Below, one piece after another: positions 1-64,000 of a stretch of 64,000 nt of DNA (its first letter is position 1; each line of letters starts with the position of its first letter). The notes under the pieces were generated by a model. It was not told the origin of the DNA, searched no databases, and was given only the letters and a program-made list of their open reading frames with translations. The position numbers and the translations under genes are program-made. Origin of the DNA: Thecamonas trahens ATCC 50062 (Eukaryota; Protista; Apusomonadida); contig NW_013657672.1 of assembly GCF_000142905.1 (NCBI RefSeq), forward strand, positions 1-64,000. The letters run 5' to 3'.

Positions 1-600
1 TCATCCTCCTCCCTCTCCCCGCCTCCATCTGACCCGCATCCTCATCCCCGACTCCGATACCCACACCCCTCAATCATCACAAGTCATGCTGCCCAATCTT
101 CAACCAACAGCAATCTCAAGTCAATCAGCCTCGACACCGCCCCCTCAGCTGCTCCGCCTCGCCGACCACCAGCCGCCAGCCGCCGCCCGCTCGCCCGATC
201 AGCCCACCTTCATCACCACCTAGCTCCTTCCCACTACTAGCTACGCAACCCGCGACCACACCCAAGGTCATCACTCGCCATGCACTATCACCAGTATCAA
301 TATCGCTGTCATCGACACCCATCGACCTCGGCTCATTTCCGCGTCGGCTTGTTTTGCCTAGGCGGTTGAGCACGTCCTCGACCGCCCGACCCCGCACATG
401 CCCCCCACCACACTCATTGCAAGATATGCCCAATCTGATTTCACTACTACCCTATTACATACACACACTACCCCCATGCACAGTCTCCAATCCATAGCTG
501 CAGTATTCCAGAATCCGAGTTCTGCCACCCGAGGCCCAAGTTGTTGGCCCTGTGTCCCTTCGAAGGTGCTGACCCCTCCTCCCCGGGCCCATCTCCGACC
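1..600. repeat. Diverged direct repeat, copy 1 (pairs with ~1435-2040; truncated by the window edge)
   Basis: Colinear shared blocks at ~1440 bp offset: cgcccgctcgcccgatcagcccacc, ggttgagcacgtcctc, caatctgattt, gagttctgYcacccgaggcc. Confidence 0.85.
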
Positions 601-1434
601 CCCACTCCCCACCATCACACCCACAACCACCACACCCGCGCCACACGTACTCACTATGCCTGCAAACATAACCACCCACTTCCTGCCCGCCGATACGCAC
701 ATCAGTCGACGCCAACCCGTCAACAGCATCGCTGTCGACCGCCTGCTGCTCACCGCCGACCGCCGCCCGCCGCCGACCGACCACCGCCGGCACCACCGAG
801 AGCTAGCTAGCCATTGTCAGGACATTGGAGACGATGCATAGAGATAGCCACGGCAATGGCAATGACTACAAGTCTGCTCTCCAACCCAGTCCTCCCCTCC
901 CTCCTCCGGCCTTGCCCATCACAGTCCCCGCCGGCCTGCTCATCGCCAGCCGCCCCTGCTGCCGATCACCGAGCCAGACGACGAGACCTCCGGACTGGCC
1001 AAGACAAGGAATAACAAGAGAGGGCCAGTGCAATCGATAGGTAATGCAGTGGCCGGCTAAAGTGCAGTTGGCTGCTTCCCCCGCCATCTCAAGCCATCGT
1101 CTCCATCGACGTCCATCAATCCCATCCGTCCGCCCTCCTCGCCCTCGCCACCCAAGCCCATCCACCCTCATTGCCCACACTCCACACCCACCCATCATCC
1201 TCATCCAACTCGCCCACATCAATGCTCAAGCCCAATCGCCATACCCACCATCCCTTCGCCCTTCCCACCGCCCACGACCCCCTCATCCCCCCTACCATAC
1301 TCATTGCGCCCGATCACCCACCAACCACCACCCTCACCGCCTACTCCACCACCACCACTCTCATTTCAACCACAACTACCACCCCCATGCCATGGCCATA
1401 CCCACCACCATCCCATCACGCACTCGGCTTCCTC

Positions 1435-2040
1435 TTCCTCCTCCTTCTCCTCCTCTCCCCGCTCCAACAAACCCCCATCCTCATTTCCGACTACGACACC
1501 GCCATCCTTCAACCATCACATGCCATACTGCCCATCGTCCAACCAACAGCAGTCTTAAGCCACCCAGCCCCGATCCCGCCCCCTCAGCTGTCCCTGCCTT
1601 GCCGGGCACCAGCCGCCAACCATCGCCCGCTCGCCCGATCAGCCCACCGTCATCACTACCTAGCTCCCACCCACTACCAGCTACGCTACCCACGACCACA
1701 CTCCCGGTCATCAGACACCCCACACTAGATCCAGTACCATTATCGCTGTCATCCATACCATCTTTCTCGACTCACTTTCGCGGCGACTTGTTTGCCCTAG
1801 GTGGTTGAGCACGTCCTCTCCCGCTCCACCCCGCACACGCCCCCCACCATCCTAATTGCACGCATAGCCAATCTGATTTTAAAACTATCTCACTGCATGC
1901 ACACATTATCCATATTCATAGTATCCAACTCACAGCTCCGATATTCTGGAATTTGAGTTCTGTCACCCGAGGCCGAAGTGGTTAGCCTGGTGTCGCCTCG
2001 CTGCTGCGCAGCCCCTCCTCCCTAAGCCCGTCTCCGAGAC
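1435..2040. repeat. Diverged direct repeat, copy 2
   Basis: Same blocks in the same order as 1-600, with many substitutions and small indels. Confidence 0.85.
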
Positions 2041-2234
2041 CGGCTCAGGCCCGGCCTTGTTCAGTGCTAGACGACGCTCTTGCCAACAATACATGCCAGT
2101 TCGTCCGTGCGCTTGAACCCCACCAGAGTGGCTCGAACACGTACATCGTGGCCCTGACCTTGGGCCCCACGCCTACCATTCGCTCGCGGAGATTGTCTAC
2201 CGCCTCAGCAGTGACGGCGCCCTTTTCTTCCCTT

Positions 2235-3353
2235 CTACTTAGCCCACCCGGGCGGAATCGCCTCCCACTCGCGACGCAGCCCGGCCACGTCGAGTCCGAC
2301 ACGGTGTGCGTGAAGCGCCAGCCGCGCAGGTGCAAACATGCGCTGCGGCACATCCGCGACAAGCGCCTCACCTTGACTGCTACCTCCCGAGGACGCACAG
2401 ACGGGACAGGCGCCAACAACCGAGGCATCGGCGCTCGCGCTCGCAAAGTATCCTTGATCTTGCAGTTGAGCGACGTGTGCAACAGCGACATCAGGCGCTA
2501 CGCTCTCCTCGCGCCCGTAGAGATGATCACCCACGATAGCGCTGCCCACCTCTTGCGCGAGATGAACACGGATCTGGTGGGTCCGGCCTGTGATGGGCCT
2601 GGCTCGCACGAGGCCACGTCGGCGGTCAACAACTTCAAACTCGGTCCGTGCCTCGCGTCCGCCCTGTCCTGTCCGCCGGACGTAGTCAGCGCCGGTCGGC
2701 TCGAGGATCGGGGCATTGATGACAAACTGTTGCTCAAACGGCAGAAGGGCAGGATCTTCCACTTGTGCAAGGTACTCTTTGGACGTCACTGCTCCCGAAT
2801 GTTTCCGGAAGGAGGCATGGAGCTCCCGTGCGACGTTGACCGTCCTGGCAAGCACAATCACGCCCGACGTCGGTGCATCGAGCCGATGCACCGGATGCAG
2901 TTTGCCGAACTCCTCCTCCAGCAGCGTCGTCACCGTGCACCGAGAGTACCGGCCCGTCGGGTGAACAGGCATGCCGCGCGGCTTGTTGACCACCACCACG
3001 CCACCATCCGCGTCGATGACTTCGATCGGTGCCGGCTCTGCCGCGTCTCCGGGCAGTGCGATCGGGAGCTCGTGAACATGTCGTGAGTGGAACAGCACAT
3101 CGTGCGGTCGGACAACAAGATCACCACCAGGTGCCACAGCACAACCATCGCGCACCAGCCCCAGTCGGCCGTCCGCCACAGCTGCGGTGGCATACTCCTC
3201 CGAGTAGCTCCGGAACTCGGTCGAGATGACCTCGACGAGCTCCCGCCCAAACCACCTCCCGCGTGCATTGGCTCTCAAACATGCCACATACGGTGCCATC
3301 CATACCAGTGCATGCTCGCCCACACGCGTCACAAAGTGCGGATACCGCCACAT
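2235..3353 (-). CDS. RluA-family pseudouridine synthase (RPUSD2/Rib2-like)
   Basis: Motifs VVNKPRGMPVHP, catalytic VHRLDAPTSG, KEYLA and PITGRTHQIRVHL. N-terminus has the eukaryotic RGRWFGRELVEVISTEFR segment. Confidence 0.92.
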   Translation of the reverse strand: MWRYPHFVTRVGEHALVWMAPYVACLRANARGRWFGRELVEVISTEFRSYSEEYATAAVADGRLGLVRDGCAVAPGGDLVVRPHDVLFHSRHVHELPIALPGDAAEPAPIEVIDADGGVVVVNKPRGMPVHPTGRYSRCTVTTLLEEEFGKLHPVHRLDAPTSGVIVLARTVNVARELHASFRKHSGAVTSKEYLAQVEDPALLPFEQQFVINAPILEPTGADYVRRTGQGGREARTEFEVVDRRRGLVRARPITGRTHQIRVHLAQEVGSAIVGDHLYGREESVAPDVAVAHVAQLQDQGYFASASADASVVGACPVCASSGGSSQGEALVADVPQRMFAPARLALHAHRVGLDVAGLRREWEAIPPGWAK

Positions 3354-3542
3354 CTCCCGTCACTACCCCGCTTCTCCGCCTGTCCTCCAATCGAGAGCTG
3401 TGTGCGAGCGGGAGTGGGAGAGCAACAAACGAGGCCACAGAGCGTGCAATTGCCACACCACCACCACCACCCACCAACCGCCCTACACACCCACGCCCAC
3501 GCCCACGCCTCTCTACTCCCTCCTCTCCACCTTTGCTCCGCC

Positions 3543-4341
3543 ATGGACGAAGATACACTCCACCTTGTGGCGTGTGCCCTTTCGGGCCTTGCCTCCTTTT
3601 CCTTCATCCTCACCTACATTGTACGCACATGCCATGTCCCCCCCCCCCCCTTCCCCCCCCGTTCCGCCTTCCATTCCTCACTGCCACACTCATTCGCATC
3701 CTTGCTGCTGGACGCAGATCCTGACGGTGCAAGCGAGCAACACCGCAACAAACAATGCGAACAATGGCAACAGCTCGTCGTCTGATGATAATGAAGGTGT
3801 CTCGGCAGCTGCTAGGGTGGTCTTTCTCGTCCTCGGCATCGTCCTCGGCTCGCTCTCGTGCGCCATCTACAAGCGCTATCGCAACACCTTTGCCTCCACC
3901 AGGCGGAGCCGTCGCAATACTCTGCTCAATCCGGGTGCGCAACCGACGTATGCTGCCGGTCCGCGTGCGCCGCCGGCGTTCAACACCCCAGCGCCGCACG
4001 TCCAGAACCCGGCGCCGTACGTCGTGCCGTACAACCCGCCACGGGTGTCTGGCACGCCACCACCGCCGCAGTCCAACTACGCCCCGCCGCCGCCGTCTTC
4101 GTTGGGCTACGGCCCTCCACCGACAGCCTCACGCGGCGCTGTTCCTCCAGTGTACGGGGGGTCGGTGCCGCCATCGTTTGGTGGCGCAGGTGGCTACCAG
4201 CCACCGCCAGTCACCCACGCCCCGCCGCAGCACCCGCAGACCAAGCCACCGCCGATGCCCTCTGCCCCGCCGCCGGCGCCTGCAGTTCCACCCGCGCCTG
4301 CGCCCGACATGCCGCCGCCGCTCTATTCCACTACCGAGTGA
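3543..4341 (+). CDS. Small membrane protein with a proline-rich tail carrying PPxY motifs (exons 3543-3620, 3718-4341)
   Basis: ATG at 3543; phase-0 intron gtacgc...gacgcag (3621-3717) joins the frames. Two hydrophobic segments, a KRYR stop-transfer, then a Pro-rich tail with PPVY and PPLY. Confidence 0.7.
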
Positions 4342-4383
4342 GTCCTTTACAAGCCGTACAACCTCTGCGATGTATTGGCATCG

Positions 4384-5223
4384 CTACTCGAGACAGTACA
4401 CCTTGGCGCAGATGTCCGTCCGCGACACAAGACGGACAATGTCACGACTCCGCGCCTGCGGAGAGATCCAGTAACAGTTGTTTCCAACCACCACACTACC
4501 GGACGAGAGAAGACGGTCGACGACCGCGGCGTTCCCGTTGAACACCGCGCCGCGGAGTGCCACGTTGTTGCTCGCCCCGGCATCTACGCCCGGGTGGCCC
4601 AGCAAGGCCGTCACCACGTCGGCGTGCCCGGCCTCGGCCGCGAGCCGGAGCGCACAGTTGGAGTCCACGCCCGGATCGACCTCGTTGCGCCCGAGCAGGA
4701 GCGCCACCACGCCCACGTGGCCCTCGCGGCTGGCCCCGATTATGGCTGCGTTGCCATCGGCTGCAGCATCTACATCACCGCGCGACAGCAAGTATCGCAC
4801 TCCGTCTTCCGCCCCGTGCCGAGCAAGAACCGCTACCAGCGGCTGCGGCCTCCCGCGGTCCACCCGGATCGCCCGTCGGAGCACCTCGGGCTGCCGCGCC
4901 ACCACCGCGCCAAGGAGCTGCGACCACAGCGGATGCCGCGGGAACCGGACCATGACGTTCACCATCTCCAGCGCGTCTGCTACTTCCAGCCGCTTTCGCT
5001 TCGAGAGGGCAAGAAGTGCCGCGCCCCATGCTGCTCGCTGTGTACACCATATCGCGCCGCGGAGCGCAAGCACTTTGCGCCTCATGAACGCGCTGCCGAG
5101 GAGGACCGCGTGGAAGCCTTTGGACGTCAGCGCCAGCGCAACCACGTCGCATGCCTGTAGCACACCCACTTCACAAGCTATTCTGCACACAATCTCGGCA
5201 GGAAGCCGTGAGAGCGACGCCAT
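4384..5223 (-). CDS. Ankyrin-repeat protein with an N-terminal F-box-like motif
   Basis: LSRLPAEIVCRIA F-box-like start, then ankyrin repeats (AIIGASREGHVGVVALLL, ALRLAAEAGHADVVTALL, ALRGAVFNGNAAVVDRLL). First ATG of the ORF is used; the ORF is open to 5367. Confidence 0.8.
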   Translation of the reverse strand: MASLSRLPAEIVCRIACEVGVLQACDVVALALTSKGFHAVLLGSAFMRRKVLALRGAIWCTQRAAWGAALLALSKRKRLEVADALEMVNVMVRFPRHPLWSQLLGAVVARQPEVLRRAIRVDRGRPQPLVAVLARHGAEDGVRYLLSRGDVDAAADGNAAIIGASREGHVGVVALLLGRNEVDPGVDSNCALRLAAEAGHADVVTALLGHPGVDAGASNNVALRGAVFNGNAAVVDRLLSSGSVVVGNNCYWISPQARSRDIVRLVSRTDICAKVYCLE

Positions 5224-5399
5224 CCCTGTCTGTCCTTGTAGGGCGCGACGAGTGGCTTGCCATATTGGCAGCAAGTACTGTTGGCGCACGCGCTTTGACT
5301 CGGCGCCGACAAAAATTGACCATATGTCGCAGTGCGGCAATACGCCGGGACAATAACGCTCCACCACACCCCGGACAAGCTATGTGTTTGTCTCTTGTC

Positions 5400-6383
5400 T
5401 TATGACTCCCAGAACTGGTAGTTAACGCCCACAATCGGCACAAGGAGTGTGAGAATGATGCGGAGAATATAGACCGTGACGTACACTCGCGAGTCGGTGA
5501 TCCAGTACGAGCACGAGCCCGGCAGCCGACCAAAGATGCCGATCGAGTACAGGTCCCAGAAGAAGGCCAGAACTGCCGAGGCTGTGTAGAGCGCGATGAG
5601 TGACCGCAACTTTCGCCGCTTGGCACGCAGCCGCCTTGCCACTCCACCATCAGCATTGATGGTCGAGGTGCCCGGCGTGAGTGGCGTTGTCTCTGCCAAG
5701 TCGCGCCGCTTAGCCCGCTGCTCCATCCGCGCCAGCCGGCGCGACACCACCGTGGCCAGGCCAAAGAAAACTCCACACGAGACCAGGCCGGCCGTCGACA
5801 TCAGCGTCCACGACAGCGACCGACAGTCCGCCGAGTGGTTCAGCACCGACGAGAGCGCAATGATCAAGACTACGATTTCGCCGAGGCCGAGGACCACAAA
5901 GCACCGCGAGATGAGCACCACCGTCGTCGACGAGACAAAGACCCTCCGCGAGAAGATGAGAAAGACGTATGTGACGCCAAACGGAATGACAATGTTGATA
6001 AAGACCACAACCTTGTCGAGCACTACGTTCGAATCTCTGCCAACCACCGTAGCAAAGCGGATCACAAGCAGCAGTGACTGGAAGGCCGCCAGCCCGAGGA
6101 GCCCGAGCTGATGCGCAACGGCTCCGAGCCCTTTCTTCGCCACATGCTTCCGTACTTTCCACACCATGTTACACATGCAAAGAAGCAAGCATGCAGCAGA
6201 CAACGTCAGGCACAGGCTCACCCGTGTGCACTCGGACGACCCGTTCTTGCCTGCCTGGTGCGTGCACGACGGCGACGGGCCAAACACCGCAAACGTCCGC
6301 GAATGCTGCCCTCCAGAGTGTGGCCGCGTCGCGTTCCCTACGCCCTCCACCACATGCGGAAGGCCAAAGCCATCTCCCCACAT
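5400..6383 (-). CDS. Putative seven-transmembrane (GPCR-like) protein
   Basis: Seven hydrophobic stretches, a long basic loop between TM5 and TM6, and Cys in the predicted outer loops. Start codon uncertain. Confidence 0.65.
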   Translation of the reverse strand: MWGDGFGLPHVVEGVGNATRPHSGGQHSRTFAVFGPSPSCTHQAGKNGSSECTRVSLCLTLSAACLLLCMCNMVWKVRKHVAKKGLGAVAHQLGLLGLAAFQSLLLVIRFATVVGRDSNVVLDKVVVFINIVIPFGVTYVFLIFSRRVFVSSTTVVLISRCFVVLGLGEIVVLIIALSSVLNHSADCRSLSWTLMSTAGLVSCGVFFGLATVVSRRLARMEQRAKRRDLAETTPLTPGTSTINADGGVARRLRAKRRKLRSLIALYTASAVLAFFWDLYSIGIFGRLPGSCSYWITDSRVYVTVYILRIILTLLVPIVGVNYQFWES

Positions 6384-6517
6384 GTTCCTTGCTCTTCGCC
6401 TGTTGCCTCAACTCCGAGAGTGGGGTGATGTCGTGGCCAGGCCGCCGGTTGGTGGGCGCCGCTCCTCACGCAGCCGGACGCAGCAAATTGTCGGCGTCGC
6501 CTTTACAGTGCCGCCAA

Positions 6518-8013
6518 CTACAGCATCTCATCCCAAGTAAACGCCAGCTCCTGCCGGTGCTCGCTGCACTGCATGATCTGGCCCACACCGCAGTTACCAA
6601 ACATCCACCACACGTGGTGCATCGAGGCAACCTGGAACACAGTGTTGCTCATGGCAGAGCCGCACACGCCGCACAATACCGGCTCGGCGCCCGGTGGCCG
6701 AAGCGGAAACCCGCCAAGCTTGTCGCACGGCGAGACCGTCTTGATCAGCATCTCACTTGGCTCGATCCTTGCCTCGTCCGCTGCGTCAGCCGCGCGGATC
6801 GCCTCGAGATATCCCGCCGGCAGCGGCGGCAGCCCGCGCTCCTTGGGATGCCGTTTGCGCAGGATCGCATTGCGCGAGAGTAGTGGAAGATGCGGCATTG
6901 TGAGCTTCTTCTCGGCCTGCGTGAGCCCGGCTGCGGCCACAAACACGTCGTAGTACGGAACGCGTGCTCCGATCGGTCCGCCCGAGTGCCACCACTCGCC
7001 GATGTCCTCGGCAAAGCCCTCCCAGTCCAGAATTTCGATGCGGGTAAAGTCCGATTCGCCCCGCCCCCGTCTTCCTCGCCGCGTGCATACTCGTCCGCAG
7101 TCACCCAAGCCATCCGTGCCTCGGCGGCACCAGACTGGGGGTGGGAGCAATCACATCCGCCCGTCGAGCAGATGAACAGCTGAACGAGCGGCACATTTCC
7201 GCCGCCGCCAGCATCACGCCGCGGCTCAAACCGGTTACGCGCACCTGCAGGCATTTCTGGCACAGCGAGCTGGACAACTAGCACCATGCTCCCACCACAC
7301 ATTCGGCAGAGCGGCTGTGGGCCCCATCCGCGCCCGCCAAAGTGAGACCACCGCGCGGGCACGTTTTCGGCCACCACCGCAGCATATGCAATCCGGCGCA
7401 CCGTCCCACCAGCACCCATCACCACCTCATTAAGCGCATACACGTTCTTCCAGTCGAGTCCTGCTTCGCCACACCGCGCGATGACCGCGTCGACGTTGCC
7501 CGCGCCAAACGCCGCTCGTGCCCGCCGGTACCACAGATACGGATCGCGCTCCACCTCGCACAGCCGCCGGCAGACAAGCCGAAGCGCGGCGAGATCGCAC
7601 GGCCCAAGCCGCTGCATGACGTTGATCAAAACCTCGTTGGGGAGCTCCAGGAGCAGTGAGCTCGTCTCCTCGTCGCCGTCTCCTGCCGGCCGTAGCAGCC
7701 GCGCGGCCGGGCGCGATGTCGTCCCGTTGCTCCGCACCGCTGCTAATCGCGACTCGGTCCGCTTACATCGCTCGATCTCTTCCGGCGTGAGCCGCACGCC
7801 CAGCTCGTCGACCCACACACAACTCTGCCACCATCGCCGCTGCGTCTCGTACCACCGAGCCCGCATGTCGTCGCCAAGCCCGCCGCCCGGGGCGGGCACC
7901 TGATGTAGCTTCCGCCGACGCCCCGGCCACGCCCACGCCGTCATCACCGCAAGCGTCACTCCTGTTCCAACTGCAAGCCATTCGACAGAGACTGTGCTCT
8001 GGATGAGCTCCAT
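6518..8013 (-). CDS. F-box protein with an N-terminal anchor and a C-terminal DUF1963/YwqG-like domain; frameshift near 7060
   Basis: F-box LLELPNEVLINVMQRL..CDLAALRLVCRR. Then SHFGG..PLCRMCGGSMVLVVQL..LVQLFIC, and after a frameshift in a G-run, DKLGGFP..CGVCGSAM..VFQVAS..MFGNCGVGQIMQCSEH..LAFTW. Confidence 0.75.
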
Positions 8014-8156
8014 GTCGGTGAAAGGGGGGACGGCGAGTGGGAGAGGTGTGCCAAATATGGAACATGTGTTCGGCACCAGCTAGGGCTATACGACTCTCGC
8101 TGGAGTGAAAAGAACAATGCTTCCCAGGCAGACCAGCATGGGGGGGGGGGGCGTTT

Positions 8157-9136
8157 TTACTGGAAGATGGCCCACGGATCGGCGGCATCCTTGGCACCAG
8201 TGGATGCGTCCGCAGTCGATGGTGCAGGTGCCGTCGGCGAGGCAAACGCACCCCAGTCGATGGCGGCGGCGCCTGCGGAGGTCGTCGGCGCGCCGAGAGC
8301 CGCAAACGGATCGGGGGCGGCCGCATCGGCTGTAGCAGGTGCAGCAGCCGCTGGTGCAGCAGCAGGTGCAGCCGCCGCTGTCGCCGTTGTCCCGCGCGAG
8401 CCTCGTCTCCGCGACGATGCGCCAGTCGGCGGCGGCGGGAGTAGAGCGCCAAGGCCGCCACCACTGGACGCGGTCGTTGCAGCGCCGCGCTGGCCGCCGG
8501 CCACGCCGGTCGTCACCGCCGCGCCGCGGCGTGCTGTCGGCTTGTGGCGCAGCGAGACCTTGATCGTCTGACCCTCTTTGAGCGAGTAGTCCTTGGACGG
8601 CTCGCGCGGAGCGGTCGCGATCTTCTTCTTGTTCTCCACCCACGACTTGTGATCGTTGAGCGTGAGGTTAAAGTCAAACGCGTGGTTCCGGTCCTGGAAT
8701 CCGATGCCAATGAACGCGTGCTTGCCCGACGCAGCGTCGACAATACGGAGAACAAAGTACCTCGACGAGTCGATAGCCGGCTCGACCGCGCCGTCGACCA
8801 CCGGCGCCTCGGCAAACGTCGTCAACCCGTCCTCCTCCACCAGCCGCACCGTCGCCGCGTCACCCACCGCAACCACCTTGAGCATCCCCATCCACAGCCA
8901 ATGCTCCAGGTCCCATGACTTGGCCCTATACCCCGTGACCAACCAGCCGCGCCGGTAAGTTCTGCCCCCCTTCCCCCCCCCCCCCCCCCCCCCCTCCCCC
9001 CCCCCTCCCCACCACAACCTTCCCACCTCCCCCACCTCCGAGCATACCGGTATCCCTGGTTCGTCTTCTTGCCGTTCACGTCATACACAAAGCACTGCTC
9101 GAGCACAAGGAGCGTTCGCTCAAAGCCGTCGTCCAT
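8157..9136 (-). CDS. NECAP: Adaptin ear-binding coat-associated protein (exons 9136-9048, 8925-8157)
   Basis: PHear domain (GYRAKSW, VEPAIDSSRYFVLRI, HAFIGIGFQDRNHAFDFN), DYSLKEGQTIKV and WxxF motifs. Intron gtatgc...tatag at 9047-8926. Confidence 0.93.
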
Positions 9137-9527
9137 GCTTGCTCTGCTGAGAGTTGTGTGCCTGTGAGTCTCCTTGCTGCCTGCTGTCAACACCGAGGCT
9201 TGCGCCGTCTCCAGACGAGACGCGGCTACGAGTCACAGCTGCTTCCGCCATGACGACCGACTATGTACGCGCTACTCCCTGTGGTCTGACATCACAGCAA
9301 GGTGTATGGGCTGGTGATGTGAGTTGCCATCAGCCGTACGCTATCAGCCTTGTTTACCTGTGGCTGAGGAGAGGAGCAAGTTCCGGGCGCATAACCATCG
9401 CCGTCGCACACCATCGTCGCACAGCATCATCGCACAGCACCGTCGATCGCAACCAACGCCATCTGTCGCTGTCGTCGACGCATATCAAAGGTCTTCCTGT
9501 GTCACCCACGTCACCGCCATGGCCACG

Positions 9528-9968
9528 TCACTCGGCCGCCGTAGCAGACGCACCCGCAGATGCACCCGCAGGCGCAGCCAGGCCGAGATGAGCATCGATG
9601 CAAGCCATGACAGCCCTAAAGATCGACGGATGGTCGTCAAGAATAGCAAGCATGGCGACCACGGGCCGGTTGTCGCGCTTGCCGAACCGCTCCATCAGCC
9701 CCCGGGCGTAGACGCCATCGATGAGGCCAGCCTCTCCACGCCGGCCAAGCAGGGTATTCAAGCTGTACGTCGGCTCCTTGCCGTCGAGACACAGATCCTT
9801 CTTGGCCTCAATGACCGTACCCAGTCGGTTGTTCTGTGTCACCATAACCACCACCTTGTCGGTGTAGACGTTGACGACCACGTTACTCGCCTTCCGCCCC
9901 TCCACCTCCACCTGGGTGTTGAGCTCCCGCACACCTCCGCCTGCTGCGCTCGCTCCGCCTGTCTCCAT
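9528..9968 (-). CDS. PSMG3: Proteasome assembly chaperone 3
   Basis: 146 aa with the PAC3 pattern VYTDKVVVMVTQNNRLGT...TLLGRR...VYARGL. Confidence 0.8.
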   Translation of the reverse strand: METGGASAAGGGVRELNTQVEVEGRKASNVVVNVYTDKVVVMVTQNNRLGTVIEAKKDLCLDGKEPTYSLNTLLGRRGEAGLIDGVYARGLMERFGKRDNRPVVAMLAILDDHPSIFRAVMACIDAHLGLAAPAGASAGASATAAE

Positions 9969-10110
9969 CTCCCTCTGTCTGTATTCTTCTCACGCACTCG
10001 GCTGGCGCACAACAAGACAAGCGTAGCGTATTGCTGCTGCTCCTCCTCCTCCTCCCCCCTCCTGTCGTCGTCGACATTGTGACTCGCGCCGTCCCTCCAC
10101 TCACGCCGAG

Positions 10111-11493
10111 TCAGACGCCACACGCTGCCCAAAACCGCCCCACAAACCGCCCGTCGTCGCCAAACAAATCGCTGGCGATGACCTCCATGAGATCGGTGGC
10201 AATCGCTTCGCGGCCGTCCACAACCACGTCTGTGAGGAGTGGGATCCGCGACGCCGCCCACAGAGCCGCCCGGCTCGCCACAGCGCCGGCATCGATCTTC
10301 TTTCGCCGCGTGAGCCGGTTGCTCCCGCCGGAGCTGATGGCCAGCTCGTCAGACGTGTCTGATGCGGTGGCAAGGTCGATCGCCGCCCGCTCCGTCGGCC
10401 AGCATGCCGCCTTGGTCAGCGCGCGCATTTGCGAGCTCGAGCCGATCGGGAGCCGCGCATACCGCGCCTCGACCAGCTCCATGACAGCGTCCCACGAGAC
10501 GCCTGCGCCAAAGACCAGTGCACGCGCGCTGGCCACAACCTCGAGGGCGCGCGCCTTGAACCCGCGACCGGCCTGCGCCGGCGGCCGTGGCGGTGGCATC
10601 GCCAGCAGCTCGGCCGCAGACCGCTCGCCAACGGCTGGCGAAAGGACCGACACCGAGTACGACCGCTCCACCGCACGCACAGAGTGCCACCAGAACGGCG
10701 GAACGTAGAGGATCTCTCCGGGACGCACCGTGATGATCAGCGCGTCGTCGTGGTTCGCCTGCATGTCGCGCGCCTGCCGGTAGTGGACGTGGAGCCAGGG
10801 GAACGGCTCCACATCAACCGACGCCGACGGCGGATGCAGAATCCACTGCTTGGCGCCGGTGATCTGGATGTGCAGATTGTACGAGGTGTCGTAGTGGGTG
10901 TTGGCCACCACTCCGGCCCGTCCCACCCACACCATGCTCCGCGACACGCCTGCCTCCAGCTCGAGCTCCTCCACCCGCAGATCACCCTTGACCGGAGCCC
11001 ACTCGCCGTCGACGTCGCCAGTATGGTACAGCAGCCAGCCGTCGCCGTCGTCATCGCCATCGCCTCTGCTCGCGTCGTCGGCGTAAAAGCTCTCCAGGCC
11101 GACCGCCGTCTGCATCTCAAACGCGTCGATGGCGCCGAGGCTGAGCATCCGCTCGCCGACAGGCACAAAGACCGGCGAGCCGGCCGAGGCGTTGCGAAAG
11201 GCGAGCTCGACCCCAGCCATGGCCTTCTTCATCGCCGCAGCGTCGCTCCATCGCCGCAGCGCCGGCCACTGCGCTGCCGACGAGCCACGAATGAGCAGCG
11301 GCCTGTCGCGGAGCTCAACAAGACCGTCAGCGCCGCGGCTGCTCTGGTCCACCACAAAGTCGCGGACGTCCATGTCGGGTGGAACAACATTGACTTCAAC
11401 CCCTCCCTGGTTAGCGCTCTCCGCTGCTCCGTGCCCCGCAAGCGCTGCCGCCACAACCAGGGTGACGGCGAGAATGACTCGGTCCACGTGCAT
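10111..11493 (-). CDS. JmjC (cupin-8) 2-oxoglutarate/Fe hydroxylase with a signal peptide
   Basis: WPALRRWS, THYDTSYNLHIQITGAKQW (HxD) and VRPGEILYVPPFWWHSV. Hydrophobic N-terminus MHVDRVILAVTLVVAAALAGHGAA. Confidence 0.88.
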   Translation of the reverse strand: MHVDRVILAVTLVVAAALAGHGAAESANQGGVEVNVVPPDMDVRDFVVDQSSRGADGLVELRDRPLLIRGSSAAQWPALRRWSDAAAMKKAMAGVELAFRNASAGSPVFVPVGERMLSLGAIDAFEMQTAVGLESFYADDASRGDGDDDGDGWLLYHTGDVDGEWAPVKGDLRVEELELEAGVSRSMVWVGRAGVVANTHYDTSYNLHIQITGAKQWILHPPSASVDVEPFPWLHVHYRQARDMQANHDDALIITVRPGEILYVPPFWWHSVRAVERSYSVSVLSPAVGERSAAELLAMPPPRPPAQAGRGFKARALEVVASARALVFGAGVSWDAVMELVEARYARLPIGSSSQMRALTKAACWPTERAAIDLATASDTSDELAISSGGSNRLTRRKKIDAGAVASRAALWAASRIPLLTDVVVDGREAIATDLMEVIASDLFGDDGRFVGRFWAACGV

Positions 11494-11591
11494 GCAACGG
11501 GAATGGGCGAGAGAAATGCCGCCACTCGCGGCAGTCGCGGCAACGACGGTGCGTTCATTGTCTAGTCTTCGCCTTGCACGCACTGCTTTCA

Positions 11592-12509
11592 TCAGAGGCC
11601 AGAGGCGGCGCGACGAACAGCCATCTCCTCGCGCATGACGGCAAAGGCCTCGCCGATACGGACAGCAATGGCTGCCCAGGTCCGACGGTCGTCCCACGCC
11701 TCGGCGGCGGCCTGCTCGAGGATGTCGGCAAGCTCGATGGGCTCGCCGACCGCGACATGGACATGGATGTCACGCGAGAAAATTGGCGCCTTGTCCGGCG
11801 GCTTGGTCACGTTCATGCCCTCCTGGTAGATGGGGAGGACCATCGGCGGCGTGTCACACTCGGTGATGAGCCGGCCGACGCCAAGCTTGATCGGCAGCAG
11901 CGGTGGGATCTCGTCGGGCGCGTGGTCCATCGAGATGCGGCCCTCGGGAAAGATGTTGACCCACGCGCTCGACCCGTTGAGCTTATCAACAGCGCGCAGC
12001 ATGTTCGGCTGCATCACGCCGCCGCCGCGAGTGACCGGCAGCACTTTGAGGCTCTGGAAGTAGTACGACGACGCGAGGTTAGTAAAGAGCTGGTCCTCGG
12101 CCGCGAGGGTCCAGCGGACGAGTCTGGGCCGGAGGCACGTGATCCATCGCAAGGTCATGGGAATAAAGCCCGGATCAAACTCAGAGACATGGTTGGCGAC
12201 GGTGATGAGGCCCTGCCCGGGCTTGCGGGAACGAAAGTAGACAGCGTCCTCGAGCGCCTTCTCGTTGTACACGTGCGGCGTGACAAAGCCATTGCAGTGG
12301 ATGGACGCCAGAGTCCAAGCCGTAGCAATGCTCACTGTGCTCAGCATCGACCACCCGACGTTGTGATCCGATGATGGCAGCTTATGAATACCCGGTACGT
12401 CCACTACGTCATGGTACGTCTTCTCGGGCTTGGCGTGTGGGCAGTGCGGTGCAGGGAGGGCAGAGGTGGTGAACGAGAGCGACAACGACGAGAACAACTT
12501 GGACAGCAT
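11592..12509 (-). CDS. TAZ: Tafazzin-like phospholipid acyltransferase
   Basis: GLITVANHVSEFDP (HxxxxD), RWTLAAEDQLFTN, LPVTRGGGVMQ, WVNIFPEGRI, KLGVGRLI. Confidence 0.9.
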   Translation of the reverse strand: MLSKLFSSLSLSFTTSALPAPHCPHAKPEKTYHDVVDVPGIHKLPSSDHNVGWSMLSTVSIATAWTLASIHCNGFVTPHVYNEKALEDAVYFRSRKPGQGLITVANHVSEFDPGFIPMTLRWITCLRPRLVRWTLAAEDQLFTNLASSYYFQSLKVLPVTRGGGVMQPNMLRAVDKLNGSSAWVNIFPEGRISMDHAPDEIPPLLPIKLGVGRLITECDTPPMVLPIYQEGMNVTKPPDKAPIFSRDIHVHVAVGEPIELADILEQAAAEAWDDRRTWAAIAVRIGEAFAVMREEMAVRRAASGL

Positions 12510-12581
12510 ACCCACAACCGCCACCACAACCACGCGCTTGGTGACTTGCTGAGGGGGTAAGGAGGGATGGGAGGAGGGAGG

Positions 12582-12632
12582 CGCGAGGGGCGAGGCGCGA
12601 GGGGCGAGGCGCGAGGGGCGAGGCGCGAGGGG
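12582..12632. repeat. Short tandem repeat (gcgcgaggggcgag)n between MON2 and TAZ
   Basis: About 3.5 copies of a 14-bp unit. Confidence 0.7.
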
Positions 12633-12725
12633 CAAGTCGAGTGTGTCAAGCCGCTCGACGCTGGCCCCCGAAAGCCTGCCACGCGTCACGAGCTGTCATC
12701 CTCGGCGCACCTTGGCGCGTTTACA

Positions 12726-15700
12726 CTACCTTGCTCCACCCTTTTGCAACGCACCCCACTCGCGGAGAAAGCCTGCGACGACCGATCGAACGCCCTCGCT
12801 TTCGCTAGTTGCCACGCACTGGCACAGCGCTTCCCAGAGCGGCGATCCGGCGACAACGCGCTCGAGCACGCTACCAAGCAGGCGGACGCCGTCTTCCTGG
12901 ACTCGGGCCACGCCGACGCCGCTCCCACCGGCAACGCCCGAGAGGGCCCGCTCGACCCGCGCACACACCACGTCGCCGTCGTCCTCGCCGGCTACGATGC
13001 CGACCCAGAGGCCGGCGGCGTCCTCAATGCCGTCGCGCGCGAGCGCCACAAGCACATCACACGCCCGCGCCCGGACAGACTTGGGCGCGCCGGCCACCAC
13101 AGCATCGACCTGGCCGAGCGCCGCGCAAAGGCCCGGTTGCGTCAGCTTGCGCGCCTCGAGCGCGCCGAGAAGGAGGCCGACGTACTCGCCAGTGCCGACG
13201 AGTTCGGCCAGCTCCGACGCGAGTGCAAGAACTTCACGCTCAACGTCCGAGACCTTGCCCTGCGCCTCCAGATAAGTATCGCACCCGAGGTTGCCGCGGA
13301 GGAGGGTGGCAAGAACCGGTACTGCCTGCCGCGGCGAGCCGAGCTCAGATCGCTCGGTCCCTGCCCGCAGCGCCTCCATCAGCGCAGTCATGACGCCCTT
13401 TCGGAGTGATTCGGACCCACCGCCGTCATCGTCGTCGCTGACGAGCGCGCCCGCCGCCCGCCGCAGCGCTTCCCACCACGCAGCGTAGAGCGCGGCGCAA
13501 AGCGGCGTCTCGGCCCCAACTTTGTCAAGCGAGGCAACAACAAAGAGCAAGCCGCGTGCCCCAACCATGCACAGGTTCTTGGATGCTCCGCTCGCTGCCG
13601 CGCCCGCCGCCGCGCTCTGCAGTGCGTCGAGAACCTCGCTCCAAAAGAGAGCAACCTCCGCCTCGCTGCCGACTTGCGCCAGCGCGCCGAGCAGCGAGCG
13701 GTAGATCGAGACTAGGCCCTCCAGAATAAGCGTGAGCGACTCGCGCCAGAGCTTGGCCGGTGTGTCACGCGAGTGGTGGACCCGCACAAACGACGGCTTG
13801 TCGCCGGAACTCGTGGCCTCGAGGTAGGGCGTTGCGCCTGCGGCGGCTTCGGCGCTGTCCGGAGCGGCATCGGCGGCGTCGAGCGCGACGAGCGCGGCTT
13901 GCGCATGGCGGAGGACGGCAAAGACAACGTCGGGCAGGAGCGAGGCCCAGCCGTCGAGCGAGAGGCAGAGCCCGTGGGTGGTGAGCGTCTTGAAAAGGGT
14001 ACGGACGGCGCAGTTGCGCGTCTCGGCCGCCGACGACATGGCGAGCTTGCCGAGCTCGCCAAAGACCGCGATCCAGTGACGGTCTGCTGCCGGTGCCGCT
14101 GGCGACTTGAGGTAGTCCGCAATGCGCCAAAGCGCGCCGACAGCGGTGAGTGAGATGTTGACCTCGACGCTCTGTGCCGCGTACGCACCGACGACCGCGA
14201 CAAGCTCGTCGAGCGAGTCGGCCGGGACAAACTCGAGAAAGTCGGCGAGCACAAACTGGACGCATCGGAACGAAAGCGCGAGGACCGAGGCGCCAAACGT
14301 GGGCGAGGCTGCGTGTTGTGCGTGGTACACCCCGTCGCCGAGAATGTCAAGCACAACCGGCCAGCCGGCGTGCGAGGCGTCAAACGTCTCGCCCACGCCC
14401 TGCAGCGCCTCAAGCAGCGCCGAGAGTGCGTTGAGGTGGGTGTCCTCAAACTTGGACGATGCCAGCCTTCGGAACGCGCCGAGAACTTGCGGGTGCAGCG
14501 CCGGCTCGGCGTCCTGCAACGCCTCGGTGAGGAACGAGGTGAACGCCCGGACGGCGTACATCCTGACTGCGGCAGCCTCATGAGTCGTGAGCCCGATGGC
14601 AAAGCTAGAGAGCGGCTCCCAGATGAGTTCCAGCCGCGACATGTTGCACCGTGCTGCGCTGAAGAGGTACTCGGCCACGGCTGGCGGCGCGAGTGCGGCC
14701 GAGAGCGGCGAGTGCGATGCGCCAGAGACGCCCGCCGAGGGCGACGACGGCAACGAGCCCGACGACTTGTGGCTCTTGCCCTTGACGCTGTCGAGCGTGG
14801 TAAGCCGTGCCGGCGACGCGCCCAGCGCCTGCTCCATAGCCACGGCGCCAACTGCTGCAGTCGCCTCAAACATGGCGACAAGGGTCGCCGGCTCAAACTG
14901 TGCTGACGATGCGAGGAGGCTGTCGACGCCGGAGCGAAGCGGAGCCACAATGCTCGGCGCTGCGCCGGAACCGTGGCCGACCGATGACGCCGCGAGTGCA
15001 TCGCTGCCTGCCGACGAGCTCCCGAATGCAGCAAAGAGCGGGAGTCGCATCCGCCGCAGTCGCGAACGGAGGACCGAGCGGCCCGACTCGGGCGGCGCCG
15101 AGGCTGACGGCGACCCGGCGCCACTGTCGGCATCGCCAGCCCGGGCGTCGAGATCGGTGATCGACGCGCTGGCGCTAGGCGAGAGCGTGCCGGACGACGC
15201 CGACTGCTCCGCGAGGGCCTCGGCATCGAGGACGATGTCGAGTGCGTGCAGAAGCGCCATAATCATGCGCCAGCCGGCGCCCAGTACGTTCGGCGAGCGA
15301 GTAGCAAGCTCGAGGAGGGCGTGGAGGACAACGACGTGGGTGAGCCGCAGCTCGGCGTCGGCGGCCGAGGCAAGCGGCTGCGGAACGCCGAGGACGGCGG
15401 CGGCGGCAGCGGATGGGCCCTCGACGCCTGGAGGTGGGAAGAGACCCGGGAGGCGAGCACGCGGTGGAAGGCGACGCGGGAGCGCGCGAAAGGCAAGCTC
15501 GGCAAGGACCGCGGCGACGACGTCGCTCTCGCCCAGGACGCCGGCTGTGTGGACGACGGTGGTGAGGGCGGGGACGAGGAGGGCGAGGACGTCGGCGTCG
15601 TCGCTGAGCGCAAGGGTGGCGAGAAGGCCGTCGCGGATCGGGCGCCAGCTGACGGCAAGCATGAGCGTGCCGAGGGTCGGGTCGGTTGCTGCGGCGTGGG

Positions 15701-17282
15701 CGGTCGCCTGCGCCGCCGATGCCAGCATGCGGCAACCGATGAGTAGGGCGTAGTTGGAGATCTTGCGCGGAGGCGCCGACTCGGAGAGGAGGTCAAGGAA
15801 CGGCATCTGGTCGCTGGCGACGACCTTGTCGTGCGGTACCTTGCCCGACCGAGCCGCCTTGGACTCGCACATAGCGGTGACGGTCTGTGAGACGACAGCG
15901 ACCGAGTCGGTGAACACGTTGGTCGACGTCTCTTGGCAGTCGTAGAACGAGGCAAGCCGGGCGGCGAGCTGTGGATCGGCCATCCACGAGTGAAGTACCT
16001 CCATAGCACCAATGAGAAGCGCGAGCTGCGGCTTGGGCGCGTCAAAGAGCTTGAAGAGCATGTTGACCAAGATTTCCACCTCCATGACGAGGACTTGGCC
16101 AAAAGAAGCCACGAGGATGCGGACGACCCGGAAGAGGCGTATGCCGAGCGAGAACTCGGTGAGCTGCGAAAAGTTGCGGATGAGGAGCGGGCAGACGGCC
16201 TCTTGGAGCATCTGGGTCAGCTCTGGGTGCGCAAGGTACATTGAATCGATGCGGATGGTGAGGAGGATGACCTCGAGGAGCTCGAGGCCGAGGTCGCGGG
16301 CGAGGACGGCGGGCGCGGTGCTCGACCCGCCGGAGGCCGACGCAAGCCATGTGGCGTTCTCGCCGTTGGTGAGCGAGACAAGGGCGTGGAAGACCTGCAG
16401 CGCGTCGCGTGCGCATGGGCGCATCGACGACGCGCCCACGAGCGCGGCGTTGGCCTCGGAGCTTGCCGACAGTTCGATGTCATTTGCCTCGTCAGCCCCG
16501 TCCTCGGCGGCCACCTTTTCAAACACTCGGCGCATCATCTGCCGGAGCGTGGCGACCGCAAGCCCGCGGACCAGCGACGACTTGGCCGACGACATGCGGA
16601 TCCCGAGGTCAAGCGTCTGCGCCAACGCGTTGCCCTGCAGAAACGAGCACGACGTGATGAGCGAGTTGAGCGCCTGCACAACCTTGACCTGCAGCGCCTC
16701 GTCCGACGCGGCCGATCCAAGCGCCAGCTTTGCCAGCGTCGACACCACCGCACCAAGCCCCGAGGCCACAATGGCGTCATGCGAGGCCAAAACCTGCAGA
16801 CCGGATATGGCCTCTGTCACCAGCTTGGCCGACGACGTGGTAGCCGCTACCAGATACGGGCGCAGCACTTCTTCCGATCGGATGACCTCTGTAGAGACCG
16901 CCACCGCCCCACACGAGACCGAGCCACCGCCACCACCACCGCCGCCACCACCACCACCACACGAGACCGAGCCACCACGTCAGCGACGAGCCGCCCAGCC
17001 GTACCCACCGCCGACCACATACGCCCGCCATAAGTCCCTACCCATAACATCCCCCTCCCTTCCTCGACACCACCCACCTCCTTTCCCCCTCCGCGTGCCC
17101 CTATCCCTTCTGTGGTACGTACCATGGACCTTGTCGGCAAGGTACCTGTCCGAGTCGGAGAGTGAGCGCAGCTGGAGAATGCCCCTCTCGGCAGCCTCCT
17201 TGACTCGACCATGCTTCTTGCTCTTCCGTGCTTCGGTGGAAAGTGTTCTCAGGGAGATGTCGATGATGTCCACTGTATCCAT
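12726..17282 (-). CDS. MON2: Protein MON2 homologue (exons 17282-17123, 16888-12726)
   Basis: N-terminus LRTLSTEARK..VKEAAERGILQLR; DCB/HUS regions; VNISLTAVGALWRIADY, ETRNCAVRTLF and VHHSRDTPAKLWRES. Intron gtacgt...ctacag. Confidence 0.92.
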
Positions 17283-17635
17283 CTCCTCAAACAAATCCCT
17301 CTCTCGCTGCTCCTCCCTCTCCCTCACCAGCGACAAGTGCCCGTCGCCGTCGCCTGTCGCCAGTCAGTCCGTCACCCAGCCAGCCAGCCACCAACTAGTC
17401 CAGCCAGCCAGCTCATCATCGCCGATACCCTCAACAATCATACCATCCGATAACCACCTGCTCTATTCTCCTACAAACTGCTGCATCCCGAACGGTCTGA
17501 TCTCAGCAAACAGCCTCAGTCAACCCCGCCCTCCCCCCCCCCCTTCCCCCCCCCCCCCCTTCCCCTTCCCTTCCCACTCCACTCCACCACACCACACCAC
17601 ACCACCCCCACCACCACCACCCACCACCCCCCACC

Positions 17636-18850
17636 ATGGCAAACTCAAAGTCTTCTCAACCCAACTCGGGCGGGCTGTTCAAGGGCGACAAGGCACTCAA
17701 GCTGAGGTTCATGGTCCTTGTTGTTGGCCTCGTTGTCTACGCTGTCGATGTCTTCATCCTTAGCTTCATGGTGGTCTCGTTTGAACATGCCCGTGGCTTT
17801 GCTTGCTGCACTCTCTGCTCTGATCGGGATTGGGCAAACTCAAAGGTCCGCCCCACAGACATTGTCCGAGCCAATGATACTATCTGCTCTCTCGCTCCCT
17901 CGGCAAAGGGCTACTCGCAGCTATCAAGCAAGTGTGCCCCCATCTTGCCGCCGCTGGCTTGTGGGTCCCAGATCTGTACTGAGAATCGTTTGAACGAGGC
18001 GTACAAGGCTGCAAAGAGCGAAGGCGTTGGCCTCGTCGGCCTCAGACTCGCCTGCCTCATCATCGCCGCCGCAGTCTCGGTCATCACCACCTTTCGCATG
18101 CCCAAGCGCAAGCGGAATCGTTACATTCTCCGCGGCGCCATCCTCACCCTGCTCATTGTCTCTATTGCGCTCGCTGTTGCCATCTTTATTATCAAGGCCG
18201 GATACATCGGCATCAAGTGCAAGGACGCGTACTCGGGCTCGACCCACTCGGCATGCAACGAGGACCTCGCCGATTGCCCCGGTCTCAAGATCGTGGCGGT
18301 CTTTACCAACCCGGACGTCTTCACCCTCCCTGCTGTCCTCTCCATCGTCACTGCCGTTGTCTCTGCCACCATCTTTTCCTTCAAGGTCATCTTCCGCAAG
18401 CGGCTCCGCCACCGGTCCGAGCCGCTGGCCGACGACACCCTCGACCTCGACGCCAATACCGGCAACGAGATCAGCATCGACGACGTCAGCGTTTCTCTGA
18501 CTCAGCCTGTGGTCGCCGCCGCCCCTGCTGCGGTAGCCACTGCCACCGTTGCTGCCCACTCTGGCCCGGACCACGACACTCGCAACCGTGCTCCGTCGAT
18601 GGGCGTACGCAGTGCTCCAAGCGGCGTCTGCGTCATCCGCGCCACACTTCCTCCCGGCTGGGAAATGTCTGTTGCGCCCGACACCAACGCCTACTTTTAC
18701 TCCGACCACAACACCGGCACCACCTCCTGGGAGCCGCCGCACGGTGCCCGCACCCTTCCGCCGGGCGTCCAGGAGGAGTTTGCTCCTGATGGGCGCCCCT
18801 ACTACGTCAACCACAACACCCAAGTCACCACCTGGGTGCCGCCTATGTAG
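17636..18850 (+). CDS. Four-TM protein with Cys-rich loops and two C-terminal WW domains
   Basis: Four hydrophobic segments. WW1 LPPGWEM..YFYSDHNTGTTSWEPP; WW2 LPPGVQEEFAPDGRPYYVNHNTQVTTWVPP. Confidence 0.85.
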   Translation: MANSKSSQPNSGGLFKGDKALKLRFMVLVVGLVVYAVDVFILSFMVVSFEHARGFACCTLCSDRDWANSKVRPTDIVRANDTICSLAPSAKGYSQLSSKCAPILPPLACGSQICTENRLNEAYKAAKSEGVGLVGLRLACLIIAAAVSVITTFRMPKRKRNRYILRGAILTLLIVSIALAVAIFIIKAGYIGIKCKDAYSGSTHSACNEDLADCPGLKIVAVFTNPDVFTLPAVLSIVTAVVSATIFSFKVIFRKRLRHRSEPLADDTLDLDANTGNEISIDDVSVSLTQPVVAAAPAAVATATVAAHSGPDHDTRNRAPSMGVRSAPSGVCVIRATLPPGWEMSVAPDTNAYFYSDHNTGTTSWEPPHGARTLPPGVQEEFAPDGRPYYVNHNTQVTTWVPPM

Positions 18851-19499
18851 TCAGTGCGCCAAGTTGACCAATCGATCATCGCATTTGATTTGTGATGGAA
18901 TCCCTGTCGCCATCGACTCGACGTGGTCGCCCCCTCGACAGGATCTTGCTTCTCCGCCGAGGCATGTCCGCCACCGTCATCGTGTCGACAATCTCGTCAC
19001 ACACACACACACACACGCATACTTTTTTAGAGTACCAACTACACAAAGACAACTGGTACGGTGCCTACATTACCGACATGTCTTGACTGCCCTTCCTCGC
19101 CCCCCTCTCGCACACATCTGCCCTGAACCCCGCTCTCGTGGCCATCCTCAACGCGCGTCGCCGGAAACCTACTGCAGATCACGAGACCGGCCGCGATGGC
19201 AAGAACAGAGAAGACAAAGACGAGCGGGTAGCAAATGCCGACACCGATGACGCCCGGGATGAGACTGTCTCTTGTAGCGGTTGGGCATGATGCCGCGAAA
19301 CCGAGAAAAACAGCGATCTTTCATTTGTTGTTCCGCATCGCTTCCTCTTCATCCCCCCCACCCCCCCACCCCCCCAGAAGCACACCTACGCGAATCAGAC
19401 CATAGTCGCAACAAGCCCACTCCAAAGAGCTTTTCATGGATCCCCCCCTCTCCCAGTTCCGCATCGCATCGCATCGCATCTCTCTCTCTCTATCTCGCC

Positions 19500-21529
19500 A
19501 TGCCTCGCCTCAGTCTCACCGCGCCCGAGGTGGCAACCACGACGGCAGCCATTACCACAAGCCTGACCACGGCATGCGCCAACCTCTCGACCGCCACCAA
19601 CCCGTTCTCTGCTCTGGCCACCGCCTACGGCTCTGCTGCTGCTGCCTCTGCCGGCATCACCGTGACTGCTCTGGCCGGCACCGACGCCGACGCCCGCCGA
19701 GCTGCCAACGCTGCTCGTGCCACTCTCCGCAACGCCTTTGATGCCGTTTGGACGGATCCAGACGTCTATGCGGTTCTCTTGGCTGCCACGGACACTCCTC
19801 CGGCCGACGAGGAGGAGGCGCGCTTCAGATCAAGTGCCCTGGCTCTCATGCTCCGGCTCGGCGCAGGGCTGACCGGCGAGCATCGCCTTGCTGCCAAAGA
19901 CCTGCAGGAGAAGATCTCAGCCATGACTTCCCAGTTTGATGCAAACCTCAACGGAGACACCACAGCTGTTGAGTTCTCCATCGCAGAGCTGGACGGCGTC
20001 CCGGACTCGCTGCTCCCGCTCCTCGAGTCTCGCGGCGACGATCGCTACGCCGTCCCACTCAAGCGCCCCACCCTCACTCCGACATTGCAGCACGCCAAGT
20101 CGTCAGCAACGCGTAAGGCCCTCTACCGCGCCGCAAACTGCCAGTGCCTCGCCGAAAACGGCCCGCTGGTCGACGACATCCTCGCCGCCCGCGCTGCCCT
20201 CGCCACCGCCCTCGGCTTTGACTCGCACGCTCACCTCAAGACTTCCGCTGAGACCGTCCGCAAGCCCGACGCCGTGTACGCGCTCATGGACTCGGTCGCC
20301 AAGGGCGCAAAACCCAAGTTTGAGGCTGAGATCTCTGCCCTTGTCGAGCTCAAGGCCACGCTCATCGCCGACGGCGGCCTTGTCGCCGACGACGACGCCG
20401 AGCCGGCCGCTGTCCACCCGTGGGATCTCTCTCTCCTCCTCCGCGAGCACAAGAAGCGCGCCTTTGCCGTCGACGACGAGCAGGTCAAGGCCTACTTTGA
20501 GGTCTCCGCCGTCATCGCCGGCGTTCTCGCCCTCTACGAGCATGTCTTTGGCCTTGCCTTTGAGCGCGTTGCCGACGCCCCGCTCGCCTGGCACCCAGAC
20601 GTTGCCCAGTACACCATGGCCGATGCGGCCACAGGCCAACTCATCGGCACTTCTTTCTTGACCTCTACCCGCGTGACGGCAAGTACTCGCACCAGTGCGT
20701 CGTTCCTCTTCAGCCGTCGTTCTTCGACGCAGTTGCTGGCTCGCAGCGCCTGCCCTCGGCCGTCATCATGGGCAACATGACCAAGCCAACGCCCAGCGCC
20801 CCGGCCCTACTGCGCTTCTTCGAGGTCCATACCTTTGTCCACGAGTTTGGCCACATCGTCCACGCCCTCTGCTCTCGCGCACGCTTTCCACTCTTCTCCT
20901 GGGCATGGTCCATCGTGCCCTGGGCCACGGGCTGTGGTGTCGAGATGGACTTTCTCGAGGTCCCCTCCCAGGCTCTTGAGAACTGGGTCTATCAGCCGGC
21001 CGTTCTCGCCCGCCTCGGCGCGCACCACGTCACCGGCGACCCACTGCCGGAAGATACCGTCACCGCTCTCGTCGCTGCCCGCCACGTCGCCCCAGGCATT
21101 CGCTACACCCGCCAAATCGCCATCTCCGCCATCGATCTCATCATGCACTCGGGTGGCCCACCCTTTGTCTACCCGCCGTGGGGCATCGCTGCACACTCAG
21201 TTGAGGACCTCGTTGCCCAGGTTTACGCCCACCTCGGCCTTCCGCCTCCGCTGCCATCCACCAACTTTGTCGCCTCGCTCTTCCACTTTACCTCGTACTC
21301 GGCTACATACCACTCGTACCTCGTCTCCGAAGTCGCCTCCGCCGACTGCTTCACCCTATTTGCACACAACCCGCTCGATCAGGCCCAAGGCTCCCGCTTC
21401 CGCGAACTCATCCTTGCCCCCGGCGCCACCGTCGATGCAACCGCCATGCTCGCCGCCTTTCTTGCCCGTCCGGTCTCCGTTGACGCCTTTTTCGACTCGG
21501 TCGGCTTTACTTCCTCCGACTCTGGGTAG
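19500..21529 (+). CDS. Thimet oligopeptidase-like M3A metallopeptidase; frameshift near 20650
   Basis: LGFDSHA and YFEV; after a 1-nt shift, FFLDLYPRDGKYSH, the zinc motif HEFGH and VEMDFLEVPSQALENW. Confidence 0.9.
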
Positions 21530-21538
21530 CAGCTACAT

Positions 21539-24500
21539 TCATAGAAACGGTTCCCACCCCTTCCACACCCGTCCCAGTACGTTCTCATCCGTCGCGTGGT
21601 CGATGAGCATCGTGACTTGCTCAGCCACATCGGCACAATTCCCGGTCATACCGGTCCGCTTCCGCACATACTGCTTCTCGCAGTTGGCGCGCACCACATC
21701 CACGAGAGCGCCGTAGTGCGCCTTCCCGTGGTGCAAACTCGCGTCGAGTTCAAACACCATCACGTCAGACGTCACTACACCCGAGAGCTTCTTCTTCACA
21801 GCCTCCAGCCGCACCGCGCCTCGCCATTCCTCGCCAAAGTCATTCTTGAGCTTGTCCACTGTCTCTTTGCTCAGCCGCGATGAAAGCCGCACCCACTCGG
21901 TAATCGGCTCGCGGACAAACACGTCCATCACGGTCAGCAGCCGCTCCTTAGCTCCGCGGAGCGCGCCGAGCGCGTACCGCATCGTGTGGTTGAGCACTCC
22001 GTCCACATCCCACGGCTTGATGCAGTTGACCAGCTGCGGCGTGAGCCGGAACGGCATCAGTTCCGGCACAGGCAGGTACTGTGTCGCAGATCCAAACGCG
22101 TGCCCGTAGTCAATGCCCACAAGCCCGCCCGTCGACAAGTCAAGGAGCAGGTTGGCCAGGTGCCGGTCGCCAATGCCCACCACGTACGAGCACATGTTAA
22201 ACACCGCAAGCGACGTCACAAACTGGCCACGAACAGCGAGCAGAGCCTCCGGCCCGGCTGCAAGCTTCAGCACTGCTGCGCGGAGCGCGTCCCACGGCAC
22301 ACACTTGACCGCTGCGTGGTAGTTCGACACCGCATCCTTCACCGAGCCCCTCATGAACATCCGCTCGTACATCTGACCTGTGGTATCCCCATTGCGCTCC
22401 CTGGCGTGGATAAACTTGGCAAACGCTGCCGTCGCCGTCCTCAGCGCGCCCTTGTCCGACCCGACTCGCCTCCGCGCCGAGCTGGTCACAGCTCGCTCGC
22501 GCGCTGCAATCTCTTCGCTGATCAGGTCCTTGAGTGGCTTTGTCTTCCTCATCCACTCGATCAGCCCAACACGCACCGTGCATGGCACCACTGCGTACCG
22601 CGCCACATGCAGCGATCGCGCCGCAGCCAACGGATCTTCAGCAAGCACCCGGTTCATCTCGCCAAACAGCTGCTGTACCCGCTGGTCGAGCCGCAAGTCC
22701 TCGCCGCCCTTCACCAGCCACAGCGAGTCTGCTTCATCGCTCCCATGAATTGAAATCCGCTTCGGAAGCCGGATCGACTGCAGCACAAGCAAGTGCGCCC
22801 CAAACGACGACACCGCCGTCATCTCCTCCTCCACAGGCTTGCTCCGGAGCCCTTCAAACTGACCCGGCACAAGCACGCGCTCGGCCGTGTCGTACGCAGA
22901 CGCAAAGCTCGCTAGCCACGGTGAGTACGCCTCCAGCTTGGTCTGCAAAGGAACTCTATTCTTCTTCTGATGCGCCAGCCTGTTCAGCAACATCTCATTC
23001 ATCGTATTCACCGCGTTGTTCGCCCTCTTGCGTCCGAGAGCCTTCAGCCCAGATCCATCACTCCCAAACTCGCTGACCAGCTTCCTGACTTCGCTATAGC
23101 TCGCAAACGCCCGCGTCATCTCGTCCGCCCCGCTCTTCTGAAACAGCGACGGCACCATCTCATCACGCCACAGAGCGACAGCCTCGTCCATCGCATTGTG
23201 CCTCAGCAGCTGCTTCAGCTCCGTCAGAAAATCCTTCCACCGCAGGTGCGGGTGAGTCAACCTGTCAAACTCGGCCACCATTCGCTCCAGCAGCGGCCGC
23301 GCAGGCGTCGCCAGCGCAGCCTTGATCCCACCGTTTCGCGCAATCGCCGCCGCAGACATGCCAGCCTCAGACACCGTGTAGGGAAAGTACACAGCCTGTG
23401 GATACGCTTCCGCCACACGCTGCACAACCTCGCTGACAACCTCACCGACACTGCCCTCATCAGAGAGCATCGCGACAAGCTGCGGCACCCATCGGAGGAC
23501 CACCCACTCGGGCACAGCCTCCCATCCGGCCCGGAACGCCGCACGCGCCTCGGCGCTGTGCAGCATCCCAAGCACCCGCGGGAACAGATCCGTACCGCCC
23601 TCTTCGCCACACGCCATGCCCCCAGCGTCAGCTCGGTCGTCCACTTTGCATACCGCGACCACTCCAGTCCCTCCTTTGCCAGCGTGTGGCTCGATCCAGC
23701 ACTGTCATTGCCTCGCCTACACTCCTCTTCCATCTCGCGCGCAATCGAGTTACAGAGCATCGCAAACGCCACGCGCCCCGTCGGGCCCGTCGTCGCCATG
23801 CCACTCCGCGCCAAAAACGCAGCAGCCACCCGTGGCACCTTCGATCCGGTCTCATCGACAACCATCGGCCCCAGACCATCGTCCTCGTCTTCGTCGCTCT
23901 CGCTCATCGCCTTGGTCACATTCATCCCCAGCGCACGCGAGAATGCATCCACACTCCGACGCGCGAAATCCGCAATGCACTTGTGCCGCGAGAGGGTCTC
24001 AGCAGGCACCTGGAGGATGCGCGCAAGTCCCTCGGGCAGCTCCGCATTGTTCTGGGCCGAGATGAGCTCCTCCACAAATCGTGCGCCCCAAAGCGCATCC
24101 ACCATGGCCAACACGCGCTTCTCGTGCCGCCCTTGCACCAGCGGCTTCTGGTCTTCCACCCGCTCGCCAAGCTTCACAAGCAACTTAAACCTCTCCGTCT
24201 TGGCACTCACAGGCAATCGCGCCACTCCCGCCACCCCGACTCCCATCACTACCCGGAAGAACTCAAATCCAAGCGCTGGCACCTTTCCGATCGCGATCTT
24301 GGCCTCGTGCACGTATTTGGACGCCAGCTCGCAAGCCCCGATCGCCGCGGTGCCCTCCGCCGCCGCAAGGAGCATGCCCAACTCGTGCTGGGCCACCACA
24401 TGCGTCGCAGCCTCGCAGGCCTCGGGCGTATCAAACAGCCCGATGAGCTTGTTGAGCAGCAGCGTCCGCCGTGTCCGCGTCTCGTCCCAGTCGCCCGGCC

Positions 24501-27500
24501 CATCGTGCGAGCGCGACGGTAGCCGCGACGCCCATTCAGTCACCAACGTCTCCAGTGCGTCCACCTCTAACAGCCCTACCCCGCGGCCTGCAAGCTGCAA
24601 AAACTCGTCGTACTCGACAAGCGCGGGCAGCATTCGCACCAGCCGCCGCGCCCCGGCCGTCGCAAGCGGGTGGAGGCTTGCCCACCGCTCCAGAAACAGC
24701 TCCATCGCTCGGTTGACATACGCACGCGCTGCGTCGTTCTCGTCACAGACAATCGACACGAGTGCCATCTCGGCTGCGTATTCGGTCACAAGCCGGTCCT
24801 TGTATGTCGGAGGCGTCGAGTTGACAAAGCTGACAAGCGCGTCCAGTCGATTATTCAACTTGACGTACGACGTCAGCACAAGCCGAACCTCGTCCTCGTC
24901 GCCCTCCACCGTATTGAGCCAGACCTCGGTCGCGTCATCCGCTGCCACCGCGTCCGCGAGGCTCTTCCACATTCCAAGTGCCTTGTAGCACTCGAGCCGC
25001 TCAGACTCCCACATTGCTGCTTCCGCCGCAGACGCATCGGCCTCGCGCTTCTCCAACGCCTCGTGATACAGTTCCATCGCATCCTGGTAATGCCCGTCAA
25101 GCTGCGCTGCAAGCGCCCGGTGCGTCTCCTCGCACTCGGCCACATGCACCTCGTACAACCCACGGAGCACGTCGCGCTCACCCACAGCCTTGTAAAGCCG
25201 CGCCAGCTGCACATACACCTCGCTTCCGCTTGCCGTCTCGGCCTGGGCCTGTGCTTCCAGCAGCAGGATGCCCGCGTGGTAGTTGAGCGACGCATGCGCC
25301 GCTGTGCCGAGCTCGCGAGCGTTGACAGAGAAATCGACGGCCTCGACCTCGGAGAGAACCCGCGCTAGATCCAAGAGCGCAGCCACAAAGCCGCCGTGTG
25401 CACGGGTTTCTGCAAACATCCGGCCCACAGCCTGCTCCATCCGCTCCGCCATCGCATCGGCATCTTCTTCTTCCAGCCCAGTGTCGTCGCCAGACACCAG
25501 GTGCTCAAACAGCGCACCCACAACGTCGACAAGCACCAACCGTGCCACCACGTCGTCTTGCATCGCCGCAGCCTGAAGTGGCTTGATGATGTCCGCAGGC
25601 GAAATGGCCACGTCCGGCAGCTCACCCACCCGGTACTTGCGGTAAGCCCGGACAGACGAGTTGGCAATCGCCACCTTTTGCGCCTCAAACGTCGCCCGCG
25701 ACCGCGCCCGCTTGTGCGCCCGCGCAATCGAAATGACCTTGCCGGCGTCACGGTTCGACGACTTGCGGAACCGCTTGCGGAAAAGCCGCGGCTGGCTGCT
25801 CGTCTGCACCTCGGTCGGCTCCATCTCCAGTTCGTTAATCATCGAAGCTTCGATGTCCATCGTCTCTGCCGCCCGCTTGCGCTTTCGCGACTTGCCCGTA
25901 CCACTGCTCCGTCCACCACTCTCGCTGCTCCCGGCAATCGCCATCGCCTCCGGTCCAAAGTACAGGTTCGACTGGTTGATCGAGAGGTCTGACGGATCAA
26001 ACGCGAGCGAAAACTGTTGGTGTGCCTGCGCATCGCCACCGGCCCCGTCCTCGCCCATCGGCTCAAAAGACGCGTACGCCGCAGTCGCATCATGCTCCTT
26101 GCCAGCGCCTGGACCCATGCCCAGCGACTCGCCCATGCCGGTAGCCTGGGTGAGCGAGAACAGCGCGCCGCCCGCAAGCGTCGCCTGAAGCATGCCAAAG
26201 CCATCGTCCCCGCCTTCGCCGCCGCCTCCTGCCCCAGCGTGTGCGCCACCGCGGAACAGCGGAGCCATAGGCAGCGACGACGTCGCCCACGACGTGTCCA
26301 TCTCCATCGGCACAAACTGCGCGCGCGCATCGAGCGGCTCAAACTTGGCCTTCTTGAACCCGGGCGCGAGCGTCGTCAGCCGCAGCAAGAGCTGGACCGA
26401 GAACTTGAGGAACACGCCCTCCAGTTGAGGCGCATACCCGAGCGTCAGAATCTGCTCCAGTCGCGCAAAGGTCTCAGCAGGCAGACGCGAGCCGTGGTCC
26501 CAGAACGCGACCAGCTTGGTCGCCAGCGTCTCGGACGGGTCGTCAATGCCAGCGAGCAGGTGCAGCACCACGGCACTCCGCGGCTCGCGGTAGTGCAGCG
26601 GCCAGTTGTCAAAGAGCCAGATACAGATGTCATACCCAACTTCGCGGACCGACGACGACGGATGCGCGGCGCAGACCGAGGTGATGGTAGCCAGGCTCGA
26701 CTCGAGCTCGTCTGGGTCTGATACCTTTTTGATGGCCTCAAACGTGATCTTGAGCGCATGCAGCTGGACTGCTCGGTCGCGATGCCGCACAAAGGTCTCC
26801 AGAAACGACCGAAAGGTCGAAAAGAGCTGCGGCAGCGCGTGCGCTCGCTTGAGTACACACGAAAGGCCCATAACCACAAACGCCGAAGGCAGTTTGAGCA
26901 GGACGTGGAAGAGCTGATTGAAGAGCTTGGCGTCTAGCGCCGCGCCGCAGTTCTTGAGCACCTCGTGGAAGACCACCACGGCGCGCTCGGGCGCCTCGGC
27001 CTGTCGGAACATCGTCATGAGCGTGTCATGAACCAGTCGCGCGACGGCAGACGATCCGACCGCGCCTGCTCCAGGTCGCTCCTGCTCCTGCTTCATGATG
27101 AGGCCGGCCGCTTCGGCCGCCAGCCGCATGATCCGCTTCGACTTGTGGGTCATGAGCGAGACGACCTTGGAGTAAAACTGCTCTGATGAGCACAAGTGCT
27201 GGTCCTCGCTCGCCGAGTACGCTGGCAGGCCGGCGCCCATGATGAGGCCCAGCAACTGGAGCCCGACTGTGAGACACTTGTTGAGTGCCTCGTCGCTCCC
27301 CATCCTGCTCGCAATCGCGCCATCCTCCAGATGGTCCAGAACGTCAGACTTGGAGACCCGGAGCACGCCCTTCCACCCGGCTACCATCTGCGCCACCAGC
27401 GCAAGGTTCGACCGCAGCACCAGCGACGACTCGTGCATCGTGTTCCGCATCACAAACGAGAGCGTCCGCGACGCAAGCTCGCCATCTTCGGATGGCACCA

Positions 27501-30500
27501 CCTGCCACGCCTCCAGAAGCAGCGAGAGCACATCGCGCACAAAGTAGTGCAGCCCAGGCCCGCCATTCGAGTCCGAGAGCGCAAACTCGAGGAGCGGCCG
27601 CACAAACGCGCCGGCAAACGGCTCAAAAATGCCCGGCCTGTTGATCATCATCTTGACAATGAACAAACGCACATTGCCAGGCGTCGAGCCGGTCGAGAGC
27701 TTGTCGTACAGCGCCCGCATCCACTTGGGCATCGCAGCCTTGGCCATCGACGCCGGTGCCTCCTTGCCCGGTGCCGTCGTGTACGCGGTCGGGAACAGCT
27801 GTCGGAGGTGATCCAGCAGCTGTAGCATGATCGGCATGCAGGGATTCGAGTTGATGGCGTCGAGCTCGTAGACGTCACTGTCGTCGTCGTCGACTTTGTT
27901 GACCGACCGAGCCTCGGCGCTTGTCTCGCTTCCGGCTTCGGTGCTCGCGGCCTCGGCCGCGGCCGCACCGGCTGCGGTCGTCGTTGATGCCGTCGCCACG
28001 CCAGCACCAACCTGGTTCTCGCCGCCACCACCGCCGCCGCTCTCACCGCCGCCGCTGCCGTCATCGTCGTCCTCGAGTGACGAGACCAGCCGCTGCGATG
28101 GGTTGAGGAAGAAGAGGCCGGTCGGATCCTGCGAGAGCAGCGAAGAGTCACGAAAGTATGCCGCCGTCGAGGCTCGGACGTCTTTCTTGCGCGAGGAGAA
28201 CCGTTGAGTAAAGGTGGCAAACGTGCCACGGGCCTTGACGGTCCGGAACGAGGTCTGGGCTTCAAACGCGTGCCGTGTCTCGAGATCGACCACGTTCTCC
28301 CAGATGTACACACCCTTTTCGGGATTCTCCTTGAACAGGAACGTGTGGTAGACCGGCTCTTTGTCTTGCGTCCGCATCACCACCGTCACCATAGCATTGA
28401 ACGCCGCTCGGTGGTAGGTCAGCCGCAGCGCCTTGCCGTCGGCGTCAAGCCCGTCAAAGGTCTCCGACTTGGCGGCGTGCGCAGACTTGAGAACGGCCTT
28501 GATGAGCTCAGTGCCCTTGGCGCTAGCCACGGCGGCAGCGCCAGATGCTGCTCGCAGATACGCCTCGTTGAGGCTGAGCTTGATGACGCCCAACTCGAGC
28601 CGCTCGAAAATGACTTGCACCATGTTGAACGCGCACGTCGCTTCGCAGAAGAGCAGCGAGAGCGGCGCGCCCATCGCTTCTGCACGTGCCGCCACAGGCT
28701 TGCCAATGATGCTGAGGAGTGGACCCACAATCTGTAGCGCCGCTGCCGAGACGAGCAGTGTCGGCGCACCTTCGAGGATCGGGACGCAGAACAGCCGCAC
28801 AATGGCCATTCGTAGCGACTCGGGGTGGCTGGCGTCGGAGAAGAGACCAAAGCAAAATTCAAACACAGCCCGGATCCGCGGCAGAGGAAGCGTTTTGACC
28901 ATTGCCGCCGCCGTCGACGCGACGGCGAACCCGTGCGCGTGGTTGCTCTCCTGAAAGACCGGGAGCAGAATCTCCAGAATCTCAAGCGAGCCCGACGTTC
29001 GCAGCGTGCCCAACAGTGCGTCGAGCGCCGCAATGTACTGGGTATATGCCGGCGAGAACCGATCGAGCTCGCGCGACGACGCCGGAAAGTCGTTGATCAC
29101 CAGGTCGTTGAGCTTGACCACAAGCGGAAGCCGCACGCTCTCGTCGGCATCGGCGAGATGACTCAAGAGCTGCGGGAGGAGAGCAAGAACACGAATGCGG
29201 AAGGCGAGCGGGAGCGAGAGGTCCAGGAGTGACGACATTGCAGTGACGACCACACCCGCCAAGCCTGCGTGGCGCTTTCCGGTCCGCATGTCGAACGCGC
29301 TCGCCGGGAGCATGAACAAGTGCGCGAAGAGTGTGAGCATGGCATCGCGTTGGTAGAGCGGCGTTGTTTCGGCTGGCGACCACCAGTGCGCGAGTGTGTC
29401 GAGGCTCCCTAGCAGCTGCGAGGTAAACGCGGCGCCATGAACTGCGGGAGCGTCACTCGGCTTGGCCTTGAGCAGTGTCTTGACAATGGCGAGGAGGGCG
29501 TCAAAGGCATGCGGGGCGCGGACGGCGGCCTCCGCCAGCTGCGGGATGTATGCCGACGGCGTTTGGATCATGTGCTGTGCCAACGGCTCGGAGTAGGCGG
29601 CAAAGAACAGCGCACCGGCAGTAGTGATCCGAGCCTTGGCAGCGCTTGATGTCGCGGGAGCGTTCGAACCCGATGGCTGCGCAGTGGACGCGATAGACGA
29701 CGGCGTGAGCGCGATGGCGGCGGCAGTGCCGAGCGAGACCGACGCCGACGCTACCTCCATGGCCGCAATGTCAGCGTCGACTTCGGCGGCTGCCGAGAAC
29801 ACGGCAACCGGCTCGTCGGCGGTGAGCTTGGCGAGGACAGCTTGGGGACTAACGCCGAGCTGCAGCGCCAGCGAGAGCTTGGCCATGTTCAGTGCGCGCT
29901 CGCGCGGCGATGCAGTGTGGGTTCCAGACGCTGCAGCACGTGCCGCAGCCGTTGCGGTCTCGTCAAGGAGCTCGTTGGCAAAGGCATCGCGCGACATGCC
30001 GAGCACGCTCTGAACAAGTCCGGCGCGCGCAAACTGCCCGTAGCCTGCAACAAGCTCCTCGACAGCATCTGGAGACGGATTCGCTGACGGCGATGCTGCC
30101 TGCGAGAGCTGCAGCTCCGGTGTGGCCGCAAGGAGCGCAGCCACCGGCCCCACCAGCGCGTCGTGGGCCACCCGGGCCAGCGAGCTGAGGACTGACGCCG
30201 TCACATCCGGTAGACACGAGCGAACCTCGCGGTCGCCCATGGCAAAGCTAAGCGACGAGGGTGCCAGCGCAGCGCGGACGAGGAGCGTCACAAACGGTGG
30301 AGGCGACGATGACGACGAGGTCGGCTCATTCCCGAGGCCAATCTTGCCCAGCAGGGCCTGTGGCGCAACGCCGCCGCTCTGCGACGCAGCGGTGACAACC
30401 GCGAGGTCGACAAAAATAAAGACCTTGACCAGGAGCAGCGTCGTAGCCGAGATCACTTGCTGACGAGCCTCGGCCGAAGTCGCGTTGGCCAACGGTGGTG

Positions 30501-33500
30501 ACGCAAGGTGGTGGAGAAAGTCGTGAAGGACGTCGAGGAGAGGACTCGGTTCTGCGCTTGCAACCCACGGAAGAGTAGTCGGCGGAACGAGGCGGTCAGA
30601 CATGGCCCAGATGCAGCCATCAAGAGCGGCGGTGAGCCGTGCGGCAACCGAGTGGTAGGCTGCCAGGTCGAGTGGAATTCTCGAACTGAGACGCGCCGCC
30701 TTTGAGGGCTCGGCGGCCAAGTGGCTCTCGAGTGGGGCTGAGAGCGCGGTGACGACGTCGCTGGCCGCCAGACCGCGCGAGGCAAAGTACGCCTGGGGTT
30801 GGGAACGAGGGCGACAAAGGTTTCGACGGCAGCGTGGCGGGCAGGCATGTGGAGCGAGGCACAGGCCTCAAAGATAGCGTCGAGGGCAGCGTCCAGATCG
30901 GGGTAGCCCGAGGCGAGCCGGTTCGGATCGGGCGCGCGAAGAGCCGACTCGTACTTCCGGATGATGCGGACGAGGGCCTTGAGAACGCGCTTGGCCTTGG
31001 CTTCGGTGCCGAGGCCAGGCGGGTCCGAGGCGGAGAGGCGGAGAGTGGTGAGGACGTTGGACAGCATGGCAAGCACGTACTTGGAGACGAGATTAGGCTC
31101 TTCGCGGAAGGTGCGGTAGATGGCGAGGTAGGTGTTGGCAGCGCCGAGCCGGCGGAACGGCGCGGGGTGGAGGGCTAGCGCAAAGACTTGCGAGAGGAGA
31201 GCAGAGACCTGGAGCTTGTTTGCAACTGCATGAGCAGCCGACGACTGCTTGATGGCCCAAGCAAAGAACTCCGCGAGAAAGTGGGCCGAGAGCTCGCGGA
31301 GGGCGGCAGAGGGGGCCGAGACAGCGTCAACGACGGCGTCGAGGAGCGCGAGTGTGTCTTCAGCGTCGGGCGCGGACGAGGTGAACCAATGGATGAGCTG
31401 GATGACAAACGGGTGGAAGAGCCGGCAAGTAAAGGTGTCGACGTCGGCGGCGAGTCGAAGGAGGACCGGAAAAACATGTCGATAGAGCTGGGCGTACGGC
31501 GACGGGCTGTGGGCCGACGACGCACGAGCCGAGCCAATCATGTACAGCACAATCGAATGGAGCGCCTCTGCGGCGGCGATCTTGGCCTGGCGCTGCGACG
31601 AGTGCTCGGCAAGGACGGCAAGACGCGGGAGAAGGTCGTCGAGATAGACCGAGACAAGGACGTCGCGGAAGGGAAGCTCAAACTTGATGCGGTCGCTCAC
31701 ATCCCACCGCATGATGGCAGATGTGCTGGTGTTCGCAGCGAGACCCAAGGCCGGGGCGGAGCCGTCGTCGTCGCGGGCGGCAGCAGCGAGCGCGCGCGCA
31801 GGCGGAGGGACCATGTCGTGGGCCTTGCCAGCAATGGTGCCAAGAAAAGTGAGGATGCGGAGCTGGAGGTCACGGACCGAGACAGAGGTATCGGACTCTG
31901 CGCCGCTGACAATGATGTCCGACTCACGTGCGGGACCGCGGCGAGATGCCGACGTCACCCGGGTCAGGCGTGATGCCTCGTCGGTCTGCATGTCTGTGAG
32001 TGCGGCCGAGACTTCATCGGCCTTGACGTGGAGAAAGCCGTTGAGGAGCGGGAGGACGGTGGGAAGCGCGGCCGAGAACTGGGCAGGGAGCACCGCAGTC
32101 CAGTGCTCGAGGGCGCTCATGGCTACCGAGGCGAGCGGCGTATAGCCAACGCCGATGCGAAAGGCTGTAGCGAGGACTGGGAGAACGAGGTCGACGACGA
32201 CAAGCTCGCGCGGGAGGGCGAGGATGCACTCGAGAGCAGCGGCGAGGAGGTCGCCGGTAAACTGCTTGAGGCGGATGACAAGCTCCGTGGCAAAGGTGTA
32301 GACCGCGGTGTAGATGTGGAGTCGCGAGTCGGGCTCGGCTGTCGCTTGGATGTCAGCCTCGACCGTGAGGCCGCAGAAGTAGCGGTGCTTCTCAGCGTTG
32401 CCCAGCAGCGCGCCGAGGATCTTGTAGTAGCCCGAGACGGTCGGGTGGGCAATCGAGGCGTCGATGACGGCCGAGCCAAGGACGGCCATCCAGCGGAGCG
32501 AGGCCTCGGTGGCGACCGAGGGGATGAAGAGGAGGGCAAAGTCGACGAGCAGGAGAAAAATCTCGTAGTCTTTGAGGTTGGTCGGGCGGAGGCCGCGAGC
32601 GAGGTCGACGAGCGAGAGCGAGGTTGGCGAGCCTTCATCGTCGTCGCCATCGTCGTCGCCATCGCTGCCACCGCTCGAGAGCGAGTACGAGACAACGAGG
32701 GTGCGGAGCATGCGGACCATCGACGAGAGAATGGCGTCGTAGAGCTCGGTCTGAAGAGCAGCGACGTCGGGCGCGGGAGCGGAAAAGAGCGGGCGGGTGG
32801 CCGAGACAATTTCCGGGTTGCGCGAGCGGAGGACAGCCGCAGCGTACGGCGAGGTGAGTTCGGGGTCGAGAAGCGAAGTCCACAGCGCGAGGTAGTCGAT
32901 GTAGAGCTCGCCCTGGTCCGGGGCACCGCGACGCATGCTAGAGGCAGAGGCAGAGTGCCGCCCGAGGCCTGTAGACGGGGCTGTGAGCGCATCGAGCGCA
33001 GCGCGCGAAGAGCACGTAATCCACAGGCCCTGGTAGACAACGCGGTCGAGGAGAGCCGAGAGCGCTGCGCCCTTGTAATAGAGGGCGAGGAAGAGCGAGG
33101 AAAAGGCGAGGACGAGGGTCTCGCGCTGGCGCGGCCAGAGGCGCGGAAAGGCGAGGAGCCCGACGCCGATGACGCGCTCGAGCTCGGCGAGCATGACAGC
33201 GTGAACGGTGGGGAGGACGTCGAGGGCCGAGGCGTACGCCCAGAGAAACGAGGGAATGAGGACGACAATCGACTCGGTACTCCGCGAGGGATCGATGACC
33301 TTGGCGGAGAGCTCGAAAATCTTGGCCAGAACCTTGTCGACCTGATCGGGTGCGCCGTGGGCGGCGAGCATAGGACGGGTCATCTTGCCGCACGAGCGGA
33401 TGGCAAAGGCAAGTTCTGCAGCCGAGGCCGAGCGCGACGAGTCGACCAAGCCGAGGAAGACCTGCATAAAGTAGTGGAGGCCATCCAGGCCAAGCGCCGA

Positions 33501-34523
33501 AGCTGACGGCCCGTGGGCGAGGTCGTCGACGACAATGTCGACGAGGGCGTCGAGGGTGGCAAAGGCGTACTTCTTGATGTCGGTGTTGGTGTGAGTGGTG
33601 AGCTTGACCAGCCGGGCGTAGAGCGGAATGGCGTCGCCGAGGACGAGCGAGGCAAACGAGGCGGCGTGGCGGGCGAGGAAGGCGAGGCAGGCGCGCGGGA
33701 CGGCGAAGCGCTTGAGCGACGGCGGAATGACGACGCCGTACGAGGCGACGTGCTTGAAGAGTTGCGCCTTGGCCTTGGCCCGTGAGTCAAGCTTGTCCGG
33801 AAAGGCCGCATGGAGCGAGGCAAGGCCGTCGACCGAGGCGGCGAGGACAAAGAACTTGGGCTTGGACGCCGCAAAGTTGGCCCGGATGTGGTCGAGGTAG
33901 GTCTCGAGCATGTCGTCAACGTGTGGGGAGAGTACCACTGGAAAGCGCTCGATCATGATGCCGAGGAACTCGAGGTACTTGGCCATGAGCGTCTGCGAGC
34001 CGCGCGAGGCAAAGCGAGCGAGGTCGGTGATGAGGCAGTCGGCCAGCGACTCGATGCCGAGTACGTCCGAGTTGAGCTCGGGCACTCGGGCATCGAGAAT
34101 GGCGGTGAGAAGACCAAAGACGGCAACTTTCACCTCATTGGAGACATCGCGGCGGAGGAGCGAGAGTGCCATGTCCTTGATGTCACGGATGTGCATGAGC
34201 AGGTCGCCGGCAGCTGCCTCCACCACGCGAGCAAGAATGGTGACGACTTCGGCCCTGGACTTGGCATACTCGCGATGTGTGTAGTGCAGCGCACGACTGA
34301 GCCACGAGAGAATGCCCGAAGAAGGATGGAACAAGTGTGAGGCAGCGAGATGAAGATCGCCTGCCGTCGCCGCCGAGCCGAGCACGTCGTCGATGACCAC
34401 CGTGGCCAGCTCCCGTGCGAGCGCCAGCGGCGAGCTGGTTGTGGGTGGTGGTGCCGAGGACGACGGTGCGGGCGTTGTGCCAAACAGTTCTGTGAGAATG
34501 CGCCGTAGCTCGGGTGCGTCCAT
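21539..34523 (-). CDS. PRKDC: DNA-dependent protein kinase catalytic subunit (~4300 aa); frameshifts near 30798 and 23620
   Basis: Three consecutive ORFs give HEAT repeats (RQAKIAAAEALHS, FRRLGAA), YRKYRVGELPDVAI, FAT, kinase (LVKGGEDLRLDQR, GIGDRH, GHAFGSATQYLPVPELMPFRLT) and FATC (ATDENVLGRVWKGWEPFL). The 5' end abuts a gap. Confidence 0.95.
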
Positions 34524-34562
34524 GGTGGACACGGCGCGTGAGGTGGGGGGGCTCTAGACGAG

Positions 34563-35150
34563 NNNNNNNNNNNNNNNNNNNNNNNNNNNNNNNNNNNNNN
34601 NNNNNNNNNNNNNNNNNNNNNNNNNNNNNNNNNNNNNNNNNNNNNNNNNNNNNNNNNNNNNNNNNNNNNNNNNNNNNNNNNNNNNNNNNNNNNNNNNNNN
34701 NNNNNNNNNNNNNNNNNNNNNNNNNNNNNNNNNNNNNNNNNNNNNNNNNNNNNNNNNNNNNNNNNNNNNNNNNNNNNNNNNNNNNNNNNNNNNNNNNNNN
34801 NNNNNNNNNNNNNNNNNNNNNNNNNNNNNNNNNNNNNNNNNNNNNNNNNNNNNNNNNNNNNNNNNNNNNNNNNNNNNNNNNNNNNNNNNNNNNNNNNNNN
34901 NNNNNNNNNNNNNNNNNNNNNNNNNNNNNNNNNNNNNNNNNNNNNNNNNNNNNNNNNNNNNNNNNNNNNNNNNNNNNNNNNNNNNNNNNNNNNNNNNNNN
35001 NNNNNNNNNNNNNNNNNNNNNNNNNNNNNNNNNNNNNNNNNNNNNNNNNNNNNNNNNNNNNNNNNNNNNNNNNNNNNNNNNNNNNNNNNNNNNNNNNNNN
35101 NNNNNNNNNNNNNNNNNNNNNNNNNNNNNNNNNNNNNNNNNNNNNNNNNN
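34563..35150. other. Assembly gap (N run)
   Basis: Run of n, followed by an A-rich tract at ~35160-35235. Confidence 0.99.
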
Positions 35151-35196
35151 CACATAGGAGAAAAAAAAAAAAAAAAAAAAAACAAATAAAAAAAAA

Positions 35197-35234
<38 letters not shown>

Positions 35235-36217
35235 ATAGGACGCGCGCCCAAAATAAGGATCCTACCGCGACCTCGGGGCGGGAATCTCGTGTGTGTCGTT
35301 GGCAGACATGGTCGAGTGTTGTGTGTGCGGGAGAGAGAGGAGAGTTGCGGTTGCGATGTTAGTGGAAGCGGTAGTGACAGAGGTGAGCAGTGGAAGGGAC
35401 AGGACGGGGTGGTTGCCAATGGAAGACGATCGAAGCCATTGGAAGTTGTGTGGGTTTTCGAGAGAGGGGATGGAAACTATTTTGAATCTAGTTTTTCTCG
35501 GCGAAGATCGTATCCACCGTCGAAAAGTCACAGCCACCAACGCGAAACGAGACTGTCAACAGCGACGTAGACGTGACTGCTACGAGTCGTTAACACCCAC
35601 GGCCGGCGGAGCGAAGCGAAGTGGGTGGCGTGCTACTTTGTTAAGAGCTCTGATGGCGTGGACACAGTCGGAACCGACCTACTCTTTTGATGGCGCGACG
35701 ACGGTGACGACCGGCGCCCGTGTACAAGCAAACCACCGTGCTAATGGGCACGATGTAGTGAGTCAGATGTGCGGTCCGTCGAACCGTTGAGCCATCGAAG
35801 CGACCACTCGGGCCGACAACCAAAAGCAGCTCACATGTTGCAGCGACTGGTACGAGTCGATTCGGTGGGCTGTGAACAGCTGTGAACACGTGCTATTCAC
35901 AGCCGACGGAATCGACAACCTGAGCAGTCTTTTTTCGCAGGAAGGCTGGTTCTCACAGCACTGTGGTAGACACGGTAGGGGTATTCCCTTCTCTCGAGAA
36001 GACATCTGAATGGACCATATGTAGGCGGTGGGTAGGGATGGGCTTTGTGTGGCGGTGGTGGTGGTGGTGGTGGTGGTGGTGGCGTGTGGGGCCGTCTGCG
36101 AGGCCGTGTGGGTGTGAGGCTTGGAGAGCACTTACAACAGCGACCGAGGGACGGGCATGGACATGGGCATGGGCATGGGCACCTGAACTGGACAGGCACG
36201 CGAGAACGAGTACCCTT

Positions 36218-38137
36218 ATGGTGCTGGTGCTGGCCTGCATGATGGTGCAGGCGCTGTGGGTTGACACGGTAGGCGCGGCAACAGTGACAGTGACGACAAC
36301 GGCCGAGCTGACCAACGCCATCAACAACGCTGCTGCGGGTGACGTCATTCAGCTGCAGGGCGGGACGACATTTGCGTACTCGGGCATGACGCGGATCACT
36401 TGCGATGCAGATGGCACGGCCGCAAACCCGATCACGGTCCAGGGCCTGTCGGGCTCCAAGCTGACGTGGAGCCACACGTCGAACTACATCGAGGGCTTTG
36501 TGGTCGAGGGCAAGCACTGGCACTTTCGCGATCTGGACATCCAGGGCCTCTGCACCTCGGCCAACCATCGGTACTGCGAGCATGCCTTCCACGTGGTCAA
36601 AGACGCCGACTTTTTTGTCCTCCGCGACTCCAAGGTCGTCGACTTTAACGCGCAGGTCAAGCTCAACGGCGCCGGGCCCAACACCAACACGTTCCCGGAC
36701 GACGCCCTCTTCCTCAACAACGAGATCTATGACACGGCGGGGCGCGCCACTTCGAACCCGGTGACCAAGTTCAACATTGATGGTGGCTACCGCCACGTGG
36801 TCCGTGGCAATCTCATCTACGACGGCCAGAAGCTCCAAGGCAACACCGTATCGTACCAGACGTTCATCAAGTCGAATGCTCAGTTTGGTGTGTACGAGGA
36901 CAACCTCATCATCTGCTCTCGATTCCACACCGGCGGCGTCCGCATCGGCATGTCGTTTGGCGGCGGCGGGACCTCGCCCGACTCGATCTGCATGGATCTT
37001 ACGTGTAACCCCGAGTCGCGCGATGGCATCATGCGCAACAACATCGTCGCCAACTGCAACGACGTTGGCATCTACCTCAATGAGGCTCGCGACACCAAGA
37101 TCTACAACAATCTCTTGTTTGCCACCAACGGCATCGACGTCCGCTTCGCCACCTCGACCGCCGACATCCGCAACAACATCGTCGCCGGCGGCTCCATCCG
37201 CAACCGCAACGGCGGCACCTCAACAACCTCGGCCAACTGGATCACCACGCCCGCCAACGCGCAGACCGCCTTTACAGACCCGGACAACTACGATTTTACT
37301 CTCTCGACCGACACATCGCTCCGCTCTAGCTTTATCGACGCCGGCGAGGTCGTGGCCGAGGTGACCACCGACTACTGCGGCCGCACATGGACAGCTCCCC
37401 GCGACATTGGCGCGCTCGACTACTCGCGCGGCCCATGTGATACCACCGACCCCCGCAACGTTGTCGTGCCGCCCTCGCCACCGCCATCACCGCCGCCGCC
37501 CTCGCCCTCGCCGTCGTCATCGCCCTCGCCGCCGTCGTCGCCCTCGCCGCCATCATCACCCTCGCCGCCATCGTCACCCTCGCCGCCGTCGTCACCGCCG
37601 CCGCCACCGCAGGGCGGCGCCACCGCTGGCGCTGTCGACCAGGCTACTGCGCCCAACTCGGATTCGGGCACAGGCTCGACCGTCGCCGTTGTCGGCGCCA
37701 GCATCGGAGTTGTCATCCTCTGCCTTGTTGCCGTCGTTGTAGTCCTAGTCGTCCGCTCCCGGCGGCAAGGCTCGTCATCTGCCGAGTACAAGGCCGACGA
37801 CGGCATGTCTTTCGAGCTTGCGTCGGCCGAGCCCTACACGCACAGCGCCTCGCTGCCGCCCACGCCTGCTGCGCGGCCGATGGCCGCAAAGCCCAAGCCG
37901 CTGCCCAAGTCCGGAGCTGATCCGCTGGCGCCCAAGCCGGCTCCCAAGCCGCTCCCGCCCAAGCCGTCCCAGACTCGCCGGATGAAGTTTGAGTTTACCG
38001 CCGGCGCCGACGACGAGCTCGCCCTTGCGGCCGGTGCAGAGGTCCAGATCATCGAGGAGTTTGATGACGGCTGGGCCGCCGCCTGCTCGGTCGCCACCGG
38101 CGAGCGTGGCATCATCCCTGTGGCCTACCTCGAGTGA
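36218..38137 (+). CDS. Type I membrane protein: right-handed beta-helix ectodomain, Ser/Pro stalk, TM segment, SH3
   Basis: Signal MVLVLACMMVQALWVDTVGA; TAELTNAINNAAAGDVIQL cap; Asn-ladder repeats (RNNIVANC, IYNNLL); DIGALDY; (PSSPSP)n; TM VVGASIGVVILCLVAVVVVLVV; SH3 FEFTAGADDELAL..DDGW..GIIPVAYL. Confidence 0.9.
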   Translation: MVLVLACMMVQALWVDTVGAATVTVTTTAELTNAINNAAAGDVIQLQGGTTFAYSGMTRITCDADGTAANPITVQGLSGSKLTWSHTSNYIEGFVVEGKHWHFRDLDIQGLCTSANHRYCEHAFHVVKDADFFVLRDSKVVDFNAQVKLNGAGPNTNTFPDDALFLNNEIYDTAGRATSNPVTKFNIDGGYRHVVRGNLIYDGQKLQGNTVSYQTFIKSNAQFGVYEDNLIICSRFHTGGVRIGMSFGGGGTSPDSICMDLTCNPESRDGIMRNNIVANCNDVGIYLNEARDTKIYNNLLFATNGIDVRFATSTADIRNNIVAGGSIRNRNGGTSTTSANWITTPANAQTAFTDPDNYDFTLSTDTSLRSSFIDAGEVVAEVTTDYCGRTWTAPRDIGALDYSRGPCDTTDPRNVVVPPSPPPSPPPPSPSPSSSPSPPSSPSPPSSPSPPSSPSPPSSPPPPPQGGATAGAVDQATAPNSDSGTGSTVAVVGASIGVVILCLVAVVVVLVVRSRRQGSSSAEYKADDGMSFELASAEPYTHSASLPPTPAARPMAAKPKPLPKSGADPLAPKPAPKPLPPKPSQTRRMKFEFTAGADDELALAAGAEVQIIEEFDDGWAAACSVATGERGIIPVAYLE

Positions 38138-38162
38138 GCCGACTAAACCCAGCTCCCTTTTC

Positions 38163-38608
38163 TCACCCGCCGTGCAGTGTCGAGATGAGCGTGATCTCGT
38201 CGCCCGGAGTCACAACAGCCTCGTTCTCGCCCAGCAGTGCCCAATCGGCGTCGTTGATGAGAACGAGAATGCCCGGACGGACCTCACCATCAAGCATAAG
38301 CATGTCTCCACGATCCTTGGCCACGAGCGTCTCGCCCATCAGCTCGTTCAGCACCTCGATCAGCCGCACGTTGTCTGTCTTGGCCATGTGCACGCTCACC
38401 TCGCTCGCGCCACCAAACAGCACATCAAGCCCGCCGCTGCAGCGCCCAGCCCCACATCGCCAGCCGGATCCATTGTCGTCGACAACGATGAGTTTGCGAC
38501 CGTCCCTCTCCTTCGCTCGCCCTCGCTCGCCCTCTTGCTCTTCCACTCTCCCGCCCGCTACCATCCATCCACACACCCCACGTACGACAAGTGTACAGTC
38601 ACGTCCAT
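38163..38608 (-). CDS. URM1: Ubiquitin-related modifier 1 (exons 38608-38586, 38436-38163)
   Basis: Spliced product MDVTVHLSGGLDVLFG...VRPGILVLINDADWALLGE...ISTLHGG. Intron gtacgt...ctgcag. Confidence 0.95.
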
Positions 38609-39226
38609 GATGTGTGCCTATGCGGATGGGTAGCCCTGAGAATAAAGTGACGAGCCAGAACACGAGCGTCCAAGTCGAGTGCTCGAGCCTACGACGTGAG
38701 CAGTGGTTGGTGGGCAGCGCCCGGTACGCCGCCACGCCCACTCCTGACCTCATCCGGGCACACCTGCGACTTGATGCGAAGCTGTCTTCTACAACTCCTA
38801 GGCGCCATGTTCCACACTGCCAGTGCATCACGGGATCGTCACCATCGAAGCAGAGATCCAATCTTGCGCATCCGTCGTGCTTCTCTCCCCAACACCGAGC
38901 ATTGGAGACTTTGATCTAGTCTTGTACCCACCCACACTCTTTCACAGCCACCGATCCCGATCCGATCCCGTGCCAATCATACTCTTCCGACTCGATCCAG
39001 CCTATCATATCACCTAGATCAAAGCCGATGGCGACAGACAATGGTCAAGAGCGTGGCAGACGTTGACAGGCCAGCCCGGCCGACACGGTCACCACCTCAA
39101 CACACACAGAGCTACTGGCACCACTCGACTCTGCCAGCGTCGTCTGTCTCACCCCCCCCCCCTCCACCCCCTCCACCCACACCCACCCATCCACCTCTAC
39201 CCACATACATACACGCATACATAGGC

Positions 39227-40182
39227 ATGCTTCGGTTCACACTCATCCACCGCGTGTCTGATGGCAACCCTCTGTGTGAGACCATTGACGAGGGTGACCG
39301 AGTACGTGACAAGGACCGAGGCAGGGGGGGCACGCACACACACACACACACATACATACATACATACATCATACATACATACACATACATACATACATAC
39401 ATACACATACATACATACATACATACACACACACATGACACATGAATCTAGTACAGTGGTGTGGTACAGGGTCACTCACATGGTTTGCCTCTCTCCCCTT
39501 CCTCCCCGCGAGGGAACAGACGGTGCAAAAGACGCTCGCGCAGTGCAAGACGGATGCAAAGGCAGTGATGGCAAAGCTGGGCGGATCAAACTCGGGAGGC
39601 GTTGGGAGCTACTCGGGAGGTGCCACGAGCAAGACTTCTGATCAGCATGGGAGTGTGGATACGAGAAAGGGCTTCTGCTTCCACTACCTTCGCCGGGATG
39701 ACGTGGTGTATCTCACTTGCGCAGACAAGGGCTTCAAGTCTGAGCTCGCCCTTCACTTTCTCCACACTGCTGCTGATGACTTTGCTGGCCGTTATCCTGC
39801 CACTGCCGTAGCCGACGCCATGCGCCCGTTTGCTTGCATCGACTTTGAGCCGACGCTCGCCAAGGCGCAGACACGCTACAACCGCGACGCGGCCGATGGC
39901 AACCCGCAGAATCAGCAGCGGATCTCAGAGATGGAGGCCATCAACTCGGAACTCTCCGAAGTCTCGCACCTCATGTCACAGAACATCGAGGACGTCCTGC
40001 TCCGCGGCGAGGGCCTCGACTCGGTCTTTGAAAAGTCGCAGCGCCTCCGCCACTCTTCGTCCAAGTTTGCCAAGCAGACCAAGTACCTCAACTGGCTGGC
40101 CAAGTGGCGGACCTACGGCCCCTTTGCCGCCGTCGCCGTCCTTGTTTTCTTCTTCATCTACATTCGCATGTATTGGTTTTAG
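39227..40182 (+). CDS. SEC22: R-SNARE Sec22 (exons 39227-39301, 39520-40182)
   Basis: Longin domain (IHRVSDGNPLCE, FHYL, RPFACIDFE), SNARE motif MSQNIEDVLLRGE and a C-terminal TM. Phase-0 intron gtacgt...gaacag. Confidence 0.93.
39335..39435. repeat. (CA)n/(TACA)n microsatellite inside the SEC22 intron
   Basis: Visible catacata and cacaca tracts. Confidence 0.9.
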
Positions 40183-40243
40183 CACCCGCCGCCAGCGGCT
40201 AGCTTTGGCTGCAGACTAGGCTTCTTGCTGCTGCTCTTGCCAC

Positions 40244-41506
40244 TTAGATCTCGCGGTACGCATCGGCGCTCTGCTTGACAAGGAACGCCAGCCCGGTCGA
40301 CGCAATGTACAGCATGCCCGCAATGAAGCAGAAAAAGTACGAATACGAGGCATGGAGCGACACTTCCTTCGACCCAAGATTGATCTTCTGCTTGTACGAC
40401 TCGCTTCCGTACACGATGCCGGCGTACAGAATCCACGCCATGGTCCCTGTCGCCGCCGCAAAGCCCGAGCCCGCCAGCAACGCCAGCGCACGCAGCGCCG
40501 GCGTCAGTCCGGGAATGGCAATGTCCACAATCATCAGCCCCGCAAGCGCAGCAGCTGCCACACCGCCCAGCAGTGCCATGATCATGAACGCCAGCGTCGC
40601 AGATCCGCCCGTCTTGAACGGGTTCGTCACCTCCTTGCCGTTCTGCAGGTACGTCTTCTTCTCGTACTTGTCGCTGCACATCCACGCCCATCGCCCCATC
40701 CATGAGTCAGCGAACCCGCTCCATCGTTCCCCGCCTTTGGATGCCATGCCGCACATGCGTGCCTGCCTCACCCATGCCTCCATCCACTGCGTGACCACGA
40801 CCGCCTCCACACCATGCCACCTGTTGGTGCCACACAGGCCAGGTAGCAATCGAGACGCGCCTTGATGCACAAAGCTGCATCACCACCTCGAATCATGCCT
40901 GTGCTGCCTCTGCCTCCATCACGCGGCATGCGGTCGAACGCTTTCGCCAAACTAGCACATGACCGACAATCACGCAGGCCGCCAGCCCCTCCCATGTCCA
41001 CACCACGAGCACCACCAGCATCACCTTCAGCCTCCACACACTTCCACATCCCTTCTACTACCATACTCAATCTGACAAGCTCATCACTTTGCATGACGTT
41101 CGTAGAGCTGGTTGAAGTGCATGGCGACCACGAGAGGTTCGGCTCTAAAAAAAATCCACCAAATGACCTTTGCGTGACAGGAGTCCGGCCAGAAGGCACG
41201 GAAAGGAAGGACCAGCGGGATAGACTGGTGGGAAGTGGAGCGGAGAAAGGGCGGGAGGGAGGGCGAGAAGGAGGGGGGGAGAGAGGGGGGGGGGGAGGGG
41301 GGGGGAGGGGGGGGGGGGAGTACGTACCAGCTCTTGCTGCCGCCAATCTTGGCGGTATCCTGGCAATACTTGGAGAGGCCATACTCAAAGTGGACGTCCG
41401 AGTCCTTGTACTCGGCCCAGCCAAGGGTGGCCATGGCGATGATGGAGAGCAGAATAGCTCCGGCGAGGCAGCCCGTAAGGGCAAGGAGCTTCGGGTTGAG
41501 GTTCAT
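40244..41506 (-). CDS. Claudin/PMP22-superfamily-like tetraspan protein (exons 41506-41328, 40673-40244)
   Basis: Spliced product: TM1, then W-x12-GL-x3-C-x11-C (the second Cys codon spans the junction), TM2-TM3, YSYFFCFIAG before TM4, C-terminal YREI. Intron gtacgt...gtgcag, 654 nt. Confidence 0.8.
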
Positions 41507-41554
41507 CACTGCTATGTTCTAGCGTGGCGTGAGGTGGTCGCCAATTGGTTGGTC

Positions 41555-41571
41555 TGCTGCTGCTGCTGCTG

Positions 41572-41600
<29 letters not shown>
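41555..41600. repeat. (CTG)n/(CTGTCG)n microsatellite
   Basis: Direct inspection. Confidence 0.9.
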
Positions 41601-41621
<21 letters not shown>

Positions 41622-41692
41622 TCGCTTGTGTCGCCGTCGATCTGCCCGCCGCCGTCGATCTGCCCGCCGCCGTGCCTCCTCCCCACCCCCCT

Positions 41693-41969
41693 NNNNNNNN
41701 NNNNNNNNNNNNNNNNNNNNNNNNNNNNNNNNNNNNNNNNNNNNNNNNNNNNNNNNNNNNNNNNNNNNNNNNNNNNNNNNNNNNNNNNNNNNNNNNNNNN
41801 NNNNNNNNNNNNNNNNNNNNNNNNNNNNNNNNNNNNNNNNNNNNNNNNNNNNNNNNNNNNNNNNNNNNNNNNNNNNNNNNNNNNNNNNNNNNNNNNNNNN
41901 NNNNNNNNNNNNNNNNNNNNNNNNNNNNNNNNNNNNNNNNNNNNNNNNNNNNNNNNNNNNNNNNNNNNN
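41693..41969. other. Assembly gap (N run)
   Basis: Run of n. Confidence 0.99.
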
Positions 41970-42135
41970 CCAGACCGAGGCCGTCCGATCTGCCCGCCCG
42001 CCCGTCGCCTCCTCCCCACCCCCACCCCCCCCCACCCCACCACACACACACAAGGCAGCGATGACGCCCATACTTTTGATTAGCTCCTGGTCGTACTCTT
42101 CGCCATGCTCGTTCCCGTTTGCTCCGGCATCGCAG

Positions 42136-42764
42136 CTACATTGCTCCAGCCACAGACTGCACCACGTTGCCCACAAACACAGCCTTGCGCGCGGTGTAAG
42201 TCGACCGATCGTGGCTGTGCGCTTCGGCGAGCGCAATCTTGAGCTCGGCGTACTCGGCTGCAAGCTGGGGGAGCTGCGGAGCGCATCGCGGAAGACTAAA
42301 AACTGGTTTCCCTGCTCCGAGACATGTGGCACCACGTGCAGGTGGGCTCGATGTGCCGCGCCGGCTGCGTCCCACGCGCGAAAGTACCTGCGCTCGCCCA
42401 GCATGGCGTTGTACTCGGGCGATGTGAACCAGCCGGCATGCGGAAAGTGCGGGACCACGATCTCATCGACTTCTGCGAGAGAGGCAAACGGGACAACGCA
42501 GAGAACGTCGATGACCGGCTTAGCCGGTATACCCGGCACAGCCGTTGATCCGATGTGCTCGAGCCGCATGCCGTCCGCCATCTCGATCGCCCGATCATCT
42601 ACCGACCCCAGTCCCCTTATCAAGCTCTCCACCTCGCACATCACTTCTTCCGCCATTGCCTGCCACTCGCTCGCCTCCCGCTCTTCAAGCACAACCTTCG
42701 GCGGCGGGCGATGCGAGTCGTCAGGCAGTTCCCCCGCAAGGTTCGACCAGCCTGTCTGACACAT
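42136..42764 (-). CDS. GrpB/UPF0157 nucleotidyltransferase-fold protein; frameshift near 42268
   Basis: EHIGSTAVPGIPAKPVIDV, HLHV and FLVFRDALR; after a 1-nt shift, LAAEYAELKIALA..DRSTYTARKAVFV. Start uncertain. Confidence 0.88.
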
Positions 42765-43192
42765 CGCCTCAGCACAGATGCCACGACCCGTACCAGCCAT
42801 CATACGCTCTCTTGCCCTCGAGCCAACCTGCACCACGCTTCTTCCCGCTCCTTGCCCACCACCTTGTCCGCGAGCGTGCCCCAGACACAGAGAGTGTGAG
42901 AGAGAGAACGGTCTTGCCTTTGAACCTCGCCCCGATCCCCCATGCCTACTCGCCCTGGCTGCTCCCCCTCGCCCCGCCTGCTGCCGCCGTTCCGTCTGCC
43001 TTCTTCGCCCCAACCCACCCTGTGCCACCCCGATTCCGATCATGCTCTCCCTCTCCCCGCCCGTCCGATCTCACCCCCTCCCCACCCCCATCACCCACAT
43101 CCACACGTAAACACCCCCTACATCCCCCTCCCTCCCCCCCCCCCCCCCTGATCCCACCCTTCACGAAGACACTCAACTCAAGGTCACATAGC

Positions 43193-44182
43193 ATGGACGA
43201 CGAACGGTTCGACGGTCTCCTCCTGGGCATTGCTCAACAGCAGCAGGGCATTGACGGACTGCTGGCTACTTTCTTTGGCTTCCTCGGGCGGAAGACTGAC
43301 TTCTTCACCGGTGCGGGTGCTCCTCATGCTCGCAAGGTCGTCCTCAAGTCCTTCAAGGCTGCTCATGCTCGCTTTGCTGCCGCTCCCGAGTCGGATTCGG
43401 ATGATGAGGCTACGCCAGCCACCACCACCACAACAACAACCACTGCCACGACCACCACTACCAGTGCTGCTGCCGCCGAGCCGATGGCCCGTGGCATCGA
43501 GGAGATCGCCTCGGATGATGACGATGAGCCCGCGTCGGCGCCGCCGCCGACGTCGGCGGCGGCTGTCACCACATCGACGTCGGAAGAGATCGGTGCTGGT
43601 GGACGGGTGCTCTCGGGAGTGATCGAGGAGGATGAGGACAACGCCGACGATGTAGGCAAGCTTATGCCCAACCCGGCCAACGGCGCCAACCTCAAGAACT
43701 ACTTCTGGGGCCAGTCGCTGCAGGAGGTCGACATCACCGTCCCGCTCGGCGTCGACTTTAAGGTCCGCTCGCGCGACTGCGCCGTCTCCATCTCTAAGAA
43801 CCGCATCTCGGTCGGCCTCAAGAACGCCACTCCTATTCTTGCCGGTGAGCTCGAGGACGATGTCCGCGTCGACGACTGCGTCTGGACCCTGGAAGACTCG
43901 TCGACTGTCTGCATCACCCTCACCAAGTCCAACCAGATGGCCTGGTGGTCCGCCGTTGTCAAGGGTGAGCCGGCCATCGCCACAAGGAAGGTCCAGCCCG
44001 AGAACTCCAAGCTCTCCGACCTGGATCCCGAGACCGCCTCCATGGTTGAGAAGATGATGGAGAACCAGAAGCGCAAGGCCCAGGGCATGCCCAGCATCGA
44101 AGATGAACAGAAGATGGCTGCCTTTGAGTCGTTCAAGGCCCAGCATCCCGAGCTCGACTTTTCACAGGCAAAGATCCAGTAA
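43193..44182 (+). CDS. NUDC: Nuclear migration protein NudC
   Basis: ERFDGLLLGIAQQ..FFGFLGRKTDFF, CS domain (PNPANGA..YFWGQSLQEV), KVQPENSKLSDLD.ET and HPELDFS. Confidence 0.95.
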   Translation: MDDERFDGLLLGIAQQQQGIDGLLATFFGFLGRKTDFFTGAGAPHARKVVLKSFKAAHARFAAAPESDSDDEATPATTTTTTTTATTTTTSAAAAEPMARGIEEIASDDDDEPASAPPPTSAAAVTTSTSEEIGAGGRVLSGVIEEDEDNADDVGKLMPNPANGANLKNYFWGQSLQEVDITVPLGVDFKVRSRDCAVSISKNRISVGLKNATPILAGELEDDVRVDDCVWTLEDSSTVCITLTKSNQMAWWSAVVKGEPAIATRKVQPENSKLSDLDPETASMVEKMMENQKRKAQGMPSIEDEQKMAAFESFKAQHPELDFSQAKIQ

Positions 44183-44366
44183 CATCCACTCTCCGCCCTC
44201 AACCCTTGTGCCCACCCACCCACCCGCGCCCGCCCACCCGCTGTCACCGCAGGCTGCCCCCGCCCACCCCACCCCAACCACCCCCCCCCCCACCACACAC
44301 ACACACACACGCCACCACCACCACCCCGTCACCCCTCTTCACCCACCCCGCCCCATCCGTCACACC

Positions 44367-45060
44367 ATGCAGTCCATGCGCGGAGTCGCTGCAGCCGTTG
44401 CTGCCAACAGGCCCATTGTTGTCGGCCTCTGCGGTGGCATTGCCTGCGGCAAGTCGTCCGTCCGGGAGGAGCTGGCCAAGCTTGGCGCTGCCACCATCGA
44501 CGCGGACAAGGTCGGCCACGAGCTGTACACGCCGGGCCATCCAGTGGCGATGGCCGTCGGTGACGCTTTTAACGTCGCTACTCCTGATGGTGGCGTTGAT
44601 CGCAAGGCTCTTGGCGCCGCCGTCTTTGGCAACAAAGACGCCATGAAGCAGCTGACCGACATTGTGTGGCCGGCCATCGCCAGCAACCTCGAGCGCCGCA
44701 TCACCGACATTGCCGCCGCCCCGCCTGCTCCGGCATCCGGCAGCATGCCGGTCACCATCATCGAGGCTGCTGTCCTCCTCGAGGCCGGCTGGCAGTCGAT
44801 GGTCGACGAGGTCTGGGTCGTGTCGGTCGCCCGCGACGTCGCCGTTGCCCGCGTCGTCGAACGCGGCTTCACCGAGGAGACAGCACGCCCGCATCGACTC
44901 GCAGATGTCCAACGATGAACGCCTTGCCCACGCTCACCGCTCCATCGACACCTCTACCCCCAAGGACGAGCTCGCCGCCAAGGTTCGCGCCGTCTGGGAC
45001 GCTCTCCAGGCCGACGCCGCCGCAGCAGCAGGCCCAGCCGGCGACGAGCCCTCATCGTAA
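44367..45060 (+). CDS. Dephospho-CoA kinase (CoaE/DCAKD-like); frameshift near 44887
   Basis: P-loop VGLCGGIACGKS, IDADKVGH, DRKALGAAVF, LTDIVWP and EAAVLLEAGW; after the shift, ARIDSQMS. Confidence 0.9.
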
Positions 45061-45068
45061 ACCTTCCA

Positions 45069-45641
45069 TCACGGCCGCGGCGACGCCGGTGCTGCCGCCA
45101 CAATCGACGCCCGCCTTCCCAGTCGCGCTGTCACCACCGTGTTCGACACAGCAGGACTCAGCGGCGCCGACATCGTCCGCCCAGCGCCACTCTCCCGCCT
45201 CACGTCAACCACACTGCCGACTCCAAGCCCATGCCTGTCCCGCCCGGCCGATCCCTTGCCATTGCCCTTCTTTGCCTTTCCCTTGCCCTTCTTTGCCTTT
45301 CCCTTGCCCTTCTTTGCCTTGTTCTTGCCCTTCTTTGCCTTGCCCTTGCCCTTCTCCTTCGCCTGCTGTGCGCCCACTCCCATCCTCAGCAGCACTTCGG
45401 GCGTCGAATCCCTCCGCAGCCGCCCACTCGCCCCCACCGCCGCCAACGACGTCACTAGCCCTGATCCCGAGGTAGCCGACCGGCTCCGAAGCGCCCCAGA
45501 GCTGCTCCCCGCACCCCCAGACCCTGCGCCGCCACCCGGGCTCGCCGGTGGTGTGGCACCAGAGCCAGAGACCACCGACCCGCGCCGCCCGAGTTTGCTT
45601 GCCACCGTCAGCTCCACCATTTTGCTTCTACTCCCAGACAT
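45069..45641 (-). CDS. Hypothetical small basic low-complexity protein with KGKGKAK repeats
   Basis: ~190-aa ORF ending 8 bp from the CoaE stop, with in-frame 21-bp Lys/Gly repeats. No family recognised. Confidence 0.45.
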   Translation of the reverse strand: MSGSRSKMVELTVASKLGRRGSVVSGSGATPPASPGGGAGSGGAGSSSGALRSRSATSGSGLVTSLAAVGASGRLRRDSTPEVLLRMGVGAQQAKEKGKGKAKKGKNKAKKGKGKAKKGKGKAKKGNGKGSAGRDRHGLGVGSVVDVRRESGAGRTMSAPLSPAVSNTVVTARLGRRASIVAAAPASPRP

Positions 45642-45860
45642 CACACACGAGTACACGGCCCCGTCCCCCACACTCGCCCTGCCGTGTAAAGTGGCGTGTC
45701 CTCACTCCCACCGCCACCGCCACCCCCACCCCCACCTCTCCCCTCCCGAGCCGCCCTCGCCACCCTCGCCGCCCTCCTCCGATCAGATCGCCGTCGCTCC
45801 CGATCACTCCTGCTTCACGACCTTTTTCCCCCCACCGCCCCCGCACACCCACACACCCAA

Positions 45861-45960
45861 NNNNNNNNNNNNNNNNNNNNNNNNNNNNNNNNNNNNNNNN
45901 NNNNNNNNNNNNNNNNNNNNNNNNNNNNNNNNNNNNNNNNNNNNNNNNNNNNNNNNNNNN
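45861..45960. other. Assembly gap (N run)
   Basis: Run of n. Confidence 0.99.
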
Positions 45961-46125
45961 GTATCCCCCGCCCACACCACCACACCACCACCCCCACCCC
46001 ACCACACACACACACACACCACACACACACACCACACACACACGCACACACACACACACATATCTCAACTCACCGTCCCACACAACCCTGTTCAGTATTC
46101 GCCGCCTCCGCCTCTCCACACCCAC

Positions 46126-49100
46126 ATGTCATCGTCGCAACCCGCGTTGGCGCCAAAACGCCACTGGCTCACCAGGGACAAGCTCCGGCCGCTCCTTGAC
46201 AAGCTCTCGTCGGAACTTCCGTCGGTCCGGTCGGCTGCGCTCGACTCGCTAGTCTTCAAGCTACACCATGGGCTCGTCGTTCCTGCTCAGCTAGTTCATG
46301 AGGCCTCGCTCCCTCCGGCCCTCCTCTCCTGGTTCAACTTTGACAACGTGGTCCTCCCACGCAAGGCTCTCGAGCTCATGGCTACTCTCACAAACTCCCA
46401 TCCCAAGGTCTTTGGCTTTGCCCTACTCCGCGCTGGTGCCGTTCCCTTTCTCAACGCTCTTCGACCCGATCTTCCGCCCTTTTGCATCCCTCAAGTCGAC
46501 GCGCTCCGCGACGCCTTGCTCCACCTCGAACCACAGCTCCTCCTCGCCCCGCCGCCGCAGCCCGCCAGCCACCAGGCCAAACTCGAGAGCCTCCCGGGAT
46601 CCAAGGCCTACGCCGAGTTAACGACGCTCCTCCGTCCCCGGGCTCGCCTCCCCGATGACGACGCGGGATTCGCCTCTTCTATGGATGACCTGCTCCGCAC
46701 TCTCCCGCCGGCGGACGTCGACGCACTGCTTGCTGCCGGCGACGCGCTCTGTCGCGACGCGCCCGGCCCGCTCCTCGAAGCGCTTCACGACTTTGAGTCG
46801 CGCATCGTCTTTGACTACCCGCCGCTGGCAGTCCTCGCCGCTGGTACCCCGCTTCAGGGCCTCATCTCGCTGCTCATCAACACCGGCTCGCCCGACGTCG
46901 CCACGCATTACGACCTCGAGCTGCTAGCCCTCCGCTGCCTCACCGCCTGGCTCGACCGCACATCGGCTGCACTCTCCCTCGCTCGGGCCGCCCTCGACTA
47001 CGCCCCGGCCGCCTCGGCACCAGGCCCGTCGCCGTTTGCGCCTCCAGTCCTCGGCCTTCTGCACAACACCCTCGCCCGCATCCTTACCCGGCTCGCCCCG
47101 CTGGCCGCCGCCTCGCGGCTCCATGCTCCGGTCTGTGCCGCCCTCGCGCCCGCACTTGCCCTCTACGCACGAGTCCTCGCCCTCCTCCCACGCCAGCAGC
47201 TCGCCGCCCTCGCCCGCCCGGCTGCCGCCTCGCTCGCTTCCGCCCTCGCCGCACACCTCGACTCGCCGCACACCTCACCGCTCCTTGTGCACATTACCGC
47301 CGACGTCATCGACGTCTGGCTCACCGCACACCTCGTTGCTGACGGCACATCACTCGATCCCGCGCTCGACGCGGCTCTCATCCAGCTCGTTCTCGACGCC
47401 GAGCTCCACCAAGCGCTCGACCCTGCCAAGACCACCTTTGCGTCATACCTCGTTGCCGTCAACGCACCGTCGGTCGAGGCTCTTCAGCTCCTGGACTCGG
47501 TCCGTTCCGCTCTTGAGGTTCTCGCCAGCCTTGCCACTGCACTCGCGGTCCCTGCCGCCTCGGCACCCTCGCTTGACGTTGTAGCCGCCGCTGCCGGGGC
47601 GGACATCGACTCGCTCGGAGCCACTCTTGCTCTTGCTCTCGGCCACGTGGGCACTGCTCGCTCTGGCTTTACTTCTGCCGCCGCTGCCGACGCGCTCCGC
47701 GCGTTTGCCCCGCTTCTGGCAGAGTCTGCCGCCGTCGCCATTGTCGTCGACCTCCTCGCCTGTGCCAGCGTTGCACCCGAGCCCATTACCGGCCTCCTCG
47801 CCGGCCTCACTGCTGCCGCAACCTCACCGCTTGCCTGCAGCCTCCTCTTTGCCCGCCCGGTTCTCCACCTGCTGCTTGTTCACTTGCTCGGCCTCCCCTC
47901 GCTCGCGCCGGCTGTTGCCGATCTCCTTGTCACCATGGTGACAGCCGTCCCGGCCGGCGAGCCTGAGCTTGACGTCCTCCTCGACTACGTGCCGTGGCTC
48001 CAGCTCCGGCTTGACAACCCGATGCTTTCATCAGCGCTGGCCGGCATCCTCAACCTCCTCTCGCAGGCCATGACCGACGAAGCCGCCCTCGCCGCCAAGG
48101 TCCGGCTTGTCTTCCACGCCGCGCCTTGGGCATCGGCTCAAGCCATCCGCGAGCTCCACGCCCACGTCTCGGAAGTCCCGCTTCCGCCTCCGTTCGAGCT
48201 CATTGACCCGGCAGCAACGTCCGCCCTCACCGCCGACCTCACGCCGGACCTGTTCATTCTTCCGGCGTCCGACGCCCGGCTCGCGCTCCGCGCGCACCGT
48301 CCGGTCTCGGACGCATCGGCTGAGCACGCTGCCAATCTCTTCCACATCTTTACCGGCGGCGATCATGCTGACTTTGAGCCGGCGGTTGTCGCCGCTGCCG
48401 GCGACGAGCTCCTCGCCATGATCACCGCTGCTCCTCTCCTTGTCAAGGTCCTCCTCGGCTCGGTGCCCGACCTGCCCGCCACCCTCGTTGCCCACCTGGA
48501 GTCTGCCCGTCCGGCGCGTGCCGCCATCCTCCTATGGATCCTGGCGTTTGCTCTTGGCTACGCCCCGGCCCATGGTGCCCGCCTCACAGCCGACGTTGAC
48601 GCAGCATCGACGCTCCTCACCTGGCTGCTGGCTGCGGATCCTGCTCCACGTGCTGCCGCCGTCTACGTCTTTGGCGTCATGCTCTTTGACCCGGCTGTGC
48701 TCGCTGTCGGCCTCCCAGACGTCGCTGCTGTCGAAGACGTTGCCGATCTTGTCCCACCGTCGCCGTTTGTCCTTGCTGTCCCGCGCGTCCTCCACACCGG
48801 TTTCACCCTCCCGTTTGGAACTCACTCGTTTGACATGGTGCTCGCGCCGCATACCGCCGCCACGCATGCTCCGCCGCTCGCGCTCCGGCTTGTCACCGAC
48901 GCGCTCGACGCCAAGACCTCCGCTGGCATGCCGGCGCCATCCACCCTCCATGCCTGGGATCTCACCCTTGTCTGGCGCGAGGCCTGGCGCGCTATTGCGC
49001 TCTCGCCGTCGTCGACAAATCCGGATCGCTTTGTCGACGCCGCCCGGACCCTCGCTGCCCATCTCCGCTGGCGGCCCGACGCCTGCGACGCGCTCGCAGA

Positions 49101-52100
49101 AGTGCCTTGGTCTGAAGCGCTTGGCATCTGGCTTGCCCCACTGCCGATCTCGGTCCCGACGCCATCGACCTGCCGGACATGGACGTTGTCGCTGCCGCCT
49201 TTGATCTTGCTTCTGCCGCTGTCGCCGTCGCGCCCAACTCGCAAGATGCGCTTGACTTTGCCAACGCTCTCCCACGCTGGTTGGTCCCGCTTTGGGCCTC
49301 GCCAGTCCACCAGGTCTCCGACGGGCTGGCGGCCTCCGAGTTGGCACCGGCTCAGCTGGCGGCGCTCCTTGCCGCTCGCGCAGTCTACTACTCGCTCAAG
49401 GCGCTTACTCTCCTCCTCGCCTCTCCGTCACACACTGAACGCTGGTCGCCGTCGACCTGGGAACAGCTAGCGTGCGGTGCCTTTGACACGTTTGTTGCGC
49501 CGGCGCTCCCGCACGCCACCCGAACCGCGCCTGCCATCCACCTGCACGGCCTGGTAGCGCGAACAGGGCTTTCCACCTTTGCCGCCATCCTCGCCGCCGC
49601 TCCGGGCAACCTTGGTCGTTCGCGCCACGCCGATGCGGGTACCCTCCTCTTTGCATGGGCTCGTCAGCTCCTTGCACCGGGTGCTCCAGCCTCCATCACG
49701 ACCGTCGGTCTCAATGCCCCTGCCGCCTACTCAAAGCGACCGCTCCTCGCCGACCGCCTCGCAGTCATCGAGGCGCTTGCCCGTCGCGCCGCAGCCTGGG
49801 ACGGCCCGCACCTGGCTGCCGGTCTCGACGACAAGACGCTGAGCCTTGTCGTCGCCTGCCTCGGCGGCCTCATGCACGACCAGGTGTCAGCCGTTCGCGC
49901 CACCGCGTGGCGGACCGTCGCCTGGATGGTGGCGGACACCAGTCGCGCCGCACCAGCGTTTGCCGCGGCCCATCCGCGCCTGCTCGTCGAGGCACTTGAG
50001 CTCGCCGCCGATCATCGCTCCCCGTACGGCGTTCGGGCCTCTGCATATGCCGCTGCCGCCGCCTTGCTCCTCGCCGCGCCTGACCAGGTCCCGTCTCGGG
50101 TCTGGGCCCCGGCGTTGGAGGCGCTTGCCGAGCTGCTTGCCGAGCCTACCGCCCCGCCGGCCTTTGTCCACGGTGCTGCCCGCATGATGGCGGCGCTGGT
50201 GTCGGTCGCCTCGCCCGATGACGCTGCCCACATCTCGGCCGTTGCGCTCCAGACCCGGCTCTGGTCACGTGTTTTGGACCTGGCGTCGGCTGCCTCGTTT
50301 GTGAGCCGATCGCAGGCGCTCCTGTCCGCGCTCGGCCTTGCCGGCGACGACTGTGCGGCGGCCGGTCCAGGCGCGGCGTGGAAGCACTTGCAGGCTGCTT
50401 CGAGCCCGCACGCTGCCTCGCTCGCTCTCTTTTGCACTGCACTGCATGGGCTCGCTGCCTCGGCGCGTGAGACCCGGTCATACTTGGTCGCAACGCTCCC
50501 GCTTGTTCCGACGCTGATTAGCTTGCTAGCCTCCCCGGGTCACCTGCATCTCGCGGGCAAGTCGGCCGAGTATGGTCCGTCGCTTGCAGCTTATGTTGGC
50601 GCCCATCCGGACGCTTTCACTCGCGGCCTTGCCGGGCTCGCTTCGGCGCAGCTGGTCGGTGCCTGTGGCCGGCTGTTGGCGTTTGCCTGGCAGGAGCTCC
50701 GGCCACCGGCGCGTGCAACCATCTGCGGTCGTGACGGGCGTGTGCTGGCCTTGGCCCTGGCGCTCGCAGCCGGGCCGGCGAGTGCCTCGCTAGACGCCCG
50801 GGTCGGCATCGCGCTGGCTGTCGCTGCGTGCCTCGGCTGCGACCAGCCTGGCTCTGCACTCTTGCGGCCCGTCCTGGACGAGATGGTGAGCCCGAGTGAG
50901 GTTGACGGGTTCTGGCTGCCTCACCAGCTCGAAGCCTCGGTCATTCCGGGCGCGCTCCTCGGCTCGCAATTGCTCGCGCTCTACCGTGAGCTGCACACCT
51001 CGGATGTTGTCTTTGCGTGGTCGGTCCCGCACTCGCTTCACGGACTGGCAGCGTTGGAGGCGGCGCGGGCGCACACAGCGTGCGCGCTGGCGGCGCTCTG
51101 GCTCGGCTCCGACTCGAGCGTCGAGCTGGCGGCGCTCGCCGGCGAGTTTATCTCGCTCCGCCGCGAGGCGTCAGAAGCCATGTCGCTGGTGACCAAGCTC
51201 GACTCGGAAACCGCACGCGCAGGCTCAGAGCTCGCTTCGCGGCCGGGCTTGACCTCGATGACCCGCAGCCTGGCGGTGGCACAGGTTCTCAACACGCTCG
51301 CACTGCTCAAGGCCGGTGTCCTTCGGGTGGCTGACGCCAAGGCGCAGGCCATCGAGGCAGGAGTCATCACGTTTGTCCACCGCGCGCTGGCGCGGATCAC
51401 CTCGACCAAGTGGCCGACGGCGTGCGAGCATCGCACTACCCTTGTCCGGGCGTGCCTCGGCCTAGTTGCCAATCTCGCTGCCGACTCGCCGGCTTCACTG
51501 CGGGCGATCGCCGAGCACAGCGAGCTGCTCCGCGCGCTGACGGCGCGAGTCGAGTCGCCGCCGCGCGACGGGACGTATCCAGACGTGCTCGCGCTGCTCG
51601 GAGAGCTTGCCCGCGGCTCCGAGGTCCGCGCCCAGTTGCTCAAGACCAAGATCGACCACAGTCTTGCCGCAGTGGTCCTCCGTGGCGCCGATGGGGTCGA
51701 GCGGACCGAGAAGGTCGTCGACCGCGAGCTCGCTCCAGTCCTCAACTTTTGGATCTCGTTCACATCATGCGCCGGTGGTGCCGAGCGTGCCACCAAGGTC
51801 CGTGGCCTCTTTGGCGGCCTCCACCGCATCGCGCTCAGCGTGCCTCACTCGGAGGTCGGCCTAGCGGCGCTCAAGGTCGTCCGCAACATGGCACACTGCC
51901 GCGAGGCCAAGGTCCACTTTCTGGAGGCCGGGCGGCTGGCCGGGCTCACTCGCAAGCTCCTGGTGCTCCCGATGCAACCAACGCCCGAGGCCGATGCTGA
52001 GGCGGCCACACGGTGGGCGCTGGTCACCGACGCGCTCTGGGCGCTCGTCTACGCCTCGCAAAAAATCAAGGTCGCCCTCAACAAGATCGGCGTGGCCAAG

Positions 52101-52334
52101 ACGCTCGAGCTCATTGAGGCGTATATGTGGCGGCGGTACGGGCCGTCGCTGGAGGAGGCCTCGCCCGAGCTGGCTGCCGAGAAGCGGCAGCGCATGACCG
52201 GCGTGGCGTGGTATGCCTCGATCGACGCCACCGCCGCCGAGCCGGTCGACGCTGCCGGGCTGGCGACGCTCGCCAAGGCTCTTGAGGCCTCGACCGTTGT
52301 CCGTGGCCTGCTCCACCAGCGCGTGATAAACTAG
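46126..52334 (+). CDS. RTTN: Rotatin (centriole/basal-body protein); frameshift near 49140
   Basis: N-terminus LLDKLSSELPSVRSAALDSLVFKLHHGL..LLSWFNF..GAVPFL matches the rotatin N-terminal pattern; C-terminus ALWALVYASQKIKVAL; ~2070 aa ARM-like. Confidence 0.85.
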
Positions 52335-52383
52335 ATGCCGCAGGGAACACAGTGTGTGGCAGACTTTGGTAGGTTGGGGGATG

Positions 52384-55300
52384 CTAGTCGAGGACAATGA
52401 CCGGAGCGTCGGCGCGCGGCACAGCGCGCGGGCGTGGAGTAAAGAGCGATGACGCCGGCGCAAACGACGGCGCGTACGACGGTTCAGTCGGCGCGTACGA
52501 CGGTTCAGTCGGCGCGTACGACGGTTCAGTCGGCGCGTACGACGGTTCAGTCGGCGCGTACGACGGTTCAGTCGGCGCGTACGACGGTTCAGTCGGCGCG
52601 TACGACGGTTCAGTCGGCGCGTACGACGGTTCAGTCGGCGCGTACGACGACGAGTTCGGCACGCACGGCTCGGGTGACGGCGAGCCAAAGAGGCCAGAGA
52701 GTGGATGTGTTCGCTTGGGCGGCGGCGCTACGACCGGGGCCGGGTCGTCGTCGAGGGTAAGGTCGACGGCTTCAAAGACGCGCTTGCGCTTGCGGGAGGC
52801 GCCAGTGGGGGTGGAGAGGGCCGACGCCGGAGTCGGAGTAGTGTCCGCCGGGGCGAGCGCGCTTGGGTTGCCCGTCGCGGCATGGGCGCCGGGCAGGTGC
52901 GGGGTTGACGACGCGTCTGTGGGCGCGGGGGAGGGGCCCGCGAGCTCGGCGGCCGCCGGAGCCGCAGACGGATTCGGCGCCGTGTACTCGATCTCGGGCG
53001 CGTGTGCGCCTTCGATAGAGCCGTCGGGGAGGATGACGACGCCCTCACAGTCCTCGTCGGCAAACTGCGGCGAGGTGACGAGCGAGAGAACAAAGAGGTC
53101 GACGACGACGTCCGAGGTGGAGAGCGGCTTCTTGCAGATGGGGCAGGGCGTGGATGAGCGGCCCTGGTGGGCCATGACCTGGAGGAGCGTGACGAGGTCG
53201 AAGAGCGACGAGACGTGGGTGCACTGCTTGCCGCATGCAGGGAGGCGCATGCGGGCAAAGGCGAGCGGACAGAGGAACGAGAGCTTGACCGAGAGGACCG
53301 GCAGCTCGGGAAGCTCAAAGTTGTTGCGAAGAAAGGTGGCCTTGGCGGCAGCGACCTGGGCGCCCGAGACCTCGATGGTGGTGTCGCACACGGCGAGCGA
53401 CCGGGTGGGTCCGGCGAGCTGCGATGCGTCCCCCGCAGCCTTCAGTTGCTTGCGGAGGAGCGTGGTGCCGACAGCCTCGGGCTTGATGCGCGGTGCGTAC
53501 GCAAAGGCGAGGATGATGATGTCGGGCAGGTACGACGACGAGCGGACGATGGAGATCTTGTTGCGACCCTCGATGAGGTGCTTGCCCAATTCGGGTGCCG
53601 GATGTGCGGCCGACGGCGTGATCGGCTTCTGGTTGACGTACACTGTAACTGCTGGCACTGCGTTTGGCGACCGCCGTGACTCGATGAGCAGCTTACACGA
53701 GATGTCAGGCGAGGAAAAGTTCCACAGCGGGAGCGAGGTCACGTTGAGCTCAAAGGCAAAGGTCCGTGTCCCAACAGGGAGCATGGCCTGGTACGGCGGG
53801 AGTACGTACCGCTCATGACGGTAGTCGAGGAACGGGTCGGATCCACGCCCGCGGAACTTGTATGATCTCAGCTCGTCGACTGTCAGCGTCTTCTGGCTGG
53901 CCGCTGGCTTGGGCCGCCTGCTGAGCGCCGACGCGACCGCCAAGGACATCCGCGCCCGCGCGTCAGCCGACGCGACCGCGCTGTTTGAGCTGGTGGTGTG
54001 TCTCGCTGCAGCACTAGGGCTCGATCTTGAAGGTGCTGGTGGTTGTCTCTGCCCCGGAGCCTGGGCCGGCTGTGTTGAAACGCCAAACGCGGAATCCGCC
54101 AGGGAGCACAGCGTTTCGCCGCGCTTGGTACGATGGTGGGTATGGCTCACGCCGTGGAGGAGTGCGGCCATTGCACTTGGCAGAACCGGAGCGTGCGAGG
54201 CGGACTTGAGCATGTCGTCCGCGCGGAACCAGTAGATCTCGACGTCACCCAAACGGTCGGAAGAGCTGACGATAGCTGAGAGCTTTGCCTCGTCAGACAA
54301 CGGCGGAATGAGGAGCCAAGGCGAGCGCATCATGCAGTACCGGTCTTGCGACCGAATGAACGACGCTGTGATCTCGGGCAGCGCGCCCCAGAGGCCAGGC
54401 AAGCCGTCGCTCACCATCGGATCGACCCGCCCAGACGGCAGGCCGAGTGGAAGCTTGAGCTCCAAGAGGGGCGGCCGGAGATCCGCGAGGTATGTAAGCC
54501 ACCTGGCGAACGCCACCAGCATCTTATCGGTCACGCCCGGCACCCCGCCGACAAAGATCGCCAGCAGTGACGCCTCGGCCGAACACCGCAGCGCGTGAGT
54601 CTTGAGCTGGGACACGCCTGGTGCTGCGTAGATGACATGGCGAAGCTTGGCCGCCGACAAGGATCGAATGACACACAGCTGTTGTCGAGATGCGTAGAAG
54701 ATCGGTTGGAAAGCCAGCGAGATCAGGACCAGAACCGGGACCGGGACCGGGGGCGGGACCGGGAGCAGGACCACAGGGGAGCAGGACCAGGAAGGGCAGC
54801 ACGACCAAGAGCAGGGCAAAGTGTAGGAGCAAGAGCAGGACAAAGAGCAACGACCACGATCACGACCAGAAACACAACCAAGAAGGCGACCACAGCACCC
54901 GACCATGACCATGACCATGACCATGACCGTGACCATGACCATGACCATGACCATGACCATGATCGTCACCATCACCGTCCCCAATGACCATCGAGCACGA
55001 CAACGGCACACAAGTAGAGGAACGACCAATTCAAAGGTGACCACCACACACACCGCCAATGACGACATGCCCACCCATAGCCATACACATTCAGATACCC
55101 ACAGCCAATGGATGAGTCAATGTCCATACCATGCACATTCCCATATATATGTCATGGGGGTAGGAAGGGGGGGGGGGGGGGAGGGGGCACACCGCCCGTC
55201 CCTCAGCAGGTCACCTTGGGGAGACCGCACCCGCACACACAGACAGACACGCACACTTGGAACCCCCATCCGTGGAATACTCAGAGAGCCTCAACCTTGA

Positions 55301-55602
55301 GGAGGGAATATGTACAGCGGAGTATGTTCTATAACATATCCGGAGAAGGTGTCGGTGGGTGGAGGAATGCGGGTGGTAGGGGTGCAGGACGATGTGGTTG
55401 GGGAGAGTGGGTGGGAGGGTGGCGGGGTCGGAGGGGAGGGCACACAGCAAAGGCAATGATCCCGGTATGGATGGCGATGAAGTCACGGGTCATAGTATCG
55501 GATGGAATCGATGTGAGGCATGGAAGAACATACCTGTTGATCAAGAGCTTTGATATTGGCGGCAAAGTGGGAGAGACTTGGTGTGGTTGATGTCATGGTC
55601 AT
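52384..55602 (-). CDS. SP-RING/MIZ zinc-finger protein (PIAS/Siz-like SUMO E3) with CTD-like heptads (probable exons 55602-55534, 54678-52384)
   Basis: LSFLCPLAFARMRLPACGKQCTH..FD..CPICKK..VVVDLFV, VVILPDGS, NLS RKRKR, SIM-like AVDLTLDDD and VIVLD. Exon 1 is inferred from a cag|gtatgt donor and an in-frame acacag-type acceptor. Confidence 0.8.
52477..52644 (-). repeat. Eight perfect 21-bp coding repeats encoding YAPTEPS
   Basis: Unit TACGCGCCGACTGAACCGTCG on the minus strand, 8 identical copies. Confidence 0.97.
54900..54962. repeat. (GACCAT)n hexamer repeat, probably intronic
   Basis: About 10 copies. Confidence 0.9.
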
Positions 55603-55949
55603 GGCCGTGGCCAATGTGTGTGTGTGTGTGTGTGTGAGAGCCCCCGCGGGCAGAGTCAAGTTGTCAAACGCAACGTCACCGCCGGTCATCTCGACCACAA
55701 AGCGACAACCGCCGCAGGCATTAACTGGGTAGAGTTGGGCAGATGGTAGTGCGACTCGGCGATGTGGCGGAAAGCAGGACGCAGGACGCAGGGATGGTGA
55801 TGCTTGGGAGTGGATGTGTGCGGGAATGGATTCAATGGAAAAGAGTCGCCTCGGGCAGGGGATGGTGGCACCCACACACGTGGTGAGCCAGCGCCCCGCG
55901 TTGGAGGGTGGGGACCTTGTCTCGCCTGGTGGCCAATCACAGGAGGCGG

Positions 55950-57467
55950 CTAGAGGGCCTTGGAGAGCGAGTCGTTGATCATGGCCTCGAGTGGGTCCGA
56001 CGTCTCCACACGGAGCTTTGGGGCCGCCTTCCACACCGACATGAGGACGGCAAAGCGGCAGTAACGGACGTTGCACATGTCGACCAGCCACCTAGCCTCC
56101 TGGCTCGGGTTGAGCATCTTGTAAAAGGCCTTGACGATCCGGTCCATGTGGCGCGTCTCCTGGGCAAAGTTCTGCCGCAGCGAGTGGATGAGGCCGGCCA
56201 TGACCGAGACGGCTGGGACGTCGGCCAGGGACTGGCCTTCCGCCTTGAGCTGGTAGAGGTGTGCCATGTGTTCGCGCATCAGCGCCCGCAACGATGAGAG
56301 GAGCGCAGAGCGCCGGCGGAGAATCGCCGCCACAGCCTTGGTGTGGTTCCGCCGCAGCTCGGTCATCTGCGCAATCTGGGTCTCGCTCAGCCCGAGCGGG
56401 TTGGACGCCGTCAGGATCTCAAATGGCGACTTGTTGGAGGCAGAAGGCCGCGGGGCAGGCGCCGTGGGGTCGGGGTCGATGTCCTTCAGCAGCTGGATCA
56501 TCGCGTCCTCGCTTGCCCGCTCGCGGTCGTACCGCTCCTGCCGCTCCGCGTTGATCAGCACGTTCTTGAACTCGGAGCTCTCCGGGTCGACAACTTGACC
56601 ATCGTCGCCAATAAACTTGGTCAGCTGCGACGACGGCGTCGGGCCCATGCACGACGAGCCGTCGCCCTTGAACGCCGGATCCGGGTCGCACGCCAGCGCG
56701 CTCGACCACGACTGCATCCCGCGCGCACGACACGCCATCTCGGCGTCGTCAGTCTTCTTGAGCGCCTCGTTTTCAGCCTTGAGCGCGTCGAGCTGTGACT
56801 CCAGCTCGGCAAACCGCGCCTTGGTCTTCTCGCGGTACCGCTTCGACGCCCGCCGGTTCTGCTCTGCCCGCTTCACCGGGTCGCGCTTGCCCGAGCCAGA
56901 CTGCGACTTGGACTTGGATGCCTTGCCGCGGCCCTTGTTGCCGCTGGCCTTGGCCTTCTTCGACGTCGGCTCGTCTGTTGACGCCTGCGGCGCAGCCCGC
57001 TTCCGGCTCTGCTGCTGCTGACCCGACGTCGGCGGTGGGACCGACTGCACAGGCACAGGCTGCGGCACCATACTGCTCGGCACGACGGCGGCGGCGGTCG
57101 GGTTGTCGAGACGGTTGGCCTGGTTGTAGATGTCGTGCATGACGTCGTACGAGACCGAGGGCGGGACTGGAAGCTGAGCAAAGAGCGAGTTCTCCGACAC
57201 TTGGTCCACCTCGTCAGCCATAAACGAGCCAAAGTGAGTCGTCGGGGTTGACTTGGCCATGTAAGGCATCTCAGACGGAGGAATGGCATGCATGACCGAT
57301 GCCGGTGGCATGTACGGCTGAAGCGGCGGAGTGATTAGCGGTCCAAGGTCATCCAGCTCAAGGCCGGGATTGTTGAGAAAGTGCTTGAACATGGCAAACG
57401 AGGCATCCTGGTTGGTGGCCGTCCTCGCATCAGGATGACCCACACCGGTCGCCACATTGAGATCCAT
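55950..57467 (-). CDS. bZIP transcription factor with a helical C-terminal domain
   Basis: Basic region KRAEQNRRASKRYREK (N-x7-R) and zipper LESQLDALKAENEAL. Confidence 0.88.
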   Translation of the reverse strand: MDLNVATGVGHPDARTATNQDASFAMFKHFLNNPGLELDDLGPLITPPLQPYMPPASVMHAIPPSEMPYMAKSTPTTHFGSFMADEVDQVSENSLFAQLPVPPSVSYDVMHDIYNQANRLDNPTAAAVVPSSMVPQPVPVQSVPPPTSGQQQQSRKRAAPQASTDEPTSKKAKASGNKGRGKASKSKSQSGSGKRDPVKRAEQNRRASKRYREKTKARFAELESQLDALKAENEALKKTDDAEMACRARGMQSWSSALACDPDPAFKGDGSSCMGPTPSSQLTKFIGDDGQVVDPESSEFKNVLINAERQERYDRERASEDAMIQLLKDIDPDPTAPAPRPSASNKSPFEILTASNPLGLSETQIAQMTELRRNHTKAVAAILRRRSALLSSLRALMREHMAHLYQLKAEGQSLADVPAVSVMAGLIHSLRQNFAQETRHMDRIVKAFYKMLNPSQEARWLVDMCNVRYCRFAVLMSVWKAAPKLRVETSDPLEAMINDSLSKAL

Positions 57468-58204
57468 CGTGTTCTGAAGTGTTTGGCGGCAGCTGCTGAT
57501 TAGTTGGTGGACAAAGAGACGAAACAGACGAGTGTTCGGGAAAAAGGCCTTCGACTTTGTCGGGGTTTCTTCGATGCGCTTGGTGCGGAGTGCGGAGAAA
57601 CAGTCCAAGGGGAAGGAGAACGTGCTAAGTGGGTCACAGTAGCACTCGGTCGTGCGAGTAGAGGGGCGAAGGAAGACTGGTGGCTTGGCAGGGAGTAGAA
57701 GGTCGGTGTTCCAAGCAAAGCCGTGAGAGAGATGGTTGCCGCTTCTGCACGCGTTGTGAAGTCGTGTGTTCGCTGCGGAACGAGCGGGTGGGTACATTCT
57801 GCAACAAACGTTTTTGCCGCCAGTCAAACTGTCAAAAATTGCCTGAGGGCTCGCAGTCCAACGCCACGTCCCTCTGTCCACTGCAACGTTTCCTGCCCAC
57901 CTGCTTTGAAGTCGATACTAGTCCGGCATGGCTTCTCCTTGCCAGCTTTGTCTCAACGTCACAAGGCTGGTTCCTCGCCCGCAAGGGAGTGCTCTAGATA
58001 GGCGCGGGTTGCGGCTGGAATGACGCGGCATATTTTTCACGCTTTTGAACCAATTTAGCGCGTTGGATAAGGCTGGGCAGGAGAGCAGCAACCAGCTGGT
58101 GGCTGACGACAGCCTACAGTCAATATGCAACCCCCCCCCCCTCAATTCGACAACTGCTGAAGCGGCCGGTTTTTTTTCCTCCGCTCTCCGCTCCCGCATA
58201 TTAA

Positions 58205-61200
58205 TTATTGGATGAGGATCGGCGCGATGATGGTGCCCTTGACAGCGCCTTCGGTCACGGCCGCCGCCGCCGAGCGGAAGAGGTTGCGTGAGGTGTTGCA
58301 CGAGGTGACTTGGTGGAGGAGGCCGCGAAAGGCGTGATGCGCGGCGGCACGAGCCTTGCCCTCCGGCGCAGCCGAGATCTCGGCCTCGACGCTGCGGAGG
58401 GCGTGAGCAGTGACGCCAGGCGCATTGCCGAAGATGGTGTGCAGGAGGTCGAGCGCGCCGGCGGAGGCCAGCTCCAGATACGCGTCGGCAAGGGCGTGGA
58501 TTACGGTGATGCCGTCGTAGTCGGTCTGCACGTGCGAGAGCACATTGAGCATGCCCTCGACAATCTGCGGAACAAGCGGCGCAAAGGCGTCGTCGCCGGC
58601 AAAGAGCTTGACCACGCGCGAGGCGAGCGTTACGCCGATGACGTGTGCACGCGGCGCTGGCCACCACAGCAGCTTGACCGAGGCCTCGACAAAGAGCGAC
58701 CGCATCGGCTCCTGCAGGACAAAGACATCAGCTGCGAGGACCGAGTTGTTGCGAGACGGCAGTCGCGATGAAAGCGACCGCAGCTGCGAGGCTAGCAGCC
58801 GCGTCGCCACCTGCAGCGCGTTGTTGATCCGGCTCTCCTCGGCCTGCGCCGCCTCGGCCCCGTGGCGTTCCGAGAGCGCCGCGAGCGTCGCGCCCGACCC
58901 GAGCGCCTCCCACTCGGCCACGAGCCGCTCAAAGAGCGCTCCTGTCCACAGATGCAGCAGCGGGTGAAGGAGCGAGTCGTGGTGGGCTTTGGGCGTCCGG
59001 GCCCGAAGCGGCGCAATGATCTTCTGCACCATCGGCTCTAACACCGCGAGCGACGTCGTCCCGACGTGCTCCACAATCGCCGCTGCCAGCGCCGCGCCCA
59101 TGTCGGGTAGCTCGCAGGTGACGTGCGGGTACTCGAGCGCGACGTGGATGACCCCGTAGAGCTCGCGGACCACGGCATGCATCCACCACTGCAGAAGGAC
59201 TGCCGGTGAGCCAAACTTGGAGCCATCGCCCGGGTTAAGCCCGTGCCGCAGCAGCAATGACGGCACTGCCGGTGAGCTCCATGCGCTCTCGTTGACCGCA
59301 AGCAGCTTTGGTGGTGGGAGGAGGAAGGCGTCGGCAAACGCGTCCGGGAGCGCTGCAGCTGTGCTGGGCGCCAGCAGCGAGTGGAGCGACGAGAGCAGCG
59401 CGAGCATCGGGCCGAGCACCACAGGAATGGCGCTGGTCACCGCTTCCGACCGCCATCCGCGCGAGAACGAAAACACCGTGTTGACCACGCTCACCAGATG
59501 GAAGATGGAGTTGCGGAAGCCAAGCGAGGCGCCCGAGTGCGCCTTGCTCGCGTCGTCGAGACCAAGCGCTTGCGCCAGCGCCTGGGGGCTCGCCACCGCT
59601 CCGCCGAGCTCGGTACCGGTCCACGCCGGCATGACCTCGCTCAGCATACCGCCTACCAGCTCGTCGCGCGCGCCCGGCTCAAGCCCGTCTGCGAGCAGCA
59701 GAATCGCCTCGTAGAGCAGCGGTGTCTCAAAGTCTAGCACCGCCTGAGCTTCGCGCAGTCGCGCCACTTCGCCGCGCAGTCGCGCCAGTGATCCGTCGAG
59801 CTGCTCGCCGGCCGCCAAGCAGAGAAGAGTGAGCTCGTGCGCCGCTCGCCGGCGTATCTCAAACGTGCCTTGGCCCTCGACGGCGGCATCAAGCGGCGCG
59901 TCCGACGCCGAGCCTGAGAGCCGGACCGTCGCCATTGAGAACAAGAGATCAAGAACCGGCTGAGCTGCCTCGGGCAGCGCAGAAATAAAGGGGAAGAAGG
60001 CAGCGACGAGATGAAGGTACTCATCAAGCACGGATTCGGTCGTCACCGCCGCCGATCCGAGCGCGCTCACAAACTCGAGCACAAACTGCAGGAGCGCGCC
60101 AAACGTCGCCCGCGCCTCGTCCTGGTCTTCGTGTGCCCGTGTCTCGCTCAGCAGGCTCACATCCGACAACGGCTGACCGTCATCGACGAGGACCCACCGC
60201 GGAACGCACGCCACAGTCGCCCGCAGCATCCGCGCCGCGCCGGCAAGGAGCCGGCCAAAATCGGGCCCGGCCTCGCCGCTGGGTACCAGCCCGCACACCG
60301 CCTGAACGTAGCTGGCGGCAAAGACCAGCGTCTTTGTCCCATGCAGCTTGGCCAGCTCGCCCACCACCGCGTCAGTGCCATCGGCGAGCGCCTCGGCCGC
60401 AGCCTCGGCAGCAGGCCCGTCGTCGTACTCGTATGCTGCTCGCTGTGCGATCGCGGTCTCGCCGCGGATCTGTGCCCGCGCCTGGTACCATGCCACCACG
60501 CACTCCTCAATCCGGGTCACCACGGTTGCAGTCGAGGACTCGCCGGGCGTCAGCAGCTCTGTCCGCAGCAGCGAGGCCACCAGCCGCGGCAGTGGCTGGA
60601 CAAGCTTGAGCGATGGCGCACTCGCTAGCGCGAGCATCGCCTCGAGGTACGACCACCAAGAGTCATGGATGCCGAGCGCCTCGCCGCGAGTAGCCCGCCG
60701 CCGCACAAGCGCAAGGTGGAAGAGGCCGAGGTCGGCTAGGACCGCTACCAGTAGCGTTACAAACTCGTAGTGCGCAACGTCGTCGACCTGCGCATCGCTC
60801 GCCAGCGGCGCCATCAGCGGCTCCAGAAAGTCGAAAACTACGAGGATGTGGTTGGCGAGGGCAGAATCCGACTGTCGGTCGAGGAGCGCAACAATGACGC
60901 CGAGTGCGGCCTTGCGCGCGCTGGTATCGTCGACGGCAGCTGCCACGCTTGCGAGCAGCGAACGAAAGGCGTCGGCCGGAATGCTGCCGACGTCGGCGAG
61001 CTGCATGATGTTGTGCAGCGCTGCAAGCGCGAGGGGCGCCAGGCTACGGCCCGGCGAGCCAGCTGCCTCGCCCATGGCAAACTGGAGCGCGTTGCCAGCC
61101 AGTTCGAGAATGGGTGCCTCGACTACAGCCCACGCGTCCTTGAGCTCGTGCGAGCGGGCGATGGCCGCCGGCGCCGTCGATGACGTCGGCTTAAACCTTG

Positions 61201-61792
61201 TTGCCCGGTACAGACCATGGACAAATCCCTCGACGGCAGAGAGGACGGCGCCGGCAACCTCGAGCGAGCTTGAGCTCTCCATCTGCGCCACCAAGCTGTC
61301 GACCAGGTCGGGCCAGTTGGTCGGCCATAGCGAGAGCGCCAGTGAGACGAGCACGTCGACAATCTTGCTCTGCACAAAGCCTGCAGCATAGACCTCATCC
61401 GGCAGCAGCTTGCCAGCAAGCGGCGAGTCGGTTGGACCTGTGTTGACCAGCAGCGCCATGACATACGCCCGGAGCGCTGACACACCATCGCTGGTCAAGC
61501 TCTCGCTCACGCCGGCCATGAGGGCACCCTCCATCATGCCGAGGCCAGCGTGAACCATGGCCGGCGCCAGATCTGAGCCGAGGCCAGCGGCCACAATCAT
61601 CGGTGCGAGCGAGAGCGAAAGCAGCGGATCGCGATTGATGTCGACAACAAATGCCGATGCCTGCGACAGTTCTGTGGAAGATGCTGAGCCTGCCGAGAGC
61701 GAGGTAGCCACGGCGTGGACGGCTGTCTGTGACTGCTCCTCGTCGACCTGGGAGGGCTTGGGCAGATAGCTGACCCATTCACCCGCACTCAT
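58205..61792 (-). CDS. Exportin-5-like karyopherin
   Basis: 1195-aa HEAT protein. FVQSKIVDVLVSLALSLWPTNWPDLV fits the Xpo1 domain; EIRRRAAHELTLLC and LLYEAILL resemble exportin-5. Confidence 0.72.
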   Translation of the reverse strand: MSAGEWVSYLPKPSQVDEEQSQTAVHAVATSLSAGSASSTELSQASAFVVDINRDPLLSLSLAPMIVAAGLGSDLAPAMVHAGLGMMEGALMAGVSESLTSDGVSALRAYVMALLVNTGPTDSPLAGKLLPDEVYAAGFVQSKIVDVLVSLALSLWPTNWPDLVDSLVAQMESSSSLEVAGAVLSAVEGFVHGLYRATRFKPTSSTAPAAIARSHELKDAWAVVEAPILELAGNALQFAMGEAAGSPGRSLAPLALAALHNIMQLADVGSIPADAFRSLLASVAAAVDDTSARKAALGVIVALLDRQSDSALANHILVVFDFLEPLMAPLASDAQVDDVAHYEFVTLLVAVLADLGLFHLALVRRRATRGEALGIHDSWWSYLEAMLALASAPSLKLVQPLPRLVASLLRTELLTPGESSTATVVTRIEECVVAWYQARAQIRGETAIAQRAAYEYDDGPAAEAAAEALADGTDAVVGELAKLHGTKTLVFAASYVQAVCGLVPSGEAGPDFGRLLAGAARMLRATVACVPRWVLVDDGQPLSDVSLLSETRAHEDQDEARATFGALLQFVLEFVSALGSAAVTTESVLDEYLHLVAAFFPFISALPEAAQPVLDLLFSMATVRLSGSASDAPLDAAVEGQGTFEIRRRAAHELTLLCLAAGEQLDGSLARLRGEVARLREAQAVLDFETPLLYEAILLLADGLEPGARDELVGGMLSEVMPAWTGTELGGAVASPQALAQALGLDDASKAHSGASLGFRNSIFHLVSVVNTVFSFSRGWRSEAVTSAIPVVLGPMLALLSSLHSLLAPSTAAALPDAFADAFLLPPPKLLAVNESAWSSPAVPSLLLRHGLNPGDGSKFGSPAVLLQWWMHAVVRELYGVIHVALEYPHVTCELPDMGAALAAAIVEHVGTTSLAVLEPMVQKIIAPLRARTPKAHHDSLLHPLLHLWTGALFERLVAEWEALGSGATLAALSERHGAEAAQAEESRINNALQVATRLLASQLRSLSSRLPSRNNSVLAADVFVLQEPMRSLFVEASVKLLWWPAPRAHVIGVTLASRVVKLFAGDDAFAPLVPQIVEGMLNVLSHVQTDYDGITVIHALADAYLELASAGALDLLHTIFGNAPGVTAHALRSVEAEISAAPEGKARAAAHHAFRGLLHQVTSCNTSRNLFRSAAAAVTEGAVKGTIIAPILIQ

Positions 61793-61936
61793 GACTTTGT
61801 CGATGACAAAGGTGAAGATGGAGACAGATGCTGGTCATGTGTGTAGTCTGTCGCTGTTGCTGTCGGTGCTTGAGTCGGCGAGTGTCCGACTCAACCGCCG
61901 TTTCGTTCGATATGGCATGAGACGTAGGACGGAGGC

Positions 61937-62230
61937 CAACCATGATTAACTCTTGTTCATGCTAATGCATACCCCCACACACAACCATTAACTCTTGTTC
62001 ATGCTAATGCATACCCCCCCACACAACCATTAACTCTTGTTCATGCTAATGCATACCCCCCCACACAACCATTAACTCTTGTTCATGCTAATGCATACCC
62101 CCTACACAACCATTAACTCTTGTTCATGCTAATGCATACCCCCACACACAACCATTAACTCTTGTTCATGCTAATGCATACCCCCCACACAACCATTAAC
62201 TCTTGTTCATGCTAATGCATACCCCCACGC
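61937..62230. repeat. AT-rich minisatellite, 7 copies of ~41-44 bp
   Basis: Invariant core attaactcttgttcatgctaatgcatacccc separated by variable C/CA linkers. Confidence 0.95.
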
Positions 62231-62272
62231 ACCCCACGCACACACACAAACACACACACACACCTCTCAGAC

Positions 62273-63811
62273 ATGCACCTCCTCACCCCCACCCTTTCCC
62301 TCGCCCTCGCCCTCACCCTCATCCTCATCCTCCTCCCCCCCCACACACACACCCGAGTCGTCCCGTCGTCCGCACTGCTGCAGCCGGCGGCCGAGTCCGC
62401 GCCAGATGGAGCCTACGGCGGGGTCATGCCGGGTTATGCCCGCCACGCAGGCGGCCTGAGTCTCATACCAGGCGACGATGGCTACGCCCGTGTCATCGAT
62501 GAGGCGTACTGGGCTCTCCTTAGACTCGGTCGCCAAGGTATGTGCCTGGACCCGCTCAAGCATGTCCTGGTCAACGCGTCGGACGTTGCCATCCACATGC
62601 TGAGACACTCGACAGACGGACGTAGTCAGCGCATCATCCAGGTCGTCGATGCAGCATATCGCCCCAGACACTGGGCGGTCTTCTTTGGCTACGCTTTCGA
62701 CCTCTCCCTCTCCATCAGTCATCCGCACCAGGACGAGCTCTTCCGCCACTCCCTTCGCCTCACCACTGACGTCTATCGATCGCCGCTCTCCCTCACCCAT
62801 CACACCTTTGCCCCGCTCCATCCTACCCCATCATCATCATCCTCCTCCTCCTCTCGCAAGCCGTCGTTCAAGCTCGTCTCGTACAACATCTGGAACACAA
62901 ATCGCTGGAACGACCGCGCGCATGCTCTGGCTGCTCTTCTCGCCCGCTCTCAGCCCGATGTCATTGCCCTGCAAGAGGTCCGCCTCGACACCTCGCTCCG
63001 CGACGCGCCCGAGTTTGCCTTTGATCCCGACTCGATTCTCGCTCGCCACGACCTCCGCGGCCTCGATGCGGTCAACCAGGTTGTCCAGCTCGCTCTCCTC
63101 CTCCCAGACTACCCACACTTTACCTTTCAGCCCGCCATGTCGTACCCGCAGCTGCCGCTCGGTCGGGTCGAGGAGGGTCTGCTCTTCTTCTCCAAAACTC
63201 CGCTGACAGACACCGCGTATGCTCTGCTCTCCCGCGATGTCGCCCAAGACCACATGGACGTCCACCAGCGCATCGTCCTCTCTACATCGACCCGCACCGC
63301 CTCGGGCGTGGACGTCCAGCTCTTGCAGACCCACATGTCGCTTACTCCGACCGCCCGCCTCCGAAACATGCTCGAGATCGCCTCGTTTGCCCGCGCCACA
63401 CAGGGTCGCCGCTCGAAGCTCCAGCTACTCATGGGCGACTTCAACACAGACGTTGCCAACGAGCGCACCGGCTGGGGCCAGTCCATCGAGTTTATCGTCG
63501 GCCGCCGCCGCATCGCCTCCCGCCATACCCCGGCCCGCTTCCGCGACGCCTGGTACGACGCCGCCGCTGCGCAAGCACCCCGTCGCCGCCACGGCTACGG
63601 CCCGACCTTTCCGGCTCACAACGCCACCCTCCGCATTGACCTTGTCTTCTATCGCAACGTTCGCCCCTCGCCGGCTGCTCTCTGTCCCGTCGACGTCGAC
63701 ATCCTCGGTGCTGACCATTACGCTGTCGCCCCGCATGACGACCCCGACCCGGTGCTCGTCTCCGACCACCTTGGCCTCGCCGCCAGCTTTGCTCCCTGTC
63801 CTCCAATTTGA
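62273..63811 (+). CDS. Endonuclease/exonuclease/phosphatase (EEP) family protein with a signal peptide
   Basis: VSYNIW, PDVIALQEV, THMS, MGDFN, FRDAW, RIDLVF, SDH. Hydrophobic N-terminus LSLALALTLILILLP. Confidence 0.9.
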   Translation: MHLLTPTLSLALALTLILILLPPHTHTRVVPSSALLQPAAESAPDGAYGGVMPGYARHAGGLSLIPGDDGYARVIDEAYWALLRLGRQGMCLDPLKHVLVNASDVAIHMLRHSTDGRSQRIIQVVDAAYRPRHWAVFFGYAFDLSLSISHPHQDELFRHSLRLTTDVYRSPLSLTHHTFAPLHPTPSSSSSSSSRKPSFKLVSYNIWNTNRWNDRAHALAALLARSQPDVIALQEVRLDTSLRDAPEFAFDPDSILARHDLRGLDAVNQVVQLALLLPDYPHFTFQPAMSYPQLPLGRVEEGLLFFSKTPLTDTAYALLSRDVAQDHMDVHQRIVLSTSTRTASGVDVQLLQTHMSLTPTARLRNMLEIASFARATQGRRSKLQLLMGDFNTDVANERTGWGQSIEFIVGRRRIASRHTPARFRDAWYDAAAAQAPRRRHGYGPTFPAHNATLRIDLVFYRNVRPSPAALCPVDVDILGADHYAVAPHDDPDPVLVSDHLGLAASFAPCPPI

Positions 63812-63831
63812 ATCCTTAACGGTACTGTCGT

Positions 63832-63999
63832 TCAAGTGTACAACTCGATGATGCTCGACTTCCAGGTCACCGGCCGACGCTGTGCCCGACCTAGGAGCAT
63901 GGGCGAGGCGCGCGAGGTGCCGTACGGCGCCGATCCGGAGGAGCGGCGGGCACGGACGGTGCGGAGCTTGTCGTTGACGACCCCGACGACCGGGAAGTT
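63832..63999 (-). CDS. 3' end of a gene extending beyond the window
   Basis: Open frame with GC3-rich codons, NFPVVGVVNDKL...WKSSIIELYT*, converging on the EEP gene. Confidence 0.4.
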   Translation of the reverse strand, partial: NFPVVGVVNDKLRTVRARRSSGSAPYGTSRASPMLLGRAQRRPVTWKSSIIELYT

Positions 64000-64000
64000 G

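Follow-up and report, generated by a model that had tools for sequence, protein, structure and literature searches.

The 64-kb stretch of Thecamonas trahens ATCC 50062 DNA analysed here (the window) carries on its minus strand the gene AMSG_01993, whose features are collected in Table 1. In the 787-aa model of the gene (P0001), exon 1 (55534-55602) is separated from exon 2 (52384-54678) by an intron (54679-55533) of the GT-AG type, which is bounded by GTATGT...CAACAG and whose limits were derived from the annotated protein. A minus-strand open frame (52384-55074) contains the heptad array described below and then runs into VIVLD and the stop codon. Both NCBI models of AMSG_01993, XP_013761026.1 and XP_013761027.1, retain frame and repeat. 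AMSG_01993 is a real gene, and it is probably expressed. Identical pieces were found in two metatranscriptomes, one of which extends across the stop codon as far as the first units of the array. A metatranscriptome also shows a further strain or haplotype that diverges by about 0.7%; the edge of the array is the same there, and no fewer than 2.4 units, all identical, are present.

Table 1. Features of the AMSG_01993 locus (positions in the window)
Feature	Position	Strand	Basis
AMSG_01993 of Thecamonas trahens ATCC 50062	52384..55602	minus	exact database proteins
PINIT-like / ZMIZ GBD-like beta-sandwich domain	53479..53805	minus	BLASTP, AlphaFold, Foldseek
SP-RING (zf-MIZ) zinc finger, C-x-H...C-x-x-C	53125-53280	minus	PF02891
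RKRKR basic patch, NLS-like	52780..52794	minus	direct sequence reading
VDLTLDDD, putative PIAS-type SIM plus acidic run	52744..52767	minus	sequence pattern
21-bp coding minisatellite, (YAPTEPS)x8	52468-52649	minus	Tandem Repeats Finder
VIVLD, SIM-like C-terminal end	52387..52401, stop 52384-52386	minus	sequence pattern only

Judged from its sequence and its predicted structure, the product of AMSG_01993 is a divergent SP-RING SUMO E3 of the ZMIZ/PIAS family, a putative ligase. The first-pass annotation had called it an SP-RING SUMO-ligase-like protein, and this was borne out by several searches. PF02891 matched the SP-RING in hmmscan with an E-value of 1.2e-7 and 31.9 bits, just below the cut-off of 33.5, and with 36.8 bits, above the cut-off, in the genome search. 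Alignment A1 shows no variation at the zinc ligands C243, H245, C269 and C272, and the AlphaFold model of the SP-RING reaches a pLDDT of 85-94. With beta-domain and SP-RING together as query, an exhaustive phmmer search returned 451 relatives, none of them close, and BLASTP aligned both domains with a ZMIZ-type protein (P0012) over 263 aa at an E-value of 9e-19. The beta-domain region is modelled as beta strands (pLDDT 64-92). A Pfam search of this stretch gave no direct match, PINIT and PF25527 included; all six tested relatives spanning beta-domain and SP-RING have PF25527 plus zf-MIZ. When the predicted structure was submitted to Foldseek, the top ten matches were all Siz1, Siz2, PIAS2 or PIAS3 (E 3e-13 to 1e-10, about 285 columns). 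Pfam gave no match at all in the N-terminal 266-aa stretch at E<=10, neither to a SAP domain nor to the Zmiz1_N TPR. By eye, a putative SAP-like stretch can be made out near the N-terminus. The parts of the protein would be arranged as beta-sandwich, SP-RING, KRK plus SIM, disordered Pro/Ala/Ser/Thr-rich tail and terminal SIM-like VIVLD.

ZMIZ1 and ZMIZ2 (hZimp10 and hZimp7; tonalli in Drosophila) are PIAS-like transcriptional co-activators whose beta-domain and SP-RING align with it as described above, and which likewise carry a Pro-rich tail with short repeats behind the SP-RING. In contrast to them, the AMSG_01993 product has no PF25527 score and no Zmiz1_N TPR, the identity is only about 26%, and where ZMIZ tails have HTP-type runs its tail has a perfect heptad array, together with a SIM of the PIAS type. 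The C-terminal Pro-rich tail of ZMIZ proteins has intrinsic transactivation activity (PMC1935018). PIAS/Siz proteins (PIAS2, PIAS3, Siz1, Siz2; PDB 4fo9, 4mvt, 3i2d, 5jne, 6u75) were the sole fold matches at E<=1e-10. They share with AMSG_01993 the zinc ligands, the module of KRK and a V-[IV]-D-L-T-L-D-acidic SIM behind the SP-RING, and a variable, Ser/Thr-rich C-terminus. They differ in that the AMSG_01993 product gives no Pfam PINIT or SAP match, and in that the Cys following the His in C-x-H-x-x-C is a Ser in this protein and in its T. trahens paralogue.

An NLS and a SIM-like motif had been proposed downstream of the SP-RING, and both agree with what is seen in the relatives, where KRK or KRP stands immediately ahead of the SIM in the same way as RKRKR precedes VDLTLDDD. 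Either of two SIM patterns was present in 19 of 149 relatives, and in 13 of those 19 the pattern [VI]DL[TS][VILM][DES][DES] lies downstream of the SP-RING, e.g. VIDLTLDSDDDEPP. As far as motif patterns can tell, the basic patch and the SIM are a conserved family module. The SIM-like VIVLD that had been proposed for the terminus is present as a sequence pattern directly before the stop, and a SIM-like hydrophobic core occurs within the last 12 residues of 52 of the 149 relatives. The T. trahens paralogue, encoded on contig 11, has a C-terminal end that is likewise SIM-like (LIVLSSDDDDD).

Between VDLTLDDD and VIVLD lies the array itself. Tandem Repeats Finder reported a period of 21, 8.7 copies, 100% matches, 0 indels and a score of 364, which makes this array the top scorer of the whole window among those with a period divisible by 3 and upholds the earlier description of eight nucleotide-identical YAPTEPS heptads. 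The unit reads TAC GCG CCG ACT GAA CCG TCG on the coding strand; eight whole heptads (52477-52644) are followed toward the C-terminus by YAPSFAP... The array was found nowhere else in the 28.7-Mb genome of T. trahens. Its 56 residues include 8 Tyr, 8 Glu and 16 Pro and have a net charge of -8, and 66% of the residues of the 216-residue tail are disorder-promoting. Open frames on the plus strand and in another frame, which would encode GAYDGSV or RRTRRLN repeats, were discarded as by-products of the GC-rich sequence, since homology is confined to the minus-strand frame. WW (PPxY), SH3 (PxxP plus a basic residue) and pYxxP readings were also considered, but by eye the YAPTEPS unit does not fit them.

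We next consider the age of the array. Two of its codons are rare in sampled T. trahens genes, ACT making up 6.8% and GAA 7.5% of their codon families. Identical units that share two rare codons fit one founder that was recently copied and point to a very young slippage product; the recent expansion that had been deduced from the DNA identity is thereby supported. A 12-bp direct repeat, TCG TAC GCG CCG, flanks the array, and its downstream remnant encodes S-Y-A-P-S-F-A-P. The window has many coding tandem arrays with periods of 6, 18 or 21, although this base rate is very rough, being taken from a single 64-kb stretch. The array has in common with coding minisatellites of low-complexity tails the perfect head-to-tail units, the period divisible by 3, the short flanking direct repeat and the location in a length-tolerant region. 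It differs from the other coding arrays of the window, which have fewer copies and lower identity, and from coding minisatellites in that its unit resembles a well-known functional heptad.

This heptad is the repeat of the Pol II CTD. YAPTEPS equals YSPTSPS at five of seven positions, with Tyr1, Pro3, Thr4, Pro6 and Ser7 kept and with Ala at position 2 and Glu at position 5; period 7, tandem arrangement and a disordered C-terminal location are shared as well, and tandem heptads with Tyr1, Pro3 and Pro6 are present in the array. The 5/7 match with S2A and S5E that the first-pass annotation pointed out is arithmetically correct. However, a random heptad of the composition of the tail reaches a 5/7 match in some register with p ~1.6e-3, and if one allows for how many arrays and windows were scanned, the match is not beyond chance. 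The Pfam CTD repeat PF05001 gave no match to the AMSG_01993 tail at E<=10, while it matched the T. trahens RPB1 tail at E 2.2e-36 in 14 stretches. A genome-wide PF05001 search returned 15 RPB1 places, with the AMSG_01993 locus absent, and the array, unlike the CTD, is not on RPB1. Comparison with the organism's own RPB1 did not favour the CTD interpretation either, as its CTD, rather than being a simple series of heptads, is built of a 16-residue double unit in which YSPTSPA alternates with YGASPTSPS. Proline-directed CTD kinases, Pin1/Ess1 and Ssu72 act on Ser-Pro sites. The 56-residue array contains no [ST]P dipeptide; with both Ser-Pro sites lost, it would offer these enzymes no substrate. 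Copying of the unit from the RPB1 gene was rejected, since the best CTD 21-mer differs at 5/21 bases and this likeness is no greater than expected from the amino acids in common and a codon usage biased towards GC. In the literature, our search found YAPTEPS in no paper and YAPTSPS solely in engineered S2A CTD mutants.

Conservation of the array was followed in databases and in the genome. A homologue search with the 712-aa AMSG_01993 protein found the protein itself alone, and no close orthologue was present among 1.84 billion representatives (phmmer) or in JGI metagenomes. Among the best 149 relatives, not one Y.P..P. tandem turned up. The tails of ZMIZ relatives are Pro-rich and have short repeats of their own, e.g. 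HTP runs, so that the distant relatives carry other repeats or none, a result which speaks against the functional interpretation first put forward for the heptads. In T. trahens, strict tandem Y-x-P-x-x-P heptads are rare and rise above background only in AMSG_01993 and in one RRM protein. The array of the latter is of the YAPSSP type, degenerate and written in varied codons, from which we infer that it is older and probably maintained; its closest 21-mer differs from the AMSG_01993 unit at 8 bases. In the ESM Atlas the RRM protein matched generic RRM clusters alone, below 0.9. YAP[TS]SP arrays are present in further non-RPB1 proteins. There are hints in these sequences that YAP[TS]SP arrays outside RPB1 may be a functional class. 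That the AMSG_01993 array, the YAPSSP-type tail of the RRM protein and the other YAP[TS]SP arrays together form a 'Ser2-less' class of CTD-like repeats on proteins other than RPB1 appears improbable to us.

A proven acidic CTD mimic is known from yeast. The CID of Nrd1 binds the NIM of Trf4, D-D-D-E576-D-G-Y579-N-P581-Y-T-L, in which Glu576 has been proposed to imitate Ser5-P, while Tyr579 and Pro581 occupy the CTD pocket (PMC4186968), and a similar acidic mimic exists in Sen1 (PMC7110113). The array junction E-P-S-Y-A-P-T has the same E-x-x-Y-x-P spacing as E576-D-G-Y579-N-P581-Y, so that in both cases an acidic residue stands three positions ahead of Y-x-P in a disordered C-terminal region. 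One could therefore suppose that the array is a functional CTD mimic whose eight NIM-like junctions (E5-P6-S7-Y1-A2-P3-T4) bind CID proteins or other Ser5-P readers by avidity, so that a SUMO E3 would be tethered to the machinery of early transcription, or the array would compete with Pol II for these readers. T. trahens encodes four CID proteins (contigs 40, 49, 7 and 18), and the second gene with an older YAPSSP-type array fits this idea. A search with the tail as query picks up the T. trahens CTD (E 4e-4, 62% identity over 52 aa), but equally strong matches include spurious frames. The NIM itself is a single copy with 5-6 acidic residues, and its turn contains one more Tyr, whereas the array has eight units with one Glu each, flanked by Thr and Pro, and no extended acidic stretch; a lone Glu thus stands where the NIM has the five acidic residues to which it owes its affinity, and in Trf4 mutation of Glu576 alone affected binding only partially (PMC4186968). 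NIMs are conserved among yeasts, while for the AMSG_01993 array no orthologue was found, and identical units without conservation give no sign of selection. Considering also the silence of PF05001, the 16-residue period of the own CTD and the absence of Ser/Thr-Pro sites through which kinases, Pin1 and Ssu72 could be engaged as on the CTD, we regard a functional mimic as improbable. The fixed 'Ser5-P, no Ser2-P' decoy of the first-pass annotation is not supported by the results, given the missing PF05001 match, the lost Ser-Pro sites, the double unit of the own CTD and the relatives without the repeat; nor is it refuted, as the E-x-x-Y-x-P geometry is that of the Trf4 NIM.

Activation domains are defined by a combination of acidic and aromatic residues, and the array might instead be a selected activation-domain or condensate module, or a spacer between the SIM-like motifs for poly-SUMO binding. 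Its Tyr residues, spaced and exposed by Glu and Pro, would form an acidic-aromatic multivalent low-complexity array which strengthens a ZMIZ-like C-terminal transactivation or drives partitioning into nuclear bodies. The composition, the charge and the disorder of the tail agree with this, as does the position between VDLTLDDD and VIVLD, and the Pro-rich C-terminal regions of ZMIZ proteins, with their short repeats, are transcriptionally active (PMC1935018). Nevertheless, a young repeat expanding in a tail of this kind would have these properties by default, and the identical units, the rare codons and the failure to find orthologues leave selection without evidence, so that we consider this explanation unlikely. 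Far less probable still is an artefact, i.e. that no such peptide exists because of an assembly error, splicing or another reading frame. Since short-read contigs break off at the repeat, its precise copy number depends on the reference assembly, and spurious ORFs of considerable length run through it both on the opposite strand and in a different frame. Both flanks are, however, unchanged in contigs from other public runs, flanks and unit were reproduced in four runs, and no joints were seen. The depth of the repeat-only contig relative to the flanks was ~7-8x in run X3, where 8.7 copies should give ~7 at k=31, although it was lower in run X4 (~4x). Moreover, the period is divisible by 3, the frame is continuous from SP-RING and SIM to the stop, both NCBI models contain the array, and homology exists in this frame alone.

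Taken together, we find it rather probable that (YAPTEPS)x8 is a recent coding minisatellite that extends an acidic Tyr/Pro-rich tail, and that its CTD likeness is a by-product. One 21-bp founder unit would have been amplified via replication slippage or unequal exchange, and a period of 21 preserves the reading frame and the terminal SIM-like end. The array would thereby add 56 residues, among them 8 Tyr and 8 Glu, to the flexible stretch separating the SIM-like motifs, and it may lengthen and acidify a Pro-rich tail of the type that serves ZMIZ1/2 for transactivation. The CTD likeness would follow from the Tyr/Pro/Ser/Thr composition and not from an evolved decoy. Against a young minisatellite stand the same array edge in the ~0.7% divergent strain or haplotype, and the rarity of strict Y-x-P-x-x-P heptads in the genome, which implies that this motif class is no common slippage product. 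The older array of the RRM protein and the YAP[TS]SP arrays elsewhere, which hint at a functional class, and the E-x-x-Y-x-P spacing, which is exactly that of the Trf4 NIM, also count against it.

If the array were a mimic after all, no genetically encoded phospho-CTD mimic in tandem form would precede it, and for the first time a SUMO E3 would be linked directly to CTD readers, in a lineage that is sister to the opisthokonts, and its natural S2A/S5E sequence would make CTD-reader specificity testable. If it is a recent minisatellite, a single slippage event would have yielded a regular heptad array resembling a famous signalling platform, which would advise caution against assigning function to young low-complexity repeats. 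The older YAP[ST]SP arrays on the RRM protein and on other non-RPB1 proteins are possibly the more durable lead.

The array lies in contig 8 of the apusomonad Thecamonas trahens ATCC 50062, in the minus-strand gene AMSG_01993, and has the top score among the arrays of the 64-kb window whose period is divisible by 3. The eight nucleotide-identical YAPTEPS heptads and terminal VIVLD described in the first-pass annotation were borne out by Tandem Repeats Finder and by the minus-strand frame: the last heptad is followed by a remnant, S-Y-A-P-S-F-A-P, and the frame terminates with V-I-V-L-D and a stop codon. The array is present in this frame in both annotated protein models (787 and 808 aa). With its start at 55068, the 808-aa NCBI model translates a (GACCAT)n microsatellite in the 5' region of the gene (10 copies, 54901-54962) as a Met-Val run; its N-terminus looks mis-modelled, and the 787-aa model with a separate exon 1 is more plausible. 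The convergent neighbour gene on the plus strand (49179-52334, 1051 aa, without a Pfam family) has its stop 49 bp from that of AMSG_01993, so that the 3' UTRs must overlap or be very short. The window contains two more tandem arrays whose period is a multiple of 3, at 37470-37608 and 45254-45355 (18 bp x 6-7 copies and 21 bp x 4.9 copies); their identity is 76-91%, and they translate into PS-rich/GD-rich and KG-rich repeats.

Positions of the array, of its gene and of the other T. trahens genes compared with it
Feature	Position	Strand	Details
21-bp tandem array	52468-52649	(-) reading	Tandem Repeats Finder: 8.7 copies, 100% matches, no indels, score 364
Eight whole YAPTEPS heptads	52477-52644	(-)	unit TAC GCG CCG ACT GAA CCG TCG, long open frame
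SP-RING, zf-MIZ	53125-53280	(-)	Pfam E 1.2e-7; genome-search score above cut-off
AMSG_01993 GT-AG intron	54679-55533	(-)	inferred from 787-aa model
AMSG_01993 exon 1	55534-55602	(-)	inferred from 787-aa database protein as returned
Sole other MIZ gene of the genome	contig 11, 458249-458392; L037 (genomic locus) ORF 1713-3941	(-)	zf-MIZ 67.8 bits, weak PF25527
RPB1, non-canonical CTD	contig 52; L004 (genomic locus) ORF 1819-7284	(-)	about 13 double units of 16 residues
RRM protein, 467 aa	contig 24, 277381-277866; L025 (genomic locus) ORF 1222-2625	(-)	one RRM, PF00076 E 4e-15

The product had been called SP-RING SUMO-ligase-like, which proved sound on the Pfam zf-MIZ match, the relatives, the zinc ligands and the fold. 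A query of 315 residues around the SP-RING gave 451 relatives in an exhaustive phmmer search against 1.84 billion representatives. Among those that also matched the upstream domain, all six scanned were ZMIZ1/2-type (PF25527 + zf-MIZ), and one ZMIZ-type relative aligned with the AMSG_01993 protein across 263 residues (E 9e-19). The zinc ligands C-x-H and C-x-x-C were invariant in an alignment of 27 sequences including this protein. The Cys that usually comes after His in C-x-H-x-x-C is absent from both MIZ proteins of T. trahens. At E<=1e-10, the AlphaFold model (mean pLDDT 71; 85-94 in the SP-RING) matched only Siz1, Siz2, PIAS2 and PIAS3, the alignments spanning about 285 columns. The precise label of the protein is ZMIZ/PIAS family. 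The NLS-like patch and SUMO-interaction motifs (SIMs) also held as a description: either of two SIM patterns was found in 19 of 149 relatives, in 13 of which a VDLT-type SIM, e.g. KRK..VIDLTLDSDDDEPP, lies downstream of the SP-RING, and the RKRKR basic patch followed by VDLTLDDD, a pattern recurring in relatives, is a conserved family module. The paralogue on contig 11 is ZMIZ-like, with a poly-Asp run and a SIM-like C-terminal end, LIVLSSDDDDD.

All array units are nucleotide-identical and contain ACT and GAA, two codons that a sample of three T. trahens genes uses for only about 7% of its Thr and Glu, respectively; this is expected from recent copying of one unpolished founder unit. A 12-bp direct repeat, TCG TAC GCG CCG, borders the array and is a natural slippage substrate. 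The identical units, the rare codons and this repeat support the recent expansion proposed earlier. Copying of the unit from RPB1 was rejected, the closest CTD 21-mer having mismatches at 5 of 21 bases. No AMSG_01993 orthologue was found in the homologue search, among the 1.84 billion representatives searched by phmmer or in JGI metagenomes, and none of the 149 best relatives showed a Y.P..P. tandem or strong heptad periodicity.

Both array flanks were matched exactly by contigs from two small T. trahens runs, X3 and X4. Repeat-only contigs had depths of 21 and 17.6 in X3 (flanks 2.2-3.0) and the repeat contig 10.3 in X4 (flanks about 2.4-2.9), the ratio expected for 8.7 copies at k=31 being about 7-fold; these runs are weak as independent support because they are possibly the data behind the assembly. 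Near-identical pieces of AMSG_01993 were also present in a subsurface and in a marine plankton metatranscriptome. In the subsurface one (X1), a 141-bp contig extends from past the stop codon into the first array units with zero differences, and other contigs, covering 53245-53866, were about 99% identical to AMSG_01993, with two synonymous changes and one Thr-to-Ala. These differences, together with the identical array edge, point to a slightly different strain or haplotype in which at least 2.4 identical units adjoin the same edge, and suggest that the X1 habitat is home to a close T. trahens strain. No joints (introns) across the array were seen in the contigs of the runs, where DNA carry-over in RNA libraries is possible. 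We consider it extremely improbable that the array is an artefact.

The likeness to the RNA polymerase II CTD stood insofar as five of seven positions match YSPTSPS (Ala at 2, Glu at 5), but the remaining tests argued against CTD identity. PF05001, the Pfam CTD-repeat model, gave no match on the AMSG_01993 tail even at E<=10; on the RPB1 tail of T. trahens it reached 2e-36, with 14 matching stretches. Genome-wide, it returned 15 RPB1 places and a weak one on contig 42, the AMSG_01993 locus being absent. Since YAPTSPS-type arrays of other proteins still give weak matches, Glu is partly responsible for the greater distance of the array from the profile. Proline-directed CTD kinases, Pin1/Ess1 and Ssu72 act on Ser/Thr-Pro; the array has no such dipeptide and therefore offers them no target. 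Unlike this plain heptad array, the organism's own CTD alternates YSPTSPA with YGASPTSPS, the latter with Gly-Ala inserted behind Tyr1. Such 16-residue units leave no strict heptad run, and a genome scan for tandem Y.P..P.Y.P did not recover this CTD. Compared with the genome, the AMSG_01993 tail found RPB1 at E 4e-4, as well as other low-complexity stretches, one in a spurious frame.

For a random heptad of the tail's composition, the probability of at least 5/7 identity to YSPTSPS in some register is about 1.6e-3. Period-21 arrays number two per 64 kb in the window, which by very rough extrapolation to 28.7 Mb gives hundreds of them and of the order of 0.1-1 chance match per genome; coding-period tandem arrays are frequent in T. 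trahens. The position of both mismatches, on Ser2 and Ser5, is striking but a post hoc observation. The earlier reading of the array as a true CTD mimic, a fixed 'Ser5-P' decoy, has a precedent in yeast, where the CID (CTD-reader domain) of Nrd1 binds a mimic in Trf4, D-D-D-E576-D-G-Y579-N-P581-Y-T-L, in which Glu576 is proposed to mimic Ser5-P and the CTD pocket is filled by Tyr579 and Pro581 (PMC4186968); Sen1 has a similar motif (PMC7110113). The E5-P6-S7-Y1-A2-P3 sequence at every array junction has the exact E-x-x-Y-x-P spacing of this Nrd1-interaction motif, T. trahens has four CID genes, and tandem Y-A-P-x-x-P-x-Y-A-P occurs in just one other gene genome-wide (reversed-pattern control: zero). 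However, the affinity of the yeast motif comes from a run of five acidic residues, a single-Glu mutation having a partial effect only (PMC4186968), whereas the array has one Glu per unit. The missing profile match, the lack of Ser/Thr-Pro and the double unit of the organism's own CTD also count against a mimic. The evidence against this attractive candidate outweighs that in its favour, and it seems to us quite improbable.

Also on its side are YAP[TSN]SP[SVEG] heptad arrays in the non-RPB1 eukaryotic or metagenomic database proteins P0152, P0153, P0154 and P0156, one with an RRM_3 domain and two with weak PF05001 matches (E about 0.3); no description of natural YAP-type arrays was found in the literature searched. 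In T. trahens itself, the one other gene with tandem Y-A-P-x-x-P-x-Y-A-P encodes the RRM protein of contig 24, whose C-terminal tail of roughly 200 residues consists of heptads of the degenerate type [YF]-[AT]-P-[ST]-S-P-x (YAPSSPT, YAPTSPS, FTPSSPT, also FTPATEPS), with varied codons. The degenerate units and varied codons indicate that this array is older and probably maintained; it is CTD-like, lacks Ser2 and lies outside RPB1.

The tails of ZMIZ relatives are Pro-rich and contain different short repeats, e.g. HTP runs, and the Pro-rich tail of hZimp7/10 has intrinsic transcriptional activity (PMC1935018). Selection of the array as an activation-domain, condensate or SIM-spacer module is unlikely in our judgement. 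The best explanation, and a probable one, is a young coding minisatellite in a ZMIZ/PIAS-type SUMO E3, its CTD likeness being a by-product of composition; the minisatellite would lengthen and acidify the Pro-rich tail where it separates two SIM-like motifs.
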